Positions 1 to 64,000 are shown, counted from the first letter of the stretch. The stretch: 64,000 bases of DNA from an uncultured Chloroflexota bacterium (GCA_913045935.1 CAJWSY010000001.1:29660-93659); one strand, 5' to 3'. Numbers and translations: made by a program. Notes: generated by a model from the letters alone, not told the origin.

Positions 1-552
1 CATTGCTGAATCAATATTGTCAAAAGAACCTATTCTAATTAATTCTTGTTTGCCTGACATAAATCCCAATTTACCTTCGTCTATTAAATTTATTCTAAAT
101 TCATTCTCAATAGTTTCTTCAGCAGGAACTGCAAACAATACTACATTCCCATTTAAATATTGACTCGCTCCACTATTAATAAGACCCAATCCTACACCAA
201 CCATTGATCCGAGTTGGCAATTGTGGCCACATGCATGAACTGCGCTTGTTTTTAAATCTGCCAAAGGGTGATCTTTAACTATTAATCCATCTAATTCACC
301 TATAACTGCAATAGTTGGGCCATCAGATCTTCCTTTTATTGGTTCAGATTTAACTCCTGTAATAGCGTGACCATCTGTGTATCCTAAATTCAAGCTTTTA
401 AATATTTCTTTTACTTTGGTAGATGTTTTAAGCTCCCTGTAACCTGTTTCGGCATTTTCTGCTATATCTTTTGAAAAATTTATTAATTTATCTTTATTAT
501 TATCAATTTCTTCAGATACTTTCTTTTTTAATTCTTCTTTAGAAATATTCAT
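1..552 (-). CDS. M20 family amidohydrolase, N-terminal part (truncated by window edge)
   Basis: Manual translation from ATG 552 (SD AGAGGGG): MNISKEELKKK...IAVIGELDGL...AVHACGHNCQ...FAVPAEE; the ELD, HACGH and PAEE motifs are typical of M20. Not in ORF track. Confidence 0.85.
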   Translation of the reverse strand, partial: MNISKEELKKKVSEEIDNNKDKLINFSKDIAENAETGYRELKTSTKVKEIFKSLNLGYTDGHAITGVKSEPIKGRSDGPTIAVIGELDGLIVKDHPLADLKTSAVHACGHNCQLGSMVGVGLGLINSGASQYLNGNVVLFAVPAEETIENEFRINLIDEGKLGFMSGKQELIRIGSFDNIDSAM

Positions 553-573
553 ACGACCCCTCTTTTGTTATTA

Positions 574-599
574 TTGTATTATTAATTTTAATAATACAA
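574..599. promoter_or_regulatory. Perfect 12-bp inverted repeat, candidate operator
   Basis: TTGTATTATTAA-TT-TTAATAATACAA between divergent starts at 552 and 611; no U-tract follows on either strand. Confidence 0.45.
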
Positions 600-610
600 A
601 AATTCTCGAT

Positions 611-688
611 ATGTTTAAATCATTCATGCTAATTGGGGTTCCAGTTATTGTATTAGCAGTTTTATATGCCGCTTCAGTAGGTTTTTAA
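611..688 (+). CDS. Putative 25-aa single-TM small protein
   Basis: ATG..TAA reading MFKSFMLIGVPVIVLAVLYAASVGF; fills the gap and stops 5 nt before the convergent ybaN stop. Confidence 0.45.
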   Translation: MFKSFMLIGVPVIVLAVLYAASVGF

Positions 689-693
689 TATAA

Positions 694-1086
694 TCACTTT
701 GAAGTCTTAACTCTTAATATAAATAAAGTACCTATAATTAATAACAATAAAACAACAATTTTTACCAACAACAATGTCGCTGGTATCCAAATTGTTATAG
801 AAAGCAAACCAAATACCCACATTATAAAAATAGATATTAATTTAGCTTTTAAGGGCATTCCTTTTCCAGACAAATAATTTTTAATATATATTCCTAGTAA
901 TCTGTTATTGATTAACCACATATATAGTTTTTCTGAGCTTCTAATATAAAAATATGAAGCAATTATCAAAAAAATTGTTGTCGGCCAACCTGGTACAAAT
1001 ATTCCAATGACACCCAATCCCACAGAAATACTGCCAAATAAAATCCATAATATTCTAATTGATTTGTGCTTATTTAATTTTGACAT
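694..1086 (-). CDS. ybaN: YbaN (DUF454) family inner membrane protein
   Basis: GLGVIGIFVPGWPTTIFLIIA...RSSEKL...GMPLKAK pattern. Confidence 0.85.
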   Translation of the reverse strand: MSKLNKHKSIRILWILFGSISVGLGVIGIFVPGWPTTIFLIIASYFYIRSSEKLYMWLINNRLLGIYIKNYLSGKGMPLKAKLISIFIMWVFGLLSITIWIPATLLLVKIVVLLLLIIGTLFILRVKTSK

Positions 1087-1101
1087 ATTAAATTTTAAAA
1101 A

Positions 1102-1563
1102 TCATAGATCCAAAAATTTAATAATTTGTTCTGCATGTCCATTTGGGTCTACAGGATTCCAAATTTTAGAAATATATCCATCCTCATCAATAACAAATGT
1201 AATTCGATATATTCTTTCAACTTCCACCCCATCCACATCTGCCTTATATGACACATCATAATTTTTACACATAATTCGTTCTATATCAGAAAGAAGAGGA
1301 AATGGTAAATTGAATTTTTTTGTAAATGCTTGATGGGATTGTTCATCATCAGCACTAATACCATATATTGAAATATTATTATCATTAAATACAGAATAAT
1401 TATCTCTGATTTCACACGCTTCAATAGTACACCCAGGAGTGTCATCTTTTGGATAGAAATACAAAACTAATTTCCCTCCCTTAAAATCATTTAATTCTAC
1501 TAGATTCCCATTTGTATCTTTCAATTTGAAATCGGGAGCTTTGTCGCCTTCTTTTAATTTCAT
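1102..1563 (-). CDS. bcp: Thioredoxin-dependent peroxiredoxin Bcp
   Basis: LYFYPKDDTPGCTIEAC (CxxxxC), FPLLSD, RITFVID. Confidence 0.93.
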   Translation of the reverse strand: MKLKEGDKAPDFKLKDTNGNLVELNDFKGGKLVLYFYPKDDTPGCTIEACEIRDNYSVFNDNNISIYGISADDEQSHQAFTKKFNLPFPLLSDIERIMCKNYDVSYKADVDGVEVERIYRITFVIDEDGYISKIWNPVDPNGHAEQIIKFLDL

Positions 1564-1567
1564 TTCC

Positions 1568-2350
1568 TCACCTAAGTCTTTGTTTCAATTTTCTATTTAT
1601 ATATAAAAACAATACTATTATAAAAATGATTAAAATTAAAACATATATAACTGACTTATTAATTTTTATGATTCCAATAAAATTATTTGTATTTTCCAGG
1701 CTAGTTGGGGGATCAGTCAAACTAGTTTTAATATCATCAGAATCCTTGGTATCAGAATGAAAGTCACGTACTTTATTTCTTGTTCCAGCAAAATTAGCTA
1801 AATCTGAAATCCCAAAATCCTCAATAATTCCTGTGGCGAACCATAGTTTATAATCAGTTATATATTCCGATGTAACTCTAACAAAATAAGTTCCTTCATT
1901 TTCTATTAAAAATCTATCTTTAACATATACCCATGAATAAGTATTGGTAAATGGTTCGTGAAATTCTGACAATCCCCATTTATTATCGCTTGTATAAGAT
2001 AAAACTTCGGTAAAATCATTTTCATCTTGGTAATACAAATATAAATTGGGATATTTACTTTGATAATCGTCAAATTTAGGAGCTCCTAAATCTAGAATTA
2101 AATTATGCCCTTTGACTAAAGATAATTCAAACCAAAATTCTTTTTTTTCTTCTGACAATATAAAATAGAAAACCTGTGAAATATTTGGCTGATTGATATA
2201 TAAAGCTTGTTCTTTAGAATTTGATTCAGGTGGGAAAAATGGTTTATGTGCCTCGATCTTTTGAACATCAATAATAAAAATTAAAATAATCACAAAAATT
2301 AAATTTTTATAATTTATTTGAAATTTATTTATATTTAGCATTTGTAACAT
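1568..2350 (-). CDS. Hypothetical exported protein with C-terminal membrane anchor
   Basis: Hydrophobic N-terminal signal ending IEA|HKPFF; C-terminal TM helix plus basic tail RKLKQRLR; start uncertain. Confidence 0.7.
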   Translation of the reverse strand: MLQMLNINKFQINYKNLIFVIILIFIIDVQKIEAHKPFFPPESNSKEQALYINQPNISQVFYFILSEEKKEFWFELSLVKGHNLILDLGAPKFDDYQSKYPNLYLYYQDENDFTEVLSYTSDNKWGLSEFHEPFTNTYSWVYVKDRFLIENEGTYFVRVTSEYITDYKLWFATGIIEDFGISDLANFAGTRNKVRDFHSDTKDSDDIKTSLTDPPTSLENTNNFIGIIKINKSVIYVLILIIFIIVLFLYINRKLKQRLR

Positions 2351-2397
2351 ATGTTGATTAAAAGGATCTTTTGTGAAAGAATTAATTTTTAAACTTA

Positions 2398-4776
2398 TTG
2401 GTAAATATTATAATTAATTTAATAACAAATTTCTCTAGCTCTAGAGTTGGTAAGTGGATTGTTCTGTCTTCATGGATATTAATAGCAGGATTAATAATCC
2501 CTTTTGCACCCCAACTTACAGAAAGTGTAAATCAGACAGATTTTCTACCGGAAAGTGCAGAATCAACTAAAGCTGCTAGACTAGTAGAAGAAAGATACAG
2601 CACAGGATCTATAGAAGCTCCGAGTATAATTGTTGCTCAAACTAAAAATAAAGCTGAATTCACATCTTCAGAAATACAAAAATTATCAGAGTTAGAAAAT
2701 AAAATTAAATCTGACTCTTCTCTAAATCTTAAAAATATAGTTTCTGTATTTAGTTTGCCTCAAGCTAGAAGTGAATTTGTTTCTCCTTCTGAAAATACTA
2801 TGACAATGATAGTTAACTTGAACATTCCTCCGTTTGCTGATGAATATCCCGGTGAATTAAAAAAATTGCGAAAATTAATAAGTGACGAATTAGATAAAGA
2901 AAATAATTTAGAAGTACTCGTTGGAGGTCCAGGAGGCTTACTAGCTGATTTGATAGAAGTATTTAGCTCAATAGACGGATTGTTGCTAATTGTAACTGTA
3001 GTACTTGTTCTTGTTCTGCTTTTATTAATATACAAATCACCAGTTACTGCCTTGCTCCCTTTAATTTCTGTAGGGTTGGTTTTTCAAGTAGCACAAGGAG
3101 TAATTGCTTGGATAGATCAAGGAACAGGCGATTTTTTACGTATAAATGGACAATCAACTGGAATAATGACTGTTGTTTTGTTTGGGTCTGGAACAGATTA
3201 TTGCCTTTTTATTTCCTCAAGATTCAGAGAAGAATTAACTAAAACAAAAGACAAACACGAAGCTATGAAAAAAACTATGAAAGGAGTCGGAGGAGCTGTT
3301 GCTTCTGCTGCTCTAACAATAATAATAGCTTCATCTATTTTGCTTTTATGTATATTGAAATCTTATCAATCACTTGGTCCTGTTATTGGGATAGCAGTAT
3401 TATTGATGCTTATCGCAGCTCTAACTCTTGTGCCTTCACTTATGTGCATAATGGGTAAATTTACATTTTTCCCAGTGGATTACTCATGGAGGTCAAAATT
3501 AATAGCTTCAATTCTTTTCCCATTCTATGCGGTTATTGGATTATTCGAATTAGCATATTATTTTGTTATTGGTAAAAATAAAAAATCAACAAAACCATCT
3601 GAGACAATCTATTCAAGAGTTGCAAAATGGGTAATAACAAAGCCTGTAACTACTCTTCTGATTACCTCTTCAATATTGATCCTTATGTTTACAGGGCTAA
3701 TTGGAGCGAAGCCAACTTATGATCAATTAGCAAGTCTTCCAAACAATGCTGATTCTGTTAAAAGTTTTGAATTATTAAGATCCGGTTTTAATCCAGGTGA
3801 ATTAGCTCCTGTAGAAATTTATGTTGATTTCGAATCTGAAAATGCTGCCATTGAAAATTCAAATCTTAAAAAAATAGACACCCTTTCTAAGATATTAATT
3901 AATGCTCCTGGAGTGAATAGAATATCAAGTCAAACAAGACCATTTGGTATAAATTCACCAATTGGAGGAGCAGATCAAATAGGACAGTATCTAAAATCTC
4001 AAGATCCTCAACATTTACCAATTTTAGCTAAAGTAGCTAACTATTCATCTCCTGATAATTCTATATCAAAATTAGAACTTGTACTCAACGAGAACCCATA
4101 TAATGAAAAAGGAATGGACCTCATACCGCAAATAAGAAACTATATCTCTACAAAAGCGAATGAAACAGGGATTGATTTATCAAAACTGTACGTTGGTGGA
4201 GAAACAGCTGTGCAATACGACACAAGAGAGGCAGTTAATAGAGATCAATTAGTCGTCCTTCCAATAATTTTATTGGCAATAGGTTTAGTATTATTGGTTC
4301 TATTAAGATCAGTTGTAGCTCCTATATACCTTTGCGCAACAATAATATTTACTTATTTTTCAACAATAGGAATATCTCTTCTCGCTTTCAATTATATATT
4401 TGACCAACCTGCCTATACCGCTGGATTACCATTTTTCTTATTTGTATTTTTAAATGCATTAGGGGTTGATTATAATATTTACTTAATGAGTAGAATCAGA
4501 GAAGAAGCCAAAAGACACGAATTATCCGAAGCAACACGAATTGCTGTTTCTCAAACAGGTGGAGTCATTACTTCTGCAGGAATAATATTAGCAGGGACTT
4601 TTTCTGCCCTTATGGTACTACCATTAACTGATTTATTCCAACTCGGGTTTGCTGTTGCAATTGGCGTAATTATTGATACTTTTATAACAAGAACTTTATT
4701 AGTCCCGGCTATTGTAAAATTATTGGGTCAAAAGAATTGGTGGCCTAACAAAATAATTCCAAGCAAAGCAAAATAA
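2398..4776 (+). CDS. MMPL family (RND superfamily) transporter
   Basis: Two TM blocks with FGSGTDYCLFISSRFREE and LGVDYNIYLMSRIREE; ends NWWP. Confidence 0.9.
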   Translation: MVNIIINLITNFSSSRVGKWIVLSSWILIAGLIIPFAPQLTESVNQTDFLPESAESTKAARLVEERYSTGSIEAPSIIVAQTKNKAEFTSSEIQKLSELENKIKSDSSLNLKNIVSVFSLPQARSEFVSPSENTMTMIVNLNIPPFADEYPGELKKLRKLISDELDKENNLEVLVGGPGGLLADLIEVFSSIDGLLLIVTVVLVLVLLLLIYKSPVTALLPLISVGLVFQVAQGVIAWIDQGTGDFLRINGQSTGIMTVVLFGSGTDYCLFISSRFREELTKTKDKHEAMKKTMKGVGGAVASAALTIIIASSILLLCILKSYQSLGPVIGIAVLLMLIAALTLVPSLMCIMGKFTFFPVDYSWRSKLIASILFPFYAVIGLFELAYYFVIGKNKKSTKPSETIYSRVAKWVITKPVTTLLITSSILILMFTGLIGAKPTYDQLASLPNNADSVKSFELLRSGFNPGELAPVEIYVDFESENAAIENSNLKKIDTLSKILINAPGVNRISSQTRPFGINSPIGGADQIGQYLKSQDPQHLPILAKVANYSSPDNSISKLELVLNENPYNEKGMDLIPQIRNYISTKANETGIDLSKLYVGGETAVQYDTREAVNRDQLVVLPIILLAIGLVLLVLLRSVVAPIYLCATIIFTYFSTIGISLLAFNYIFDQPAYTAGLPFFLFVFLNALGVDYNIYLMSRIREEAKRHELSEATRIAVSQTGGVITSAGIILAGTFSALMVLPLTDLFQLGFAVAIGVIIDTFITRTLLVPAIVKLLGQKNWWPNKIIPSKAK

Positions 4777-4779
4777 ACA

Positions 4780-5634
4780 TTACTTTTTTTTATATGTAAT
4801 CATAATTATTCCTGAAATAATAATTATTCCTGAAACCAATTGATAAATTTCTAATATCTCATTTAAAATTATGACACCAAATATTGAGCCTGTTACCGGT
4901 ACTAATAACCCAAAAGGTGTTACTTTCACAGAATTATATTTATTTAACAAATATTGCCACAGAGAAAATCCTAACAATGTAGATATACAAGCAGTATATA
5001 AAATTGATAATAAAACACTAATATGAATATCAGTAATGACAATTGATTTAATTTGATCGAACTCTAAATAAAAAGAAATAAAAAATAAGAAAATTGCTGC
5101 AACCGGAGATATCCATATTAAAAAAGATACCATATTTATATTTCCTAAATTTTTTAGTTGGACATTTGCAATTCCCCATGAAATTGCAGCAAACAATATT
5201 ATAATAATTGACTCAAATTTGAAATCTCCGTCGTTGAAAACAAATAAAAGTAAAACACCTAAAGCACCAATAATTAATCCGATTATTTCTTTTATTTTAA
5301 TACTTTCATTCATAAATAAAGAAGAAATTATTACTGAAAAAAAAGATTGCGTTTGTAAGATAACCGCACTTAATCCAGCTGACAAGCCCAGACTCATTCC
5401 GTAATACAAAAGACTATATTGAAATACTCCTAATGACAAAGGTATGGAAATAAATTCAATTTTAGATATTTTGGGTTTTTTTACAAAAAATATCCACGGC
5501 AAAGATAATATTAAAAATCTTAAAGCTGCTGCAAATACTGGTGGGAGTGAATTAACAGTCACTTTAAGTGCTACAAAGTTAAATCCCCATAAAAAAACTA
5601 TCAATACAGCTATAAGTATATGTTTTTGTTTCAA
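4780..5634 (-). CDS. EamA/DMT family exporter
   Basis: LWGFNFVALK, AALRF, about 10 TM helices, PFGLLVPV. Confidence 0.88.
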   Translation of the reverse strand: MKQKHILIAVLIVFLWGFNFVALKVTVNSLPPVFAAALRFLILSLPWIFFVKKPKISKIEFISIPLSLGVFQYSLLYYGMSLGLSAGLSAVILQTQSFFSVIISSLFMNESIKIKEIIGLIIGALGVLLLFVFNDGDFKFESIIIILFAAISWGIANVQLKNLGNINMVSFLIWISPVAAIFLFFISFYLEFDQIKSIVITDIHISVLLSILYTACISTLLGFSLWQYLLNKYNSVKVTPFGLLVPVTGSIFGVIILNEILEIYQLVSGIIIISGIIMITYKKK

Positions 5635-5648
5635 CTATTTCTCTAGGT

Positions 5649-6515
5649 TTAATTTGTTATAATTTTGTAGGGCTTAGAATTATTTGTTAATCCTGGTTTG
5701 GAAGTTAATTTTGTAAAATTTCTTTTTTTGAATCTGTTGTAAGCATCAGAAGAACTTTTTCTGTTTTTACAAATATAATTACAAAATATTTTCCGTTCAC
5801 TTGTAGTGCTAAACAAATCATTACAATTTTTACATAATCTATAATTTATTTTATTTGTAATCGAACTAACAAAATTATTCCATAAAAAGTTAATCAATTG
5901 GGGATGTTTATTAACTCTGTTTATAGTATTTAAATTTATATCAAACTCAAATTTAATCCCAGGAAGAGCTTTGTCATAGTGATTCAAAATATCATTAACA
6001 TACAAACTTAATGTTTTTTTTAATAAAAAATCATTATCAAAATCAGATAACAATTCAGCGATATGATAAGGTTTAAAATTCAAAGTTGGAGTTATTAAAT
6101 GTATAGATTTAGTTTCTACAAAATGATTAAACATTTTTAACAATTTGTTTTTTGTTTGATCAGATGGAGAATTCAAAAAATTACAACTCATCAAAACTGT
6201 CCACATAATTTTCAATTCAGTTAATACATTTTCAGAAGTAAAATTATGATTAAATAAAATAAAGTTATTTTCTATATATAATTTTAAATTTTCTGAAAAA
6301 TTTCTGTCAGAAACTACCGAATAATTATCAAAATACGAAAAATTAATTAGATTGAGATAATCGGTTATTTCGGGATTATTTTGATTTATAAAAGCTTCAA
6401 AGCTAATACTTGGATTTACTAAGTACAATGATTCTAAAATATTAAATTTGTCTTCTAGATATCTATATGACTGTCCATCTTCAAAATTATTTAAATTATC
6501 ATTAATGTTTAACAT
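5649..6515 (-). CDS. Hypothetical protein with C-terminal CGNR-type zinc finger
   Basis: CKNC-x13-CNYICKNR followed by a basic tail. Confidence 0.6.
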   Translation of the reverse strand: MLNINDNLNNFEDGQSYRYLEDKFNILESLYLVNPSISFEAFINQNNPEITDYLNLINFSYFDNYSVVSDRNFSENLKLYIENNFILFNHNFTSENVLTELKIMWTVLMSCNFLNSPSDQTKNKLLKMFNHFVETKSIHLITPTLNFKPYHIAELLSDFDNDFLLKKTLSLYVNDILNHYDKALPGIKFEFDINLNTINRVNKHPQLINFLWNNFVSSITNKINYRLCKNCNDLFSTTSERKIFCNYICKNRKSSSDAYNRFKKRNFTKLTSKPGLTNNSKPYKIITN

Positions 6516-6595
6516 TAGTTAGTCAAAAAAATCTAATAATTTAATTGAATATGATATATGTCTGAATTGCAATTAAAATCAAGTTATATGTTTGA

Positions 6596-9148
6596 TTATT
6601 TTTCTTTGAATTTTTCTTTGATTTCAGAAAGCTTAATTAAAGCATCTAAGGGTGTAATTTCATTAGTATCTATATTATTTATTAATTCTTTAACGTCATC
6701 ATAATTATTGTCAGTTAAATTCAGCGGTAATTGTGCAGAGATATTTTTAGATTCAAAGTTAGAATTTGATTCAAAGTTTGATAATAATAATTTTGATTTA
6801 TGAATAACTTGTTGAGGCATCCCTGCTAATTCAGCAACGTAGATTCCGTAACTTCTCTCTGAAATACCTCTTTTTATATTGTGCAAAAATACAACTCTTT
6901 GGCCATCCTCTATAACGCTAACGTGATAATTTTTAATCCTAATAAAATCTGATTCTAAAGTTGTCATTTCATGAAAATGTGTAGCAAACAATGTTCTTGA
7001 TTTCATATTATGATCTTCATGAATAAATTCTGCGACTGACATTGCAATTGCTAAACCATCATAAGTACTAGTACCTCTTCCAATTTCATCAAGAATTATT
7101 AAAGATCTTTTGGTAGCTTCCTTTAAAATCAAAGCTGTTTCTAACATTTCGGTCATAAAGGTTGATCTTCCTTCTGACAAATCATCTTCTAATCCCACTC
7201 GTGTAAATATTCGATCAACAATTCCAATTTCAGCAGATTTTGCAGGTATATAACACCCAATCTGAGCCATCAAAGTTAATATACCTACCTGTCTTATATA
7301 TGTTGATTTACCTGACATGTTAGGACCTGTAAGTAAAATTATCTGTTGACTTAAATCATCGATAATAACGTCGTTGGATACAAATTTCCCTGATTCAATT
7401 ATCTCTTCAACCATAGGATGTCTAGATTTTTTAATATTCAATTTTATAGAATTATCGATTTTGGGTTTAATATAGTTATTTTCAATTGCAATCGTGGCAA
7501 AATTTGATAATACGTCTAACTTAGATAAAATTTCTGATGAATATAAAATCAATGATGATCGTGAAATAATAAAATCACAAACATCATTAAAAATCTTTCT
7601 TTCAAGTTCAGAAACTAAATCTATGGATATACTAATTTTAGTTTCCAATTCTTTTAATTCTTCAGTAAAAAAACGTTCAGCATTAACAAGAGTTTGTTTT
7701 CTTATAAAATATTCAGGAACATTTTCTATTTGTGATTTTGTAACTTCAAAATAATACCCAAATATTTTATTGAATCTAATTCTTAGATTTTTAATTTTTG
7801 TATTTTTTCTTTCTTTTGATTCTAGTTCTGAGAGTAAAGTTTTAGAATTATTTAATGCGTAAATATACTCATCTAATTCTTTGGAAACATTTTTTTTTAT
7901 AAGAGTTCCATCACCTAATTTGCCGGAGTACTCCATATCAAAATTTCTTTCTACTAAATTTGGAATGTCTGTAATTTCAGGAAATAGTAACACAAGTTTT
8001 TTTATATTTTTATTTATTGATTTAGATGACAAGTAAGATACACTGTCATCTAAAATTTTAATACTATGAGCTAACGAAATAACATCAATCGGTTCAGGGT
8101 TAGAATTAGATATTTTAGATACTAATCTTTCAATATCAGACAATTTACTAATTTTCATTCTATATTCTTTGGTTATAGTGTTATTAACATAAAACCATTC
8201 AACAATTTCTTGTCTGTTAGTGATTTTATTTAAATTTATTAATGGTTGCCCAATATAATGTTTAAGTAGTCTTGCTCCCATAGGTGTTTGCGTACTATTT
8301 AAGGTGTTGAATAGAGAAAAAGAATTAGATTTAGAAGGAAACAAACTAAGATTCTTTCTTGTTTGAGGGTCTATAAACATATAATCAGAGACTTGATAAT
8401 ATCTTGTGTTGCCAAAATTTATATTTGCTAACAACTTATTTTTGTTCAAATAATTTAACAAACCAATAAAAGATTTTGTGTCTACATCTTTTTCAAGAAA
8501 CCATGTTTCGCTTACTATTTTATCTAGATTTTGAGCAATACTTATTTCAAAATTAAAATCTACAAATTCTCGATTATCCAAAATCACAGTATGAAAATTT
8601 TCAAAGAGTTGATTGTCTGAAGAATTCAACAATATTTCAGCTGAATTAAGTCTTGCTAACTCAGATGATATTGACTCTTTATTCAATTTGGAAACTTTTA
8701 GTTCCCCTGTAGATACGTCTATATAGGATATACCAATTATCTCATCTGAAATATACAAACTTGTAAGATAATTATTACTTTGGGTGTCGAGTAAATGCTC
8801 TTCGTATACAGTCCCTGGACTTACAACTCTTACAACTTCTCTTTCGATTATACCCTTAGAATTGACATCATCACTTGTTTGTTCGCAAATCGCAACTTTA
8901 ATATTATGTTTAATCAAAGTAGATAAATGTTGATTCAATGAATGAAAGGGAAATCCTGCTAGGGGATGTTTTTGGTTTTTCCCAAATTCTTTTTTAGTAA
9001 GTGTGATTTGTAGAATATCAGCTAAAATATGAGCGTCATTATCAAAAGCTTCATAAAAATCTCCCATTCTAAACAACAAAACTACATCAGTATAATCCTT
9101 TTTTATATTCATATACTGTTTCCAGGCAGGAGTCATATTGCTACTCAT
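6596..9148 (-). CDS. mutS: DNA mismatch repair protein MutS
   Basis: FRMGDFYE; Walker A TGPNMSGKS; STFMTEM; ILDEIGRGTST; FATHFHE. Confidence 0.97.
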   Translation of the reverse strand: MSSNMTPAWKQYMNIKKDYTDVVLLFRMGDFYEAFDNDAHILADILQITLTKKEFGKNQKHPLAGFPFHSLNQHLSTLIKHNIKVAICEQTSDDVNSKGIIEREVVRVVSPGTVYEEHLLDTQSNNYLTSLYISDEIIGISYIDVSTGELKVSKLNKESISSELARLNSAEILLNSSDNQLFENFHTVILDNREFVDFNFEISIAQNLDKIVSETWFLEKDVDTKSFIGLLNYLNKNKLLANINFGNTRYYQVSDYMFIDPQTRKNLSLFPSKSNSFSLFNTLNSTQTPMGARLLKHYIGQPLINLNKITNRQEIVEWFYVNNTITKEYRMKISKLSDIERLVSKISNSNPEPIDVISLAHSIKILDDSVSYLSSKSINKNIKKLVLLFPEITDIPNLVERNFDMEYSGKLGDGTLIKKNVSKELDEYIYALNNSKTLLSELESKERKNTKIKNLRIRFNKIFGYYFEVTKSQIENVPEYFIRKQTLVNAERFFTEELKELETKISISIDLVSELERKIFNDVCDFIISRSSLILYSSEILSKLDVLSNFATIAIENNYIKPKIDNSIKLNIKKSRHPMVEEIIESGKFVSNDVIIDDLSQQIILLTGPNMSGKSTYIRQVGILTLMAQIGCYIPAKSAEIGIVDRIFTRVGLEDDLSEGRSTFMTEMLETALILKEATKRSLIILDEIGRGTSTYDGLAIAMSVAEFIHEDHNMKSRTLFATHFHEMTTLESDFIRIKNYHVSVIEDGQRVVFLHNIKRGISERSYGIYVAELAGMPQQVIHKSKLLLSNFESNSNFESKNISAQLPLNLTDNNYDDVKELINNIDTNEITPLDALIKLSEIKEKFKEK

Positions 9149-9895
9149 TTATTTCCAAAAACGTTCCTCTATAACTTGAAATCCTTTCTTATCTTCTAAA
9201 TTTCTTTGTATATCAATAATCATATCAGGATTGCCACATGCAAAAACAATTGTATTATCTGGTTTTAAATTATTATCTAAGACATATTTGTCGACTATCG
9301 TATTTACCCTGCCAACTGATCCTTTCCATGATTTGTTTCTATATTCTTCTGGTCTACTAATAGTTGGCACATATTGAAGATTATCTTTATGTATACTTGA
9401 CAATTCGTTTAACTCTTCCAAATACCCAAATTCGTCAACATAGCTTGATCCTTGAAGAATATGAAATTTCATATCTGAATCATTATTGTCTAAATATGAT
9501 CTGGCAAAACTAACATATGGAACCACGCCGGTTACTGTACTTATTAATAAATAATTATCAAGAGTTTTATCTTTTATTTGAAATATTCCTTTAGCTTTGG
9601 GTCTCATTGTAAAAACATCACCTTTTTTCATAGTCCAAATAACAGGAGTAAGAATACCGCCTTCATCTTCTTCAACTAATTCTATAAATAACTCAATCAA
9701 TTGCTCAGAAGGAGCAGATGCGATAGAATATGCTCTCTCAATTCCATCAACACCTAGTGTACAATATTGACCTGGTTTAAAGTTGTATTCATCGGGTTTT
9801 TCAACCCAAACTTTAATCATCAAATCACTTAAATATTCTATTTTGACTATTTCCGTTTCAAGTAATTTTTTTTTAGCAGGAAAATTAGTATTCAT
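9149..9895 (-). CDS. fpr: Ferredoxin/flavodoxin-NADP+ reductase (bacterial Fpr type)
   Basis: FKPGQY, RAYSIAS FAD motif, ACGNPDMI, C-terminal EERFWK. Confidence 0.88.
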   Translation of the reverse strand: MNTNFPAKKKLLETEIVKIEYLSDLMIKVWVEKPDEYNFKPGQYCTLGVDGIERAYSIASAPSEQLIELFIELVEEDEGGILTPVIWTMKKGDVFTMRPKAKGIFQIKDKTLDNYLLISTVTGVVPYVSFARSYLDNNDSDMKFHILQGSSYVDEFGYLEELNELSSIHKDNLQYVPTISRPEEYRNKSWKGSVGRVNTIVDKYVLDNNLKPDNTIVFACGNPDMIIDIQRNLEDKKGFQVIEERFWK

Positions 9896-9925
9896 AATAT
9901 TAAAAAAATAAATTATATTTACAGT

Positions 9926-12631
9926 TTATTTTTTTATTTTAACAGACACAAGATCTAAATTAGGAACTGAATAATATTTCAAATCTGATTTTGATTCATC
10001 AAGTGTTTTAATCATATTTCCAAATAACGTCGTAATGCTGAATACATTTTTAGTTTTTCCATTTGTTATCACAATGCAATCTAAAGGCTTTGACATATTA
10101 TCAGAGAGCAATTTGATTTTTTGATTTTGTTTCAATTTGTGCTTTATAGCATCGTCTGGATGAATAGATAAATTATAAAGTTGTTTGAAAGTGGATTGAT
10201 CATTCGGTTTATGAGTTATTGTAAATCTTGATTTATTCAAAACTCTTCCCATAGCTAAGTAGTACCCATTTTGTTTGAAATCTGAATCTAAAAGAGAAGA
10301 AATTTGAAGTTGAAATTCTTTGTTTGTTGCATTCATTTTCATTGAATACAGAATATTATTTGTATTATTTTCATGAATTGGCCATGTATTCTTTTTATTA
10401 GCCTTTAAATACTTATAATCATAATTTGAATATATAGGAACAGATTCAGAAATTTCATTAAATATATTTTTTATATTGATATTTTTAAATTTCTTATCAC
10501 CAAAGTATTTTGAAAGATTTTGCATGGATTGATAAACTTGAGATTGATCAAATTTAGGCTTGATAGCAATATCTAGTAATTGAATTCTTCTTTCAATATT
10601 TGTTTTAGTTCCTTCTGATTCAGCAAAAGTCGTAGAAGGAAGAATATAATCTGATATTTCTTTTCTATTAGGATTCGATAATGATTTATGAGAAATAATT
10701 TTCATATTATTACTAACTTTATTTAAAATTTCAAATAATTCATCATTATATGATTCATTAAAATCACCTACCAAATGCAATACTTCAATTTTATTATCTT
10801 TAATGATGTCCAATATTTTAGCATATGAAATATTTCTGTTATCGATAATATCTAAATCTGTAGGGTTGTTAACTACTGTAGTAAGACCCAAATCAGTTGC
10901 TCCTTGAGAGTTTGATCCTCTATAAAGAGGGAATATTCCACCACCGCTTATGCCAATATTGCCAGTGATTAGACTTAAATCTACAAGTAATTTTACCAAT
11001 TCTTCCAAATTCTCTGGTTTTATAGTGTCATTTGAATAAATTGTTGCCATGGGACCATTTGTAAGTATATTAACTGCTTCACTAATGTCTTCTATACTTA
11101 TACCTGTAATAGCAGATACTTTCATTAAATCAAATTTCCATATTGAATTTCTGAATTCAGAATAGTTATTACAATTATTTTCGACAAAATCTTTATTTTC
11201 TAAAGCCTGATCTATGATAGATCTTATGATTCCTCCAACAAGATATGCTTCAGTCCCAGGATATGGATTTAGCCATAATGTAGCAAACTTTGTCATTTCA
11301 GTTTCTCTTTGATCAATTACTACCATCTTTGCCGTACCCGAATCAATAGATTGTTTTATCGGTAAAGATAACACATTATGGTTTTCAGTGACATTGGAAG
11401 ATACAACAAGGTAAGATTTAGAATTTTTAAGGTCTTGGACAGTATTTGAAGCAGAAGAATAACCTAGTGTTTCTGTTAGTTTGTATCTCAGCCCACTATC
11501 AAGATCTGCATTTGAAATAATATTGTTGGATCCAACAATTTCAGAACCAAATTTATTTGCTAAATACATATCTTCATTAGTTAAGTTCGAATCAATAATC
11601 ATTGCATATTTTTGAGGATCTGTATTTTGAATCAACTCGGAAATAGCTTCCATATTGTCAGCAATAGTAGATTTTACTAAAATTTTATTCTTTCGTGCCA
11701 TAGCGTAAAATATTTTAGATTTAGAATTAACAAAATCAAATCCAAACTTACCTCTAAAACAAGTTTGTCCTTTATTCGATGGTCCAGATAGATTACTACC
11801 GATTCTAACTAATTTTTCTCTTGAATTTGTTTCCAAGTCCACAGTACATCCTATAGGACAATAATTACATATAGAAGTCGTTTTGTTTTCAGCTTTTTCC
11901 CATTTATAATCCCGTTCAACTATAGCTCCTGTAGGACAAACATCCAAACATGCTCCACAAAATTCACATCCTGCGTCAATCAAGCTATCGCCCATAGAAG
12001 TTCCTATTATTACTTTTCCTGCTCTTTCCTTAACTGTCAGAGCATTATCAACTCTAACTTCAGAACAAACTCTGACACATCTGGCACAAACTATACATAA
12101 ATTCATATCCATATCCCATAATGGATCATCATTCTTTACATGCTCTCCTCTATAGTTATAAGTTAGAGGGCTATTCATTTCCATGTCTAAACTTCTGACT
12201 GTGTCTTTTAATTCACATCTTTCATTTTTTGGACAAGTAATACATCTGTCATTTACTGATACATGTCTTAGACAAATATCACTTGGTCCGCACAAATCAA
12301 TTCTATGACAAGTGAGGCAGCCGTGTGGATGTTCTGACAAAAGTAATTCCATAATTCCTTTTCTTAAATCAACTAACTCGTCAGTTTGGGTATTAATTTT
12401 CATTCCATCAGCTACAGGCGTAGTACAAGATGCAGGCATTCCTCTCCCACCTTCTACTTCAACTACACACATTCTGCATGCACCATATGATTTCATTCCT
12501 GGGTAATAACATAAATAAGGTATATACATTCCTGCATCCATAGCAGCTTGAAGTATGTTTTTACCTTTACCAGCTTTTATTTTCTTGCCATCAATAGTTA
12601 TATCTACTGTATCAATATTATTTTCTATCAT
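9926..12631 (-). CDS. NuoG/FdhA-like Fe-S protein, Mo ligand apparently absent
   Basis: [2Fe-2S] GACRMC; HxxxCxxC-x5-C; CIVCARCVRVC; CEFCGACLDVCP; CNYCPIGC..C; no C/U-H at the Fdh Mo-ligand position. Confidence 0.85.
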   Translation of the reverse strand: MIENNIDTVDITIDGKKIKAGKGKNILQAAMDAGMYIPYLCYYPGMKSYGACRMCVVEVEGGRGMPASCTTPVADGMKINTQTDELVDLRKGIMELLLSEHPHGCLTCHRIDLCGPSDICLRHVSVNDRCITCPKNERCELKDTVRSLDMEMNSPLTYNYRGEHVKNDDPLWDMDMNLCIVCARCVRVCSEVRVDNALTVKERAGKVIIGTSMGDSLIDAGCEFCGACLDVCPTGAIVERDYKWEKAENKTTSICNYCPIGCTVDLETNSREKLVRIGSNLSGPSNKGQTCFRGKFGFDFVNSKSKIFYAMARKNKILVKSTIADNMEAISELIQNTDPQKYAMIIDSNLTNEDMYLANKFGSEIVGSNNIISNADLDSGLRYKLTETLGYSSASNTVQDLKNSKSYLVVSSNVTENHNVLSLPIKQSIDSGTAKMVVIDQRETEMTKFATLWLNPYPGTEAYLVGGIIRSIIDQALENKDFVENNCNNYSEFRNSIWKFDLMKVSAITGISIEDISEAVNILTNGPMATIYSNDTIKPENLEELVKLLVDLSLITGNIGISGGGIFPLYRGSNSQGATDLGLTTVVNNPTDLDIIDNRNISYAKILDIIKDNKIEVLHLVGDFNESYNDELFEILNKVSNNMKIISHKSLSNPNRKEISDYILPSTTFAESEGTKTNIERRIQLLDIAIKPKFDQSQVYQSMQNLSKYFGDKKFKNINIKNIFNEISESVPIYSNYDYKYLKANKKNTWPIHENNTNNILYSMKMNATNKEFQLQISSLLDSDFKQNGYYLAMGRVLNKSRFTITHKPNDQSTFKQLYNLSIHPDDAIKHKLKQNQKIKLLSDNMSKPLDCIVITNGKTKNVFSITTLFGNMIKTLDESKSDLKYYSVPNLDLVSVKIKK

Positions 12632-14393
12632 TGACCACCTGCCTTATCTTACCCTGATAAACTTGTCCTGATTTAACTTGCCAGGCATTAGGACGAGTGT
12701 TAATGGGGAAAACTATATTTCTTTTTTTACAACTACCCGTAGGGCAATCGCCACTCATACATTCTTCAAAATCTTTTTGAAAATGTTTTAATGCAGAGCT
12801 TATCGGGTTATACCCTAATTGCCCATGCCCACACAAAGATCCGGCTTGCATGTTTTTACCTATTTTATTCATAAGCGCTAAATCTTCAATAACTCCTTCA
12901 CCCTTAGAAATTTTTTCAACAATTTCCAGCAGATGAGTCATTCCTAATCTGCATGGGAAACATTTACCACATGATTCATACTGACAAAAAGCTACTAATG
13001 ATTTAGTTAGATCAACAGCGCAAGTCCTGTCGTCTACCACTATAATTCCGCCAGAGCCTAAAATTGCACCTGCTTTTGCCATTTCATCAAAATCAATTTT
13101 TACTTTAAGGCTATCAGATCCTAAAACTCCTCCTAAGGGGCCTCCTGTTTGTAACATTTTAAGTTTTCTGCCATTCGGGATACCTCCGCCCAATTTCTCA
13201 ATTACATCACCTATAGACAGCCCCATCTCAACTTCGTACATTCCAGGATTAGATATGTCACCAGATAAACAAACTATGGCTGTACCAGAACTACTTTCTG
13301 TACCTGTTGATTTAAACCAGTCACTTCCGTTTCTTATAATTTCAGCAACATATGACAATGATTTAACATTATTTATGGTACTTGGCTTACCCCAAACACC
13401 ATAGGCAGCCGGAAAAGGAGGCCTTGATCGTGGTCTAGAACTTTTACCTTCTATAGATTCCATTAATGCTGTTTCTTCACCTGCAACATACGAGTCTCCT
13501 GTTAAAGAAACCTCAATGTCAAATGAAAAACCTGAACCTAAAATATTTTCACCTAATAATCCATTTTCATAAGCTTGTTTAATAGCTTCTTCAGTTCGAA
13601 TAATTGGGCCTTCATGTCCATGCCTGATAAAAACATAACCATTTGTAGAATTTGTAGCAAATCCTGCAATAATCATTCCTTCGATTAGTGTAAATGGATC
13701 ACTTTCTAATATACCTTTATCGTTAAATGCTCCTGGATCTCCTTCTTCACAATTACAAAGAATATATTTCTTACCTTTAGAATTAGCCATAAAACTCCAT
13801 TTAACACCTGTAGGAAAAGCAGCCCCTCCCCTACCTCTTAAACCAGAGTTTTTCACTTCGTTAATTACTTCTTCAGAACTCATAGAACTCAAAGCCTTAT
13901 TCAATCCCAAAAAACCTCCATTAGCAATGTACTGATGAATATCATTAAAAGCAATGTTTCCAGAATTTCTAAGAGCTATTCTGTTTTGATACTGTATTCC
14001 AGGTAAATCAGAAAATCTTGGGACCCCTTTAATTATTTGATCACCCAAAGATCCAAGTAAATTCTTTTTGATTATTTTATTTTTATTTATATAACTATCA
14101 ATGATCTCTTCAACATTTTCTATGGTCACATACCCCCAAAACATTCTTGGTTTATCTTCTAACAATACATCAATAATCGTACCCGCATAACAAATACCAT
14201 GACATCCAACTGTATCAATATTCAGTGAGATATTATGTTTTTTACTAAATCCCTTTATAGTTTGTACTATTTCCTCTGAACCCAATGATGAACCACAACA
14301 CATAGCATCGCTTACTCTGATCCATGGTATATTGCCACTATTCAACTCTGACCATCTTATGTCGCTATCATTTTTCAGACTTTCGTAACTCAA
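12618..14393 (-). CDS. nuoF: NuoF/HydB-like NADH-binding flavoprotein with N-terminal thioredoxin-like Fe-S domain
   Basis: GLRGRGGAAFPTGVKW, CNCEEGDPGAF, YVAGEETAL, ESCGKCFPCR, SLCGHG. Confidence 0.88.
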   Translation of the reverse strand: MSYESLKNDSDIRWSELNSGNIPWIRVSDAMCCGSSLGSEEIVQTIKGFSKKHNISLNIDTVGCHGICYAGTIIDVLLEDKPRMFWGYVTIENVEEIIDSYINKNKIIKKNLLGSLGDQIIKGVPRFSDLPGIQYQNRIALRNSGNIAFNDIHQYIANGGFLGLNKALSSMSSEEVINEVKNSGLRGRGGAAFPTGVKWSFMANSKGKKYILCNCEEGDPGAFNDKGILESDPFTLIEGMIIAGFATNSTNGYVFIRHGHEGPIIRTEEAIKQAYENGLLGENILGSGFSFDIEVSLTGDSYVAGEETALMESIEGKSSRPRSRPPFPAAYGVWGKPSTINNVKSLSYVAEIIRNGSDWFKSTGTESSSGTAIVCLSGDISNPGMYEVEMGLSIGDVIEKLGGGIPNGRKLKMLQTGGPLGGVLGSDSLKVKIDFDEMAKAGAILGSGGIIVVDDRTCAVDLTKSLVAFCQYESCGKCFPCRLGMTHLLEIVEKISKGEGVIEDLALMNKIGKNMQAGSLCGHGQLGYNPISSALKHFQKDFEECMSGDCPTGSCKKRNIVFPINTRPNAWQVKSGQVYQGKIRQVVNDRK

Positions 14394-14854
14394 TTTAATT
14401 CATCCATCATTTTTGATAATTTTTTTGTATTCATTTTTCCATAAAGTTTGTGATTAACACTTATTAGAGGTGCTTGAGGGCAGGCTCCTAAACACGTATT
14501 AAATTTAAGTGAAAACTTTCCATCCTTAGTATCTCCTTGATTTTCAAGATCTAATTTTTTTAATGCTGTTTGTTGCAAATCAGAAGCTCCTCCGATGTGA
14601 CATGATGGGCCCCAACATATTTCTAAATTATATTTTCCAGGTGGATCAAATCTAAAATTCAAGTAAAAGGAAGCTACTCCCCAAACATCGTTAGTTGAAA
14701 CTTTCATGAATTCCGCAACTACATTAACCGAATTTTTAGGTAAATAACCAATTTCGTCTTGCACAGCTAATAAAGAGGACAATATTGTTCTAGTAGTATA
14801 ATGCTGATTTTCAATAATATTTAGAATATATTCATCTTTGTAATCTTTTAACAT
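14390..14854 (-). CDS. nuoE: NuoE/HydC-like [2Fe-2S] subunit
   Basis: GVASFY, ICWGPSCH, CLGACPQAP. Confidence 0.88.
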   Translation of the reverse strand: MLKDYKDEYILNIIENQHYTTRTILSSLLAVQDEIGYLPKNSVNVVAEFMKVSTNDVWGVASFYLNFRFDPPGKYNLEICWGPSCHIGGASDLQQTALKKLDLENQGDTKDGKFSLKFNTCLGACPQAPLISVNHKLYGKMNTKKLSKMMDELN

Positions 14855-14950
14855 CCAAACATATAAAAATATATAAAAAGTTACTTCAATTTGATCATAA
14901 CATAAAAAATTATATTTGTTACTACCCTTTATATAAATCTTTATATAAAA

Positions 14951-14968
14951 TTGTGAAATATTGAACTA
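14951..14968. promoter_or_regulatory. Possible Rex operator upstream of nuoE-like gene
   Basis: TTGTGAA-ATAT-TGAACTA against Rex consensus TTGTGAA-N4-TTCACAA; left half perfect, right half 4/7. Confidence 0.3.
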
Positions 14969-15082
14969 GGATAATTATTAAATGCTAAATATTTTTGACC
15001 AAATTGAAACTAAATATCTTATTCACTAAAATATTTGATATACTATTACTTTACTAATGAATATACTTTTTTGGTGTTGAGT

Positions 15083-15877
15083 ATGAATAAAACAGAATTA
15101 ATTGAGGATCCTAAAGAATTATGGAATCTGATAAGAGAAGATAAATATTTAAAATCTACAGCAGGTGTAGCTCTAGGTTATTTACAAACCAACTTAGTAA
15201 CACTCCCAAGTGAGTATGCGTTTGATTTCCTGCTATTTTGCCAAAGAAATCCTAAGCCATGTCCAATTCTTGAAGTTATGGAACCAGGAGAATATGAACC
15301 AAAAATACTAGCCAAAGGAGCTGATATCAGGACTGACATTCCTTATTACAGAATATACGAACACGGTAAGTTAGTTAACGAAACAAAAAATATAATCGAT
15401 TACTGGAAAGATGATTTGGTATCTTTTTTGATTGGATGTAGTTTTACATTTGAAACAGCTATGCTTAATGCAAATATCTCTTTAAGACATATTGAACAAG
15501 ATACTACCGTACCTATGTACATAACAAACCTAGAAACACAAGCTGCAGGAAAATTTAGCGGTCCAACTGTTGTATCAATGAGACCCATCAAGAAAGAGCA
15601 TTTAGTTAGAACTGTTCAAGTTACAAGCAGATTTCCTGGAACACATGGCGCTCCATTGCATATAGGCAATCCAAATGAAATAGGAATTAACAATATTGAT
15701 GCCCCTGATTTTGGAGAGAAAGTTGAAATAAAAGAAAACGAAATTCCTGTATTTTGGGCTTGTGGAGTAACACCTCAAGCTGTTGCTTTAAAATCAAAAC
15801 CGCCTATTATGATTACACATTCTCCTGGATATATGTTTGTTACTAGTACAAGAGATGACTCTGTAGCTGTTATTTAA
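15083..15877 (+). CDS. DUF1445 putative hydro-lyase (D-glutamate cyclase/YcsI family)
   Basis: FLLFCQRNPKPCP, DIRTDIPYY, IGCSFTFE, PVFWACGVTPQ, ITHSPG; ATG 15083 preferred over TTG 15035. Confidence 0.9.
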   Translation: MNKTELIEDPKELWNLIREDKYLKSTAGVALGYLQTNLVTLPSEYAFDFLLFCQRNPKPCPILEVMEPGEYEPKILAKGADIRTDIPYYRIYEHGKLVNETKNIIDYWKDDLVSFLIGCSFTFETAMLNANISLRHIEQDTTVPMYITNLETQAAGKFSGPTVVSMRPIKKEHLVRTVQVTSRFPGTHGAPLHIGNPNEIGINNIDAPDFGEKVEIKENEIPVFWACGVTPQAVALKSKPPIMITHSPGYMFVTSTRDDSVAVI

Positions 15878-15891
15878 AATTAGGATAATTT

Positions 15892-16728
15892 ATGGAAACA
15901 ATAAAAAATATAATTACAGATCATGATAAAAGAGGAATATCTATACTTCTTCCACATGTGTCTGATAATGTCTGCGAAGAAGCAGCGGAATTAATTTTAA
16001 ACAACGGAAATAAAGCTGTAATACTAACTGGATTCTACATCTTATCCGCAGGTGCTGCTGAAACAGACGGACCTATCGGTGCAATAGCAATTGGCAATGC
16101 TCTAAAAAAATTAAATTATCAAGTAACATATATAACCGACAAATTTTCAGCTCCCCCTATAAAAAAAGTATTATCAGAAGATGATAATTTTATAATTTTC
16201 CCTCACGAAAACGTAATTGACAGTAAAAAAACAGCATCAAAAATCATTAAAGATATTAACCCTAATATAATAATATCAATTGAAAGATGCGGTCCCACCA
16301 TAAATGGGGAATACCTTAATAGTAGGGGGAAAAAAATCGATGAATTTAATTCTAAAACTGAATTTCTTCTTAATAATGAAATACCCAGTATAGGAATAGG
16401 TGACGGTGGAAACGAAATAGGTATGGGTAACTTAAACAATATAATCAAAAAATCAAATCAACTTTCAAATCCTCCTTGCATAACACAAACTGATATTCTT
16501 ATTCCTGCAAGTACATCAAACTGGGGAGGTTATGGATTAGTGGCAGGTCTGTCAAAAATCTCGAAACAAAACCTTTTGCCAAGCATATCTGAAGATGAAA
16601 AACTAATTAAAGATTTTGTAGACGCAGGTGGAGTAGACGGGATTACTGCAACTTCTGCTTATAAAGTTGATAGTTTTGAATTAGAAGTTAACAGTTCCAT
16701 TCTAGAAAGATTACATAAAATAATTTAA
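15892..16728 (+). CDS. DUF4392 family protein (D-glutamate cyclase-associated domain)
   Basis: LTGF, AETDGPIG, ISIERCG, IGIGDGGNEIGMG, SNWGGYGL, GVDG. Confidence 0.88.
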   Translation: METIKNIITDHDKRGISILLPHVSDNVCEEAAELILNNGNKAVILTGFYILSAGAAETDGPIGAIAIGNALKKLNYQVTYITDKFSAPPIKKVLSEDDNFIIFPHENVIDSKKTASKIIKDINPNIIISIERCGPTINGEYLNSRGKKIDEFNSKTEFLLNNEIPSIGIGDGGNEIGMGNLNNIIKKSNQLSNPPCITQTDILIPASTSNWGGYGLVAGLSKISKQNLLPSISEDEKLIKDFVDAGGVDGITATSAYKVDSFELEVNSSILERLHKII

Positions 16729-17501
16729 TATTCACCAATTAATTTAGCATGCACTAACAATCTTGAGTGATACAAAAAACTTGGAACACAAGTAACCAAA
16801 ACTATTTCAGGGGATTCGGAATCAATTTCTAGTACCAAATCATCTTTGGGAATAACTTCTGTTTTATAAATTTGGTAAACAAATGTTTTAGATTTTGTTT
16901 CAATATGCACATATATATATGGATCAAATTGCATCAATTCAGGAATCTTAGGTAACATATGAAATACTTTACCTTCTTTTTTAATAAAGCTTTCCAAATG
17001 CCCAAAATACCAAGATTTACCTTTCTCACCAGGTTTTACAGATTCAGGTATATGCCCAACAACATTTTTTGGGGTCTCATAAGAGGAAGAATCACCCAAA
17101 TCAATAATATCTAATTCTTTAATCTGAGATTTCAATCCTATTTCTTTTATCATAATTGATTTAGGAGTATTATCCTCAAATATATCAAAAATCGATTTTT
17201 GATATATTTGAAAATTAGTTGGGAGACCTGCATAAGGATCTGCATTATCCTCGTCTTGGTTAACAATAATTCCTGCATCTATTTTTGTTTGATTATTATT
17301 TACTGACTTGTCATCTTCAGACAAAACAGTAGATTGTTTTTTTTGAACAACTAAAAGTTCATCATTTATTTCATTGTTTAAATTTTGGATATCAGTTTTT
17401 GAGTATTGAATCAATGCAAATATCAAAATTCCAAAAATTAAAAAGAAAAATCCAAAAATCTCAAATACGTGATACTTTAGTAGTAATTTAAAAAAATTCA
17501 A
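16725..17501 (-). CDS. Sortase family protein
   Basis: N-terminal TM; catalytic His (YFGHLE), Cys (LVTC) and Arg (SRLLVHA). Confidence 0.85.
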   Translation of the reverse strand: MNFFKLLLKYHVFEIFGFFFLIFGILIFALIQYSKTDIQNLNNEINDELLVVQKKQSTVLSEDDKSVNNNQTKIDAGIIVNQDEDNADPYAGLPTNFQIYQKSIFDIFEDNTPKSIMIKEIGLKSQIKELDIIDLGDSSSYETPKNVVGHIPESVKPGEKGKSWYFGHLESFIKKEGKVFHMLPKIPELMQFDPYIYVHIETKSKTFVYQIYKTEVIPKDDLVLEIDSESPEIVLVTCVPSFLYHSRLLVHAKLIGEY

Positions 17502-17513
17502 TATTTATAAATC

Positions 17514-17732
17514 TTAACGGACCCTGGGAGAATGAGATTCGCCGCTTGCAATTGGTTCATCTATATATACATCCCCATTTCTAATTTTCAAGTTATATCC
17601 ACAATCCGGAACATTGCATACCCATGCTTTGTAATGAATTGCTGCCCCCTGATTACCAAAGTCTGAAAGCGGTAACAAAGTTCCACCTTTTGTACATTTC
17701 ATACATTTAGGAAAATTTGATTCATCTGCCAT
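17514..17732 (-). CDS. Small 72-aa zinc-ribbon hypothetical protein
   Basis: CxxC ... CxxxxC; strong SD AGAGGGG; TATAAT just upstream. Confidence 0.8.
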   Translation of the reverse strand: MADESNFPKCMKCTKGGTLLPLSDFGNQGAAIHYKAWVCNVPDCGYNLKIRNGDVYIDEPIASGESHSPRVR

Positions 17733-17788
17733 TAACGATCCCCTCTTTTATATTTATATTACTAGTATTATATTCGATATATTTTTTT

Positions 17789-18631
17789 TTACCAAGATAA
17801 TAAATTTGATGCATTTTTATAAAATATATCATCCAACTCGTAAGTGGTTAACTTTGAATCTCTAATATTTTGAACTGCTCTTTCTATAGAAATCAATCCA
17901 TAATCACTTCCAAACAATATTTTTTTTGATCCTAAAATTTCATAAAATACTTTTACAATTTTCGGATCATATAAAAAATCTATTGCAGCAGTATCATAGT
18001 AAACATTGTCTAATTCTTTTTTTAATTCAGGCATAAAATAATAAATAGGAAGACCTCCTCCTAAATGAGAAAAAATCATTTTAAGATTTTTGTATTTCTT
18101 CGCAAAGGAATATAATTTGCTTGGAAACATTCTGCCTTTGCCCTTATAAATATGGCCAACCGGCTCAGAAGAATGAAAATTAATAATCATATTATTTGAT
18201 ACCATTATTTCAACAATAGGATCAAATATATTAAAATTTAATAAATCAAATCCTTGGGCATCTGGATGTAACTCGCCAATTCCAATAACTCCTTTACTGT
18301 ACATTCTGTCTAATTCTTCTAAACATTTTTCAATACCCCAAGTTATATTTATGGAACCAAAAGTTTTGACTTGATCGTATTTTGTTGACATTTCAATTAA
18401 AAAATCATTGGTATATTTTGTAAGCTCAAAATCTTGATAACCTATACTCTGTATGATTAATTTGATTTTTGGATATTTATTTAAAATTTGGACTAAATCA
18501 TCTTCTATAGGGATATTAATTCTTTTTTCTTCGTACAATTCAGAAAAATTTGAATCCAATCTGCAATATTTAGATCGATTCAATTTCATGTCATTAGGGA
18601 AAAAATGTGTATGTACATCGATTATATTCAT
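17789..18631 (-). CDS. Amidohydrolase_2 family metal-dependent hydrolase
   Basis: IDVHTH, GIGELHP, FSHLGG, YYDTAA, LFGSDY. Confidence 0.88.
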   Translation of the reverse strand: MNIIDVHTHFFPNDMKLNRSKYCRLDSNFSELYEEKRINIPIEDDLVQILNKYPKIKLIIQSIGYQDFELTKYTNDFLIEMSTKYDQVKTFGSINITWGIEKCLEELDRMYSKGVIGIGELHPDAQGFDLLNFNIFDPIVEIMVSNNMIINFHSSEPVGHIYKGKGRMFPSKLYSFAKKYKNLKMIFSHLGGGLPIYYFMPELKKELDNVYYDTAAIDFLYDPKIVKVFYEILGSKKILFGSDYGLISIERAVQNIRDSKLTTYELDDIFYKNASNLLSW

Positions 18632-18711
18632 AGTACTATGTCTTAAATATATTTAATAATAACAAAATAATAATAAATATTTTATATTTTCTAGGGAGCA
18701 AAAAATTACTA

Positions 18712-19971
18712 ATGATAAATATAGATCTACTAAGAACTAACGATAACAAAACAATCATATCTCTAACTAATAGAAATGTTGACAAATCTGAACTTGATAA
18801 AATCACAAAATTTGATGCAAAAAGACGAAAATTAATAGAAAACATAGATTTATTAAGATCAAAAAGAAATACTACTTCTAAAGAATTAAGCAAAATGAAA
18901 GACAAACCTCAAAATGTTATTGATGAGATGAGACTGCTTGGCAAAGATATAAAAGAAAAAGAAAAAGATTTGTCACAAATCAGTGAACAGTTAAACTCTT
19001 TACTACTAACAATCCCGAATATTCCTGCAAAAGATGTCCCTATAGGAGAAAATGAAGATTTAAATAAAATTATTTATTCAGAAAAATATGAAACAAATGA
19101 TAATTTCAATCCTCTACCTCATTGGGATATAGGCACAAAGCTAGATTTGATTGACTTTGAAAGAGGTACAAAATTATCAGGATCAAGATTTTATATTCTA
19201 AAAAATAAAGCAGCTCAATTGCAAAGAGCCTTAACTAATTGGATGCTTGATAATCATTTAAACAATGATTATCAAGAACACTACCTCCCCAACCTAGTAA
19301 AAGAATCAGTAGTGCGAGGCGCAGGACAATTGCCAAAATTTAAAGACACAATGTTTAGCGATCAAGAATCAGAATTATGGCTAATACCTACAGCAGAAGT
19401 TCCCATAACTAATATTTATGCTAATGAGATAATAACATCAGATCAATTGCCAATAAAAATTGTTGCACAAACTTCATGTTTTAGAAATGAAAAAGCTGCG
19501 GCCGGGAAAGATACAAGGGGAATTAAAAGAGTGCATCAATTTGAAAAAGTTGAATTGTATCAGTTTGTTGAACCTGAAAAATCTGAAGATGCACTAGATT
19601 CTATGCTGAATGCATGCGTAGATCTTTGTAAAAAATTAGGGCTTACGTACAGAATCAAACTTTTATGTACTGGCGACTTAGGATTTTGTTCAAATAAAAC
19701 CTACGATATAGAAGTTTGGTCGCCTGGCTCTCAAGAATGGCTTGAGGTTAGCTCTGTTTCAAATTGTACCGATTTTCAAAGTAGAAGATCAAATACGAAA
19801 TTTAAAAAAAATCCAAAGTCTAAAACAGAATACTTGCACACCTTAAATGGATCAGGTCTAGCTCTTCCAAGGATAATAATTGCAATATTAGAAACATATC
19901 AAAATGAAGATTTGAGTATAGATATCCCTGAAACTTTATGGGATTATACTAAATTCAAAAAAATATCTTAA
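18712..19971 (+). CDS. serS: Serine--tRNA ligase
   Basis: N-terminal coiled coil, LIPTAEVP, CFRNE, RVHQFEKVE, EVSSVSNC, TLNGSGLA. Confidence 0.97.
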   Translation: MINIDLLRTNDNKTIISLTNRNVDKSELDKITKFDAKRRKLIENIDLLRSKRNTTSKELSKMKDKPQNVIDEMRLLGKDIKEKEKDLSQISEQLNSLLLTIPNIPAKDVPIGENEDLNKIIYSEKYETNDNFNPLPHWDIGTKLDLIDFERGTKLSGSRFYILKNKAAQLQRALTNWMLDNHLNNDYQEHYLPNLVKESVVRGAGQLPKFKDTMFSDQESELWLIPTAEVPITNIYANEIITSDQLPIKIVAQTSCFRNEKAAAGKDTRGIKRVHQFEKVELYQFVEPEKSEDALDSMLNACVDLCKKLGLTYRIKLLCTGDLGFCSNKTYDIEVWSPGSQEWLEVSSVSNCTDFQSRRSNTKFKKNPKSKTEYLHTLNGSGLALPRIIIAILETYQNEDLSIDIPETLWDYTKFKKIS

Positions 19972-19977
19972 AATTTT

Positions 19978-21522
19978 CTATGAATACATTTCCCTAAGAT
20001 CTTTCTTTAGAATTTTGCCCATTGAATTTCTTGGTAATTTGTCTACAAATATTATTTGTTCGGGACGTTTGTAGCCTGACAACTTATCTTTACAAAAATC
20101 AAATATTACATTTTTATCAACAAGATCTCCATCTTTCAATACAATAACAGCTACTACTACTTCACCCCATTGCTCATCAGGCAATCCTATTACAGCAACT
20201 TCAGATATATTTTTATGTCCATATATTATTTGTTCGATTTCTTCAGGAGAAATCATCTCTCCGCCTCTTTTAATAAAATCTTTGGCTCTACCTGAAAGAA
20301 AAATATACCCAGCATCATCAATATATCCTAGATCTCCTGTATATAGCCATCCATTTATCAAAACAGAATTAGTTTCTTTTTCATTGTTCCAATAACCTGT
20401 CATAATTCTATCTCCCTTTGCTATTATTTCGCCTATAACAAAAGAATCTACTTCTTCAGAATTATCATCAACTATTTTAACTTCCACATCAGGAAGTGGT
20501 TTGCCTATAGAGGTAAGTCTTTTTAATTTTAATTCTTTTTCTTTTTCTGTTCCAAATATTTTATGATCATCCGGTCCTAAAGAAGTTATTGTTGCTGCTG
20601 TCTCTGTTTGACCAAATGCATTAATAAAATTTGTTCCAGGAAATTTTGAAATTGCTTCTTCTAATACACTGATAGGCATAGGTGCAGCTCCGTAAGTTAT
20701 AACGTCTAGTGATTGATAATTATAATTTGTAAATTCGGGGCTATCTATAATTTGTTTTAACATAGTTGGAACAAGCATAACTCGATTAACGTTGAATTTT
20801 TCTACTGACTTCATCCATTCGACAGCTTCAAATTGGTCCTGGATAACCGTAGTTCGGGCTGAGTAAATCCCAGAGATTAAAGTTTGAATTCCCGCAACAT
20901 GATATAGCGGAACGGAAAGTAAATTTACTTCATTAAATTCAGGATCTGGAGGATTAAGATTATTTAAAGCAAAATCACAAAAACTGGAATGATTAAGTAT
21001 AACGGCTTTTGGTGTACTAGTTGTACCTGCAGTATAAACTAACAAGGCTAAAGAATTATTATTATCGCTTTCTATCAAAGAGTTATATGTATTATCTAAA
21101 TTATTAATACCTAACCAAGGATCAGAAAATTCATCATCAATACTTACACAAATAGGTTTGCAATTAGACTTTGATATAGCAGAATCAATCAAATCATGGT
21201 AACGAGTACCGGCAAATATTATATTTGGATTGCTATCATTTAACATAAATTCTAATTCTTCAGCCTTTGATCTATAATTTATAGGAACCACCACAGCTCC
21301 AATATTGCATGCAGCAAAAACAATTTTTACCCAATCAACAGTATTAGTATGAAAATAAAAAATTCTATCCCCATTTTTCACTCCAAGATTCAGTAATATA
21401 TTTGAAAAGCTTAAGACCTCAGTTTGCAATTCACCAAATGTTAGCGAATTGTTTTTATATATAAATCCTTTTCGTTCAGGACAAATTGATGCTGATATTT
21501 CTAATAAATCATTTATGTTCAA
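19978..21522 (-). CDS. Acyl-CoA synthetase (AMP-forming, long-chain fatty acid-CoA ligase family)
   Basis: YTAGTTSTPK, AFGQTE, WLYTGDLG, LPRNSMGKILK. Confidence 0.9.
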   Translation of the reverse strand: MNINDLLEISASICPERKGFIYKNNSLTFGELQTEVLSFSNILLNLGVKNGDRIFYFHTNTVDWVKIVFAACNIGAVVVPINYRSKAEELEFMLNDSNPNIIFAGTRYHDLIDSAISKSNCKPICVSIDDEFSDPWLGINNLDNTYNSLIESDNNNSLALLVYTAGTTSTPKAVILNHSSFCDFALNNLNPPDPEFNEVNLLSVPLYHVAGIQTLISGIYSARTTVIQDQFEAVEWMKSVEKFNVNRVMLVPTMLKQIIDSPEFTNYNYQSLDVITYGAAPMPISVLEEAISKFPGTNFINAFGQTETAATITSLGPDDHKIFGTEKEKELKLKRLTSIGKPLPDVEVKIVDDNSEEVDSFVIGEIIAKGDRIMTGYWNNEKETNSVLINGWLYTGDLGYIDDAGYIFLSGRAKDFIKRGGEMISPEEIEQIIYGHKNISEVAVIGLPDEQWGEVVVAVIVLKDGDLVDKNVIFDFCKDKLSGYKRPEQIIFVDKLPRNSMGKILKKDLREMYS

Positions 21523-21530
21523 TTATTCAC

Positions 21531-22241
21531 CTAGTTTACTTCTGAATATATTTTTTCAAGTTGCTCTGATAAAAATATATTTTCATCTGAGCTAACTCGT
21601 AATAAATTTTTTACATTTTTTATTCTATTTAATTCAATATTTTCTATATTTTGGCTAAATTCATCAACTTTTTTCAACAGTAAATCGTAGTCATGAGAAT
21701 GAAAATTTACTATTCCATAATCATAAGCTTTATAAACATCTACAGGTTGAGCAAATAATAGTATTTCTTTTGCAACAGATATGGATGTTTTTTTCAATAA
21801 TGTCTGAGTGCCTCCAGAAATAGGAGTAATAGATAATTCAACTTCTGGCATCTTAAATATTGTACTTTGGTGAGAAAAAACAAAATCCGATAACAATACG
21901 ATTTCAAATCCTGATCCAACCACCCATCCTTGTGTGATACAAATTATAGGTTTGTTAAAATTATACAAATCTTTCCATAGTGTGTTTTCCTTTGATATCA
22001 AATTAGATTCTATGATAGAGGGATAACTATTAAATTCTGACAAATCCGCTCCAACACAAAAATTGTTAGACTCAGATTTTATAACTACAATTTTAATATC
22101 ATTATCTAAATTGCAAGCATTAAGGATTTCTGAAAATTCGTATCTCATTTCTATGCTAAGTGCGTTGTTTTTTTTAGGATTATTAAAAATAATATTTCCA
22201 ACATTTTTAACTTTATTGAATTTCATATATTTCCAATACAT
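21531..22241 (-). CDS. Enoyl-CoA hydratase/isomerase family protein
   Basis: FCVGADL, GSGFE, FKMPE (both catalytic Glu positions present). Confidence 0.85.
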   Translation of the reverse strand: MYWKYMKFNKVKNVGNIIFNNPKKNNALSIEMRYEFSEILNACNLDNDIKIVVIKSESNNFCVGADLSEFNSYPSIIESNLISKENTLWKDLYNFNKPIICITQGWVVGSGFEIVLLSDFVFSHQSTIFKMPEVELSITPISGGTQTLLKKTSISVAKEILLFAQPVDVYKAYDYGIVNFHSHDYDLLLKKVDEFSQNIENIELNRIKNVKNLLRVSSDENIFLSEQLEKIYSEVN

Positions 22242-22982
22242 TTATTCACCTAAGTATGGTTTACGTTTTTTTCTATTTTTAAATGCATTAATAGATTGTT
22301 TTCGATCGTGGCTATTTAAAAGGATAGAATATAAATCATTTTCGCTATTCATCCCTTGCATGGTATTAGTACTCAAATTAAAGTTAATTGCATTTTTTGT
22401 AAATTGCATAGCCAAAGGTGAATTCTTAGATAAATTCAATAATTTTTCATCTAATGTTAAATTAAGATTACTATCTTCAACTAATTCATTAATTAAACCA
22501 ATTTTTAATGCAGCTTTGCTATCGTATGTTTTACCAAACATAATCATTTGTTTAGCTTGATTTAAACCAATAATTCTTGGAAGTAATCTTGTTGCGCCAT
22601 CAAATTGCATGTTGTAATCATACATCTGAGACATTCTGAAAAATGAATTAACTCCAGCTATTCTATAATCCATAGGTAACGTTAACTCTAATAATCTATT
22701 GGACACATCTCCATTTATTAAACCAATAACAGGTTTTTTTATATTGATAATTAAATTAGTTAAACTAAAATTATCTATTAATTCTCTAGAATCTAAATTT
22801 AAAATTTGTTTTACATTAGTCAAATCAAATCCTACAACCCAAATATTTTTATCAGTGTTAATTTCAGTAATAATAGACTGTAAATTGTGATGTATTAATT
22901 CTGGAGAAAATTCTTCATCATTTATTGTAATCACAATATAATTATCTTTGTTTTTAATAGATATTTGTTCTTTATCATTCAT
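22242..22982 (-). CDS. Divergent enoyl-CoA hydratase/isomerase family protein
   Basis: KPVIGLING, LPRIIG, ALKIGLINELV; oxyanion motif and second Glu degenerate. Confidence 0.78.
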   Translation of the reverse strand: MNDKEQISIKNKDNYIVITINDEEFSPELIHHNLQSIITEINTDKNIWVVGFDLTNVKQILNLDSRELIDNFSLTNLIINIKKPVIGLINGDVSNRLLELTLPMDYRIAGVNSFFRMSQMYDYNMQFDGATRLLPRIIGLNQAKQMIMFGKTYDSKAALKIGLINELVEDSNLNLTLDEKLLNLSKNSPLAMQFTKNAINFNLSTNTMQGMNSENDLYSILLNSHDRKQSINAFKNRKKRKPYLGE

Positions 22983-23820
22983 GTTTAATTATATTCAACC
23001 TATTTGTTACATATTCAATAGAAGGTATGCCATTAATACCTAAATTTTCCACAACAAAACTTGCTGCGCAATTGGCAATATTTACTGCAAATTCAATGCT
23101 CTTAGTCTTATAATAATAAACTAACAAATATAAAGCAAAAATATCGCCTGCACCCGTAGGATCCAATACCCTGTTTGGTGTATAGGAATTGAATTTTGCA
23201 GATTTATTGTAATCAGAGTATATTTTAGCCCCTCTTTCCGATAAAGTAACTGCAATATATTTTACGTAATTAAATAAATATTTTTTATCCATATAATCAT
23301 CTTCTTCTTCAGAATATGAAATCAAATCTATATCATGAAAATTTTCATTTAATGAAATCTTTTTTAAACAAATTTCCGATTTTTTATTCAGATGTCTTGT
23401 AAGCCCTTGGGGGGATAATAAAGAAATTTCATAATCAAAATTGTTTCTTACGTTTAAATCTAATTCATTGAAAATCGGTGCGATCATTAGCATTTTAGTT
23501 TTTATTTTACTTGTCAAATTTAGATTAATTTTCTTTGTATAATTCTTGATAATTCCCTTCCTGATTTTTTTTTCGTAATTCCATACAAACTCTGTGTTGC
23601 TTTCACTATTTACACAATAAATATCTAATTGATCATGATTTGGCAAATCTAATTCAGAAATTGAATGATTACTTATTATCAATGTTTTCAACCCCATCAT
23701 TGCTGATCCTATTCCAGCGTAAATACTAGAACCTCCAACATTAAAAGTTGAATTGTATTCAAAAAAATCTTTAGTTATATTACCTACTATAACAACATCA
23801 TATGAATTTCGAAAAATCAA
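22975..23820 (-). CDS. PfkB family carbohydrate kinase
   Basis: VGNITKD, VGGS, DPTGAGDIF. Confidence 0.85.
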   Translation of the reverse strand: MIFRNSYDVVIVGNITKDFFEYNSTFNVGGSSIYAGIGSAMMGLKTLIISNHSISELDLPNHDQLDIYCVNSESNTEFVWNYEKKIRKGIIKNYTKKINLNLTSKIKTKMLMIAPIFNELDLNVRNNFDYEISLLSPQGLTRHLNKKSEICLKKISLNENFHDIDLISYSEEEDDYMDKKYLFNYVKYIAVTLSERGAKIYSDYNKSAKFNSYTPNRVLDPTGAGDIFALYLLVYYYKTKSIEFAVNIANCAASFVVENLGINGIPSIEYVTNRLNIIKHE

Positions 23821-23835
23821 ATTACGTAAAAACTT

Positions 23836-24474
23836 TTATTTTAATTTCAAAACAACGTGTCTATCTCTACCGTAATCCTCACTCTCAGACACTATTTTTT
23901 TGTGATCAGAAAAATATCTATGGACATATCTTCTGTCAAAAGAAGGCATTGGATCGAGAGCAACTTTCTTTTTTGTTTTCAAAACTTTAGATTCCATTTT
24001 TTTTGATAATTGAAACAAATTATTTAGTTTTTTTTCAATATAACCCTCAACATCTAATGAAACTAATTGGTCTCTTTTGTTTAATTTTTTTTGAATCATC
24101 AAGTTTGTCAAATACTGCAAGGATCTCAATGTTTCTCCTCGTCTACCAATAATTAATGCAGCATCTTCTCCATCTAGAGATATTATTGAATCAGATATTT
24201 TATCATTATTAATTAATTTGGTTGTAATGGTCATATCTGATTCTAAAAATCCTAATATATTTCTTAGAATTTCATAAGCAATTTGAATATTTTCGGAAAC
24301 ATCTGATTTTTTTTCAACTTTAACTTTTGCTTCCTCGTTACCAAACCCTAATAGTCCACTTTTACCTCTACTAATAACTTTAATTTCTACTTCTTCTCTG
24401 CTTGCGTTTAGTTCTACTAGTGCGATGTCTATTGCTTCTTCTATTGTTTTTCCTGTTGTTTCTATCACTCTCAT
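23836..24474 (-). CDS. khpB: RNA-binding protein Jag/KhpB (EloR)
   Basis: Jag_N GKTIEEAI; KH IIGRRGETLRSLQ; R3H DRRYVH; ATG 24474 has GAGG SD. Confidence 0.93.
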   Translation of the reverse strand: MRVIETTGKTIEEAIDIALVELNASREEVEIKVISRGKSGLLGFGNEEAKVKVEKKSDVSENIQIAYEILRNILGFLESDMTITTKLINNDKISDSIISLDGEDAALIIGRRGETLRSLQYLTNLMIQKKLNKRDQLVSLDVEGYIEKKLNNLFQLSKKMESKVLKTKKKVALDPMPSFDRRYVHRYFSDHKKIVSESEDYGRDRHVVLKLK

Positions 24475-25303
24475 TTTCGTCCTCAACTTGAATAATTTTA
24501 TTATCTTCAATTTCATTTTCTAAATCTTTATCTTCATCGATCAATTTTGAATTCAAATTAAAAAGATTCTGAATTTTTCCAGTTATGATCAACTGAATAA
24601 CTGTACCAATAACATTTGATATTAACCAATATAATGCCAAACCACTTGGAAAGCTCAGCGTGAAGTATCCAAGTAATATAGGCATAAACCATAACATCAT
24701 TCTATTAGTAGATTTTTGCCTTTCATCTATTGCAGGTGTGGCTGTGGTTTTTTGCATAAAAAATGTAGATGCTCCAACTAATAACGGTAAAAATATTTTT
24801 GTGTATATATCTGCTGATCCAACAATGATTTCCAAATTTAGCCATAAAAATTGACCGTCAATAGGAATAGCTTGATTTATCAATGGAATAAATCCATAAA
24901 TCGAATCATATAATTGGCTTAAGTTTTCTGGATTAGAAGGTAATGTGATATACAACGCCTGGTACAATCCAATAAAAATGGGCATTTGAATTACTAGTGG
25001 ACCTAAACAACCAACAGGATTTATTCCTTGTTGCCTGTAGATATTCATAGTCTCTTGAGATATTCTTTGTCTATCATCCTTGTATTTTTCTTGTATTGCT
25101 TTTATTTTAGGTTGTATAAGAGACATAGCTTTCATTTGACGAGTTTGTCTAATTGATAAAGGAAACATAGCCATCCTAATAAGTACAGTAAAAGATATAA
25201 TGCTTAATCCAAAGCTATTTCCAAGTAATATATAAAGCAAGATCAAACTATTGACCATTGGTCTAATAAAAACTAAATTCCATATGTCTGCAAATATTTC
25301 CAT
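24380..25303 (-). CDS. yidC: Membrane protein insertase YidC
   Basis: SIISFTVLIR, NPVGCLGPLVIQMPIFIGLY, PSGLALYW; short monoderm type with basic tail. Confidence 0.95.
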   Translation of the reverse strand: MEIFADIWNLVFIRPMVNSLILLYILLGNSFGLSIISFTVLIRMAMFPLSIRQTRQMKAMSLIQPKIKAIQEKYKDDRQRISQETMNIYRQQGINPVGCLGPLVIQMPIFIGLYQALYITLPSNPENLSQLYDSIYGFIPLINQAIPIDGQFLWLNLEIIVGSADIYTKIFLPLLVGASTFFMQKTTATPAIDERQKSTNRMMLWFMPILLGYFTLSFPSGLALYWLISNVIGTVIQLIITGKIQNLFNLNSKLIDEDKDLENEIEDNKIIQVEDENESDRNNRKNNRRSNRHRTSRTKRKQRRSRN

Positions 25304-25318
25304 AACTATCCTAAATAA

Positions 25319-26494
25319 TTAACAAGAAGGGTCCCAATCCTCTTCATTTCTATCATCATTTTCTCGTGTAAAAAATGGTTTCTGCCATAATTCATCAGGA
25401 TTACCATTCTTTTTTATGTTAAAACCTCTCAAAGATCCATCAGATACTTGAATAAATATGTTATTCTCATGAACTTCAATAGAAGAGTAAATCTTTTTAT
25501 CAATATTACAAGTTCCTAATTTTCTTTTTGAATCTTTGTGAATGACTAATAATTCTCCATTTTTTGTTACAAAAATCAAAAAATCGTCGATTACCACTGG
25601 AGATGAGACTATTGGACTTTTTGTCTCGTATTTCCATTTAATTTGTCCAGTATTTTTATTCAAAGCATATATACTTCCGTCTAAATTTGGAGCGTAAACT
25701 ATATCTGTATTTATTACTGGAGCAGTCCAAAACCAACCTTTTGAATCATCAAACTCCCATATCAAATTACCGTTTTTAGCATTTATCGAATAAAATTTTC
25801 TATTTAAAGTACCAAAGTAAATTTGATTATTTTCTAATATCGGAGAACCAACTATACTAGATTTGGTATCAAATTCCCAATTAAGATTGCATTGATTGTT
25901 GATGGAGTACATATTACCATCCATAGAACCAAAAATAATTTGTTGATTTAGCTCATCATATACAGGAGTATTCCAAATTGCTTCCTCAGCTTGATATGAG
26001 CATACAGGATCAAACATCTCTAATTTGTTATATTTAAATATTAACAATTCCCCATTTGATGCCGGTACATATATTAAATCTTCGTGAGAAACAATATTTC
26101 CGACTATCATGGGGCCATAATTTTCTTCAGATAATAATACCTTCTCTTCTATATCTTGCAAGGATACTTCATCTAATCCTGTTTGTTTATTAAATCCTAA
26201 TATTTTACCTGCAGATGTGCCGATAAAAGTTTTGTTATCATAAATAAAAGGTTTAGAATAAATCGCTTTTGCAACAAACCTTCTGTCTTCGTCGTCTAAA
26301 GAAACTGCTCTCCAATTCTCACTGCCGCTATCTATGTTTACTGAAATCAACTCTCCATCAATAGTTGCAACATATACATTTCCTTCATCAACTAAAGGTG
26401 TTGACCAGCCTGAACCCTGAAATCTGTCAGCTGTACAAGCAACAAAGCTCAAAATAACAAATGCAGATGTAATTATTCTCTTAATATTACTCAT
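25319..26494 (-). CDS. PQQ-like beta-propeller repeat lipoprotein (BamB-like)
   Basis: Lipobox-like SFVA|C; repeated blades such as DGSIYALNKNTGQIKWKY. Confidence 0.85.
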   Translation of the reverse strand: MSNIKRIITSAFVILSFVACTADRFQGSGWSTPLVDEGNVYVATIDGELISVNIDSGSENWRAVSLDDEDRRFVAKAIYSKPFIYDNKTFIGTSAGKILGFNKQTGLDEVSLQDIEEKVLLSEENYGPMIVGNIVSHEDLIYVPASNGELLIFKYNKLEMFDPVCSYQAEEAIWNTPVYDELNQQIIFGSMDGNMYSINNQCNLNWEFDTKSSIVGSPILENNQIYFGTLNRKFYSINAKNGNLIWEFDDSKGWFWTAPVINTDIVYAPNLDGSIYALNKNTGQIKWKYETKSPIVSSPVVIDDFLIFVTKNGELLVIHKDSKRKLGTCNIDKKIYSSIEVHENNIFIQVSDGSLRGFNIKKNGNPDELWQKPFFTRENDDRNEEDWDPSC

Positions 26495-26700
26495 TTTACT
26501 GGATCGTACTCCCTACTATTAAATGGATTACATTTAATTAATCTTTTAACAACAAGAAAGGATGCCTTTAAAAAATTATGTCTATTTAAGGCATCAATTG
26601 CATACTGGGAGCAAGTTGGTAAATACCTGCATGAACTAGGCAAATACTGAGATATAGCCTGTTGGTAAAACTTTATTATTAATATTGATATAGATTTCAT
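26491..26700 (-). CDS. yidD: Membrane protein insertion efficiency factor YidD
   Basis: CRYLPTCSQYA, RLIKCNPF, YDPV. Confidence 0.93.
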   Translation of the reverse strand: MKSISILIIKFYQQAISQYLPSSCRYLPTCSQYAIDALNRHNFLKASFLVVKRLIKCNPFNSREYDPVK

Positions 26701-26716
26701 TTGTTTTATTAGTCTT

Positions 26717-27061
26717 TCATCTAGAGGTTAATCCTGCGCTTGTTAATAAACGATTTAACTCTTCTTCGATTATACTAAACTTGGATTCCTTTGATTTTTT
26801 TCTTGCCATAATTACTATATCGTTACCATAGATGATATTAGCATTACGGATAATAGACCTTATTCTCCTCGTTATTTTATTTCTTTGTACGGAATTACCG
26901 TAATTTTTTACTGAAGATATCCCTACTCGAGTATACTTTTGACTATTTTTAACATATATGAGTATCAGATTATCAGATATTTTTTTCTTACCTGAAGACC
27001 AAACTAGTCTAAAATCAGTATTTTTTTTTAATCTTATTATTTGATTGTCATAGCCAATCAT
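26717..27061 (-). CDS. rnpA: Ribonuclease P protein component
   Basis: RLKKNTDF, RVGIS, GNSVQRNKITRRIR; position after rpmH. Confidence 0.92.
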   Translation of the reverse strand: MIGYDNQIIRLKKNTDFRLVWSSGKKKISDNLILIYVKNSQKYTRVGISSVKNYGNSVQRNKITRRIRSIIRNANIIYGNDIVIMARKKSKESKFSIIEEELNRLLTSAGLTSR

Positions 27062-27078
27062 AAAATTCTCATGTTAAA

Positions 27079-27216
27079 TTAAGGTGACAATCTTGATCGT
27101 GATTTTGCCATCCTTCTCTTCAATACATTACGTCCAGATTTAGTTCGCATACGCGATCTAAATCCATGCACTCGGGCTCTTCTTCTTTTTTTAGGTTGAT
27201 ATGTTCTTTTTGCCAT
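27079..27216 (-). CDS. rpmH: 50S ribosomal protein L34
   Basis: Manual translation [45 protein letters not shown] (45 aa, below ORF-track cutoff). Confidence 0.96.
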
Positions 27217-27316
27217 AGTTTTATTTGCGAAAAAAGGATTATATAAATCTTTACAATGATGGTCAATCTTATTTTACCTTCATAAATGTAAGATTAAAAC
27301 AACTTATATACAAATA

Positions 27317-28021
27317 TTAATCAAAATATTCTTTTTGAATTGAAATTATATCTTTAATTGCTGATTCTGCCATTTCAGTAGCTTCTATTAATTGAGTTTT
27401 ACTAAATGTCCCACTTTCTCCTGTCCCCTGAACCTCTATAATATTACCCATATCATCCATAACAAAATTAAAATCAACGCTAGCTTGAAAATCTTCCTCG
27501 TAATTCAAATCTAATATAATTTCATTGTTTACTATTCCTACACTGATCGCAGCTATCAAATTAAAATTAATATTATTTGTTAAAACATTAGAACTCTGTA
27601 GTTTTGTTATTGAATTTCTAAGTGCAATAACACTTCCAATAATGGAAGCCGTTCTTGTCCCTCCGTCAGCATTCAAAACATCACAATCAACTAAAAGTGA
27701 ATTTTCTCCAATTTGATTTAAATCCACCACAGCCCTTAGGCTCCTTCCAATCAATCTTTGAATTTCTTTACTTCTACCACTGTTTGTATTATTTCTGCTA
27801 ACTCTTGAATTTGTTGATCCGGGCATCATAGAATATTCTGCAGTAATCCATCCTTGACCTGTACCTTTCAGAAAATGAGGAACTTTATTTTCAAATCTTA
27901 CGGCACAAACAACTTGCGTATTTCCCAAACTAATCAAACAAGAACCGTCTGATTGATATTGAATATTATTTTCAATCGAAATTTTTCTAAGTTCATTATT
28001 TTTTCTATTATCAATTCTCAT
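27317..28021 (-). CDS. rph: Ribonuclease PH
   Basis: GWITAEYSMMP, RSKEIQRLIGRSLR, DCDVLNADGGTRTASI; ATG 28021 preferred. Confidence 0.95.
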   Translation of the reverse strand: MRIDNRKNNELRKISIENNIQYQSDGSCLISLGNTQVVCAVRFENKVPHFLKGTGQGWITAEYSMMPGSTNSRVSRNNTNSGRSKEIQRLIGRSLRAVVDLNQIGENSLLVDCDVLNADGGTRTASIIGSVIALRNSITKLQSSNVLTNNINFNLIAAISVGIVNNEIILDLNYEEDFQASVDFNFVMDDMGNIIEVQGTGESGTFSKTQLIEATEMAESAIKDIISIQKEYFD

Positions 28022-28122
28022 CAATTCATCCTTAAATATAACTATCGAAACACATATAAATAAATAGTATCCTATGTGATAATTATATAGTAAAAACAAT
28101 ATATATATTTAAATATTTAATT

Positions 28123-29931
28123 ATGGATCAAAATTTAATAAGAAATTTTTGTATTATTGCACACATTGATCATGGTAAATCCACCTTGGCCGACAGGTTA
28201 ATTGAATTCACCAAGGGAGAAAAAGATGATAAAGACCAAATTCTTGATACTATGGATCTTGAAAGAGAAAGAGGGATAACAATTAAATCTCAAGCAGTCA
28301 GCCTCCCATTCAATTTAGACAATAAAACAACTTATAATCTTAATTTAATAGATACTCCTGGGCATGTAGATTTTGCATCAGAGGTTTCTAGAAGTTTAAG
28401 ATCATCTGATGGGGCAATATTATTAGTTGATGCTACGCAAGGCATACAAGCTCAAACTATTGCTAACACATACCTCGCTATCGACTTAGGGCTAACCATT
28501 ATACCTGTGATCAATAAAATAGATTTACCATCTTCTCAAACAAAATCCGTGACTGAAGAATTAATATCAACATTCGGATTTATTGAAGATGAAATATTGC
28601 ATTGCTCGGCCAAGACAGGAGAAGGAGTAAAAGAATTACTTGAAAATATAATAAAAATCATTCCTCCTCCAAAAGGAGACCCTGGATTTACTAGAGCATT
28701 AGTTTTCGATTCAAAATATGATCAATACAAAGGAATTATTAACTATGTGAGAATATTTGATGGAGAAATAAAATCTGGTGATAACCTGAGAACATTTAAT
28801 TCTAAAAATGATTTTCTTGCCAATGAAGTTGGAATCTTCACCCCAGAACAAACTAAAAAACATTCACTTAAATATGGACAAGTAGGATATATCTACACTG
28901 GATTAAAAGAATTCAAAACTTTACCTGTAGGAGAAACTATATTTAATCTAAACAATGAAAATATTGAGCCATTAATTTCTAACCAAGAATTAAAACCCAA
29001 AGTATTTGCAGGTATGTTTCCATTAGACCCAAATGATTTTATTGATTTAGAAGAAGCTCTTTCTAAACTTCAATTAAATGATGCTTCAATTTTGTATTCA
29101 AGAGAAACTTCTCAAGCTTTAGGTCCTGGTTTCAGGTGTGGGTTTTTAGGTGTTTTGCATATGGAGATAATTCAAGAAAGAGTAGAAAGAGAATATGGAA
29201 TAGAAATTATTATGACTGCGCCAAGCGTTGAATATAAGATCACATTAAAAAATGAAAAAACAATTTTAATAAATAATCCTTCCTCGGTAGAATTAGCTGA
29301 CATAGAAAGTATTGAAGAACCTTGGATCAAAGCAACAATAATTTGCCCTGATAAATTTATTGGTAAAATAATGGATCTAGTTACATCAAGAAGAGGAACT
29401 TCGTCAAATATTGAATATCTAAATACATCTGAAAACAAATCAAAAATTAATCGTATATTAATTTCATTTGAAATGCCTCTTGGGGAAATATTAGTTGGAT
29501 TTTATGATCAACTAAAATCTGTTACACAAGGTTACGGATCTATCGATTATGAAATTATTGGATTTAGAAAGTCTAATTTAGCAAAAGTGGACATACTAAT
29601 TAATCAGGATAAAGTAGATTCACTTAGTACATTTATTTCAAAAGAAAAATCATACTATTATGGCCGTGAATTGGTTTCAAAATTAAAAGAACTAATTCCA
29701 CGACAGTTGTTCGAAGTCCCAATACAAGCAGCTATTGGCTCAAAAATAATTGCAAGAGATAATGTGAAAGCACTAAGAAAAAATGTAACAGCAAAATGTT
29801 ACGGAGGTGATATAACTAGAAAGAAAAAACTACTTGCAAAACAAGCTGAAGGGAAAAAAAGGCTTAAAAAATTAGGAAGAGTTGAAATCCCTCAAGAAGC
29901 TTTTCTGTCTATTTTAAATATAGATCATTAA
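28123..29931 (+). CDS. lepA: Elongation factor 4 (LepA)
   Basis: IAHIDHGKSTLADR, DTPGHVDF, KCYGGDITRK, EIPQEAF. Confidence 0.97.
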   Translation: MDQNLIRNFCIIAHIDHGKSTLADRLIEFTKGEKDDKDQILDTMDLERERGITIKSQAVSLPFNLDNKTTYNLNLIDTPGHVDFASEVSRSLRSSDGAILLVDATQGIQAQTIANTYLAIDLGLTIIPVINKIDLPSSQTKSVTEELISTFGFIEDEILHCSAKTGEGVKELLENIIKIIPPPKGDPGFTRALVFDSKYDQYKGIINYVRIFDGEIKSGDNLRTFNSKNDFLANEVGIFTPEQTKKHSLKYGQVGYIYTGLKEFKTLPVGETIFNLNNENIEPLISNQELKPKVFAGMFPLDPNDFIDLEEALSKLQLNDASILYSRETSQALGPGFRCGFLGVLHMEIIQERVEREYGIEIIMTAPSVEYKITLKNEKTILINNPSSVELADIESIEEPWIKATIICPDKFIGKIMDLVTSRRGTSSNIEYLNTSENKSKINRILISFEMPLGEILVGFYDQLKSVTQGYGSIDYEIIGFRKSNLAKVDILINQDKVDSLSTFISKEKSYYYGRELVSKLKELIPRQLFEVPIQAAIGSKIIARDNVKALRKNVTAKCYGGDITRKKKLLAKQAEGKKRLKKLGRVEIPQEAFLSILNIDH

Positions 29932-29933
29932 AT

Positions 29934-32516
29934 TTAATTTAAACTAAAGGATGAAATTCCACCGTTTTTCTCTACTTCAATTGCTCTGTCAAAAGATTCT
30001 TTTAGAGATTCCAAATGAGTAATAACAATAATTTTTTTAAACTTATAATCATTTGAAATACTAACTGTTTGTATTGCCTCCCTAAGTCTATCTTGTCCCT
30101 CTTGATCTTGCGAACCAAAACCTTCATCAATAAATAATATGGGAGATCTTACACCTGATCTTAAAGATATCAGTCTAGATAAAGCAATTCTAATTGCAAA
30201 ATCTATTCTAAAAGATTCTCCTCCACTATATGTTTCATAATCTCTTACAACACCATTATGATCAGCAATAAAAATTTCTATTTCTTGTGAAAAAGATTCA
30301 GATCCACTGATTTTTTTTCCATCTATTTTTCTAAATTCAACAGTCAAGTTATTTTCAGTCAATGCCGAAAGTAATTTGTTTGTTTCTCTACTTAATTCTG
30401 GTAAAGAATATTCAATTATTTGAGATGGAATTCCATTAGTGCCAAAACTTTTAACCAAAATTTCTAAATTATTTTGTTTTTCAAATAATTTTGTATTTTT
30501 AATTTTAGTATCTTCAACTAAGTCTAATTTAGATTGTAAGTTATCAATAAAATTTGATTTTGAATGTTTTTCATTCGTTAATTCTTTAATTTCAGATTCT
30601 AAGTTATGAATTACTTCAATATCAAAATCATAGACATCTAATTTTTCATTATTTAAAATAATGTTTTCTTCTAAAATTTTAATATCATTTTCAATTATCT
30701 TTTTATCTTCATTCAACAAATTTAATTTTTGATTATTTTGAGTAGTTCTTGATAAAGCTTGATCCATATAAAACTTTTCTTTTTCTAACTCTATTTTTTG
30801 AGTCTGAACATTTTCTAGCAAATAATTATATCTATCCTGATCAAAATTCAGTTCATTAATTTCTTTGTTTAATGTGATTAATTGTTCATTCAAATCTTTA
30901 TATTCAAAATTATTTTCCTTGTAATTAAGTAATGTATTTTGAATTTTTTCTTTTTCTATAATTTCATTATTATAATTTTCACCCACAGTTTTAATTTTAT
31001 TATTTTCAGATTCTAAATATTTTATTTGATTATCATTATTTACATATAGATCAGTAATTGCTTTGTAATCCTTTCTAATTTGATCTCTAGTTTTTATCTG
31101 ATCTGACAATTTTTTTTTATCTTTAATTAATTGAGAATTGAATTGTTCAATTTCATTATTGTAATTTTCAATTAAGTCATTTTTTGAATTATCATCTATT
31201 TTCGATTTACAAACAGGACAAATATTATCATCAAATTTAAGCAAATCAATTTTTTGCAAAAAATCTTCAACAATATTTTCTTTCTTTAAAATCTCTTTAT
31301 TTAAATTTTCTATATTTGAATCGTATGTAACAATTTTCATATCAAGTTCTTTAGAATCACTACTTGCATCTATTTGATCGTTTTGTAATTTAGTAATCGT
31401 ATTTTTATTATTTGTATAAGTTGATTTTTCTGATTCAAGTTTCTTTTTCAATTCAATCAAATTTGCTGAAATATTATTTAATTCCAAATCATTATTTTTA
31501 ATTACTGAAGTTAAGGTAATTTTTAATTTGTCAATTTTAGAATTAATTTCCTGATGTTTTGAAAATAATTTGCCTAAATCATTAAACTCGGCATATTTTA
31601 AAAGTATTTTCTCATAATCTAAATTAATTTTTTTCGAGTCAATCAACAACTTTTTATCACTCATTATTTCATCTGAAATTAATTGTATATCTGTGTTTTT
31701 AGATTTCAGATTTTCATCTAATATATTTTTCTTATCTATATCTCCTTTTATTGCATTACTCAAATTATTAAACTCTAATATTTTTGATTCGTTATCTTTT
31801 TTTGTTTGCTCTTTATGTGACAACATTTGTTCAATTTCTTTTAATTTTTTCTTGTGTCCATTTAATCCTATTTGTTCAGGGTCTAATTGTAATAATTCGT
31901 CAGATATTCTTTCATTTAACATAGAATTAAATCCTATCTGATTTTTTATATCATTTAATTTTTTTTTACTAAAATCAGATAATTTTTGCCATTCATTCAG
32001 GTTTAATATTTCAGACAATATTTCTTTTCTTTTTGTAGGTTGAGAAGTAGAGAATCTATCAGCATTTCCTTGCATTAGATAAGATGTATTAACAAATGTT
32101 TCATAGTTCATATTTACTATTTTTTCAATAATTCTTTGCGTTTCAGAAACAGTATTTCCAGATATTGAATTAAATCCTGTTCCATCAAATTGTTCAAAGT
32201 TGAGTTTTTGTGATCCTTTAGATTTAATAGATCTAAGGATTCTGTATTTTGTATTTGACAAAGATTCTGTAGTAATAAAATCAATGTCAAATTCAAGCTC
32301 AGCAAACATTTCATCCTCACCTTTAGATATTAAATCTTTAGAACTTTGAACTCTAGTTTTTCCCCATAACGACCATGTAATTGCCTCCAAAAGAGCAGAT
32401 TTACCATTACCATTATCGCCAGTGATACAAGCAACACTCCAATCATCAAAATCTAAAACATCAGTCTTACCTTTATAAGACATAAAATTATTTAATTTCA
32501 ATTTTGAAGGAATCAT
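29934..32516 (-). CDS. sbcC: SbcC/Rad50-like SMC ATPase
   Basis: Walker A GDNGNGKS, coiled coil with CPVC zinc hook, YSGGE, FIDEGFG. Confidence 0.88.
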   Translation of the reverse strand: MIPSKLKLNNFMSYKGKTDVLDFDDWSVACITGDNGNGKSALLEAITWSLWGKTRVQSSKDLISKGEDEMFAELEFDIDFITTESLSNTKYRILRSIKSKGSQKLNFEQFDGTGFNSISGNTVSETQRIIEKIVNMNYETFVNTSYLMQGNADRFSTSQPTKRKEILSEILNLNEWQKLSDFSKKKLNDIKNQIGFNSMLNERISDELLQLDPEQIGLNGHKKKLKEIEQMLSHKEQTKKDNESKILEFNNLSNAIKGDIDKKNILDENLKSKNTDIQLISDEIMSDKKLLIDSKKINLDYEKILLKYAEFNDLGKLFSKHQEINSKIDKLKITLTSVIKNNDLELNNISANLIELKKKLESEKSTYTNNKNTITKLQNDQIDASSDSKELDMKIVTYDSNIENLNKEILKKENIVEDFLQKIDLLKFDDNICPVCKSKIDDNSKNDLIENYNNEIEQFNSQLIKDKKKLSDQIKTRDQIRKDYKAITDLYVNNDNQIKYLESENNKIKTVGENYNNEIIEKEKIQNTLLNYKENNFEYKDLNEQLITLNKEINELNFDQDRYNYLLENVQTQKIELEKEKFYMDQALSRTTQNNQKLNLLNEDKKIIENDIKILEENIILNNEKLDVYDFDIEVIHNLESEIKELTNEKHSKSNFIDNLQSKLDLVEDTKIKNTKLFEKQNNLEILVKSFGTNGIPSQIIEYSLPELSRETNKLLSALTENNLTVEFRKIDGKKISGSESFSQEIEIFIADHNGVVRDYETYSGGESFRIDFAIRIALSRLISLRSGVRSPILFIDEGFGSQDQEGQDRLREAIQTVSISNDYKFKKIIVITHLESLKESFDRAIEVEKNGGISSFSLN

Positions 32517-32522
32517 AAATCT

Positions 32523-33008
32523 TTAATTCACAACATCGTATTTAAAATCACAATAATCATCACCCTGCATTAAAGTTTTTTTACGAGTTAATTTTATATT
32601 TTGATTAAACCCTTTCACCAAATTAAAATCACGATTGCAAGAAAGATCAAATCCCAATTCCTCCAATCCCATAGATTTATACATTTCTGCATACTTACAT
32701 CTCACTACGTTATAATGATAACTTTTATCATCTTTTTTTATAATCGAAGTTTCTAAAGATCCGTCTCTTGTCCATGGTTCTTGTCTGTCTATAAATGCTT
32801 CCAAAGAATTTCCTTTAATCTTTGTTAGTTCATATCCTTGTTCAATTGCTATGCCTTTTATAACTTCTGTAATGATATGCCGGGTTTTTTTAGTACCTAA
32901 TTCCCCGGATAAATAATCTTTAAATTTCATAATAAGCTTAGCTTCTATTTCTCTTCTAAGTAGTATGCCTACTTTTTCGTTTATTTCATTATCACTTTTT
33001 GGAGCCAT
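32523..33008 (-). CDS. L-2-amino-thiazoline-4-carboxylic acid hydrolase family protein
   Basis: [32 protein letters not shown]; ATG 33008 with GAGGA SD. Confidence 0.82.
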
Positions 33009-36000
33009 CACTATCCTCAATATATTTTGATAAAGGACTAACATTATACTCAAATTTCTTACTATTCACACTAAGTATGGCAGAGTAAGCCCCATCAAGA
33101 GACGTGAAACATGGGATGTTTTTTTCGGCGGCTGCTCTACGAATATCAAATCCGTCCTTTATCATTTCACTTTCTCCTGTAACTGTATTAATTACTACAT
33201 CGACTAATCCATGATTAATAACATCTACTACATTAGGGTGTTTTCCGGTAAAAACTTTAGGAATGAAATTCACGTCTATACCCATATTTTTAATAAAGTC
33301 TGCCGTACCTTCTGTAGCAAGTAAGTTAAATCCTTTTTCATCTAACTCTAAAACTATTTTTTCAAAATCTGATTTATCTCTGTCAGCAATACTGACTAAA
33401 ACCGTACCTTTGTCTGGTATAGCCATACCTGAAGATATAAGAGCTTTATACATTGCTTTATTAAATTCTTTATCTATACCCATAACCTCGCCTGTTGATT
33501 TCATTTCAGGACCTAAAGTTGTATCAACTCCGGTTAATTTTGACATGGAAAAAACCGGAGCTTTTATAGCAAATAAATCTTTATTTTTATTCAATCCTCC
33601 AGGATAACCTAGTGAAGATAATAATTCACCTGCCATAACTTTAACTGCAATATTTACCATAGGAATATTGGTGACTTTTGATATAAAAGGGATAGTTCTA
33701 CTTGCTCGTGGGTTAACTTCAAGAACTAATACTTGTTGTGTTTTTTGATCTATAACATATTGTATATTCAACAATCCTTTGACATTTAAATTCAAAGCAA
33801 TTTTAGTTGTATAGTCAATAATTTGATTAATATGATCGTCAGACAAACTGATAGGCGGATACACTGCCATTGAATCTCCGCTATGAACTCCTGCTTTTTC
33901 AATATGTTCCATAATTCCTGGTATAAATACATCTTTACCATCACAAACAGCGTCAACTTCTATTTCTGTACCTAAAATATATTTATCAATCAAAACAGGT
34001 CTACCTTCTCCAGCTTGAAATGCATCTTTTAGTAATGAATCTAATTCGCTCTCTTTATATGCGATATCCATAGCTCTGCCTCCTAGCACAAAGCTAGGTC
34101 GGACAAGAACTGGATAGCCTAATTTAACTGCAATATTCCTTGCTTCTTCTTCATCGGAAGCAGTAAATCCTGGAGGATTTGGCACATCGATAGTTTTTAA
34201 AAATTGTTCAAACAAACCTCTATCAGATGCAGTGTTAATAGAATTAACAGGAGAGCCCAATATTTGATATTTATTCAAGTTAATTTGTGAAGATAAATTA
34301 ATAGCAGTTTGTCCTCCAAACTGTACTATTGTTTTTGTATCACTATTTAAATTTTCATTATCAATAATATCCGCAACGGATTCAAAATCTAATGGCTCAA
34401 AATACAGCCTGTCGCTAGTATCAAAATCTGTTGACACAGTTTCCGGGTTTGAATTTATCATGATACTCTTATAATTTATATCATTTAAAGCCCATGCTGC
34501 ATGCACTGAGCAATAATCAAATTCAATTCCCTGTCCTATTCTAATAGGTCCACTTCCAAATACTGCTGCCTTATTTCCTTCCATTGATATAGCTTCATTT
34601 TCCTGTTCATATGTACTATAAAAATACGGAGTTAAAGCTTCAAACTCTGCTGCACATGTATCAACCATTTTGTACACAGGAGTTATATTTTCATCTTTTC
34701 TGTAGCCTCTAATATCTTCTTCTTTTATGTTTAGTAAAGTAGAAATCATTTTGTCACTAAATCCAGATTTTTTGTAATCTAACAAATTTTCCTTATCAAG
34801 CTTTGATTCTTTAATAGTTTTTTCTTTATCAATTATTGATTTAAATGCATTAAGAAACCAATAATCTATTCCTGTAATTTTATTAATATAATCAATATCA
34901 ATACCTTTCCTAAGTGCGTATAATAGAGCCCATAATCTTTCGTCAGTCGGTTTGTAAAATTCTTTTTGATTTAATAGATTGGTTGTCCATTGTTCATCTT
35001 CCCAAAACAATGATTTTCCTGTGATTTCAAGTCCTCTTATAGCTTTCAAAAAAGCTGTTTTAAATGTTCTGTCAATCGACATAACCTCTCCAGTAGCTTT
35101 CATTTGTGTACCTAAAGTTCTGTCTCCATAAATAAATTTGTCAAATGGCCACCGAGGTATTTTCACAACACAATAATCCAAAGCAGGCTCAAATACAGCT
35201 TTTGTTTTTTTTGTTATAGCATTATCAATTTGATCAAGTGTTTTTCCTATAGCGATTTTGGCAGCAACTCTAGCAATCGGATATCCTGTAGCCTTACTAG
35301 CCAAAGCAGAGCTTCGACTTACTCTAGGATTTACCTCAATCACATAATAATCATCTTTTACATTTTGCTCGGCAGGATCATTGGGTTTAATAGCAAATTG
35401 AACATTACATCCTCCTTCTACTCCAAGATGTCTTATTATTTTCAAACTTGAAGATCTTAGCATTTGATATTCTTTATCTGTAAGAGTTTGGCTAGGAGCT
35501 ACAACTATACTATCACCAGTATGCACTCCCATCGGATCAATATTTTCCATATTACAGACTGTAATACAATTGTCATTAGAATCTCTCATAACTTCAAACT
35601 CTATTTCTTTCCATCCAACCAATGATTTTTCTATAAGAATTTGATTTATAGGGCTAGATTTAATTCCTGATTCTGCAATCTTTTCCAATTCTTCTAAAGT
35701 GTCTGCCATTCCTCCTCCAGTTCCTCCTAAAGTATAAGCTGGACGAACAACTACAGGTAATCCAATAGATAATGCAATTTCTTTAGACTCTTGAACAGTT
35801 TCTGCTACCGCACTAGTGGGAACCGGTTCTTCTATACTTTTCATTAATTCTTTGAATCCTTCTCTATCTTCCGCTTTTTCTATAGTATCAATTGGAGAGC
35901 CTAGTAATTTTAAATTATATTTTTCATATATATTCTCCTTATGTAATTCCATAGCCAAATTTAAACCGGTTTGACCTCCGAGTGTTGGAAGCAATGCATC

Positions 36001-36228
36001 AGGTTTCTCATTCTTGATTATTTTTTCAATTGTACTAACTGTCATTGGTTCTATATAAACTACATCAGCAATATCCATGTCAGTCATGATTGTGGCTGGA
36101 TTAGAATTTAATAATATTGTTTTAATGCCCTCTTCTTTTAACGACCTGCATGCTTGCGTCCCAGCATAATCAAACTCAGCTGCTTGACCTATAACTATTG
36201 GCCCAGATCCTAGTACTAGTACTTTCAA
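32992..36228 (-). CDS. carB: Carbamoyl-phosphate synthase large subunit
   Basis: [33 protein letters not shown], duplicated ATP-grasp, MGS domain. Confidence 0.97.
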
Positions 36229-37325
36229 TTATTATCCTTTTTTGAATTAATTAAGTTTATAAATTCATCAAATACATATTCATTATCATATGGCCCTGGT
36301 GATGCTTCCGAATGATATTGAATACCCATAATAGGTAATGTCTTATGTTTAATTCCTGAAACAGTTTCATCATTCAAATTAACATGAGTGATCTCAAGAT
36401 CGTTTGATATTCCATTTGATTCGACTGCATAACCATGATTTTGAGCTGTTATGTATACCTTTCCTGAAATCAAATCTTTTACCGGCTGATTACCTCCTCT
36501 ATGTCCAAATTTCAACTTAAAAGTATTAGCTCCAAAAGATCTAGCTAATATCTGATGTCCTAAACATATTCCAAACATAGGATAATCATTTGTTAAATTT
36601 GCGATCTTCTCTACAAGGTATTCCATATTTTTGGGGTCACCTGGGCCTGGTGAAATTAAAATTCCGTCAGGATTATATTCTTTTAATTTTTTCAAATCAA
36701 AATTTGAAGAAAATATTTCTATTTCACAATTTCTTTTATTTAATAACTTTAAAATATTTTCTTTTACACCACAGTCTATTACTGCTATTTTATATGAAGA
36801 ATTCGTAATTGATTTTCCATATTTTATATTTAAAGATTCTTTATTTGAAACACCTTCAGCTAAATCTAAGGAATCATAGGATGGCACTGATTCGAGGAAT
36901 TTAATTCCTTCTTCTGGGTCTAACCCTTTGTATATAACACCATTCATAACACCCTTAGATCTTATTTTTTTCACTACCGATCTTGTGTCTAAATCTGATA
37001 TTCCAATTATTTTTTCTCTTTTTAAAAATTCATCAATAGTAGTTTCTGAAGTGATATGACTTGGAATTGTTTCATGATGACGAACTACATATCCAGCAAC
37101 TTGTATTTTATTTGATTCACTAATCAAATCATTAATCCCATAATTGCCAATCATTGGATAAGTTTGAATTACTATCTGCCCTCTATAAGAAGGGTCAGTC
37201 AATATCTCTTGATAACCGGTCATAGAAGTATTAAAGACAACTTCTCCATAAGTCATTTTGGGATAACCAAAAATTTTACCTTTATAAATTGATCCATCTG
37301 ATAAAATCAAATATCCTTCATTCAT
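36225..37325 (-). CDS. carA: Carbamoyl-phosphate synthase small subunit
   Basis: [38 protein letters not shown]; ATG 37325 preferred. Confidence 0.96.
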
Positions 37326-38655
37326 TAAACTCTCCATTAATAGAATATATAATTTCCCCATCGACTAATGTGGTCGTAATTAGGCCTGTCAATTCTGTTC
37401 CATTTATTGGTGTATTTTTGCCTTTAGAAACAAAATTGTTCGTGTCAACAATCCATTTTTTATTTAAATCAAAAATAGCTATATCTGCTGGATAATTTTT
37501 TTCAATTCTTCCTATTTTTTTATTTAGAAAACTAGCAGGATTAGAAGTCATACATTTCAATATTTTTGTCAATTCAATTTGCTTCAAATGCACTTTTGCT
37601 AAAACCGATCCTAAAGATGTTTCAAAATTACTTATACCAAAAGCTGCCTGATTAATTGTTGTCATTTTATCTTCAAATCCATGAGGAGCATGATCTGTAG
37701 CAATTATTGTTATAAGATCATCATTTATACCTTCTATCATAGAAAGTATATCTTTATCTGTTCTCAACGGTGGAAATACTTTTGCATTAGTATTGTAGGC
37801 ATTTTCTCCAATTTGTTTTTGGTCACCTTCAAACGCACCAAGAATAAAATCTTCTGTTAAAGTAAGGTGGTGAGGTGTTACCTCGGCTGTGTATTTAATT
37901 CCTCTAGATTTCGCCATTTTTAAAATATCCAATGATTGTTTAGCAGAGATATGACAAGCGTGATAATTACCTCCTGTCATTTCCGCCAAGAGAATATCCC
38001 TTGATAACATAGAAGCTTCTGCAGCATTTGGAATTCCCGCGCATCCTAGTCTTTGAGATAAATAACCTTCATTCATTACACCTTGCCCTTTAAAATTTAT
38101 TTGCCTATCATCACAATGATTCATAATCGGCCTGGAAACCATCTTGCTATACTCCAAAGCTGTTTTCATAATATTATTATCAGACACGGGTTCTCCGTCG
38201 TCGCTAAATCCTATTGCTCCAGCGTCAGCTAATGATTTCATTTCAACTATCTTCTCTCCTTCTCTGTTTTCTGTTACAGCTCCTATAGGCAATACTTTAA
38301 CTTTAGCTCTGTCTGCGCATATATCTTTTAAATACTCAATAGAATCATATGAATCTAAAGCAGGAATGGTTGTTGGCATTGAGCATATTGTTGTAAATCC
38401 ACCTTTAGCGGCTGCCTGAGTTCCTGTTAATATCGTTTCTTTATACTCATATCCCGGCTCTCTGAGATGTGAATGAATGTCTATAAATCCAGGACTGACT
38501 ATGTAACCTTTTGCATCAATAATTTCCACATCTTTTTCATTAATCTCAATTTTGCCAACTTCTTCTATAAATTTCCCATTGATTAATATGTCTACATTAA
38601 TCAGTTTATCTGATATCCCATCAAATACTTGCCCGTTTTTAATTATCTTCTTCAT
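37318..38655 (-). CDS. pyrC: Dihydroorotase
   Basis: DIHSHLREPG, AEVTPHHL, IATDHAPH, SKGKNTP; pyr operon context. Confidence 0.94.
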   Translation of the reverse strand: MKKIIKNGQVFDGISDKLINVDILINGKFIEEVGKIEINEKDVEIIDAKGYIVSPGFIDIHSHLREPGYEYKETILTGTQAAAKGGFTTICSMPTTIPALDSYDSIEYLKDICADRAKVKVLPIGAVTENREGEKIVEMKSLADAGAIGFSDDGEPVSDNNIMKTALEYSKMVSRPIMNHCDDRQINFKGQGVMNEGYLSQRLGCAGIPNAAEASMLSRDILLAEMTGGNYHACHISAKQSLDILKMAKSRGIKYTAEVTPHHLTLTEDFILGAFEGDQKQIGENAYNTNAKVFPPLRTDKDILSMIEGINDDLITIIATDHAPHGFEDKMTTINQAAFGISNFETSLGSVLAKVHLKQIELTKILKCMTSNPASFLNKKIGRIEKNYPADIAIFDLNKKWIVDTNNFVSKGKNTPINGTELTGLITTTLVDGEIIYSINGEFNE

Positions 38656-38664
38656 GCTAATCTC

Positions 38665-39648
38665 CTATATTTGATCTAGTGAATAGTCACCAATTAACAG
38701 TAATAATAATGCCATTCTAATTGCCACACTATTTTGGACCTGATCATTTATTAATGATCTTTCAGAATTTGATACATACCCGTCGATTTCAATACCTAAG
38801 TTTACTGGACCAGGATGTAAAATCTTAATTTCTTTCTCGCAACTTTTAAGAGAATCCTCATTCAACTTAAACAATCTAGTATACTCATTTATATTTGGAA
38901 CTACATAATTTGACTTTCGCTCAAATTGAGTTCTCAAAGTCATAACTAAGTCTGCATTTTTCAAGCTGTATCTTAAATCATCACTATATTTAATTTCAGG
39001 CCAATATATTTGATTTCTTTCTACTGAATTATCACTCAAATATTGAGCATCCATAGTTGTTGGTGCGCAAATAGTTATTCTTGCTCCCATAATCGAAAAT
39101 CCTATAATTGTGGACCTTGCTACTCTGCTGTGTACATTATCTCCAAGTACAGTTAAATTAAGACCTTCAATATTCCCTACTTTTTTATGCACAGTGTATA
39201 AATCAATTAAATTTTGTGTAGGATGAGCATGAGATCCATCTCCTGCGTTAATAACAGGAATGCCGATATTCCTCGCAACAAAATAAGGAGCCCCTGCGTC
39301 AAAATGTCTCATGACCAAAAGATTTGCACCAATAGATTCAAGAGTTTGAACACTATTAAAAAGAGATTCTCCTTTCTCGTCACTACTACCGCTTGAGGAC
39401 ATATTTATAACATCAGCCGACAATATTTTGCCTGCATTTTCAAAAGATACTCTTGTGCGCGTACTAGGTTCAGCAAAATAATTAAGAATAGTTTTTCCTC
39501 GAAGCGCCGGGATTTTTCTGATTGAGCCTTTCGCAATAGACTGAAGTTTGTCAGCATATTCAAATATATAATTTATATCTGATTTATTTAATTGGTCAAC
39601 ATCCAATAAATTACGAAAATTGGTCAATGGTTTAATTTTATTAGTCAT
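38665..39648 (-). CDS. pyrB: Aspartate carbamoyltransferase catalytic subunit
   Basis: EPSTRTRVSFE, NAGDG..HPTQ, HPGP. Confidence 0.96.
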   Translation of the reverse strand: MTNKIKPLTNFRNLLDVDQLNKSDINYIFEYADKLQSIAKGSIRKIPALRGKTILNYFAEPSTRTRVSFENAGKILSADVINMSSSGSSDEKGESLFNSVQTLESIGANLLVMRHFDAGAPYFVARNIGIPVINAGDGSHAHPTQNLIDLYTVHKKVGNIEGLNLTVLGDNVHSRVARSTIIGFSIMGARITICAPTTMDAQYLSDNSVERNQIYWPEIKYSDDLRYSLKNADLVMTLRTQFERKSNYVVPNINEYTRLFKLNEDSLKSCEKEIKILHPGPVNLGIEIDGYVSNSERSLINDQVQNSVAIRMALLLLLIGDYSLDQI

Positions 39649-40166
39649 TCTATTTCCACTCCATCTACCCCATCAATTTCTTCAACTAAAACTTTTATTT
39701 TTTCATCTTTAGAAGTGGGTATGTTTTTACCAATAAAATCAGGAGAAATAGGTAATTCTCTGTGCCCTCGATCAATTAAAACAGAAAGTTGAATACTAGA
39801 CGGGCGGCCATAATCCATTAAAGCATCCATCGCTGCTCTTATACTTCTGCCAGTATATAAAACATCATCTATCAAAACAACATTGCAATCATTAATATCT
39901 ATATCAATTACAGTTGGATTAATATCTGTTTTGATTTTGGTTTCAATATCATCTCTATAAAATGAAACATCTAGTTGAGCAATAGGGACAGTTAATTTTT
40001 CAAAATCTTCTATAAAATCAGCAATACGTTTTGCTATTGGAACACCTCTAGTGTGCATGCCAATTAGAACTAATTTTTCAGGTCCTGAATTTTTCTCAAG
40101 TATTTCATGCGAAATCCTTTTGAGCATTCTTGAAAAGCTATTTGAATCTATAATTAGTTTACCCAA
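39645..40166 (-). CDS. pyrR: Bifunctional pyr regulator/uracil phosphoribosyltransferase PyrR
   Basis: RISHEILE, SFYRDD, LIDDVLYTGRSIRAA, DRGHRELPI. Confidence 0.96.
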   Translation of the reverse strand: MGKLIIDSNSFSRMLKRISHEILEKNSGPEKLVLIGMHTRGVPIAKRIADFIEDFEKLTVPIAQLDVSFYRDDIETKIKTDINPTVIDIDINDCNVVLIDDVLYTGRSIRAAMDALMDYGRPSSIQLSVLIDRGHRELPISPDFIGKNIPTSKDEKIKVLVEEIDGVDGVEIE

Positions 40167-40244
40167 TTATACCAAAGCTTTAAGAGTTGTATTATTCTTA
40201 AAAAGATTAAAATTATACAAGTATATAGAAAACATAATTAACAT

Positions 40245-40275
40245 CCTTTTCAGTATCTCAGTACTAATTTAAAGG
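40245..40275 (-). promoter_or_regulatory. PyrR-binding RNA loop in the pyr leader
   Basis: Minus strand CCUUUAAA-UUAGUA-CUGAGA-UACUGA-AAAGG: UUUAA bulge, CNGNGA hexaloop and closing CCUUU/AAAGG stem. Confidence 0.8.
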
Positions 40276-40410
40276 TTAGTAAATATGATTAGATTATATA
40301 TAAATATGAAAATAATATCAAATTCAATTTTTATATAATAATTTAAACGTAATCATTATATTTATTTGATATCATATATGCGTTTGTTTGAAAAATATCA
40401 AATATTAAGA

Positions 40411-41520
40411 ATGATTATTGGAATAATAAAAGAAATAAAAAACAACGAAAATAGAGTAGCTTTAATTCCCGAAAAGGCAAAGTTACTAACAGCTAAAAAT
40501 CATCAGGTGTTAGTAGAATTCGATGCAGGAATTGGATCTGGATATACAAATCAAGATTATGAATTAGCAGGCTGTAAAATAATACAAAGCTCAAATGAAA
40601 TTTTCTTAACTTCTGATATAGTACTAAAAGTAAAAGAACCCTTAGAATCAGAGTACAAATTACTTAATAACAAAGCGACTCTTTTTACATATCTTCACTT
40701 AGCTGCCAATAGTAAATTAACTAATTCTTTATTAAATGCAGGAACAACTGCTATCGCTTATGAAAATGTGTCTCCAGATAACAAGAATTTCCCTTTGTTA
40801 AAACCAATGTCAGAAATAGCCGGCAAACTTGCTCCTCAAATTGCATCAAATTTCTTGCAAAAACAAAATGGGGGACTTGGAGTACTTATTGGTGGAACTG
40901 AGACAGTTCCTGCTCTTAAAATTGGGATTATAGGAGCTGGCACTGTTGGGTATAATGCAGCTTCTATTGCTTTAGGAATGCAAGCCAATGTTTATGTATT
41001 TGATATAGATGAAGAAAAGTTATTAAATTTAAATAATAATTATCCTAATGCAAATACTGTGTTATCAAATAAGCAAAATTTAAATGATATATTACCTTTG
41101 ATGGACGTAATTATTAATGGTATATATATACCGGGAGCATCTGCTCCAAAAATTATTGATCAAGCTTTATTGCAACAATTAAAAAATAATTGTTTAATTG
41201 TCGATGTAGCTATAGATCAAGGAGGAAGCGTGGAAAACCTAACTCCGACCAGTCATGATGATCCAATCGTAAACATCAATCAAGTTTATGGATATGCAGT
41301 ACCCAACATGCCAGGAGTAGTTCCTAGAACTGCAAGTAAAGCCTTAAATGAAGCTACTTTTCCGTATATAGAATATTTAGCAAACAATGGGTTTGAGCAT
41401 TCAATAAAGAATAATAACGAAATAGCAAATGGAGTTAATACCTATAAAAACAAACTAACCTCCAAGCCTGTTGCAGACTCACTAAATCTAAATTTTTCTC
41501 CGCTTGACGAATTGATTTGA
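40411..41520 (+). CDS. ald: Alanine dehydrogenase
   Basis: KEIKNNENRVA, KVKEP, FTYLHLA, PMSEIAG, DVAIDQGG, VPNMPG; ATG 40411 preferred. Confidence 0.95.
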   Translation: MIIGIIKEIKNNENRVALIPEKAKLLTAKNHQVLVEFDAGIGSGYTNQDYELAGCKIIQSSNEIFLTSDIVLKVKEPLESEYKLLNNKATLFTYLHLAANSKLTNSLLNAGTTAIAYENVSPDNKNFPLLKPMSEIAGKLAPQIASNFLQKQNGGLGVLIGGTETVPALKIGIIGAGTVGYNAASIALGMQANVYVFDIDEEKLLNLNNNYPNANTVLSNKQNLNDILPLMDVIINGIYIPGASAPKIIDQALLQQLKNNCLIVDVAIDQGGSVENLTPTSHDDPIVNINQVYGYAVPNMPGVVPRTASKALNEATFPYIEYLANNGFEHSIKNNNEIANGVNTYKNKLTSKPVADSLNLNFSPLDELI

Positions 41521-41526
41521 TTGATT

Positions 41527-42441
41527 ATGAATAAAAATATTTTTGTAATATTTGGTGTTAGCGGATTAATTGGTACAGAATTAGCAAAAACTCTTCACAA
41601 AAATAACGAATACACTATTGGTATTACAAGAAATATTAATAAAACAAAAAAGAAACTACCTTTTTTAAACGAATTACTTGATACAGCATACATAAAATCA
41701 AATACTTTTAACACAAATACTAATAATTTCATTTTCATTAACTTATCTGCAGAGCCATTAATAGGATTATGGACAAAAACCAAAAGTAGACGCGTGTTGG
41801 AAAGTAGGTTAGATGGAATAAATAAATCCATATCATTAATAAAAAAATACAATCTTAATAATTCCACAATTCTGTGCGCAAGTGGCATAGGAATATACGG
41901 GAATAACTTCACTGAATCTCAATCTGAAGATTCCAAAACTTCGGATGATACATTTGTTTCACAAATGTCTAAAAAAATAGAACAAAAGCTAAATTCTTCT
42001 GAAATTAGTAAAAATATAAATATGCGTTTTGGAATAGTATTAAGTAAAAATGGTGGATCTTTAAAATACCTAAATTTAATTTATAATATGGGAATAGGAG
42101 GTCCAATAGGGAAAGGGAATCAATGGTGGTCATGGATACACATAGACGATGTAATCAATTCCATTTTACACATAGTGCAAAACAAATTAGAAGGTCCTAT
42201 TAATATAACTTCCCCTAATCCTGAAAAACAAAAAGATTTTTCAAAAATTCTAGCAAAGAATCTGCACAGACCGTCCTTAATGTACACGCCAGATTTTGTA
42301 TTAAAAATAATTTTAGGAAATTTTGCCACAGAATTATTGGATAGCAAAAAAATTGTTCCAAAAAAATTAATTGATTCAAATTTTAAATTTAAATTTGATT
42401 TTTTAAAAGATGCTTTAAATAATATTTACAATGAAAAATAG
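41527..42441 (+). CDS. TIGR01777 (YfcH-like) NAD-dependent epimerase family protein
   Basis: GVSGLIG, RFGIVLS, GGPIGKGNQWWSWIHIDD. Confidence 0.87.
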   Translation: MNKNIFVIFGVSGLIGTELAKTLHKNNEYTIGITRNINKTKKKLPFLNELLDTAYIKSNTFNTNTNNFIFINLSAEPLIGLWTKTKSRRVLESRLDGINKSISLIKKYNLNNSTILCASGIGIYGNNFTESQSEDSKTSDDTFVSQMSKKIEQKLNSSEISKNINMRFGIVLSKNGGSLKYLNLIYNMGIGGPIGKGNQWWSWIHIDDVINSILHIVQNKLEGPINITSPNPEKQKDFSKILAKNLHRPSLMYTPDFVLKIILGNFATELLDSKKIVPKKLIDSNFKFKFDFLKDALNNIYNEK

Positions 42442-42871
42442 AACATTCATATACAATACAACTATTAGAAGATCTATAGATGTAGTATTCGAATTTTATT
42501 CCAATCCACAAAATATCAATCAGTTAACCCCTTGGTTTGTATCAGCTCAAGTTTCTCCAAATACCAAAGTAAGTTCTGGTTCAAATTTTAAAATTAAAAT
42601 TAAAATATTGGGGATCACAGTAAGTAAATGGCAAATATTAATACAAAATTACAAAAACAATAATACTTTCACAGATATCCAAGTTGAGGGTCCTTTTGAA
42701 ATATGGCAACATAGTCATACTTTTAAAGAAGGTAAAAACAATACTCTAATGGAAGATAAAATCATCTACAGATCTAAGATATCTATTTTAAATAAATTAA
42801 ATATACTCAAATACATATTTGCTCTTGTTTTTTATTATCGTAAACGTAAAATATTGAGTATATTTAAATAA
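42431..42871 (+). CDS. SRPBCC (START-like) family protein
   Basis: VFEFYSNPQNINQLTP, FTDIQVEGPFEIWQHSHTF. Confidence 0.85.
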   Translation: MKNRTFIYNTTIRRSIDVVFEFYSNPQNINQLTPWFVSAQVSPNTKVSSGSNFKIKIKILGITVSKWQILIQNYKNNNTFTDIQVEGPFEIWQHSHTFKEGKNNTLMEDKIIYRSKISILNKLNILKYIFALVFYYRKRKILSIFK

Positions 42872-42885
42872 AAAACAATAGGATA

Positions 42886-44028
42886 ATGGATAACTTATTA
42901 AATAATGAGTACTACAATAAACTAGGGGTCAGACGAGTAATTAATTGCGCATCATACCTTACAATGCTAGGCGGGAGTATAATGCCACCTGAAGTTACAG
43001 AAGCCATGGATAAAGCATCCGAATGGTTTGTAGATATGAAAGAATTAAATATGGCCGCAGGTGATGTTATTGCAAAATTTACTGGAGCTGAAGCAGGATT
43101 AGTTACTGCCGGAGCAGCTTCAGCTTTAATGCTTCAAACCGCAGCTTGCATAACCGGGACAGATCCAAAAAAAATAAATCAACTTCCAGATACCAATGGT
43201 TTGAAAAATGAATTTATAATACATAGATCTCACAAAACCAATTATGACCATAACTATCGAAATGCGGGGGCAAAATTAATAGAAATAGGAAATACAGGAG
43301 GAACTCATACTTGGGAGTTAGAATCAAACATTAATGAAAAAACTGCTGGCATAATATACGTCTATGGTCCCAAGCAAAATGGAGCCATAGATATAGAAAC
43401 CACAATAAAGATAGCGCATAAAAATCAATTACCTGTAATTGTAGATGCTGCTGCACTTTTACCTCCTGTGGAAAATCTAATGAAATTCACTCAATTAGGC
43501 GCTGATATGGTAGCATTTAGTGGAGGAAAAGGCTTAAGAGGTCCTCAGTCTACGGGAATATTATGCGGAACAAAAGAATTAATCAATGCAGCCTATTTAA
43601 ACGCTGCTCCAAATAATGAAGGAATAGGAAGAGTTTCTAAAGTTTCTAAAGAAGAAATTATAGGACTGATAACTGCATTAGAGTTATTTATAGACCGTGA
43701 CCATTCAACTATCATGAAAAAATGGGAGCAAGACTGTGAATTAATTATTGATCAAATAAATTCAAAGGTCAAAGATGTAAATATAAAATATATTAAATCA
43801 CCTAAAGATCCCAATTTAATTATCGACGAAGACTCAACCCATCCCTCAATAATAATATCTTCAGATAAATTTTCTGATCAAGAATTAGAAGAAAAGTTAG
43901 CTGAAGGGAATCCCTCGATTAGGGTTAGAAATACTTTTGAGTATAATGGAATCAAAATTGTAACTTCAAATTTTCATTCAGATGAAGCTCAAATAGTAGC
44001 TGAAAAATTAATAAAAATATTATCCTGA
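42886..44028 (+). CDS. SelA-like/DgaE family PLP-dependent enzyme
   Basis: VINCASYLTMLGGS, VIVDAAA, FSGGKGLRGPQSTG; only 380 aa. Confidence 0.85.
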   Translation: MDNLLNNEYYNKLGVRRVINCASYLTMLGGSIMPPEVTEAMDKASEWFVDMKELNMAAGDVIAKFTGAEAGLVTAGAASALMLQTAACITGTDPKKINQLPDTNGLKNEFIIHRSHKTNYDHNYRNAGAKLIEIGNTGGTHTWELESNINEKTAGIIYVYGPKQNGAIDIETTIKIAHKNQLPVIVDAAALLPPVENLMKFTQLGADMVAFSGGKGLRGPQSTGILCGTKELINAAYLNAAPNNEGIGRVSKVSKEEIIGLITALELFIDRDHSTIMKKWEQDCELIIDQINSKVKDVNIKYIKSPKDPNLIIDEDSTHPSIIISSDKFSDQELEEKLAEGNPSIRVRNTFEYNGIKIVTSNFHSDEAQIVAEKLIKILS

Positions 44029-44937
44029 TAAGTGGCTTAAATATTGTGAAACATAATCAAAACCAATAGAATCTATAAATGCTTCTTGTAATCTCTTAGT
44101 TATTTTCCCTGGAATATCTCCATTTCCGATTTGCCTACCATTAACAGAACCTACTGGTACAATGCAAAAACTTGTAGATGTAACAAACATTTCATCTGCG
44201 GTAAATGCATCGTAAGAATCTAAATCTTTCTCAACTACTGGCATTCCTAACCCTTTAGCAAGATTCATTGAATCAGATCTGCCTATACCTGCTAAGACAT
44301 ATTTTTCTTTTGGTGTAAAAATCTGATTATTTTTTACAATAAATATATTTGCACCAGAACCTTCAGTAAGATTACCATTTTCATCTAAGAGTATAGCTTT
44401 GGCATCTTCTCTGTAATTATGTGCTTCAATGTCTGCCAAATTAAAATTAATATATTGATTAACTTTAGCTCTTGGACTTAAAGCTTCGTGAGAAGTTCTT
44501 CTTATAGAAGAAATAATCAAAGGGATTCCTGATTTATAATACTCGCATCTTTCAGCTAATGGTAAAGGAACACAATGGATAATCACATTAGGAATAACGG
44601 GGCCATCCGAAGTTCTTTTTGATCCTCTAGTTATTCTCAAAAACACCCAATAATCATCTTTTTCAGTGAGTAAATGGTTGTTTAATTCTAATAATTTATT
44701 AGTAAATTCTATTAATTCTTTCTTGTTATATGGAGATTCAATTTGCATATATTTCAACGACATAAATAATCTGTCTATGTGTTCTTCTAATTTATAAATC
44801 TCTCCTCTGAAAGTACGACATGTGTCAAAGACAGCATCACCCCTGGTAAAGCCACCGTCGTGAATTGGTATCACAGCATCTTTGTCAGTTACATACTCAC
44901 CATTAATAAACGTATACAAATCTTGTACTTTTACCAT
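44020..44937 (-). CDS. Class IV PLP aminotransferase (BCAT/D-amino-acid aminotransferase fold)
   Basis: HIDRL, PLP-Lys in RAKVNQY, EGSGANIF, ADEMFVTST. Confidence 0.88.
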   Translation of the reverse strand: MVKVQDLYTFINGEYVTDKDAVIPIHDGGFTRGDAVFDTCRTFRGEIYKLEEHIDRLFMSLKYMQIESPYNKKELIEFTNKLLELNNHLLTEKDDYWVFLRITRGSKRTSDGPVIPNVIIHCVPLPLAERCEYYKSGIPLIISSIRRTSHEALSPRAKVNQYINFNLADIEAHNYREDAKAILLDENGNLTEGSGANIFIVKNNQIFTPKEKYVLAGIGRSDSMNLAKGLGMPVVEKDLDSYDAFTADEMFVTSTSFCIVPVGSVNGRQIGNGDIPGKITKRLQEAFIDSIGFDYVSQYLSHLSG

Positions 44938-44960
44938 AAATATACCCTATAAAATTTATT

Positions 44961-45797
44961 TTAGTGATTATACTGCCTTTTATAGTGAAAAAGAAAGTGC
45001 TGTATAATTCCTGAATAAGGACCAAAGTGATTTTGTGCCCATTCTCTTTTTTTTAACATTGATAATTTCTTGTTAACACCATAATCATCAACAAGTACTC
45101 TTTCGACCCATAAATCAACCGGGAAAGCATAAGATTTTTTTAATGAATATACCAAAACACAATTTGCCACTTTGTCACCAACTCCTGGGAATTTCAATAA
45201 AGCTTTAAGTGAGTTTTCATAGTTATAGTTAAATAAATCATAAATCAAATCTAAATTATTATTTAATAATTTAGATGTTCCTAAAACATATTTAGCTCTA
45301 TATCCCAAAGAAAAATTTCGTAGAGATTTTTCATCTAGATCAGAAAGGATACCCGGAGTTGGAAAAGTATGTCCTACTTCTGTGTCTATTTTTTTTTCTA
45401 CACCTAGTTTCAAGCTTAAATCATTAATAGATTTAGATATTTTGGGAACATTCGACCATGCTGAAATAATGAACGAAATCAAACACTCCCACGGATCTTG
45501 ATTTAAAACTTTCATGCCTTTAAATCTTTTATATGCTAAATATGCATTATGGTCATCAAGATTTTCAAAAATCTGATAATAATTATTGTTCAAATCAAAA
45601 TATTCAATAATTTCTGATTCAAACTTTGTATTTTCAGAATTCGTATATTCAATACAATTGTTATATTTTCTTAACTTTATAAATGTATTCTTAATATAAC
45701 CATAATACCATTCGTTTTTTTTATACCATCTAAATGCCTGCCCACTAAATAAAGTGCTGTCTAAATCTAAATCATGTATTAATTTAATTTGATACAT
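44961..45797 (-). CDS. ogg: 8-oxoguanine DNA glycosylase (Ogg1-type)
   Basis: SGQAFRW, QDPWECLISFI, HhH PGVGDKVANC, AFPVDLWV. Confidence 0.9.
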   Translation of the reverse strand: MYQIKLIHDLDLDSTLFSGQAFRWYKKNEWYYGYIKNTFIKLRKYNNCIEYTNSENTKFESEIIEYFDLNNNYYQIFENLDDHNAYLAYKRFKGMKVLNQDPWECLISFIISAWSNVPKISKSINDLSLKLGVEKKIDTEVGHTFPTPGILSDLDEKSLRNFSLGYRAKYVLGTSKLLNNNLDLIYDLFNYNYENSLKALLKFPGVGDKVANCVLVYSLKKSYAFPVDLWVERVLVDDYGVNKKLSMLKKREWAQNHFGPYSGIIQHFLFHYKRQYNH

Positions 45798-45813
45798 ATT
45801 GTTTAAAAAAAAA

Positions 45814-48573
45814 TTATAAATAATCTTCTTCCCCAAAATCCAATTTTCCACCTGGTAGTGATTCAAGAAAAATTTTACCATATTGTTTTGTTATGACTCT
45901 TGGATCTAATAATAGTACTTTCCCTTTATCATTTTCATTTCTTATCAATCGTCCAAATCCCTGCTTGAATTTAATGATTGCACGAGGAATTGCATACTCA
46001 AAAAAAGGAGTTTTGTATTGTTCTGATCTTGCCTGGAATAATGGATGAGTAGGGACATCAAAAGGTAATTTCAAAATTATTAATAATTTTAAAGAACCGT
46101 CATCAATATCTACACCTTCCCAAAAACTAGACGTACCTAAAATTAAAGATTGGGGATTTTTTTTAAATCTTTTAAGAATTTGATGTGGAGACCCATCTAA
46201 ACCTTGAGCTAGAACATTAATATTATATTCATCTAATTTATCTTTCAAAATTTTACTTGTTTCACGTAATGCTTGATGAGATGTGAATAGAGCCATAGAA
46301 AACCCTTTCATATCAGTTACATTTTCAAAAATAATTTTACTTGTTTCTGTTAAATAATTTGACGAATTTGGTTCTGGTAAAAATTTAGGAATTACAATAT
46401 TTACTGATTCGTCATAATCAAATGGAGACCCAAAAGACATTGTCAAATCCACTTTTAATCCCACTGTGTTTCTTAAATGCGTAAAATTATCGTTTGAGTT
46501 TAAAGTTGCACTAGTAAGTATTGTACTTTCTAAATTTGAAAATAAATTTTCATTTAATAAATCTGACACATTAATCGGCGCTGAAAAAAATTCGTTATTG
46601 TTAAATCTTTCATTTTTTTCAATCCAAAAAACATTTGTTTCGTTTTTATCTAAAAACATTTCGTCTAAGTTTGATTTAGCAGTGTTATAATTCTCTGTCC
46701 ATTCAGTGATTAAATCATTCAAATTTTCTACTAAAGATTTATTTTTATTTACATTATCTTTTACAAATTTAAATATCAATGTTAACTCTTCCAACAATCT
46801 ATCTAATTTGAGTTTGCAATCATTCCATTCAGTAATAATTTTAGTATCAAACTTATTATTCTTCGTTACTCTCAAAGTCTTTATACCGGCACTTTTAGTT
46901 GCATTGGAATTAATAACAATGTTAACTTCATTAATAAATTCTTTAAGGGTTAACACTGATTCCTCTGATTTTTTGTTTAATTTATTTTTTCGTTGATTAT
47001 AGTCAGAGTCTTCGTCAAAGATATCTGTTTGAGTTTTAAATTCAATAGATATAATTCTTTCAATAATTTCAAGTATATTTATTTTACCCAAATCTAATTT
47101 GGACAAATCCCTTAGAACTCTTTCGTCAATTCTCCATCCCAAATGCTGTGAAGCGACATCTTCTAAATTATGTGCTTCATCAATAATCAAAACTTCATGA
47201 TTTGGGATAAGTTGATTCAGTGATTTAACATCACTCATCAGTAGCGCATGATTAACAACAATCACGTCACATTCTTCTGCTCTTATTTTTGAATCATTAA
47301 AAAAACATCCTGAGTTTTTCCCAAAACATTTTCTATTCTTATGCGTTAGTTTAGACCAAAAATTTGAATCAACATATTTACTTAATCCTAATTCAGATTT
47401 GTCACCACTGGTGGTATTATTAATCCAAACTAGAATTTTAGCAAGAAATCTAGCATATTCAATGTCTTCTGTTTTTTCAAGCAACTGATTTCCCAATGAA
47501 CTTAAACACAAATAATTATCTCTTCCTTTTAAAGTGCAATAGTTGAAAGAATTATCAGTAGATTGAATTTTATTTAATATTTCATTCACCAAAGGTAAAT
47601 CTTTTGAATAAAGTTGTTCCTGTAAATTTATTGTATTTGTAGATACAACAATTTTTTTTCCTGTATTCAGCGCATATATTGCAGATGGCAATAAATAAGC
47701 AAGTGACTTCCCAACACCCGTACCTGCCTCAACGGCTATATTTTTATTTTCATAAATTGATTTCAAAACAATGTCTGACATTTCATGCTGTTGAGATCTG
47801 TATGAAAAATTACTAAGTAAAGAATTCAAAATTTCACTTTCGTCACTAAAAACTTGGTCTACAACTTCATCTTGTAATGTAACATTTGATTTTGTGTAAT
47901 TAATATTTTCATTTTTAGTAATTAATTCGATTAAGGAAAAATGTTCAGTTGTTTCTTCGTACTCAAAAACCAAATCATTAAATAAAAAATACAATTCTTC
48001 ATCTTCCTTCAAAATTAAGCTTTTTATTAAAGATTTGACTCTTATATCTAATTTTTCAAATTTATTTATTAGATATATAAACACTTGCATAGTATATTCG
48101 GCATCAGATTTGGCTCTATGTGCGTTTAATTGATTTACACCTATGTAATTACATATGGATCCTAAAGATAAATCCTGTAATTCAGGTAACATAATCTGAG
48201 CAAATCTCCATGTATCTATAAAAATATTATTTAAATCCATTCCACTTTGATAAAGAAATCCTTTGTCAAACCCAACATTATGGCCAATAATTACAGAATC
48301 ATTTAAAAAACTTTCTAATTTTGGAGAAATATCATCAAACATTGGAGCATCATGCAGATCATTATCTGTAATTCCTGTCAAATTTTGAACAAATGAATTT
48401 ATAGCAACACCGGGATTTACAAAAGTTTCAAACTCTGATTCTTTAATTCCAAAATGATCATACTTAACTGATCCTATTTCAATAATTTTATCTTTTTCTT
48501 GTGATAATCCTGTGGTTTCAAGATCAATTGAAATAATAGATTTATTAAATGTAATGTTATTTTCTAAAATCAT
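45814..48573 (-). CDS. dinG: DinG family helicase with N-terminal DEDDh exonuclease
   Basis: DLETTG, HRAKSDA, EAGTGVGKS, IDEAHN, FWEGVD, QGFGRLIR. Confidence 0.92.
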   Translation of the reverse strand: MILENNITFNKSIISIDLETTGLSQEKDKIIEIGSVKYDHFGIKESEFETFVNPGVAINSFVQNLTGITDNDLHDAPMFDDISPKLESFLNDSVIIGHNVGFDKGFLYQSGMDLNNIFIDTWRFAQIMLPELQDLSLGSICNYIGVNQLNAHRAKSDAEYTMQVFIYLINKFEKLDIRVKSLIKSLILKEDEELYFLFNDLVFEYEETTEHFSLIELITKNENINYTKSNVTLQDEVVDQVFSDESEILNSLLSNFSYRSQQHEMSDIVLKSIYENKNIAVEAGTGVGKSLAYLLPSAIYALNTGKKIVVSTNTINLQEQLYSKDLPLVNEILNKIQSTDNSFNYCTLKGRDNYLCLSSLGNQLLEKTEDIEYARFLAKILVWINNTTSGDKSELGLSKYVDSNFWSKLTHKNRKCFGKNSGCFFNDSKIRAEECDVIVVNHALLMSDVKSLNQLIPNHEVLIIDEAHNLEDVASQHLGWRIDERVLRDLSKLDLGKINILEIIERIISIEFKTQTDIFDEDSDYNQRKNKLNKKSEESVLTLKEFINEVNIVINSNATKSAGIKTLRVTKNNKFDTKIITEWNDCKLKLDRLLEELTLIFKFVKDNVNKNKSLVENLNDLITEWTENYNTAKSNLDEMFLDKNETNVFWIEKNERFNNNEFFSAPINVSDLLNENLFSNLESTILTSATLNSNDNFTHLRNTVGLKVDLTMSFGSPFDYDESVNIVIPKFLPEPNSSNYLTETSKIIFENVTDMKGFSMALFTSHQALRETSKILKDKLDEYNINVLAQGLDGSPHQILKRFKKNPQSLILGTSSFWEGVDIDDGSLKLLIILKLPFDVPTHPLFQARSEQYKTPFFEYAIPRAIIKFKQGFGRLIRNENDKGKVLLLDPRVITKQYGKIFLESLPGGKLDFGEEDYL

Positions 48574-49280
48574 ATGCTATCAATTGTAAAATAATTTTCA
48601 TTAACTGGGATCCATCGGTTTTCAGATTTGTAAACAGGAGTAACTTTATTGCTTTGCAACTGCAATACTATGTCATCTAACTGATCAGTTTCGTAATCAA
48701 ATTTTGTAGCAAATGTACCTACTCCTGATTCAGAATGAGCATCACTCCCTGCTGTCATAACTTTATTATTCATAGTAGCAGCAAGAAAAGCAAATCTGTT
48801 TTCTTCTATATTATTTCCTCCATTTAAAACTTCTACGCCATCAACTTGATCAAATAAATAGTTAGATGAAAATTCATTAATGTCTGGAATATATTCTTGT
48901 CCTTTATATAACAAGTTATGTTGGAATTTTTCTTTACCAAATAATCTTCTTGCAGGATGCGCTGAAATTAAAAAAGCATTATTTTCTTTTGCAAATTGTT
49001 TTAATAAATCAATATCATGTGAACCAGGTAAATATTTATTAAATCCTATAGCTACAACATGTCCGTAATTTGTACTAATTTCTATGCATCTAAAAATTTT
49101 TAATTTATAGTAAGAAAAGACATCTTCGATCAATTTTTTATCTTTTTCCCAAATACTACTATGCTCAGTTAAACAAGCGCCATCTAAACCTCTGTCAATA
49201 AGCTTTTCTGCTGCATCTTCTATTTTCAGACTGCTATCACTGCTACCTAATATTGTATGTAGATGTAAATCTAAAATCAT
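48570..49280 (-). CDS. PHP domain metal-dependent phosphoesterase
   Basis: DLHLHT, LTEH, SAHP, AGSDAH. Confidence 0.87.
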   Translation of the reverse strand: MILDLHLHTILGSSDSSLKIEDAAEKLIDRGLDGACLTEHSSIWEKDKKLIEDVFSYYKLKIFRCIEISTNYGHVVAIGFNKYLPGSHDIDLLKQFAKENNAFLISAHPARRLFGKEKFQHNLLYKGQEYIPDINEFSSNYLFDQVDGVEVLNGGNNIEENRFAFLAATMNNKVMTAGSDAHSESGVGTFATKFDYETDQLDDIVLQLQSNKVTPVYKSENRWIPVNENYFTIDSI

Positions 49281-49286
49281 AGAATC

Positions 49287-49658
49287 CTAAGCATTAATCA
49301 TAAATGGTAATAACCATAAATTTAAAATCAAAAACCCTATATATCCTACTAAAACTATCTTTAGAATTTTAAAAATTAAAAAGCTCCCAAACATGAAAAT
49401 CAATCCTAATACAATTATCAATAAACTGTAAATTAAGGTGTTATCAATTAGAACAAAAATAGATCCAATTACAAAAGATAGCCCCGCGCAGACTGGGTAA
49501 GTTAGCATTACACTAATAAAAATAAATTTCGGATTAACTTTACTAGGAGAAGGTCCTGCTTTTTTTAAATTTATAAATGATGCAGCAAGGAATAAGTTTG
49601 CATATAAAAAAGCTAAAATTATTCCACTAAACAAACTCGGTACTAATATATCTTGCAA
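49287..49658 (-). CDS. Hypothetical membrane protein (about 4 TM)
   Basis: Hydrophobic ORF abutting ispE and the PHP gene. Confidence 0.65.
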   Translation of the reverse strand: MQDILVPSLFSGIILAFLYANLFLAASFINLKKAGPSPSKVNPKFIFISVMLTYPVCAGLSFVIGSIFVLIDNTLIYSLLIIVLGLIFMFGSFLIFKILKIVLVGYIGFLILNLWLLPFMINA

Positions 49659-50510
49659 TTATTTCCTCCAAGGAAAAGCTAAAAATTTTTTATAATGTTT
49701 AACATCTATATTTTCATACACATGCTTTGCTTTTTGAACATCATCATAAAGACAAAAAAGAGAACTTCCACTCCCTGATAAGTAAATCTCATTATCAATT
49801 TGTTTATTTAAAAAAGCTTTGAAATCTGATGCCTCAGGGTATAAATCATTTATATAATTGTCGAAAACATTAAAACATTTAATTGAGCCAAGTCCAAAAG
49901 AACGTCCCACAATACAATTGATTAATTGATTAGTATTTTCCCCTGAAGAAAATTCCGAAACTTTAATCATATTATATGCTCTAAAAGTTTTTTTTGGAAT
50001 TCTTAATCCATCATGAAATATTAAGATCGCTCCATGTGGTAACGCATCAATATTCTCTGTTTCATTACCTTTTCCTTTCAACAAGTTAATCCCCGGTTTG
50101 AAAAACATATTTACATCCATTCCTAAGTTGTTACCAATGGATTTAAAATCAGAAAAATCTAAATTAAGATCCCATAATTCATTCATTCCAAATAAAAAAT
50201 TAGCTGCGTTACCACTTCCACCACCTAATCCTGCATCTAAAGGAATGTTCTTTTTTAAATGTACTTTGGTAGGCAAATCGCCAAATTTAGCTAGCAAAAT
50301 TTGGTATCCCTTGTATATTAAATTTTCATTTTGAGCTATATCAGAATCGGTTTTTATTTCAAAATCTTCTGATTTTTCCAATCTGATTTCATCACACAAA
50401 TCCATATTTAAGACTAAAGATCTGATTTCATGGAAATTATCATGAAATTTTTTCAGTATCTCTAAAGTTAAATTTAGTTTGGAAGGTGATTTTAAACTAA
50501 TATTTTTCAT
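49659..50510 (-). CDS. ispE: 4-diphosphocytidyl-2-C-methyl-D-erythritol kinase
   Basis: SKLNLTL, FHEI, KNIPLDAGLGGGSGNAA, LSGSGS; adjacent to rsmA. Confidence 0.92.
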   Translation of the reverse strand: MKNISLKSPSKLNLTLEILKKFHDNFHEIRSLVLNMDLCDEIRLEKSEDFEIKTDSDIAQNENLIYKGYQILLAKFGDLPTKVHLKKNIPLDAGLGGGSGNAANFLFGMNELWDLNLDFSDFKSIGNNLGMDVNMFFKPGINLLKGKGNETENIDALPHGAILIFHDGLRIPKKTFRAYNMIKVSEFSSGENTNQLINCIVGRSFGLGSIKCFNVFDNYINDLYPEASDFKAFLNKQIDNEIYLSGSGSSLFCLYDDVQKAKHVYENIDVKHYKKFLAFPWRK

Positions 50511-51305
50511 TTATTTTTTATATATAAAATATAATTTAACCCAATCATCTACACTCAAATTTTGAGGTCTTAGATTTAAATTGATCTTTGATTGATTTAA
50601 TATTTCAACAGCTTCATTTTTGGATATTTTGTGACCTGAAGCAATATTATTTAATATAGTTTTTCTTCTACTAATAAAACTTTTTCCTACAAAATCTGAA
50701 AACTTATTTATATCTGAAATGTTAATTTTAGGTTTTTCATAAGGAATCAGTTTTAATACTGCTGAAGTTACTTTTGGTTTTGGTTTAAACGCAGTTGATT
50801 TAACTTGAAATAAAATTTCAGATTTACAAAATATTCCTATCATAATAGTAAGATATCCCCGAAATTTTTCGTCTCCAATAATACGTTTTGCCACTTCTAA
50901 TTGAAGCATTACTATCATAAATTCAGGTTTGGGTAGTGATTGTAAAAAATTTAAAATAATTTTATTTGCCACATTATAAGGCAAGTTTCCAACAAACTTG
51001 TATTTTTCTTTATTGTCTAAATAATCTTCAATCTTAAATAATTTAGCATCAGCTTTAATTATATTTACGTTTTCAGATTCGTATTTTGACGACAAATTTA
51101 AATATAAATTGTCATCTAATTCAATAGCTAACAAAGAACTTACTTTTTCATAAATCATTTCCGTTAAGGCACCTTTCCCTGGACCAACTTCAATAACCTT
51201 ATCGTCTTTGTTTAAATACAAATTATTTATAATTTTGGTTTTAATTTGTTTATCAACCAAAAAATTTTGACCTAATGATTTTTTTGCATATATACGTCTA
51301 CTCAT
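50511..51305 (-). CDS. rsmA: 16S rRNA dimethyladenosine transferase RsmA/KsgA
   Basis: KKSLGQNFL, EVGPGKGALT, GNLPYN, FKPKPKVTS. Confidence 0.96.
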   Translation of the reverse strand: MSRRIYAKKSLGQNFLVDKQIKTKIINNLYLNKDDKVIEVGPGKGALTEMIYEKVSSLLAIELDDNLYLNLSSKYESENVNIIKADAKLFKIEDYLDNKEKYKFVGNLPYNVANKIILNFLQSLPKPEFMIVMLQLEVAKRIIGDEKFRGYLTIMIGIFCKSEILFQVKSTAFKPKPKVTSAVLKLIPYEKPKINISDINKFSDFVGKSFISRRKTILNNIASGHKISKNEAVEILNQSKINLNLRPQNLSVDDWVKLYFIYKK

Positions 51306-51318
51306 ATTTAATAGATAA

Positions 51319-51355
51319 TATCACAATAAGTAAATAAATTGATTTATCACAATAA
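51319..51355. repeat. Direct repeat TATCACAATAA x2 in the rsmA/tRNA divergent promoter region
   Basis: Copies at 51319-51329 and 51345-51355. Confidence 0.4.
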
Positions 51356-51374
51356 AAAATCTTTTAATATGTAT

Positions 51375-51446
51375 GGGCCGGTAGCTCAGAGGTAGAGCAA
51401 ATGACTCTTAATCATTAGGTCGAGGGTTCGAATCCCTCCCGGCTCA
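51375..51446 (+). tRNA. tRNA-Lys (CTT)
   Basis: Acceptor GGGCCGG/CCGGCTC-A; D-arm GCTC/GAGC; anticodon arm AATGA-CTCTTAA-TCATT; T-arm GAGGG-TTCGAAT-CCCTC; CCA not encoded. Confidence 0.96.
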
Positions 51447-51463
51447 TAATCAAAGGAGAAAAT

Positions 51464-52816
51464 ATGACTGAAAAAATAAAATTCAACATAAAATCGGTAT
51501 GTGAAATATTAGATGTGTGGATACCCTTAAAAATTCAATACTCCAATGTTCCTGGTGTAAACATATGTATTGCTCATAATGGTAAGCCTATATATTTAAA
51601 ATCGTTTGGATATCAAAATTTGGAAAAAAAGGTAGAATTAAATAAAAATAGCTTGTTTAGAATAGCATCTCATTCCAAAATGTTCACTTCAGTAGGGATA
51701 ATGCAGCTACAAGAAAAAGGGAAATTGAAAATAGATGACAAGGTAAATAAATATCTTGATTGGGTAAAAGGCGAAAATGAGGTTTCAAATAATAAAAACA
51801 TTACTATAAGACAATTAATGTCTCATCAATCTGGTATGTTTCGAGATGGGAAAACACATCATTGGTCAAATCACAGATTTCCCAATAATCTTAAAAATAC
51901 TATATCTGAAGAATCAATTATTTTTGAGAATGGATCTACTTTTAAGTATTCTAATCATGCATATGCCTTGCTAGGTGCAATTATTGAGAAAGTTTCAAAT
52001 CAAAAATACGATGATTACATGTATGAAAGTATAATTAATCCATTGGATTTATCATCAACATACCCTGATCTCCCGGATGAAATACCAGATGATTTAGTTT
52101 TTGGGTATGAACGAGTAATTCCGGGGAAATTAAATAGAGAAATTTTTGATCACTCAAAAACATATGCATATGCTTCTGCAACTGGATTTATTTCAAATTC
52201 AGCAGATATAGCTAAATTTTTATCAAGTTTATGCTTAGATTCAGAATATAGCGTAATCAACAGAGAATCAAAAAAAGAAATGATAAAATCACATGGATTT
52301 ACAGATAGAAAAAACGGGAAAATCGGATATGGATTAGGATTAGATATAGAAAACATCGACAATAATATTATAGTTGGTCATGGAGGAGGATATCCCGGAT
52401 TCATCACTAGATCACGAACTGGTATAAATGATAATTTACAAGTGATTGTACTCACTAATACAAATTCTATACTAGCATCTGAATTAAATGATTCTATATT
52501 TGACATTATATACAATACCAAATCCAATCTTTTTGAAGGATCAAATCTCAAAAAAGATTACAATGGGATTTACAGATCTAGATGGGGTGATATGGCCATT
52601 GTAAGTATAGGTTCAAAATTAGTTTCTTTTTCTGCTGAATCTACAAATCCTTTGGGTGATTGGTCTATACTTAATAAATTAAATATTAATACTTTTGTTA
52701 ATACCGACAAATTAGGTTATGGCGCACCTGGAGAAAAAATAACATTTAACAAATCTTCAGATCAGAAAATTGAAAGTGTAACCACTTCGAGTGGAATTAT
52801 GAATAAGATTAAATAA
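51464..52816 (+). CDS. Serine hydrolase, beta-lactamase/D-aminopeptidase (S12) family
   Basis: SxxK (ASHSK), YSN, HGG; no obvious signal peptide. Confidence 0.88.
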   Translation: MTEKIKFNIKSVCEILDVWIPLKIQYSNVPGVNICIAHNGKPIYLKSFGYQNLEKKVELNKNSLFRIASHSKMFTSVGIMQLQEKGKLKIDDKVNKYLDWVKGENEVSNNKNITIRQLMSHQSGMFRDGKTHHWSNHRFPNNLKNTISEESIIFENGSTFKYSNHAYALLGAIIEKVSNQKYDDYMYESIINPLDLSSTYPDLPDEIPDDLVFGYERVIPGKLNREIFDHSKTYAYASATGFISNSADIAKFLSSLCLDSEYSVINRESKKEMIKSHGFTDRKNGKIGYGLGLDIENIDNNIIVGHGGGYPGFITRSRTGINDNLQVIVLTNTNSILASELNDSIFDIIYNTKSNLFEGSNLKKDYNGIYRSRWGDMAIVSIGSKLVSFSAESTNPLGDWSILNKLNINTFVNTDKLGYGAPGEKITFNKSSDQKIESVTTSSGIMNKIK

Positions 52817-52819
52817 AAA

Positions 52820-53641
52820 ATGTATATAAATGCAACAAGCTTTGAAATAATTATCTTTTTGGGTTTAATATCGTTCTTTGTTGGCTTATTAGGAGGATTT
52901 GTAGGATTAGCTCTTGGAACAATCCGTCTTCCCATTATGTTACTTTTAGGAATAAATCCAAAGATAGCAGCCGGAACAAATATTCTAGTTTCAAGTCTTT
53001 CTTCTTTCTTGGGATCAGTACAACATTTAAAAAATAAACGTGTTGATAAAAGAGTTGTAATCGTAATGGGAATACCTGCTTGTGTTGGAGCATTTTTAGG
53101 AGGATTCCTTTCATCGCAAGCTCCTGAAAATATTCTACTTATTTTTGCAGGATTATTAGTGTGTTGGCAGGGATACGAATTCATTGAATTAGGAAGAAAA
53201 AAAAGTGGAAACACTATGAGTGATATATTCGGATCGCATTTAGAAAATTCAAATGGACAATTTACAAGAATAAGAATAACATTAGAAGCTTTATCAGGAT
53301 TAGCGATAGGAATGATTGGAGGGTCTGTTGGTTTAATTCTTGGTAGTATAAGGCTGCCAGCAATCATTTACATTCTACAAATCGATCCAAGAAAAGCTGC
53401 TGGATCAAATTTATTCATAGGTTTCTTTATTGGAATATTAGGATGGATTGGACACGCTTATTTTGACCAGGTAAATTACGAAATTCTTATTACAATGAGT
53501 TTTACAGGGATGATTGGCAGCTATGTTGGGGCATCTTACACAGGTAAAGTTTCTCTAAACAAATTTGTCTTAACTTTGGGAATCATTCTATTTATTGTTG
53601 GCATACTTTTATTTGTAAGACCGTTCATGGATAATATATAA
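52820..53641 (+). CDS. TauE/SafE (TSUP) family transporter
   Basis: Internal repeat GGFVGLALG/GGSVGLILG, AAGTN/AAGSN; multiple TM helices. Confidence 0.85.
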   Translation: MYINATSFEIIIFLGLISFFVGLLGGFVGLALGTIRLPIMLLLGINPKIAAGTNILVSSLSSFLGSVQHLKNKRVDKRVVIVMGIPACVGAFLGGFLSSQAPENILLIFAGLLVCWQGYEFIELGRKKSGNTMSDIFGSHLENSNGQFTRIRITLEALSGLAIGMIGGSVGLILGSIRLPAIIYILQIDPRKAAGSNLFIGFFIGILGWIGHAYFDQVNYEILITMSFTGMIGSYVGASYTGKVSLNKFVLTLGIILFIVGILLFVRPFMDNI

Positions 53642-54709
53642 ATGAGAAGTTGGTTAGAAATTAATTTGAATAATTTAAGCTATAACTTAGCCCAAATTGA
53701 AAAATTAACTAATAAAAAAGTAATTCCAGTCATAAAAGCAAATGCTTACGGACTAGGATCTATACAAATTGCTCAATACTTAAAAAGTAAAGACTACGAT
53801 TTATATGCAGTAGCTAATTTTCACGAAGCGCTAGAAATAAAAGAATCAGGTGTAAATATTAAAACTCTTATAATGGGCAATAATGATAAGGATGATTTGC
53901 AACAAGCGATAAAAAATAATTTTAGTATAACTATTTCTTCTTGGGATGATATAAAAAATTTGGAAACCATTACGAGTAATATTAACTCTTTGATTCATAT
54001 CAAAATAGATACAGGAATGGGTAGAATTGGATTTTTACCCTCTGAAGCAGAGAAAGCTATACAATATATTAAAACAAATAATCTGGGTGAAATTGAAGGA
54101 ATATATTCCCACCTCTCAAGCGCAGATGAAAACGAAGATGAATTTACTTTAAATCAAATAACTCAATTTTCAAAATACGAAAATAACGAAAACATAAAAT
54201 TTAGACATATACTAAATAGTCCTGGGATTTTCAAATATTATAAAAATACAAATACAAATTATGTTAGACCAGGTATAGCAATGTATGGTATTTTGCTGTT
54301 TGACAGCCCTTTAAAAAACATACTAAAACCTGTATTTAAACTAAAAACCAAAATTATATATTTAAAAAAATTGCAAAAAGAAACTTTTATATCCTATGGG
54401 AAAACTGAGTCAGGGCAAAAAGGAGATATAATTGCAACTCTGCCAATTGGTTATGCCGATGGATTAGACAGAAGATTTTCAAACGGTGGAATAGTAAAAG
54501 TGTTAGGTCAAGAATGTAAAATTATTGGAAGAGTTTGCATGGATATGACAATGATTGTTATACCTGAATCCATTAAAGATAGAGTTGAAATAGGAACAGA
54601 AGTTGATATTTATGACGAAGAAATTCAGACGGCAGCAGAAAAAATTGGAACTATCGCAGACGAATTAATGACAAGAATTAATAAAAGAGTTCAGAGGAGA
54701 CATATTTAA
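53642..54709 (+). CDS. alr: Alanine racemase
   Basis: VIKANAYGLG PLP-Lys, HIKIDTGMGRIG, IGYADG, GRVCMD. Confidence 0.93.
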   Translation: MRSWLEINLNNLSYNLAQIEKLTNKKVIPVIKANAYGLGSIQIAQYLKSKDYDLYAVANFHEALEIKESGVNIKTLIMGNNDKDDLQQAIKNNFSITISSWDDIKNLETITSNINSLIHIKIDTGMGRIGFLPSEAEKAIQYIKTNNLGEIEGIYSHLSSADENEDEFTLNQITQFSKYENNENIKFRHILNSPGIFKYYKNTNTNYVRPGIAMYGILLFDSPLKNILKPVFKLKTKIIYLKKLQKETFISYGKTESGQKGDIIATLPIGYADGLDRRFSNGGIVKVLGQECKIIGRVCMDMTMIVIPESIKDRVEIGTEVDIYDEEIQTAAEKIGTIADELMTRINKRVQRRHI

Positions 54710-54711
54710 TT

Positions 54712-55827
54712 ATGCTAGACGTTATAGTCATAGGTATGGGAGCTCATGGAAGTGCCGGATTATTTCATTTGTCAAAAAAAGGTTTTAATGTGCTGGGGTT
54801 AGAGCAATTTGACCAGATACATAATAATGGCAGCTATCACGGCTTATCAAGAATTATTAGGATGGGACTATATGAGGGAGATACCTATTTACCATTAGCA
54901 AAAAGATCTTTTGAATTATGGAGAGATTTAGAAAAAGAATACAATGAACAAATCCTTTATATGACTGGGATTATAAATATTGGAAAAAAAAACAGTGATA
55001 TATATAAAAATACATTGAATTCTGCAATTAAACATAACCTTGATTATACAGACATGAATAATCAAGAAATCATGTCAAAGTTTCCTGGATTTGAATTGTC
55101 TAAGGATTTAAATGGGGTGTTCATGAAAGAAGGGGGTTTTTTAGATCCTGAAAAATCAGTAAAAGCACATACACAGTTAGCAATTAAGAATAAAGCTATT
55201 ATTAACTATAATGAAAAAGTACTTTCATGGGAGGATAAAATTTCTCATATTGAAGTGTTAACAAATAAAGCAACATATAAAACAAAAAAATTAGTAATTG
55301 CTGGAGGTGCTTGGAATATTGATTTGTTTGGTATTCCCAATCTTCCTCTGTCTGTTATAAGACAAGTTGTAGGTTGGTTTCCCAGTAATAACAAATCGTT
55401 ATTTGATAAAAATAATTTCCCTGTTTGGATTTTAGATGATGGGAAGAATCATGGGTACGGGTTTCCTGAATATGGAAATGAAGGTTTGAAAATTGGTATA
55501 TTCAATCACTTGAATGAAAAGGTACATCCTGATAAAAACAACAAAAACATTACCCCCGAAGATATAAAATTATTATCAGATTTTACTAAAAATTTTAAAA
55601 ATACAAAAAAAGGAGAAAATTACGGAGTGTGCATGTTTACGAATACTCCTGACGATAATTTTATACTAGACAAACACCCTTCATCTGAAAATTGTATAAT
55701 TGTATCCTGCTGTTCAGGTCATGGATTTAAATATAGCTCAGCAATTGGAGAAATAATTAGTGATTTATGTAATGAAGGAAAAACTGAATACAATATCGAT
55801 TTATTTAATATTTCAAGATTTAATTAA
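54712..55827 (+). CDS. solA: N-methyl-L-tryptophan oxidase/monomeric sarcosine oxidase
   Basis: GMGAHG FAD motif, GSYHGLSRIIR, CMFTNTPD (covalent-FAD Cys position), SGHGFK. Confidence 0.88.
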   Translation: MLDVIVIGMGAHGSAGLFHLSKKGFNVLGLEQFDQIHNNGSYHGLSRIIRMGLYEGDTYLPLAKRSFELWRDLEKEYNEQILYMTGIINIGKKNSDIYKNTLNSAIKHNLDYTDMNNQEIMSKFPGFELSKDLNGVFMKEGGFLDPEKSVKAHTQLAIKNKAIINYNEKVLSWEDKISHIEVLTNKATYKTKKLVIAGGAWNIDLFGIPNLPLSVIRQVVGWFPSNNKSLFDKNNFPVWILDDGKNHGYGFPEYGNEGLKIGIFNHLNEKVHPDKNNKNITPEDIKLLSDFTKNFKNTKKGENYGVCMFTNTPDDNFILDKHPSSENCIIVSCCSGHGFKYSSAIGEIISDLCNEGKTEYNIDLFNISRFN

Positions 55828-55901
55828 TGAGTACTAGAACTAAAATAAATATATTTATAATGACAGTATTTATAACAATTTTGGTTAGAATGTTTTTATG
55901 A
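55827..55901 (+). CDS. Putative 24-aa hydrophobic small protein
   Basis: TAATG overlap with solA stop; MSTRTKINIFIMTVFITILVRMFL. Confidence 0.4.
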   Translation: MSTRTKINIFIMTVFITILVRMFL

Positions 55902-55904
55902 GTT

Positions 55905-57140
55905 TTAAGTAATAGTATTTTTGTAAAACTTCCCATTTTTCATAATTACTGACAATTTTTCTCCTTGATTCTGCAAAACTTCAAAATCTTCAAGAGGATT
56001 GCCTTCTACTACTAGAATATCAGCAAAAGCCCCTTCTTTAATAATACCAATTTGATCTTTTTGATTAACTATTTCGGCGTTAACTAATGTAGCGCTTTTT
56101 AAAATTTCTTCTTTAGGCATTATATTTTGCCTAATCAAAAATTCTTTACTTTGATACACCTGCAACTCGCCAAGTAAATCAGTTCCATAGCCAATCTTTA
56201 CTCCTGCGTCATAAGCATACTCCAAAGCTATTTTGCCTTCATCTTTAACAAATTTGTTTTTTTCCAAACTTACCTTAGGTAGTCCATATTTTTCTCCTTC
56301 TAAGTCCATTGCCTCATAAGTGATTAAATTTGGAACTAGGTATGCATTTTTTTCATTCATTAATTTAGCAGTTTTTTTATCCATTAAATTACCGTGTTCA
56401 ATAGTTCTGACACCACAATTAACGGCTCTAGTAATTGCTTCAGAAGTATATGCATGAGCAAGAACATATTTTTGCCAAGAATATGCTTCATTTACCACGG
56501 CTCGTATTTCATCTTCTGAAAATTGTAATCCAAATATAGGATCATCAGGAGAAGCAACTCCTCCAGACGCAAAAATCTTTATAGCATGTGCTCCTTTTCT
56601 TAATTCTCTTCTTGCAGCTTTTTGAACATCGGCAACACCATCAACAATCCAAGTTTCTTTTTGGGTTCCCTGGTAACAGTTACAATGATCTCCTTCGTAA
56701 GTTTTAGGTCTTCGATCTCCATGTCCTCCTGTAGGACCCAAAGCTTTTCCAACAAAAAACAATCTCGGACCTTTAATTAAATCATTCTCTATTGCTTCAT
56801 GAAATCCCCAGTCAGCTCCAGTACAATCTCTTACTGAAGTAAAGCCTCTCATCAACATTGATTCAGCTAGTTTTGCCGATCTTAAAACATTTAAACTATG
56901 AGGATAATTACTTATTGTTGACATATCCAATGCAGTCGCAGTTATATGAACATGGGCATCTATCAAACCTGGCATCAATGTTTTACCAGTACAATCTAAC
57001 TCAATAGCATTTGTTGATTTTATAGAAGATTCGCTAATTTTGGTAATTAAATTATTTTCAACTAAAACATCAATCCCTTTAATGAGATTGGAATTATCAA
57101 TATCTAATAAATTAGAATTTTTAAAAATTACAGATTTCAT
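55905..57140 (-). CDS. Amidohydrolase (Xaa-Pro dipeptidase/ochratoxinase-like subgroup)
   Basis: PGLIDAHVH, IKIFASGG, LAHA, TIEHG, GYGTD. Confidence 0.88.
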   Translation of the reverse strand: MKSVIFKNSNLLDIDNSNLIKGIDVLVENNLITKISESSIKSTNAIELDCTGKTLMPGLIDAHVHITATALDMSTISNYPHSLNVLRSAKLAESMLMRGFTSVRDCTGADWGFHEAIENDLIKGPRLFFVGKALGPTGGHGDRRPKTYEGDHCNCYQGTQKETWIVDGVADVQKAARRELRKGAHAIKIFASGGVASPDDPIFGLQFSEDEIRAVVNEAYSWQKYVLAHAYTSEAITRAVNCGVRTIEHGNLMDKKTAKLMNEKNAYLVPNLITYEAMDLEGEKYGLPKVSLEKNKFVKDEGKIALEYAYDAGVKIGYGTDLLGELQVYQSKEFLIRQNIMPKEEILKSATLVNAEIVNQKDQIGIIKEGAFADILVVEGNPLEDFEVLQNQGEKLSVIMKNGKFYKNTIT

Positions 57141-57147
57141 ATTTGTT

Positions 57148-58917
57148 TTATTTGGAAATTATAAATATCCCTAAATCAGCTTTATAATTATACTCTTCTT
57201 GAACAAATTCTCTTGTATTTGAATTCAAAAATCTACTGTTAATTATTTTAATTTTTTTCTCACTACAAAATTCTTCAAAATCAACTATAGACATATATCT
57301 CTTGTTAGGTGTATTGTACCACTCATAACCTAATACCCCTTTTGATTTAGGAGCTCTTCCTTCCTCGTAAAGCATATTTCTTAATGGATAATAAGCAAAA
57401 TTAGGAAAACTCAATATAGCTTTGTCTGCTATTCTGCACATTTCGTTTAAAATTTTTTCAACATTATCAATTGCTTGTAGTGTTAAAGATAAAATAGCAG
57501 TATCAAATTGTTTATCACCAATTATAGACAAGTCAGAATTCAGATCCAAACTCAGAACAGGAATTCCTTTTTGTGAGGCGTGTAATAACTCATCTAAGTT
57601 ATTATCTATACCAAGTAAAGATCCACCTTGGTTATAATTTTTAATATAATCCAGCAAACTTCCGTCCCCGCACCCCATATCTATTATATTTTTAGACCCA
57701 ATTACAAAATCTAAAATTAATTCATGATCAAAGCTTAATGACTTTTTATTTTGTTTGGAATTAGTATTTTCATCCTCAATAAAAATATGTTCTATAAAAT
57801 TTGAAACATATTTACCATAATAATCTATATCATCTTCTAACAAAAAAGCATCATGACCACAATTGCTAGGGACTTCAACAAAACTCACTTGTTCTTTAGC
57901 CATAAATAAAGCCTTTGTTAATTCTTGTGATAAGCTTGTGGGGAATAACCAATCACTTGAAAAGCTAATCAAAAACCATTTTAAATTTTTATTTTTTAAT
58001 TTATTTGATATTGAAATACTATTTTCACCAAGATCAAATTTATCCATTGCTTGAGAAAGTACTATATACGAATTAGGATCAAATCTTTCAACAAACTTGT
58101 CTCCCTGATACGCCAAATAAGAACCTACGGAGAATTGTTTTTCAAAATTTGTATCAACATCTTTAGGTTCATATCTATCATCGTCAAATTTGTCACTCAT
58201 AGATTGTTGAGACAAATAAGTAATATGACCTAACATTCTTGCAAGAGCCAATCCTGTATCAGGAGATTCTTCTTTGTCATAATATTGCCCACCATAAAAA
58301 TAAGGATCTCTTCGTATTGCATTTCGCCCTATAATATCAAATGCTATACTTTGGCTCGTTAATCTAGAGCCTCCTGCCAAAGACACAACACTTTGAGTTT
58401 TTTCTGGAAATTGTATCCCCCACTGAATAGCTTGATATGCACCCAAAGATCCGCCGACCACAGAAACTAATTTTTTAATACCTAAATGTTCTATTAATTT
58501 GGATTGAACTAAAACCATATCTGATATAGATATTTCTGGAAAATCTGCTCCCCAATATTTATTAGTTGCACTATTTATTTGATTAGGCCCAGTAGTTCCC
58601 ATACAACTTCCAAGAACATTAGAAGATATAACAAAAAACTTATTTGTATCAATATATTTCCCAGGTCCAACAAAAATGTCCCACCAACCCTCAATATCTG
58701 AATCGTCATGTTTTGCAACATGAGAATCTCCGCTAATCGCATGACAAACCAATAAAGCATTATTTTTTTCCTTATTTAAAATCCCGTAGGTTTCATAACT
58801 AATTTCACAATCACTCAATTCATAACCTGAACTCAAAGTTAATAATTCAGGAATTTTGTAATGTTTAATATGTTTAGAAAATTGATTTGATCTGTTTTCA
58901 TCAGAAGATTTATACAT
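57148..58917 (-). CDS. metX: Homoserine O-acyltransferase MetX fused to C-terminal MetW
   Basis: CHAISGD, GGSLG, SSDWLFP, GHDAFL; then DMGCGDG, SFPNFAY, YEWYNTPN. Confidence 0.92.
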   Translation of the reverse strand: MYKSSDENRSNQFSKHIKHYKIPELLTLSSGYELSDCEISYETYGILNKEKNNALLVCHAISGDSHVAKHDDSDIEGWWDIFVGPGKYIDTNKFFVISSNVLGSCMGTTGPNQINSATNKYWGADFPEISISDMVLVQSKLIEHLGIKKLVSVVGGSLGAYQAIQWGIQFPEKTQSVVSLAGGSRLTSQSIAFDIIGRNAIRRDPYFYGGQYYDKEESPDTGLALARMLGHITYLSQQSMSDKFDDDRYEPKDVDTNFEKQFSVGSYLAYQGDKFVERFDPNSYIVLSQAMDKFDLGENSISISNKLKNKNLKWFLISFSSDWLFPTSLSQELTKALFMAKEQVSFVEVPSNCGHDAFLLEDDIDYYGKYVSNFIEHIFIEDENTNSKQNKKSLSFDHELILDFVIGSKNIIDMGCGDGSLLDYIKNYNQGGSLLGIDNNLDELLHASQKGIPVLSLDLNSDLSIIGDKQFDTAILSLTLQAIDNVEKILNEMCRIADKAILSFPNFAYYPLRNMLYEEGRAPKSKGVLGYEWYNTPNKRYMSIVDFEEFCSEKKIKIINSRFLNSNTREFVQEEYNYKADLGIFIISK

Positions 58918-58925
58918 TTTTCATC

Positions 58926-60107
58926 CTAAATTTTATCTAAAGATTTGTCCAAATCATCTATTAAATCTTCGTGATTTTCTAAACCAACTGACAATCTAAT
59001 CATTCCATCAGAAATTCCTGCTTCCTTTCTTCCTTCCTGCCCCAAGGAATAATGAGTTGTAGTTGCAGGATGAGTAATCAAAGATTTTGTATCCCCCAAA
59101 TTATTGGAAATATCTATAATTTCTAAATTATTTAACATTTTAAAAACTTCTTTTTTACCTCCATCTAAAATCATAGTCAACAAAGTTCCTCCTTTACTCA
59201 TTTGAGATTTAATCAAGCCATATTGATCATGAGTATTTTTTGAAGGGTAAATAACTTGCTTAATTTTCTTATGCTTAAGGTAATATTCTGCCAATTTTAA
59301 TGCACTATCAGATTGATGCTCTACTCTTAATTTTAATGTCTCTAAACCTTTTAACATTATCCATGCATTAAAAGGACTTAATGAAGCACCTGTATGTCTC
59401 ATATAAGGTTTTAAATGTTTTTCATAATATTCGTTATCAGAAATTATCGCTCCACCTAACGCTCTGCCTTGACCATCGATATGTTTAGTTCCTGAATAAA
59501 CAACTATATCAACACCTAATTGAAGAGGTTTTTGTAAAATTGGAGTAGCAAAAACATTGTCAATCACAACTTTTGCTCCAACTTTTTTAGCTATTTGCGA
59601 AACAGCTGCTATATCAATAATTTCTAAAGTAGGATTAGAGGGTGTCTCAAAAAAAACAGCTTTTGTATCATCATCAATAGCCTGTTCCCATTCTTCGATA
59701 TTTTTACCTGATACAAAGGTTGTATTAATACCATATTTTGGGAAAATTTTTGTGAGTATTTGATAACAAGATCCAAATAAAGCTCTTGATGCAACTATTT
59801 TGTCACCTTGTTCCAAAAAACACATCATAGAAGAAAAAACCGCAGCCATCCCTGTAGAAGTTGCAAAACACTTTTCTCCACCTTCAATAGAAGCTAATCT
59901 ATCTTCAAATACTTTAACTGTAGGATTCCCATACCTAGAATAAATAAACCCATCATCATCTCCCTTAAACCTTGCTTCAGCTTGTTCTGGAGAATCGTAT
60001 ACATAACTACTTGTCATAAAAATAGGTTCACTAGTTTCACTAAAATTAGTTCTATTCAATCCTTCTCTAATTAATTTTGTTTCTATTTTAATATTTTTTC
60101 TTTTCAT
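58926..60107 (-). CDS. metZ: O-succinyl/acetyl-homoserine sulfhydrylase
   Basis: ETSEPIFMTSSY, YSRYGNPT, YSGTKHIDGQGRALGG, SNNLGDTKSLITHPATTTH. Confidence 0.92.
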   Translation of the reverse strand: MKRKNIKIETKLIREGLNRTNFSETSEPIFMTSSYVYDSPEQAEARFKGDDDGFIYSRYGNPTVKVFEDRLASIEGGEKCFATSTGMAAVFSSMMCFLEQGDKIVASRALFGSCYQILTKIFPKYGINTTFVSGKNIEEWEQAIDDDTKAVFFETPSNPTLEIIDIAAVSQIAKKVGAKVVIDNVFATPILQKPLQLGVDIVVYSGTKHIDGQGRALGGAIISDNEYYEKHLKPYMRHTGASLSPFNAWIMLKGLETLKLRVEHQSDSALKLAEYYLKHKKIKQVIYPSKNTHDQYGLIKSQMSKGGTLLTMILDGGKKEVFKMLNNLEIIDISNNLGDTKSLITHPATTTHYSLGQEGRKEAGISDGMIRLSVGLENHEDLIDDLDKSLDKI

Positions 60108-60118
60108 AATTTTCTCCC

Positions 60119-60149
60119 AAAAAAAAATCTCCCCTAATCAGGAGAGATT
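60119..60149 (-). terminator. Intrinsic terminator in the metZ leader
   Basis: Minus strand AAUCUCUCCU-GAUU-AGGGGAGAUU then a U-run; the G-U pair forms only on the minus strand. Confidence 0.85.
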
Positions 60150-60270
60150 CATACTCAATGTTTACCTTTAAACAGGTCACGTATGATCTGGGGCACCTTT
60201 ACATTTAGGTTGCCAGATAGGATCAAAGGCCCAGTCGCCTAGCCTATCATTCTCAACGATTGTCCGAGTA
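60150..60270 (-). ncRNA. SAM riboswitch, SAM-I clan (SAM-I/SAM-IV-like)
   Basis: Minus strand GAG..AUAGG-CUAGGCGACUGGGCCUUUGAU-CCUAU-CUGGCAACC-UAAAUGUAAA-GGUGCCCCAG; GCAACC/GGUGC core; upstream of terminator and metZ-metX. Confidence 0.82.
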
Positions 60271-60391
60271 ATTTATCATAATTAAATAATTATTTCTACA
60301 ATATTTTTTATTCATGGTCTTGTTTGAATTAAAATTTTATAAAATAATGTTACATATATTTAATTAATAAAAATAGCAAAAGGGGGAAATT

Positions 60392-61303
60392 ATGAAAATA
60401 GGATGGATAGGAGTTGGAAATATGGGAAAACCTATGGCTAAGAATCTTCAAAAATTCGCATCTGAATTCACTGTAAATGACTTAAACCAAGAATCAGCAA
60501 TTGATATTTTAGAAGACGGAGGTTCTTGGGCAGATTCTCCTAAAAAATGTGCACAGGGAAAAGATCTTGTATTTATGTGTTTACCTATGCCTGAAGATGT
60601 GGAAAAAGTAGCACTTGGCGAAAATGGAATTCTGAGTGGTGTTAATAAAAATACAATTGTAATTGACTCATCAACTAATTCTTTGGCTATGGTAAAAAAA
60701 TTAAATAGTGAATTCAATAAACATGATATATCTTTCATGGATTGTCCTGTAAGCGGGGGAGTTACTGGAGCTATTGATAGAGATTTGTGTGTTATGGTCG
60801 GAGGAGAGGAAGATCTGTATAATCAACACAGTTCAGCATTTGAAGCTATAGGGGATAAAGTGATTTATTGTGGCCCAACAGGAAGTGGTACAATTTGTAA
60901 ATTATCTCATAATCTTTTTAGTGCAATGCTAATGAATATCACTTCAGAAGTACTGTCATCTGGGGTTAAAGCAGGAATGGATTTGGGTACACTTCTTACT
61001 GCGATCTCTAAATGTGCGTCGGGGAAAAACCCGCCATTGGAAAATTGGATAAATTCAACTCAAAACGATTTTGCAGCAGATGAATATTCTTTTTTCCTTG
61101 AATTGGGAGCAAAGGATGTTAAATTAGCTTGTGAAATGGGAAGAGAAAATAATGTTCCTATGGATATGGCAAATATTGCTGAACAAAATATGATTGAAGC
61201 AATGAATAAAGGTTGGGGGAAAAAAAATGCTGGAATAATAAGAAAATTAATAGCAAATAAAGCTGGGATTGATTTCGACTATTGTCCAGGAGGTTTTGCT
61301 TAA
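60392..61303 (+). CDS. Beta-hydroxyacid dehydrogenase (3-hydroxyisobutyrate/tartronate semialdehyde reductase family)
   Basis: GWIGVGNMG, DCPVSGG, catalytic Lys in ICKLSHN. Confidence 0.88.
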   Translation: MKIGWIGVGNMGKPMAKNLQKFASEFTVNDLNQESAIDILEDGGSWADSPKKCAQGKDLVFMCLPMPEDVEKVALGENGILSGVNKNTIVIDSSTNSLAMVKKLNSEFNKHDISFMDCPVSGGVTGAIDRDLCVMVGGEEDLYNQHSSAFEAIGDKVIYCGPTGSGTICKLSHNLFSAMLMNITSEVLSSGVKAGMDLGTLLTAISKCASGKNPPLENWINSTQNDFAADEYSFFLELGAKDVKLACEMGRENNVPMDMANIAEQNMIEAMNKGWGKKNAGIIRKLIANKAGIDFDYCPGGFA

Positions 61304-62295
61304 ACTATCTTTATTAATAATTTACCAAAATTTTTACCTTTCATCATTCCTATAAATGTACTAGGAGCGTTTTCTATTCCTGATACTATATCCTCTTTAT
61401 ATTTAATTTTACCCTCAATTAACCATTGTGATAATTTAGTCAAACCCTCATGATATCTTGATTTGAATTGAAAAACTAAAAATCCTGTCATTGATGCTTG
61501 GTTTATTAATAAACTACTTCCTATTCGAGGTCCGTTTTCATTTTCTTCTAAATTATAGAGAGAAATTTGTCCACAGACAGCAATTCTTGCACCAACTGAC
61601 AAATTAGAAATCACATTATCAGAAATTTCTCCACCAACATTGTCAAAGTAAATATCTACTCCATAAGGGGCATACTCAGAAATTTTACTCAAAATATTAT
61701 CAGACTTATAATTTATAACAAAATCAAAGCCGAGCTCATCTAAACAATAATCAGTTTTAATATCTGAACCTGCTATTCCAATAACTTTACATCCCATCAA
61801 TTTTGCGATTTGCCCAACAATTGCTCCAACAGCACCAGATGATGCTGAAACTACAACTGTCTCTCCAGGTTTTGGAGAACACACATCTAAAAATCCAAAA
61901 TATGCGGTTAGCCCAGGCATTCCTAAAATTCCTAAAGAAGTTGAAATAGGTGCTAATTCTGAGTCGATTTTCCTTGCGCTGATTGCATCAATTTTTCCAT
62001 ATTTTTGCCACCCTATATGTGCAGTTGCGTAATCTCCTTCATTAAATAATTTACTTTTGCTTTTAATTACTTTACCCACTACTTCTCCTGTAATAACACC
62101 TCCAAGTTTTATTGAAGGTGCATAAGATTTGGAATCATTCATCCTTCCTCTCATGTAAGGATCAAGAGATAAATAGTGAGCTTCTATTAAAATTTCTCCT
62201 TCATCAAGTTCAGGTAATGGGCTTTCAATCCATTTAAAATCACTTTCTTTTGGATAACCTATTGGCCTTCTATTCAATACCCATGCATTATTCAT
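61300..62295 (-). CDS. NADP-dependent alkenal reductase (CurA/PTGR family, MDR)
   Basis: YLSLDPYMRGRM, GMPGLTAYFG, YFDNVGG, NFGK. Confidence 0.9.
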   Translation of the reverse strand: MNNAWVLNRRPIGYPKESDFKWIESPLPELDEGEILIEAHYLSLDPYMRGRMNDSKSYAPSIKLGGVITGEVVGKVIKSKSKLFNEGDYATAHIGWQKYGKIDAISARKIDSELAPISTSLGILGMPGLTAYFGFLDVCSPKPGETVVVSASSGAVGAIVGQIAKLMGCKVIGIAGSDIKTDYCLDELGFDFVINYKSDNILSKISEYAPYGVDIYFDNVGGEISDNVISNLSVGARIAVCGQISLYNLEENENGPRIGSSLLINQASMTGFLVFQFKSRYHEGLTKLSQWLIEGKIKYKEDIVSGIENAPSTFIGMMKGKNFGKLLIKIV

Positions 62296-63245
62296 ATTAA
62301 TCCCTTTTGAGAAATAATCTCATCAACCATTCGCGGGTCAACTAAACTTCCTGTAATTACAAAGCAAATTTTTGATAAATCAGGAAATTTGTCACGATAC
62401 TCGAAAAACCCTGCCAATGTTATGGCTGCAGAAGGTTCTACTAGCATATTTTCATGATCTATAAATGATTTCATTGATCTCATAAGTAATTTCTCTTCAA
62501 CTAGCAATACATCATCAATAAATTCTTTGACTCGATTTACAGAATCCAATACAGGTATCCTAACCGATAATCCATCAGCAATAGTATCAGCTGTTTGATT
62601 TTCATAATCCTTATTATTTAAAGCTAAAAACATGGACGGAGATTCAGAAGGTACTAATCCTATGATTTTTGTACATTTATTTTTATCTTTAATCGCTTTG
62701 CCAATTCCTGAAATTAAGGATCCATTTCCGATAGGAACAAAAACGTAATCAAATTCAGAATCAACTATTTCAGTACCTATTGTTTCTGCGCCTATATGCA
62801 TTCCTGGCAATTTACCATCTTCTAAAAATAATAAATCTGTATCTTCAGCATACTTTTTTGCATTTAACTTGGCATCATCAAAATCTTTTCCGATTTTTAC
62901 TACTTCTGATCCAGATAATTTTATACGTTCTACTTTAGATATATTTGCATCTTCGGGTACGAAAATAACAGAATCAATTTTATTTCTTTTACATGCCTCA
63001 GCTATTGCTAATCCATAATTACCTGCAGAAGCTGCGACAATTTTTTTCACATTTCTATCAGACTTAACTATGTCTCCTATTACACTAAGAGCTCCTCTGA
63101 TTTTAAAAGATTTAACCGGCGTGCAATCTTCTCTTTTTAACCAAATATCAGCATTTAACAAATCACTTAATACATTAGCTTTGAACAACGGAGTTGGAGT
63201 CCATGGCTCATTATCTATCATTGAATACATGTCATTTTCATTCAA
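62292..63245 (-). CDS. PLP-dependent threonine/serine dehydratase family protein without ACT domain
   Basis: SFKIRGA, ASAGNYG, PIGNGSL, TIADGL, VEPSAA. Confidence 0.87.
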   Translation of the reverse strand: MNENDMYSMIDNEPWTPTPLFKANVLSDLLNADIWLKREDCTPVKSFKIRGALSVIGDIVKSDRNVKKIVAASAGNYGLAIAEACKRNKIDSVIFVPEDANISKVERIKLSGSEVVKIGKDFDDAKLNAKKYAEDTDLLFLEDGKLPGMHIGAETIGTEIVDSEFDYVFVPIGNGSLISGIGKAIKDKNKCTKIIGLVPSESPSMFLALNNKDYENQTADTIADGLSVRIPVLDSVNRVKEFIDDVLLVEEKLLMRSMKSFIDHENMLVEPSAAITLAGFFEYRDKFPDLSKICFVITGSLVDPRMVDEIISQKGLI

Positions 63246-63999
63246 TTGCTTCTCCTACTTTAAATTGTATGTTTTTATAACTATCTTCAAACTCTCTAAT
63301 CAGTATATATTTATTCACTGGTACATTCTTGAAATTTTGAGGTTTATCAGAGCTAGGCCAAATAATTTCTAAATCAACAATATTGTCACAAGTATTTAAT
63401 CCTATAGTTTGGATAAATGAAGATGAACCAAAACTTCCTCCATTATCAACTATTGAATTATAAATTATTTCATTTCCACAATTTAGTGTGATTTTTGTAC
63501 CTACAATTGTTTTTTTATTACTTCTCTTTAATATGATTCCAATCCAATTATTACTATTACCAGGATTCTCATATAACAAATTAGTAAACCCATCAGACAA
63601 ATAAAATCCTCCCATTTGCTCAAATATATCTAAATCACCATCAAGATCAAAATCTGCAAATCCTATACCATGTCCTTTTTGTAAATGTCCCAAACCATAA
63701 GAATGTGTTTCATCTATAAAATTCAATCCTTTATTATTTATATAAAATGCATTTGGGATAATTGAATCTATATATGGGTACCCCGTACCAAAATAAATAT
63801 CTTCATATCCATCGTTATTTAAATCACCATAATTACCACCCATAACAGAGTGCACTTTATTCAAATTTAATTTTTTTGAATTTTCTTCAAATCTTCCTTT
63901 TCCGTCATTAGTAAATATTTTTATTGAATAATCTTCATCAATATCATCTTGATAACTTTTAATAGATTTTACTATCCCATACTCATATCCGGAAGATAA
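63238..63999 (-). CDS. CRTAC1-like FG-GAP/ASPIC-UnbV protein, C-terminal part (truncated by window edge)
   Basis: GDLNNDGYEDIY, ADFDLDGDLDIF, GGSFGS, EIIWPS; reading frame is open to the window end. Confidence 0.85.
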   Translation of the reverse strand, partial: LSSGYEYGIVKSIKSYQDDIDEDYSIKIFTNDGKGRFEENSKKLNLNKVHSVMGGNYGDLNNDGYEDIYFGTGYPYIDSIIPNAFYINNKGLNFIDETHSYGLGHLQKGHGIGFADFDLDGDLDIFEQMGGFYLSDGFTNLLYENPGNSNNWIGIILKRSNKKTIVGTKITLNCGNEIIYNSIVDNGGSFGSSSFIQTIGLNTCDNIVDLEIIWPSSDKPQNFKNVPVNKYILIREFEDSYKNIQFKVGEAIE

Positions 64000-64000
64000 A

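Follow-up and report, generated by a model that had tools for sequence, protein, structure and literature searches.

The closest described systems to the locus considered here are the NADH-input module of complex I, NuoEFG (Nqo1-3); the formate dehydrogenase FdsABG (R. capsulatus, 6TG9) and the Bfu-type Fdh of Dehalococcoidia; BfuABC (HydABC, NiFe-HydABCSL); and NfnABC/Stn (9BOV, 8OH5). NfnABC/Stn is described as carrying a GltD-like NADPH domain fused to a pterin-free Fdh-like BfuA; NfnA's Fdh-like domain is reported as pterin-free by cryo-EM, with a dead-end A4-A5 branch (PMC11829005). BfuABC in place of NuoEFG ('Nuo-Bfu') has been predicted in other phyla, so that a Bfu module as the feeder of Nuo is a concept already present in that work (Schut et al. 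2022, PMC9304861). Cyanobacterial eleven-subunit complexes are described as functioning without an N-module (PMC3144371; PMC9414918), and no sequence conservation is said to be left in the C-terminal part of NuoG (PMC3144371). Chloroflexi genomes with 13 of the 14 complex I genes, only NuoG missing, have been reported (Spero et al., PMC4453560). SAR202 bacteria are described as abundant across the dark ocean, with a global distribution (PMC5395668, PMC5864207); no description of their NADH oxidation was found in the literature searched.

The window, the whole stretch of 64,000 nucleotides that was analysed, comes from a SAR202 (Dehalococcoidia) MAG of a marine bacterium. It contains four ORFs, all on the minus strand, for subunits E, F and G and a ferredoxin/flavodoxin-NADP+ reductase, FNR (Table 1). 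E and F overlap by 4 nt and F and G by 14 nt, with a gap of 30 nt from G to FNR; ORF calls bear out this layout, as described in an earlier note on this DNA, and neighbour annotation with Pfam and NCBIfam profiles agrees with the same note that no nuo, hydrogenase or fdhD genes adjoin the trio. The other neighbours are D-glutamate-cyclase-like genes, a sortase, an amidohydrolase, mutS, an unknown ORF and an EamA transporter. The ATG of mutS directly follows the TAA of FNR, and no terminator-like site lies between G and mutS in a scan of 6400-15100; two such sites occur elsewhere in the scan (14668-14682 and 13127-13140), a number that equals chance expectation. Promoter-like TTTATA-17-TATAAT hexamers on the minus strand at 14937..14909 are a consensus match only, with 64 such sites against 51.6 expected.

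Table 1. Features of the E-F-G-FNR locus and its surroundings (positions counted from the first letter of the window)
Feature	Coordinates	Strand	Details and basis
E: NuoE/BfuC-like [2Fe-2S] subunit	14390..14854	-	154 aa, Pfam 2Fe-2S_thioredx
F: NuoF/BfuB-derived FMN/NADH subunit	12618..14393	-	591 aa, TTG start, Pfam
G: FdsA/NuoG-like large subunit	9926..12631	-	901 aa, Pfam, NCBIfam, fold
FNR: Fpr-type ferredoxin/flavodoxin-NADP+ reductase	9149..9895	-	248 aa, Pfam
mutS: outside the module, synteny control	6596..9148	-	NCBIfam MutS, 886 bits
C-terminal tail of F, residues 550-570	12684..12746	-	column conservation
Former Mo-ligand site of G, residues 367-380, GSNNIISNADLDSG	11492..11533	-	alignment
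Duplicated C-x2-C-x5-C motif, N5-type cluster region of G, residues 101-139	12215..12331	-	
AT-rich 30-nt spacer, G to FNR	9896..9925	.	read from sequence
Divergent intergenic region 5' of nuoE, likely to hold the unit's promoter	14855..15034	.	

E matches the Pfam profile 2Fe-2S_thioredx (E 1.8e-37), and its cysteines C80, C85, C121 and C125 are invariant in 79/79 sequences. Among solved structures its best relatives are NfnC (111 bits) and HydC (98 bits), ahead of NuoE at 65-72 bits, and E falls below the cut-off of NCBIfam nuoE_fam (115.7 against 142.4). F contains the Pfam domains Complex1_51K, SLBB and NADH_4Fe-4S; its best solved relatives are NiFe-HydB 7t2r_B (489 bits), HydB and NfnB, with canonical NuoF at about 330 bits, and it too remains below the NCBIfam NuoF cut-off (455.4 against 558.65). 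The two subunits therefore resemble BfuC and BfuB of the bifurcating Bfu enzymes (HydBC, NfnBC) most, in keeping with the HydABC-type core named in the earlier note, and are nearer HydC and HydB than FdsG and FdsB. The NADH/FMN site and the ligands of an N3-type cluster in F and an N1a-type cluster in E, all shared with NuoEFG, are present, as judged by Pfam and by invariant or nearly invariant cysteines; the N3-type cysteines of F (C475, C478, C481 and C521) occur in 80-81 of 81 sequences.

The two ends of F distinguish it from its relatives. Unlike NuoF, F carries at its N-terminus an additional, putative [2Fe-2S]-type domain; this thioredoxin-like domain is probably retained from BfuB, and its cysteines C33, C64 and C68, aligned with those of HydB and NfnB, are found in 67/81 sequences. 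The C-terminal 2x[4Fe-4S] ferredoxin-binding domain of all true Bfu enzymes, however, is absent from F in 81/81 sequences, with no Fer4 match; the alignment to the solved relative stops at target residue 537 of 597, ahead of the ferredoxin domain, and F ends 36 residues past the hinge motif. In place of that domain the tail reads CPTGSC, the hinge motif, followed by P-x-N-T-R-P. The H/C-x4-C-x4-C motif is described as the Zn hinge of HydB (PMC10021017); its H/C-C-C residues are kept in 71/81 F sequences. Tail columns are strongly conserved among the 81 sequences (C550 and C555 in 71, T552 in 81, P563 in 81, T566 in 80, R567 in 81 and P568 in 78). Since the BfuB search criteria given in PMC9304861 include a ferredoxin-type InterPro domain, that survey probably missed SAR202 F.

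G matches the Pfam profiles Fer2_4, NADH-G_4Fe-4S_3 (as a split match), Fer4_Nqo3, Molybdop_Fe4S4 and Molybdopterin, with no match to the Molydop_binding profile (PF01568). All Pfam and NCBIfam matches of G fall short of their family cut-offs; the best NCBIfam match is Fdh-alpha (TIGR01591; 294 against 666), and NuoG too is under its cut-off (279.9 against 470.05); E, F and G thus all lie below the NCBIfam NuoE/F/G cut-offs. FdsA is the closest solved match of G by both sequence (6tg9_A, E 1e-86) and fold. The AF2 model has an overall pLDDT of 75, with most of residues 300-900 exceeding 85; a four-domain Mo-enzyme fold, domain IV included, is predicted with high confidence, and the top Foldseek matches are alpha subunits of NAD-dependent formate dehydrogenases, with E. 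coli NuoG at rank 16 and NfnA at rank 24. The three-gene order and the domain set of G are shared with FdsABG and the Bfu-type Fdh of Dehalococcoidia, whose E-F-FdhA loci L096 and L097 hold the closest genuine relatives of G (34% identity).

The catalytic residues of a formate dehydrogenase are missing from G, in contrast to FdsABG and the Bfu-type enzymes. At the ligand site the genuine FdhA of the same genome (contig C20) reads NIDHCTRLCHSPS, whereas residues 367-380 of G read GSNNIISNADLDSG; compared with this FdhA and with R. capsulatus FdsA, G lacks one residue at the Cys/Sec position and has Asp in place of the His. The translation has no internal stop and G has no in-frame TGA, which upholds the earlier note on this point. 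The Cys/Sec column is a gap in 80/81 G sequences, Met in one and Cys in 0/81, and the ligand is missing without exception in those orthologs, from 79 related loci, that reach the site. His is kept in 2% of the 81 sequences, with Asp in the window and Arg in most others; the catalytic Arg column has Tyr in the window and Arg in just 7/81. The His beside the ligand and the Arg of the PLRGQNN motif are catalytic residues of formate dehydrogenases. Residues around the deleted ligand vary by subclade (SSNT-RPE vs SNADL-DSG). The earlier note's case against formate dehydrogenase activity of G is thereby extended from Cys/Sec to His and Arg.

All 23 Fe-S cysteine columns of G are invariant in 81/81 sequences, among them C105, C108, C114, C120, C130, C133 and C139. 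The duplicated C-x2-C-x5-C motif adds four extra invariant cysteines, which may bind an additional cluster; this insertion is not in FdsA, but is present in the two genuine Bfu-type FdhA of L096 and L097. G resembles NuoG in being a large subunit on a cofactor-degenerate Mo-enzyme fold; it differs in having both ferredoxin-like-domain clusters, the four extra cysteines and a conserved pterin domain. No variation is seen in the proximal [4Fe-4S] cysteines (C255, C258, C262 and C291), the Lys following the fourth of them is kept in 75/81 sequences, and the pterin-site motifs DxR, TNxERR and GRxL are retained; the domain also has invariant residues of its own (D440, R442, E461, E680, R682, R796 and D827). 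Five genuine FdhA share 160 invariant columns, of which 64 persist in 80% or more of the 81 ligand-less sequences and 52 are essentially replaced; PF00384 scores 105 bits on the window's G against 261-281 in genuine enzymes. MoaC and MoeA occur in 5/5 relatives and do not discriminate for a cofactor in G. The description of G as an Fe-S wire in the earlier note therefore stands as far as the lost catalytic residues go; the wire itself is tentative, given a pterin domain with a full predicted fold and several pterin-site motifs. Because NfnABC already has a pterin-free Fdh-like domain (PMC11829005), such an element in G would not be new.

FNR consists of FAD_binding_8 and NAD_binding_1 in a two-domain fold without an Fe-S domain; only two cysteines are conserved (C45 and C220), with no Fe-S motif. 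It is a distant member of its family (72 against a cut-off of 390 for NCBIfam ferredoxin-NADP reductase), with Fpr 8dos_A (62 bits) and E. coli 1fdr_A as its best solved relatives. A same-strand FNR follows G in 70/77 assessable SAR202 loci, within 300 nt in 63 (including L063, whose G is two ORFs) and behind an insert of about 1 kb in 7, so the fpr synteny asked after in the earlier note is conserved within SAR202. The control gene mutS lies downstream of the trio in 69/80 related loci; being about as syntenic as FNR, it leaves little weight to gene order alone. Where mutS has moved 2-7 kb off, FNR is still beside G. FNR is non-adjacent in 7/77 loci; it lies elsewhere in 5 genomes, and no ortholog was found in 2, one of them a closed 3.1-Mb chromosome that carries the trio. 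Among five genomes without an adjacent FNR that were searched, 3 have it elsewhere and 2 show none. The gene after G varies: FNR, GltD-like, thioredoxin, a Gfo/Idh/MocA oxidoreductase, or mutS directly.

In the F tree, the trio of SAR202 has as its sister L095 (support 1.0), where a 502-aa GltD-like protein (Fer4_20 and Pyr_redox_2) occupies FNR's slot between G and mutS; no FNR ortholog was found in that genome. In L098 and L099, the closest sister group of the window's own clade, thioredoxin follows G and FNR lies in an unrelated context. The Chloroflexota trios L135, L144 and L155, from two families, are followed by NfnA-like and NfnB-like genes. The ferredoxin-binding domain missing from SAR202 F is present in F of L096, L097, L138 and L155. 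Bfu/FDH-type trios lie immediately upstream of nuoA-L on the same strand in L138 and L145, and amid nuo genes in L137 and L154; the nuo genes of these four loci are of the 11-subunit kind.

The nuo operon of the window's own genome (contig C15) runs nuoA-B-C-D-H-I-J-K-L-M-N, with D directly followed by H and no nuoEFG, which settles a check proposed in the earlier note. D is directly followed by H in all six nuo operons inspected, from three closed genomes and one same-genus genome; each of these four relatives has one E-F-G locus away from nuo, 1.5 Mb apart in G013. No linkage of the trio to nuo genes is seen in the window or in any of the 80 SAR202 loci. PF01512 gives a single match, the F ortholog, in 9/13 same-order genomes, 8 of the 9 being at least 92% complete. 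Across 61 genomes of the order no canonical NuoF (~440 aa) was found, and second PF01512 matches are FDH- or Bfu-type paralogs of 527-708 aa. The F ortholog is present in 58/61 (57 strong and one truncated at the edge of a contig) and NuoI in 60/61; completeness is 68-89% in the three genomes that lack F. COX1 occurs in 5/5 relatives, which implies that the organisms respire oxygen; Nqr/Rnf was found in 0/5. The type II NADH dehydrogenase marker is weak, being matched in 3/14 control genomes.

With Cys/Sec, His, Arg and the ferredoxin-binding domain of F lost, the sequence makes it very probable that the trio is not a formate dehydrogenase and does not bifurcate electrons either. Both alternatives of the earlier note, a transhydrogenase with a separate FNR and a detached NADH-input (N) module of SAR202 complex I, still stand; the latter is ranked first, as a tentative reading at a little under an even chance. 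E, F and G are predicted to form a flavin/iron-sulfur NADH dehydrogenase module in which NADH reduces FMN on F and electrons pass from the N3-type [4Fe-4S] of F to the clusters of G; the most likely acceptor would be the 11-subunit NuoABCDHIJKLMN encoded elsewhere in the genome. The module very probably descends from a Bfu-type NAD/ferredoxin-dependent formate dehydrogenase of Dehalococcoidia. On the N-module reading a formate-dehydrogenase-like subunit would have been recruited a second time, independently, to the role of NuoG in canonical complex I, and the co-transcribed FNR would be an NADP(H)/ferredoxin-handling neighbour rather than an obligate subunit. Nuo operons without EFG beside a single unlinked trio per genome favour the N-module, as do the lack of canonical NuoF in an order where F is near-universal (a core gene, like nuo), oxygen respiration with Nqr/Rnf in 0/5, and the trios beside 11-subunit nuo genes elsewhere in the phylum, together with the 'Nuo-Bfu' prediction for other phyla; the 13/14-gene Chloroflexi genomes would fit a G subunit that is annotated as formate dehydrogenase. 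Against it count the unlinked position in 80/80 SAR202 loci, the kinship of G with FdsA rather than orthology to NuoG, the well-conserved pterin domain of G (unlike the C-terminal part of NuoG), a possible type II NADH dehydrogenase, for which the one marker used is weak, and the N-module-free cyanobacterial complexes; SAR202 is moreover reported to have a ferredoxin-yielding 2-oxoglutarate oxidoreductase (PMC5395668), so its complex I could be ferredoxin-fed.

The N-module competes with a less probable but serious reading, in which EFG and FNR form a soluble, non-bifurcating relative of Nfn-Bfu/Stn for NAD(H)<->NADP(H), an Fpr-type FNR having displaced the GltD-type module and being linked directly, through the built-in [2Fe-2S] domain or through free ferredoxin. 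The persistence of FNR after G, even where mutS moves, the GltD-like flavoprotein in the same slot of L095, the NfnA/NfnB-like genes after L135, L144 and L155 and the NfnABC/Stn fusion as a precedent (PMC11829005) point this way; a BfuBC-like core, an Fdh-like domain and an associated NADPH flavoprotein are shared with that system. However, the SAR202 NADPH protein is separate, of Fpr type and without an Fe-S cluster that could connect its FAD with the chain (no Fer4_20 or Pyr_redox_2 was matched by Pfam in G or its neighbours at the window locus), the functionally unrelated mutS is as syntenic among genes packed without spacers, FNR is non-adjacent or replaced by thioredoxin in some loci, and no ortholog of it was found in two trio-bearing genomes; G keeps an N-terminal [2Fe-2S] domain, and F lacks the B3/B4 domain whose deletion is reported to have abolished HydABC bifurcation (PMC11829005). 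Somewhat more doubtful is a free-standing soluble diaphorase (with an acceptor such as a ferredoxin for P450s/oxygenases, thioredoxin-type proteins or oxygen) that docks to neither complex I nor FNR, or a slowly decaying remnant. The trio stands alone in all 80 loci with a variable gene downstream, the N-terminal [2Fe-2S] domain and conserved tail of F could be partner-binding elements, and many ferredoxin-dependent oxygenases are reported in SAR202 (PMC5395668); but passing electrons from NADH to low-potential ferredoxin would be uphill in the absence of bifurcation, and F no longer has the ferredoxin-binding domain, while near-universal retention across the order and invariant Fe-S ligands exclude decay. 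The most improbable reading keeps G as a pterin enzyme, with Mo/W-bisPGD held by a non-canonical ligand or none and EFG as an NAD+-linked non-formate oxidoreductase. Sites without a ligand occur in arsenite oxidase, and Ser or Asp ligands in DMSO and nitrate reductases; the complete predicted fold, the FdhA-invariant columns and pterin-site residues still kept, the MoaC and MoeA genes and the many replaced positions that are themselves invariant, which suggests selection on the pocket, agree with a bound cofactor. A deleted ligand whose flanks differ between subclades is unlike a conserved active site, however, and the 52 replaced columns, the undetectable PF01568, the low PF00384 score, the pterin-free NfnA homolog (PMC11829005) and the lack of fdhD, mobA or transporter genes near the trio by Pfam all speak against one.

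The trio with its FNR is a variant of known enzyme kinds rather than wholly new. An improbable, broader proposal is that a bifurcating formate dehydrogenase, minus its pterin chemistry and ferredoxin domain, became a detachable N-module of the ancestral 11-subunit complex and also carries a docking site for an NADPH flavoprotein (Fpr-type FNR in SAR202, GltD-like in the sister lineage); if so, NADH and NADPH could feed, or balance through, one Fe-S chain. The three NADPH flavoproteins that recur beside such trios (FNR, GltD-like and NfnAB-like) are a testable lead on unfused Nfn/Stn-type enzymes. With Fdh-alpha as its best, below cut-off, NCBIfam match, G is likely annotated as formate dehydrogenase alpha, so that annotation may predict formate oxidation too often for SAR202 genomes without a genuine paralog. 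An N-module role for the trio would give a second natural example of a formate-dehydrogenase-like protein turned 'NuoG', would bear on how complex I acquired its NADH module, and would name a donor for one or more of the many 11-subunit complexes of unknown electron source.

The gene positions, together with Pfam and NCBIfam, confirm the arrangement described in the earlier note, a compact trio of nuoE-, nuoF- and FdhA-like genes (E, F and G) closely followed by an Fpr-type ferredoxin-NADP+ reductase (FNR). E, F and G all score below the NCBIfam cut-offs of both the NuoE/F/G and the formate dehydrogenase subunit families. Nothing lies between the FNR stop codon and the start of mutS, and no terminator-like sites were found between any of E, F, G, FNR and mutS; the two detected in the region equal the number expected by chance. 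The flanking genes (D-glutamate-cyclase-like genes, a sortase, an amidohydrolase, mutS, an unknown ORF and an EamA transporter) are all of other kinds, and nuo, hydrogenase and fdhD genes are absent among these neighbours, as had been claimed. The D-glutamate-cyclase-family pair stays near the trio and mutS in many SAR202 loci, so the entire block is syntenic. The host MAG comprises 1.33 Mb in 96 contigs with a completeness of 76% and a GC content of about 0.30; the record titles of all 80 related public loci name SAR202, Dehalococcoidia or Chloroflexota. Parts of the window occur in 13 metatranscriptome runs of marine origin, which belong to 7 studies (word share at most 0.28). Literature searches, which excluded subscription papers and supplements, returned no published description of the SAR202 trio; related genes may be listed in supplementary tables of PMC9304861 and PMC4453560.

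Location of the four-gene unit and of other features discussed in the text (C, contigs of the same genome; L, loci; positions without prefix refer to the window)
Feature	Location	Strand	Length	Remark
Unit E-F-G-FNR	9149-14854	-		tightly packed
E, NuoE-like		-	154 aa	first gene of unit
F, NuoF-like		-	591 aa	4 nt overlap with E
G, large subunit		-	901 aa	14 nt overlap with F
FNR		-	248 aa	starts 30 nt past G
D-glutamate-cyclase-family pair (PF07286, PF14336)	15035-16728	+		divergent, upstream of nuoE
ORF downstream of mutS	5649-6515	-	288 aa	no match in Pfam or NCBIfam
Genuine FdhA cluster	C20:7406-14415			
Split G gene	L063:7995-10846		527 and 426 aa	two overlapping ORFs
DUF7847-like membrane protein	L071:10854-11747			between G and FNR
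Gfo/Idh/MocA NAD(P)-binding oxidoreductase	L045:10849-11898			in FNR's place after G
NAD kinase	C15:28392-28931			directly after nuoN
NAD kinase	L093:17929-18768			directly after nuoN
NAD kinase	L085:17954-18838			directly after nuoN
NAD kinase	L088:18199-19104			directly after nuoN
NuoI, own genome	L002:2563-3246			
Partial NuoG, then NuoH	L001:1-2497			contig C69

The closest solved relative of G is FdsA of NAD-dependent formate dehydrogenase (6tg9_A, E 1e-86), and its AlphaFold2 model (pLDDT 75; residues 300-900 mostly above 85) matches NAD-dependent formate dehydrogenase alpha subunits first, with E. coli NuoG at rank 16 and two pterin-free proteins, NfnA and StnA, at ranks 24 and 30. At the Mo-ligand site, the window G has a one-residue deletion at the Cys/Sec position and an Asp at the His position; 79 of the related loci extend this far (L061 stops short of it), and all of them lack Cys-His. 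The G alignment contained 81 ligand-less sequences, made up of 77 from the 80 loci, the window's own and those of L095, L098 and L099, plus five genuine FdhA for comparison; L006, L061 and L063, partial or split, were excluded, the split in L063 being a frameshift or an assembly error. Among the 81, Cys is never present in its column and 2% retain His; the PLRGQNN motif still has its catalytic Arg in 7 (Tyr in the window). Judged by these residues, G is not a formate dehydrogenase, in agreement with what had been proposed. A family-wide tally on a rough alignment of the 139 top representatives with 600 aa or more gave 104 that lack both Cys and Arg and 13 that carry the two residues; many of the 104 are probably ordinary NuoG, so the tally does not delimit the family.

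The same genome encodes a paralog on contig C20, a fused NuoEF with a 903-aa FdhA that carries CTRLCHSPS, so the window G is a diverged copy and not the cell's formate dehydrogenase. The C20 FdhA adjoins aldehyde:ferredoxin oxidoreductase and mobA/moeA-like genes; judged only by eye from the translations, the cluster seems to consist of a mobA-like gene, a small ORF resembling MoaD, an aldehyde:ferredoxin oxidoreductase-like gene (593 aa), the NuoE-NuoF fusion (539 aa) and the FdhA with Cys-His, with two moeA-like genes upstream. BLAST backs the NuoF-like and FdhA-like pair only; the cluster is likely to be the cell's real NAD-dependent formate dehydrogenase.

All 23 Fe-S Cys columns in the first 300 residues of G are invariant (81/81); among them are the ligands of the [2Fe-2S] site, of the two clusters in the ferredoxin-like domain and of the pterin domain's proximal cluster, together with a duplicated C-x2-C-x5-C motif that contributes four extra Cys. 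The pterin domain has 160 columns that are invariant in genuine FdhA, 64 of which persist in 80% or more of the ligand-less sequences, while 52 are essentially replaced, often by another invariant residue. These 64 columns, the Lys after the fourth Cys (75/81) and the surviving DxR, TNxERR and GRxL motifs would suit a cryptic enzyme that binds pterin with an unusual ligand; this is considered improbable, partly because the residues flanking the deleted ligand vary from subclade to subclade. For NfnABC, PMC11829005 already documents an Fdh-like domain that is free of pterin and runs into a dead-end branch of clusters. Biosynthesis genes for the molybdenum cofactor were discarded as a test, as MoaC and MoeA are present in 5/5 genomes and say nothing on pterin binding by G.

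E and F resemble the bifurcating (Bfu) family of HydABC and NfnABC more than canonical complex I: F scores 489 bits with NiFe-HydB and 472 with HydB and NfnB, whereas canonical NuoF reaches about 330 and FdsB 314, and E scores 111 with NfnC vs 65-72 with NuoE. F retains the N-terminal thioredoxin-like domain, with three Cys aligned with HydB/NfnB in 67/81, and the His/Cys-Cys-Cys hinge motif in 71/81; Zn binding has been reported for the corresponding hinge of HydB (PMC10021017). The alignment with HydB ends ahead of the C-terminal 2x[4Fe-4S] domain, which is found in 0/81 F sequences, its place being taken by a short, strongly conserved tail, P-x-N-T-R-P. According to Schut et al. (PMC9304861) these clusters occur in all true Bfu enzymes and are missing from non-bifurcating homologs, and deletion of B3/B4 of HydABC abolished bifurcation (PMC11829005). 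E and F are thus, as far as their sequences tell, of Bfu lineage with the bifurcation hardware lost. The closest genuine relatives, Dehalococcoidia loci L096 and L097, combine E, an F of 642-673 aa and an FdhA with Cys-His; the ferredoxin domain is present in their F but absent in that of SAR202. A tree of 44 F sequences rooted on canonical NuoF unites SAR202 with L098/L099 (support 0.98), has L095 as their sister (support 1.0) and places the whole group beside Bfu-type sequences; the G tree, which splits genuine FdhA plus L095 from SAR202, is compatible. On this comparative evidence, the trio is shown to derive from a Bfu-type formate dehydrogenase and to be conserved across SAR202; the residues that oxidise formate are gone, as is the domain that binds ferredoxin, while a full NADH/FMN/Fe-S chain is kept.

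The earlier note had offered two roles for this chain, a transhydrogenase that delegates NADP chemistry to the separate FNR, or the detached NADH-input part (N-module) of a truncated complex I; the second is rated the likelier. The synteny expected for FNR exists: among 77 assessable loci of 80 (3 are too short downstream), FNR begins within 300 nt of G in 63 (62 by script plus L063), stands behind a DUF7847-like membrane-protein gene of about 1 kb in 7 and is missing from the other 7. The insertion was located in L071, and six related loci seem alike from BLAST and ORF layout; in L045 an oxidoreductase occupies the slot. However, mutS is similarly conserved downstream (69/80), so gene order alone is weak evidence for the link, although FNR keeps its place beside G in loci whose mutS is displaced by 2-7 kb. 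FNR is a distant relative of Fpr without an Fe-S cluster. L098 and L099, sister group of the window clade, have thioredoxin after G and their FNR ortholog (47% identity) in an unrelated context; among five genomes inspected without the adjacency, 3 carry FNR elsewhere and no FNR was found in the other 2, one of which is a closed 3.1-Mb chromosome. PntB was dropped as a correlate, being present in 2/5 genomes with no pattern with respect to the adjacency of FNR. An NADP-linked role is favoured by L095, which has a GltD-like NADPH flavoprotein between G and mutS in a genome without an FNR ortholog, and by L135, L144 and L155, where trios precede NfnA-like and NfnB-like genes; trios beside three different NADPH flavoproteins echo the fused NfnABC/Stn architecture and keep the transhydrogenase idea alive, as an unlikely but credible one. 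That the trio passes electrons to another soluble acceptor is judged rather unlikely.

The N-module role accords with the lack of EFG in the genome's own nuo operon, a check that the earlier note had proposed: contig C15 reads nuoABCDHIJKLMN. In six nuo operons inspected in the closed genomes G013, G011 and G018 and in one same-genus genome, D is followed directly by H (6/6), and each of these genomes has a single E-F-G locus away from nuo. The F ortholog is present in 57/61 genomes of the order, with one more cut by a contig end and the three F-less genomes 68-89% complete; it is the only PF01512 match in 9/13 same-order genomes, second matches in the order being paralogs (527-708 aa, 34-43% identity), and a canonical-size NuoF occurs in none of the 61. 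NuoI is found in 60/61; it takes two forms in the order (own genome and L106-L134), a long one of about 221-227 aa with an insertion of about 40 residues following the N-terminal MYGLG segment, and a short one without it. A heme-copper oxidase occurs in five of five relatives, Nqr or Rnf in none of them. A NAD kinase gene directly after nuoN in the own genome and three relatives (Pfam-confirmed in L093 and L085, by BLAST similarity only in C15 and L088) links NADP synthesis to the complex I operon in a conserved manner. Contig C69 (2.8 kb) has a canonical-type NuoG and a GC of 0.306, like the MAG; it was rejected as a second complex I, as its NuoH has no ortholog in seven same-genus genomes (their NuoH of the 11-subunit type matches best, at 40-44% identity), and it is probably mis-binned from another low-GC organism, though its GC fits.

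Against the N-module role, the trio is unlinked to nuo throughout SAR202 and G is no NuoG ortholog. An NDH-2 is still conceivable: its marker PF22366, a weak one, matched 0/5 genomes but only 3/14 control genomes and is not evidence of absence. Ferredoxin could also feed complex I, given the TCA variant with 2-oxoglutarate:ferredoxin oxidoreductase that has been reported for SAR202 (PMC5395668). Complex prediction of G (90-901) with the own NuoI (1-186), from separate alignments and without controls, gave ipSAE 0.00 in both runs and counts neither way. Elsewhere in Chloroflexota, 34 loci (the best G matches in a 301-genome sample, annotated by BLAST against the window genome's own proteins) included 8 canonical 14-gene nuo operons and 5 nuoA(B)CD-G-H..N operons without E or F; in the latter (L139, L140, L141, L166, L167) a NuoG-like gene of 763-853 aa lies between D and HIJKLMN. 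Two loci (L138, L145) have a Bfu-type E-F-G directly upstream of nuoA-L on the same strand, and two (L137, L154) have E-F-G among nuo genes; within the phylum, gene neighbourhood therefore ties modules of such ancestry to 11-subunit complexes, which agrees with the 'Nuo-Bfu' that Schut et al. predicted outside it (PMC9304861). In SAR202, we infer tentatively, at somewhat short of an even chance, that the NADH/FMN/Fe-S chain of the trio would feed the 11-subunit complex I and serve as its missing N-module.
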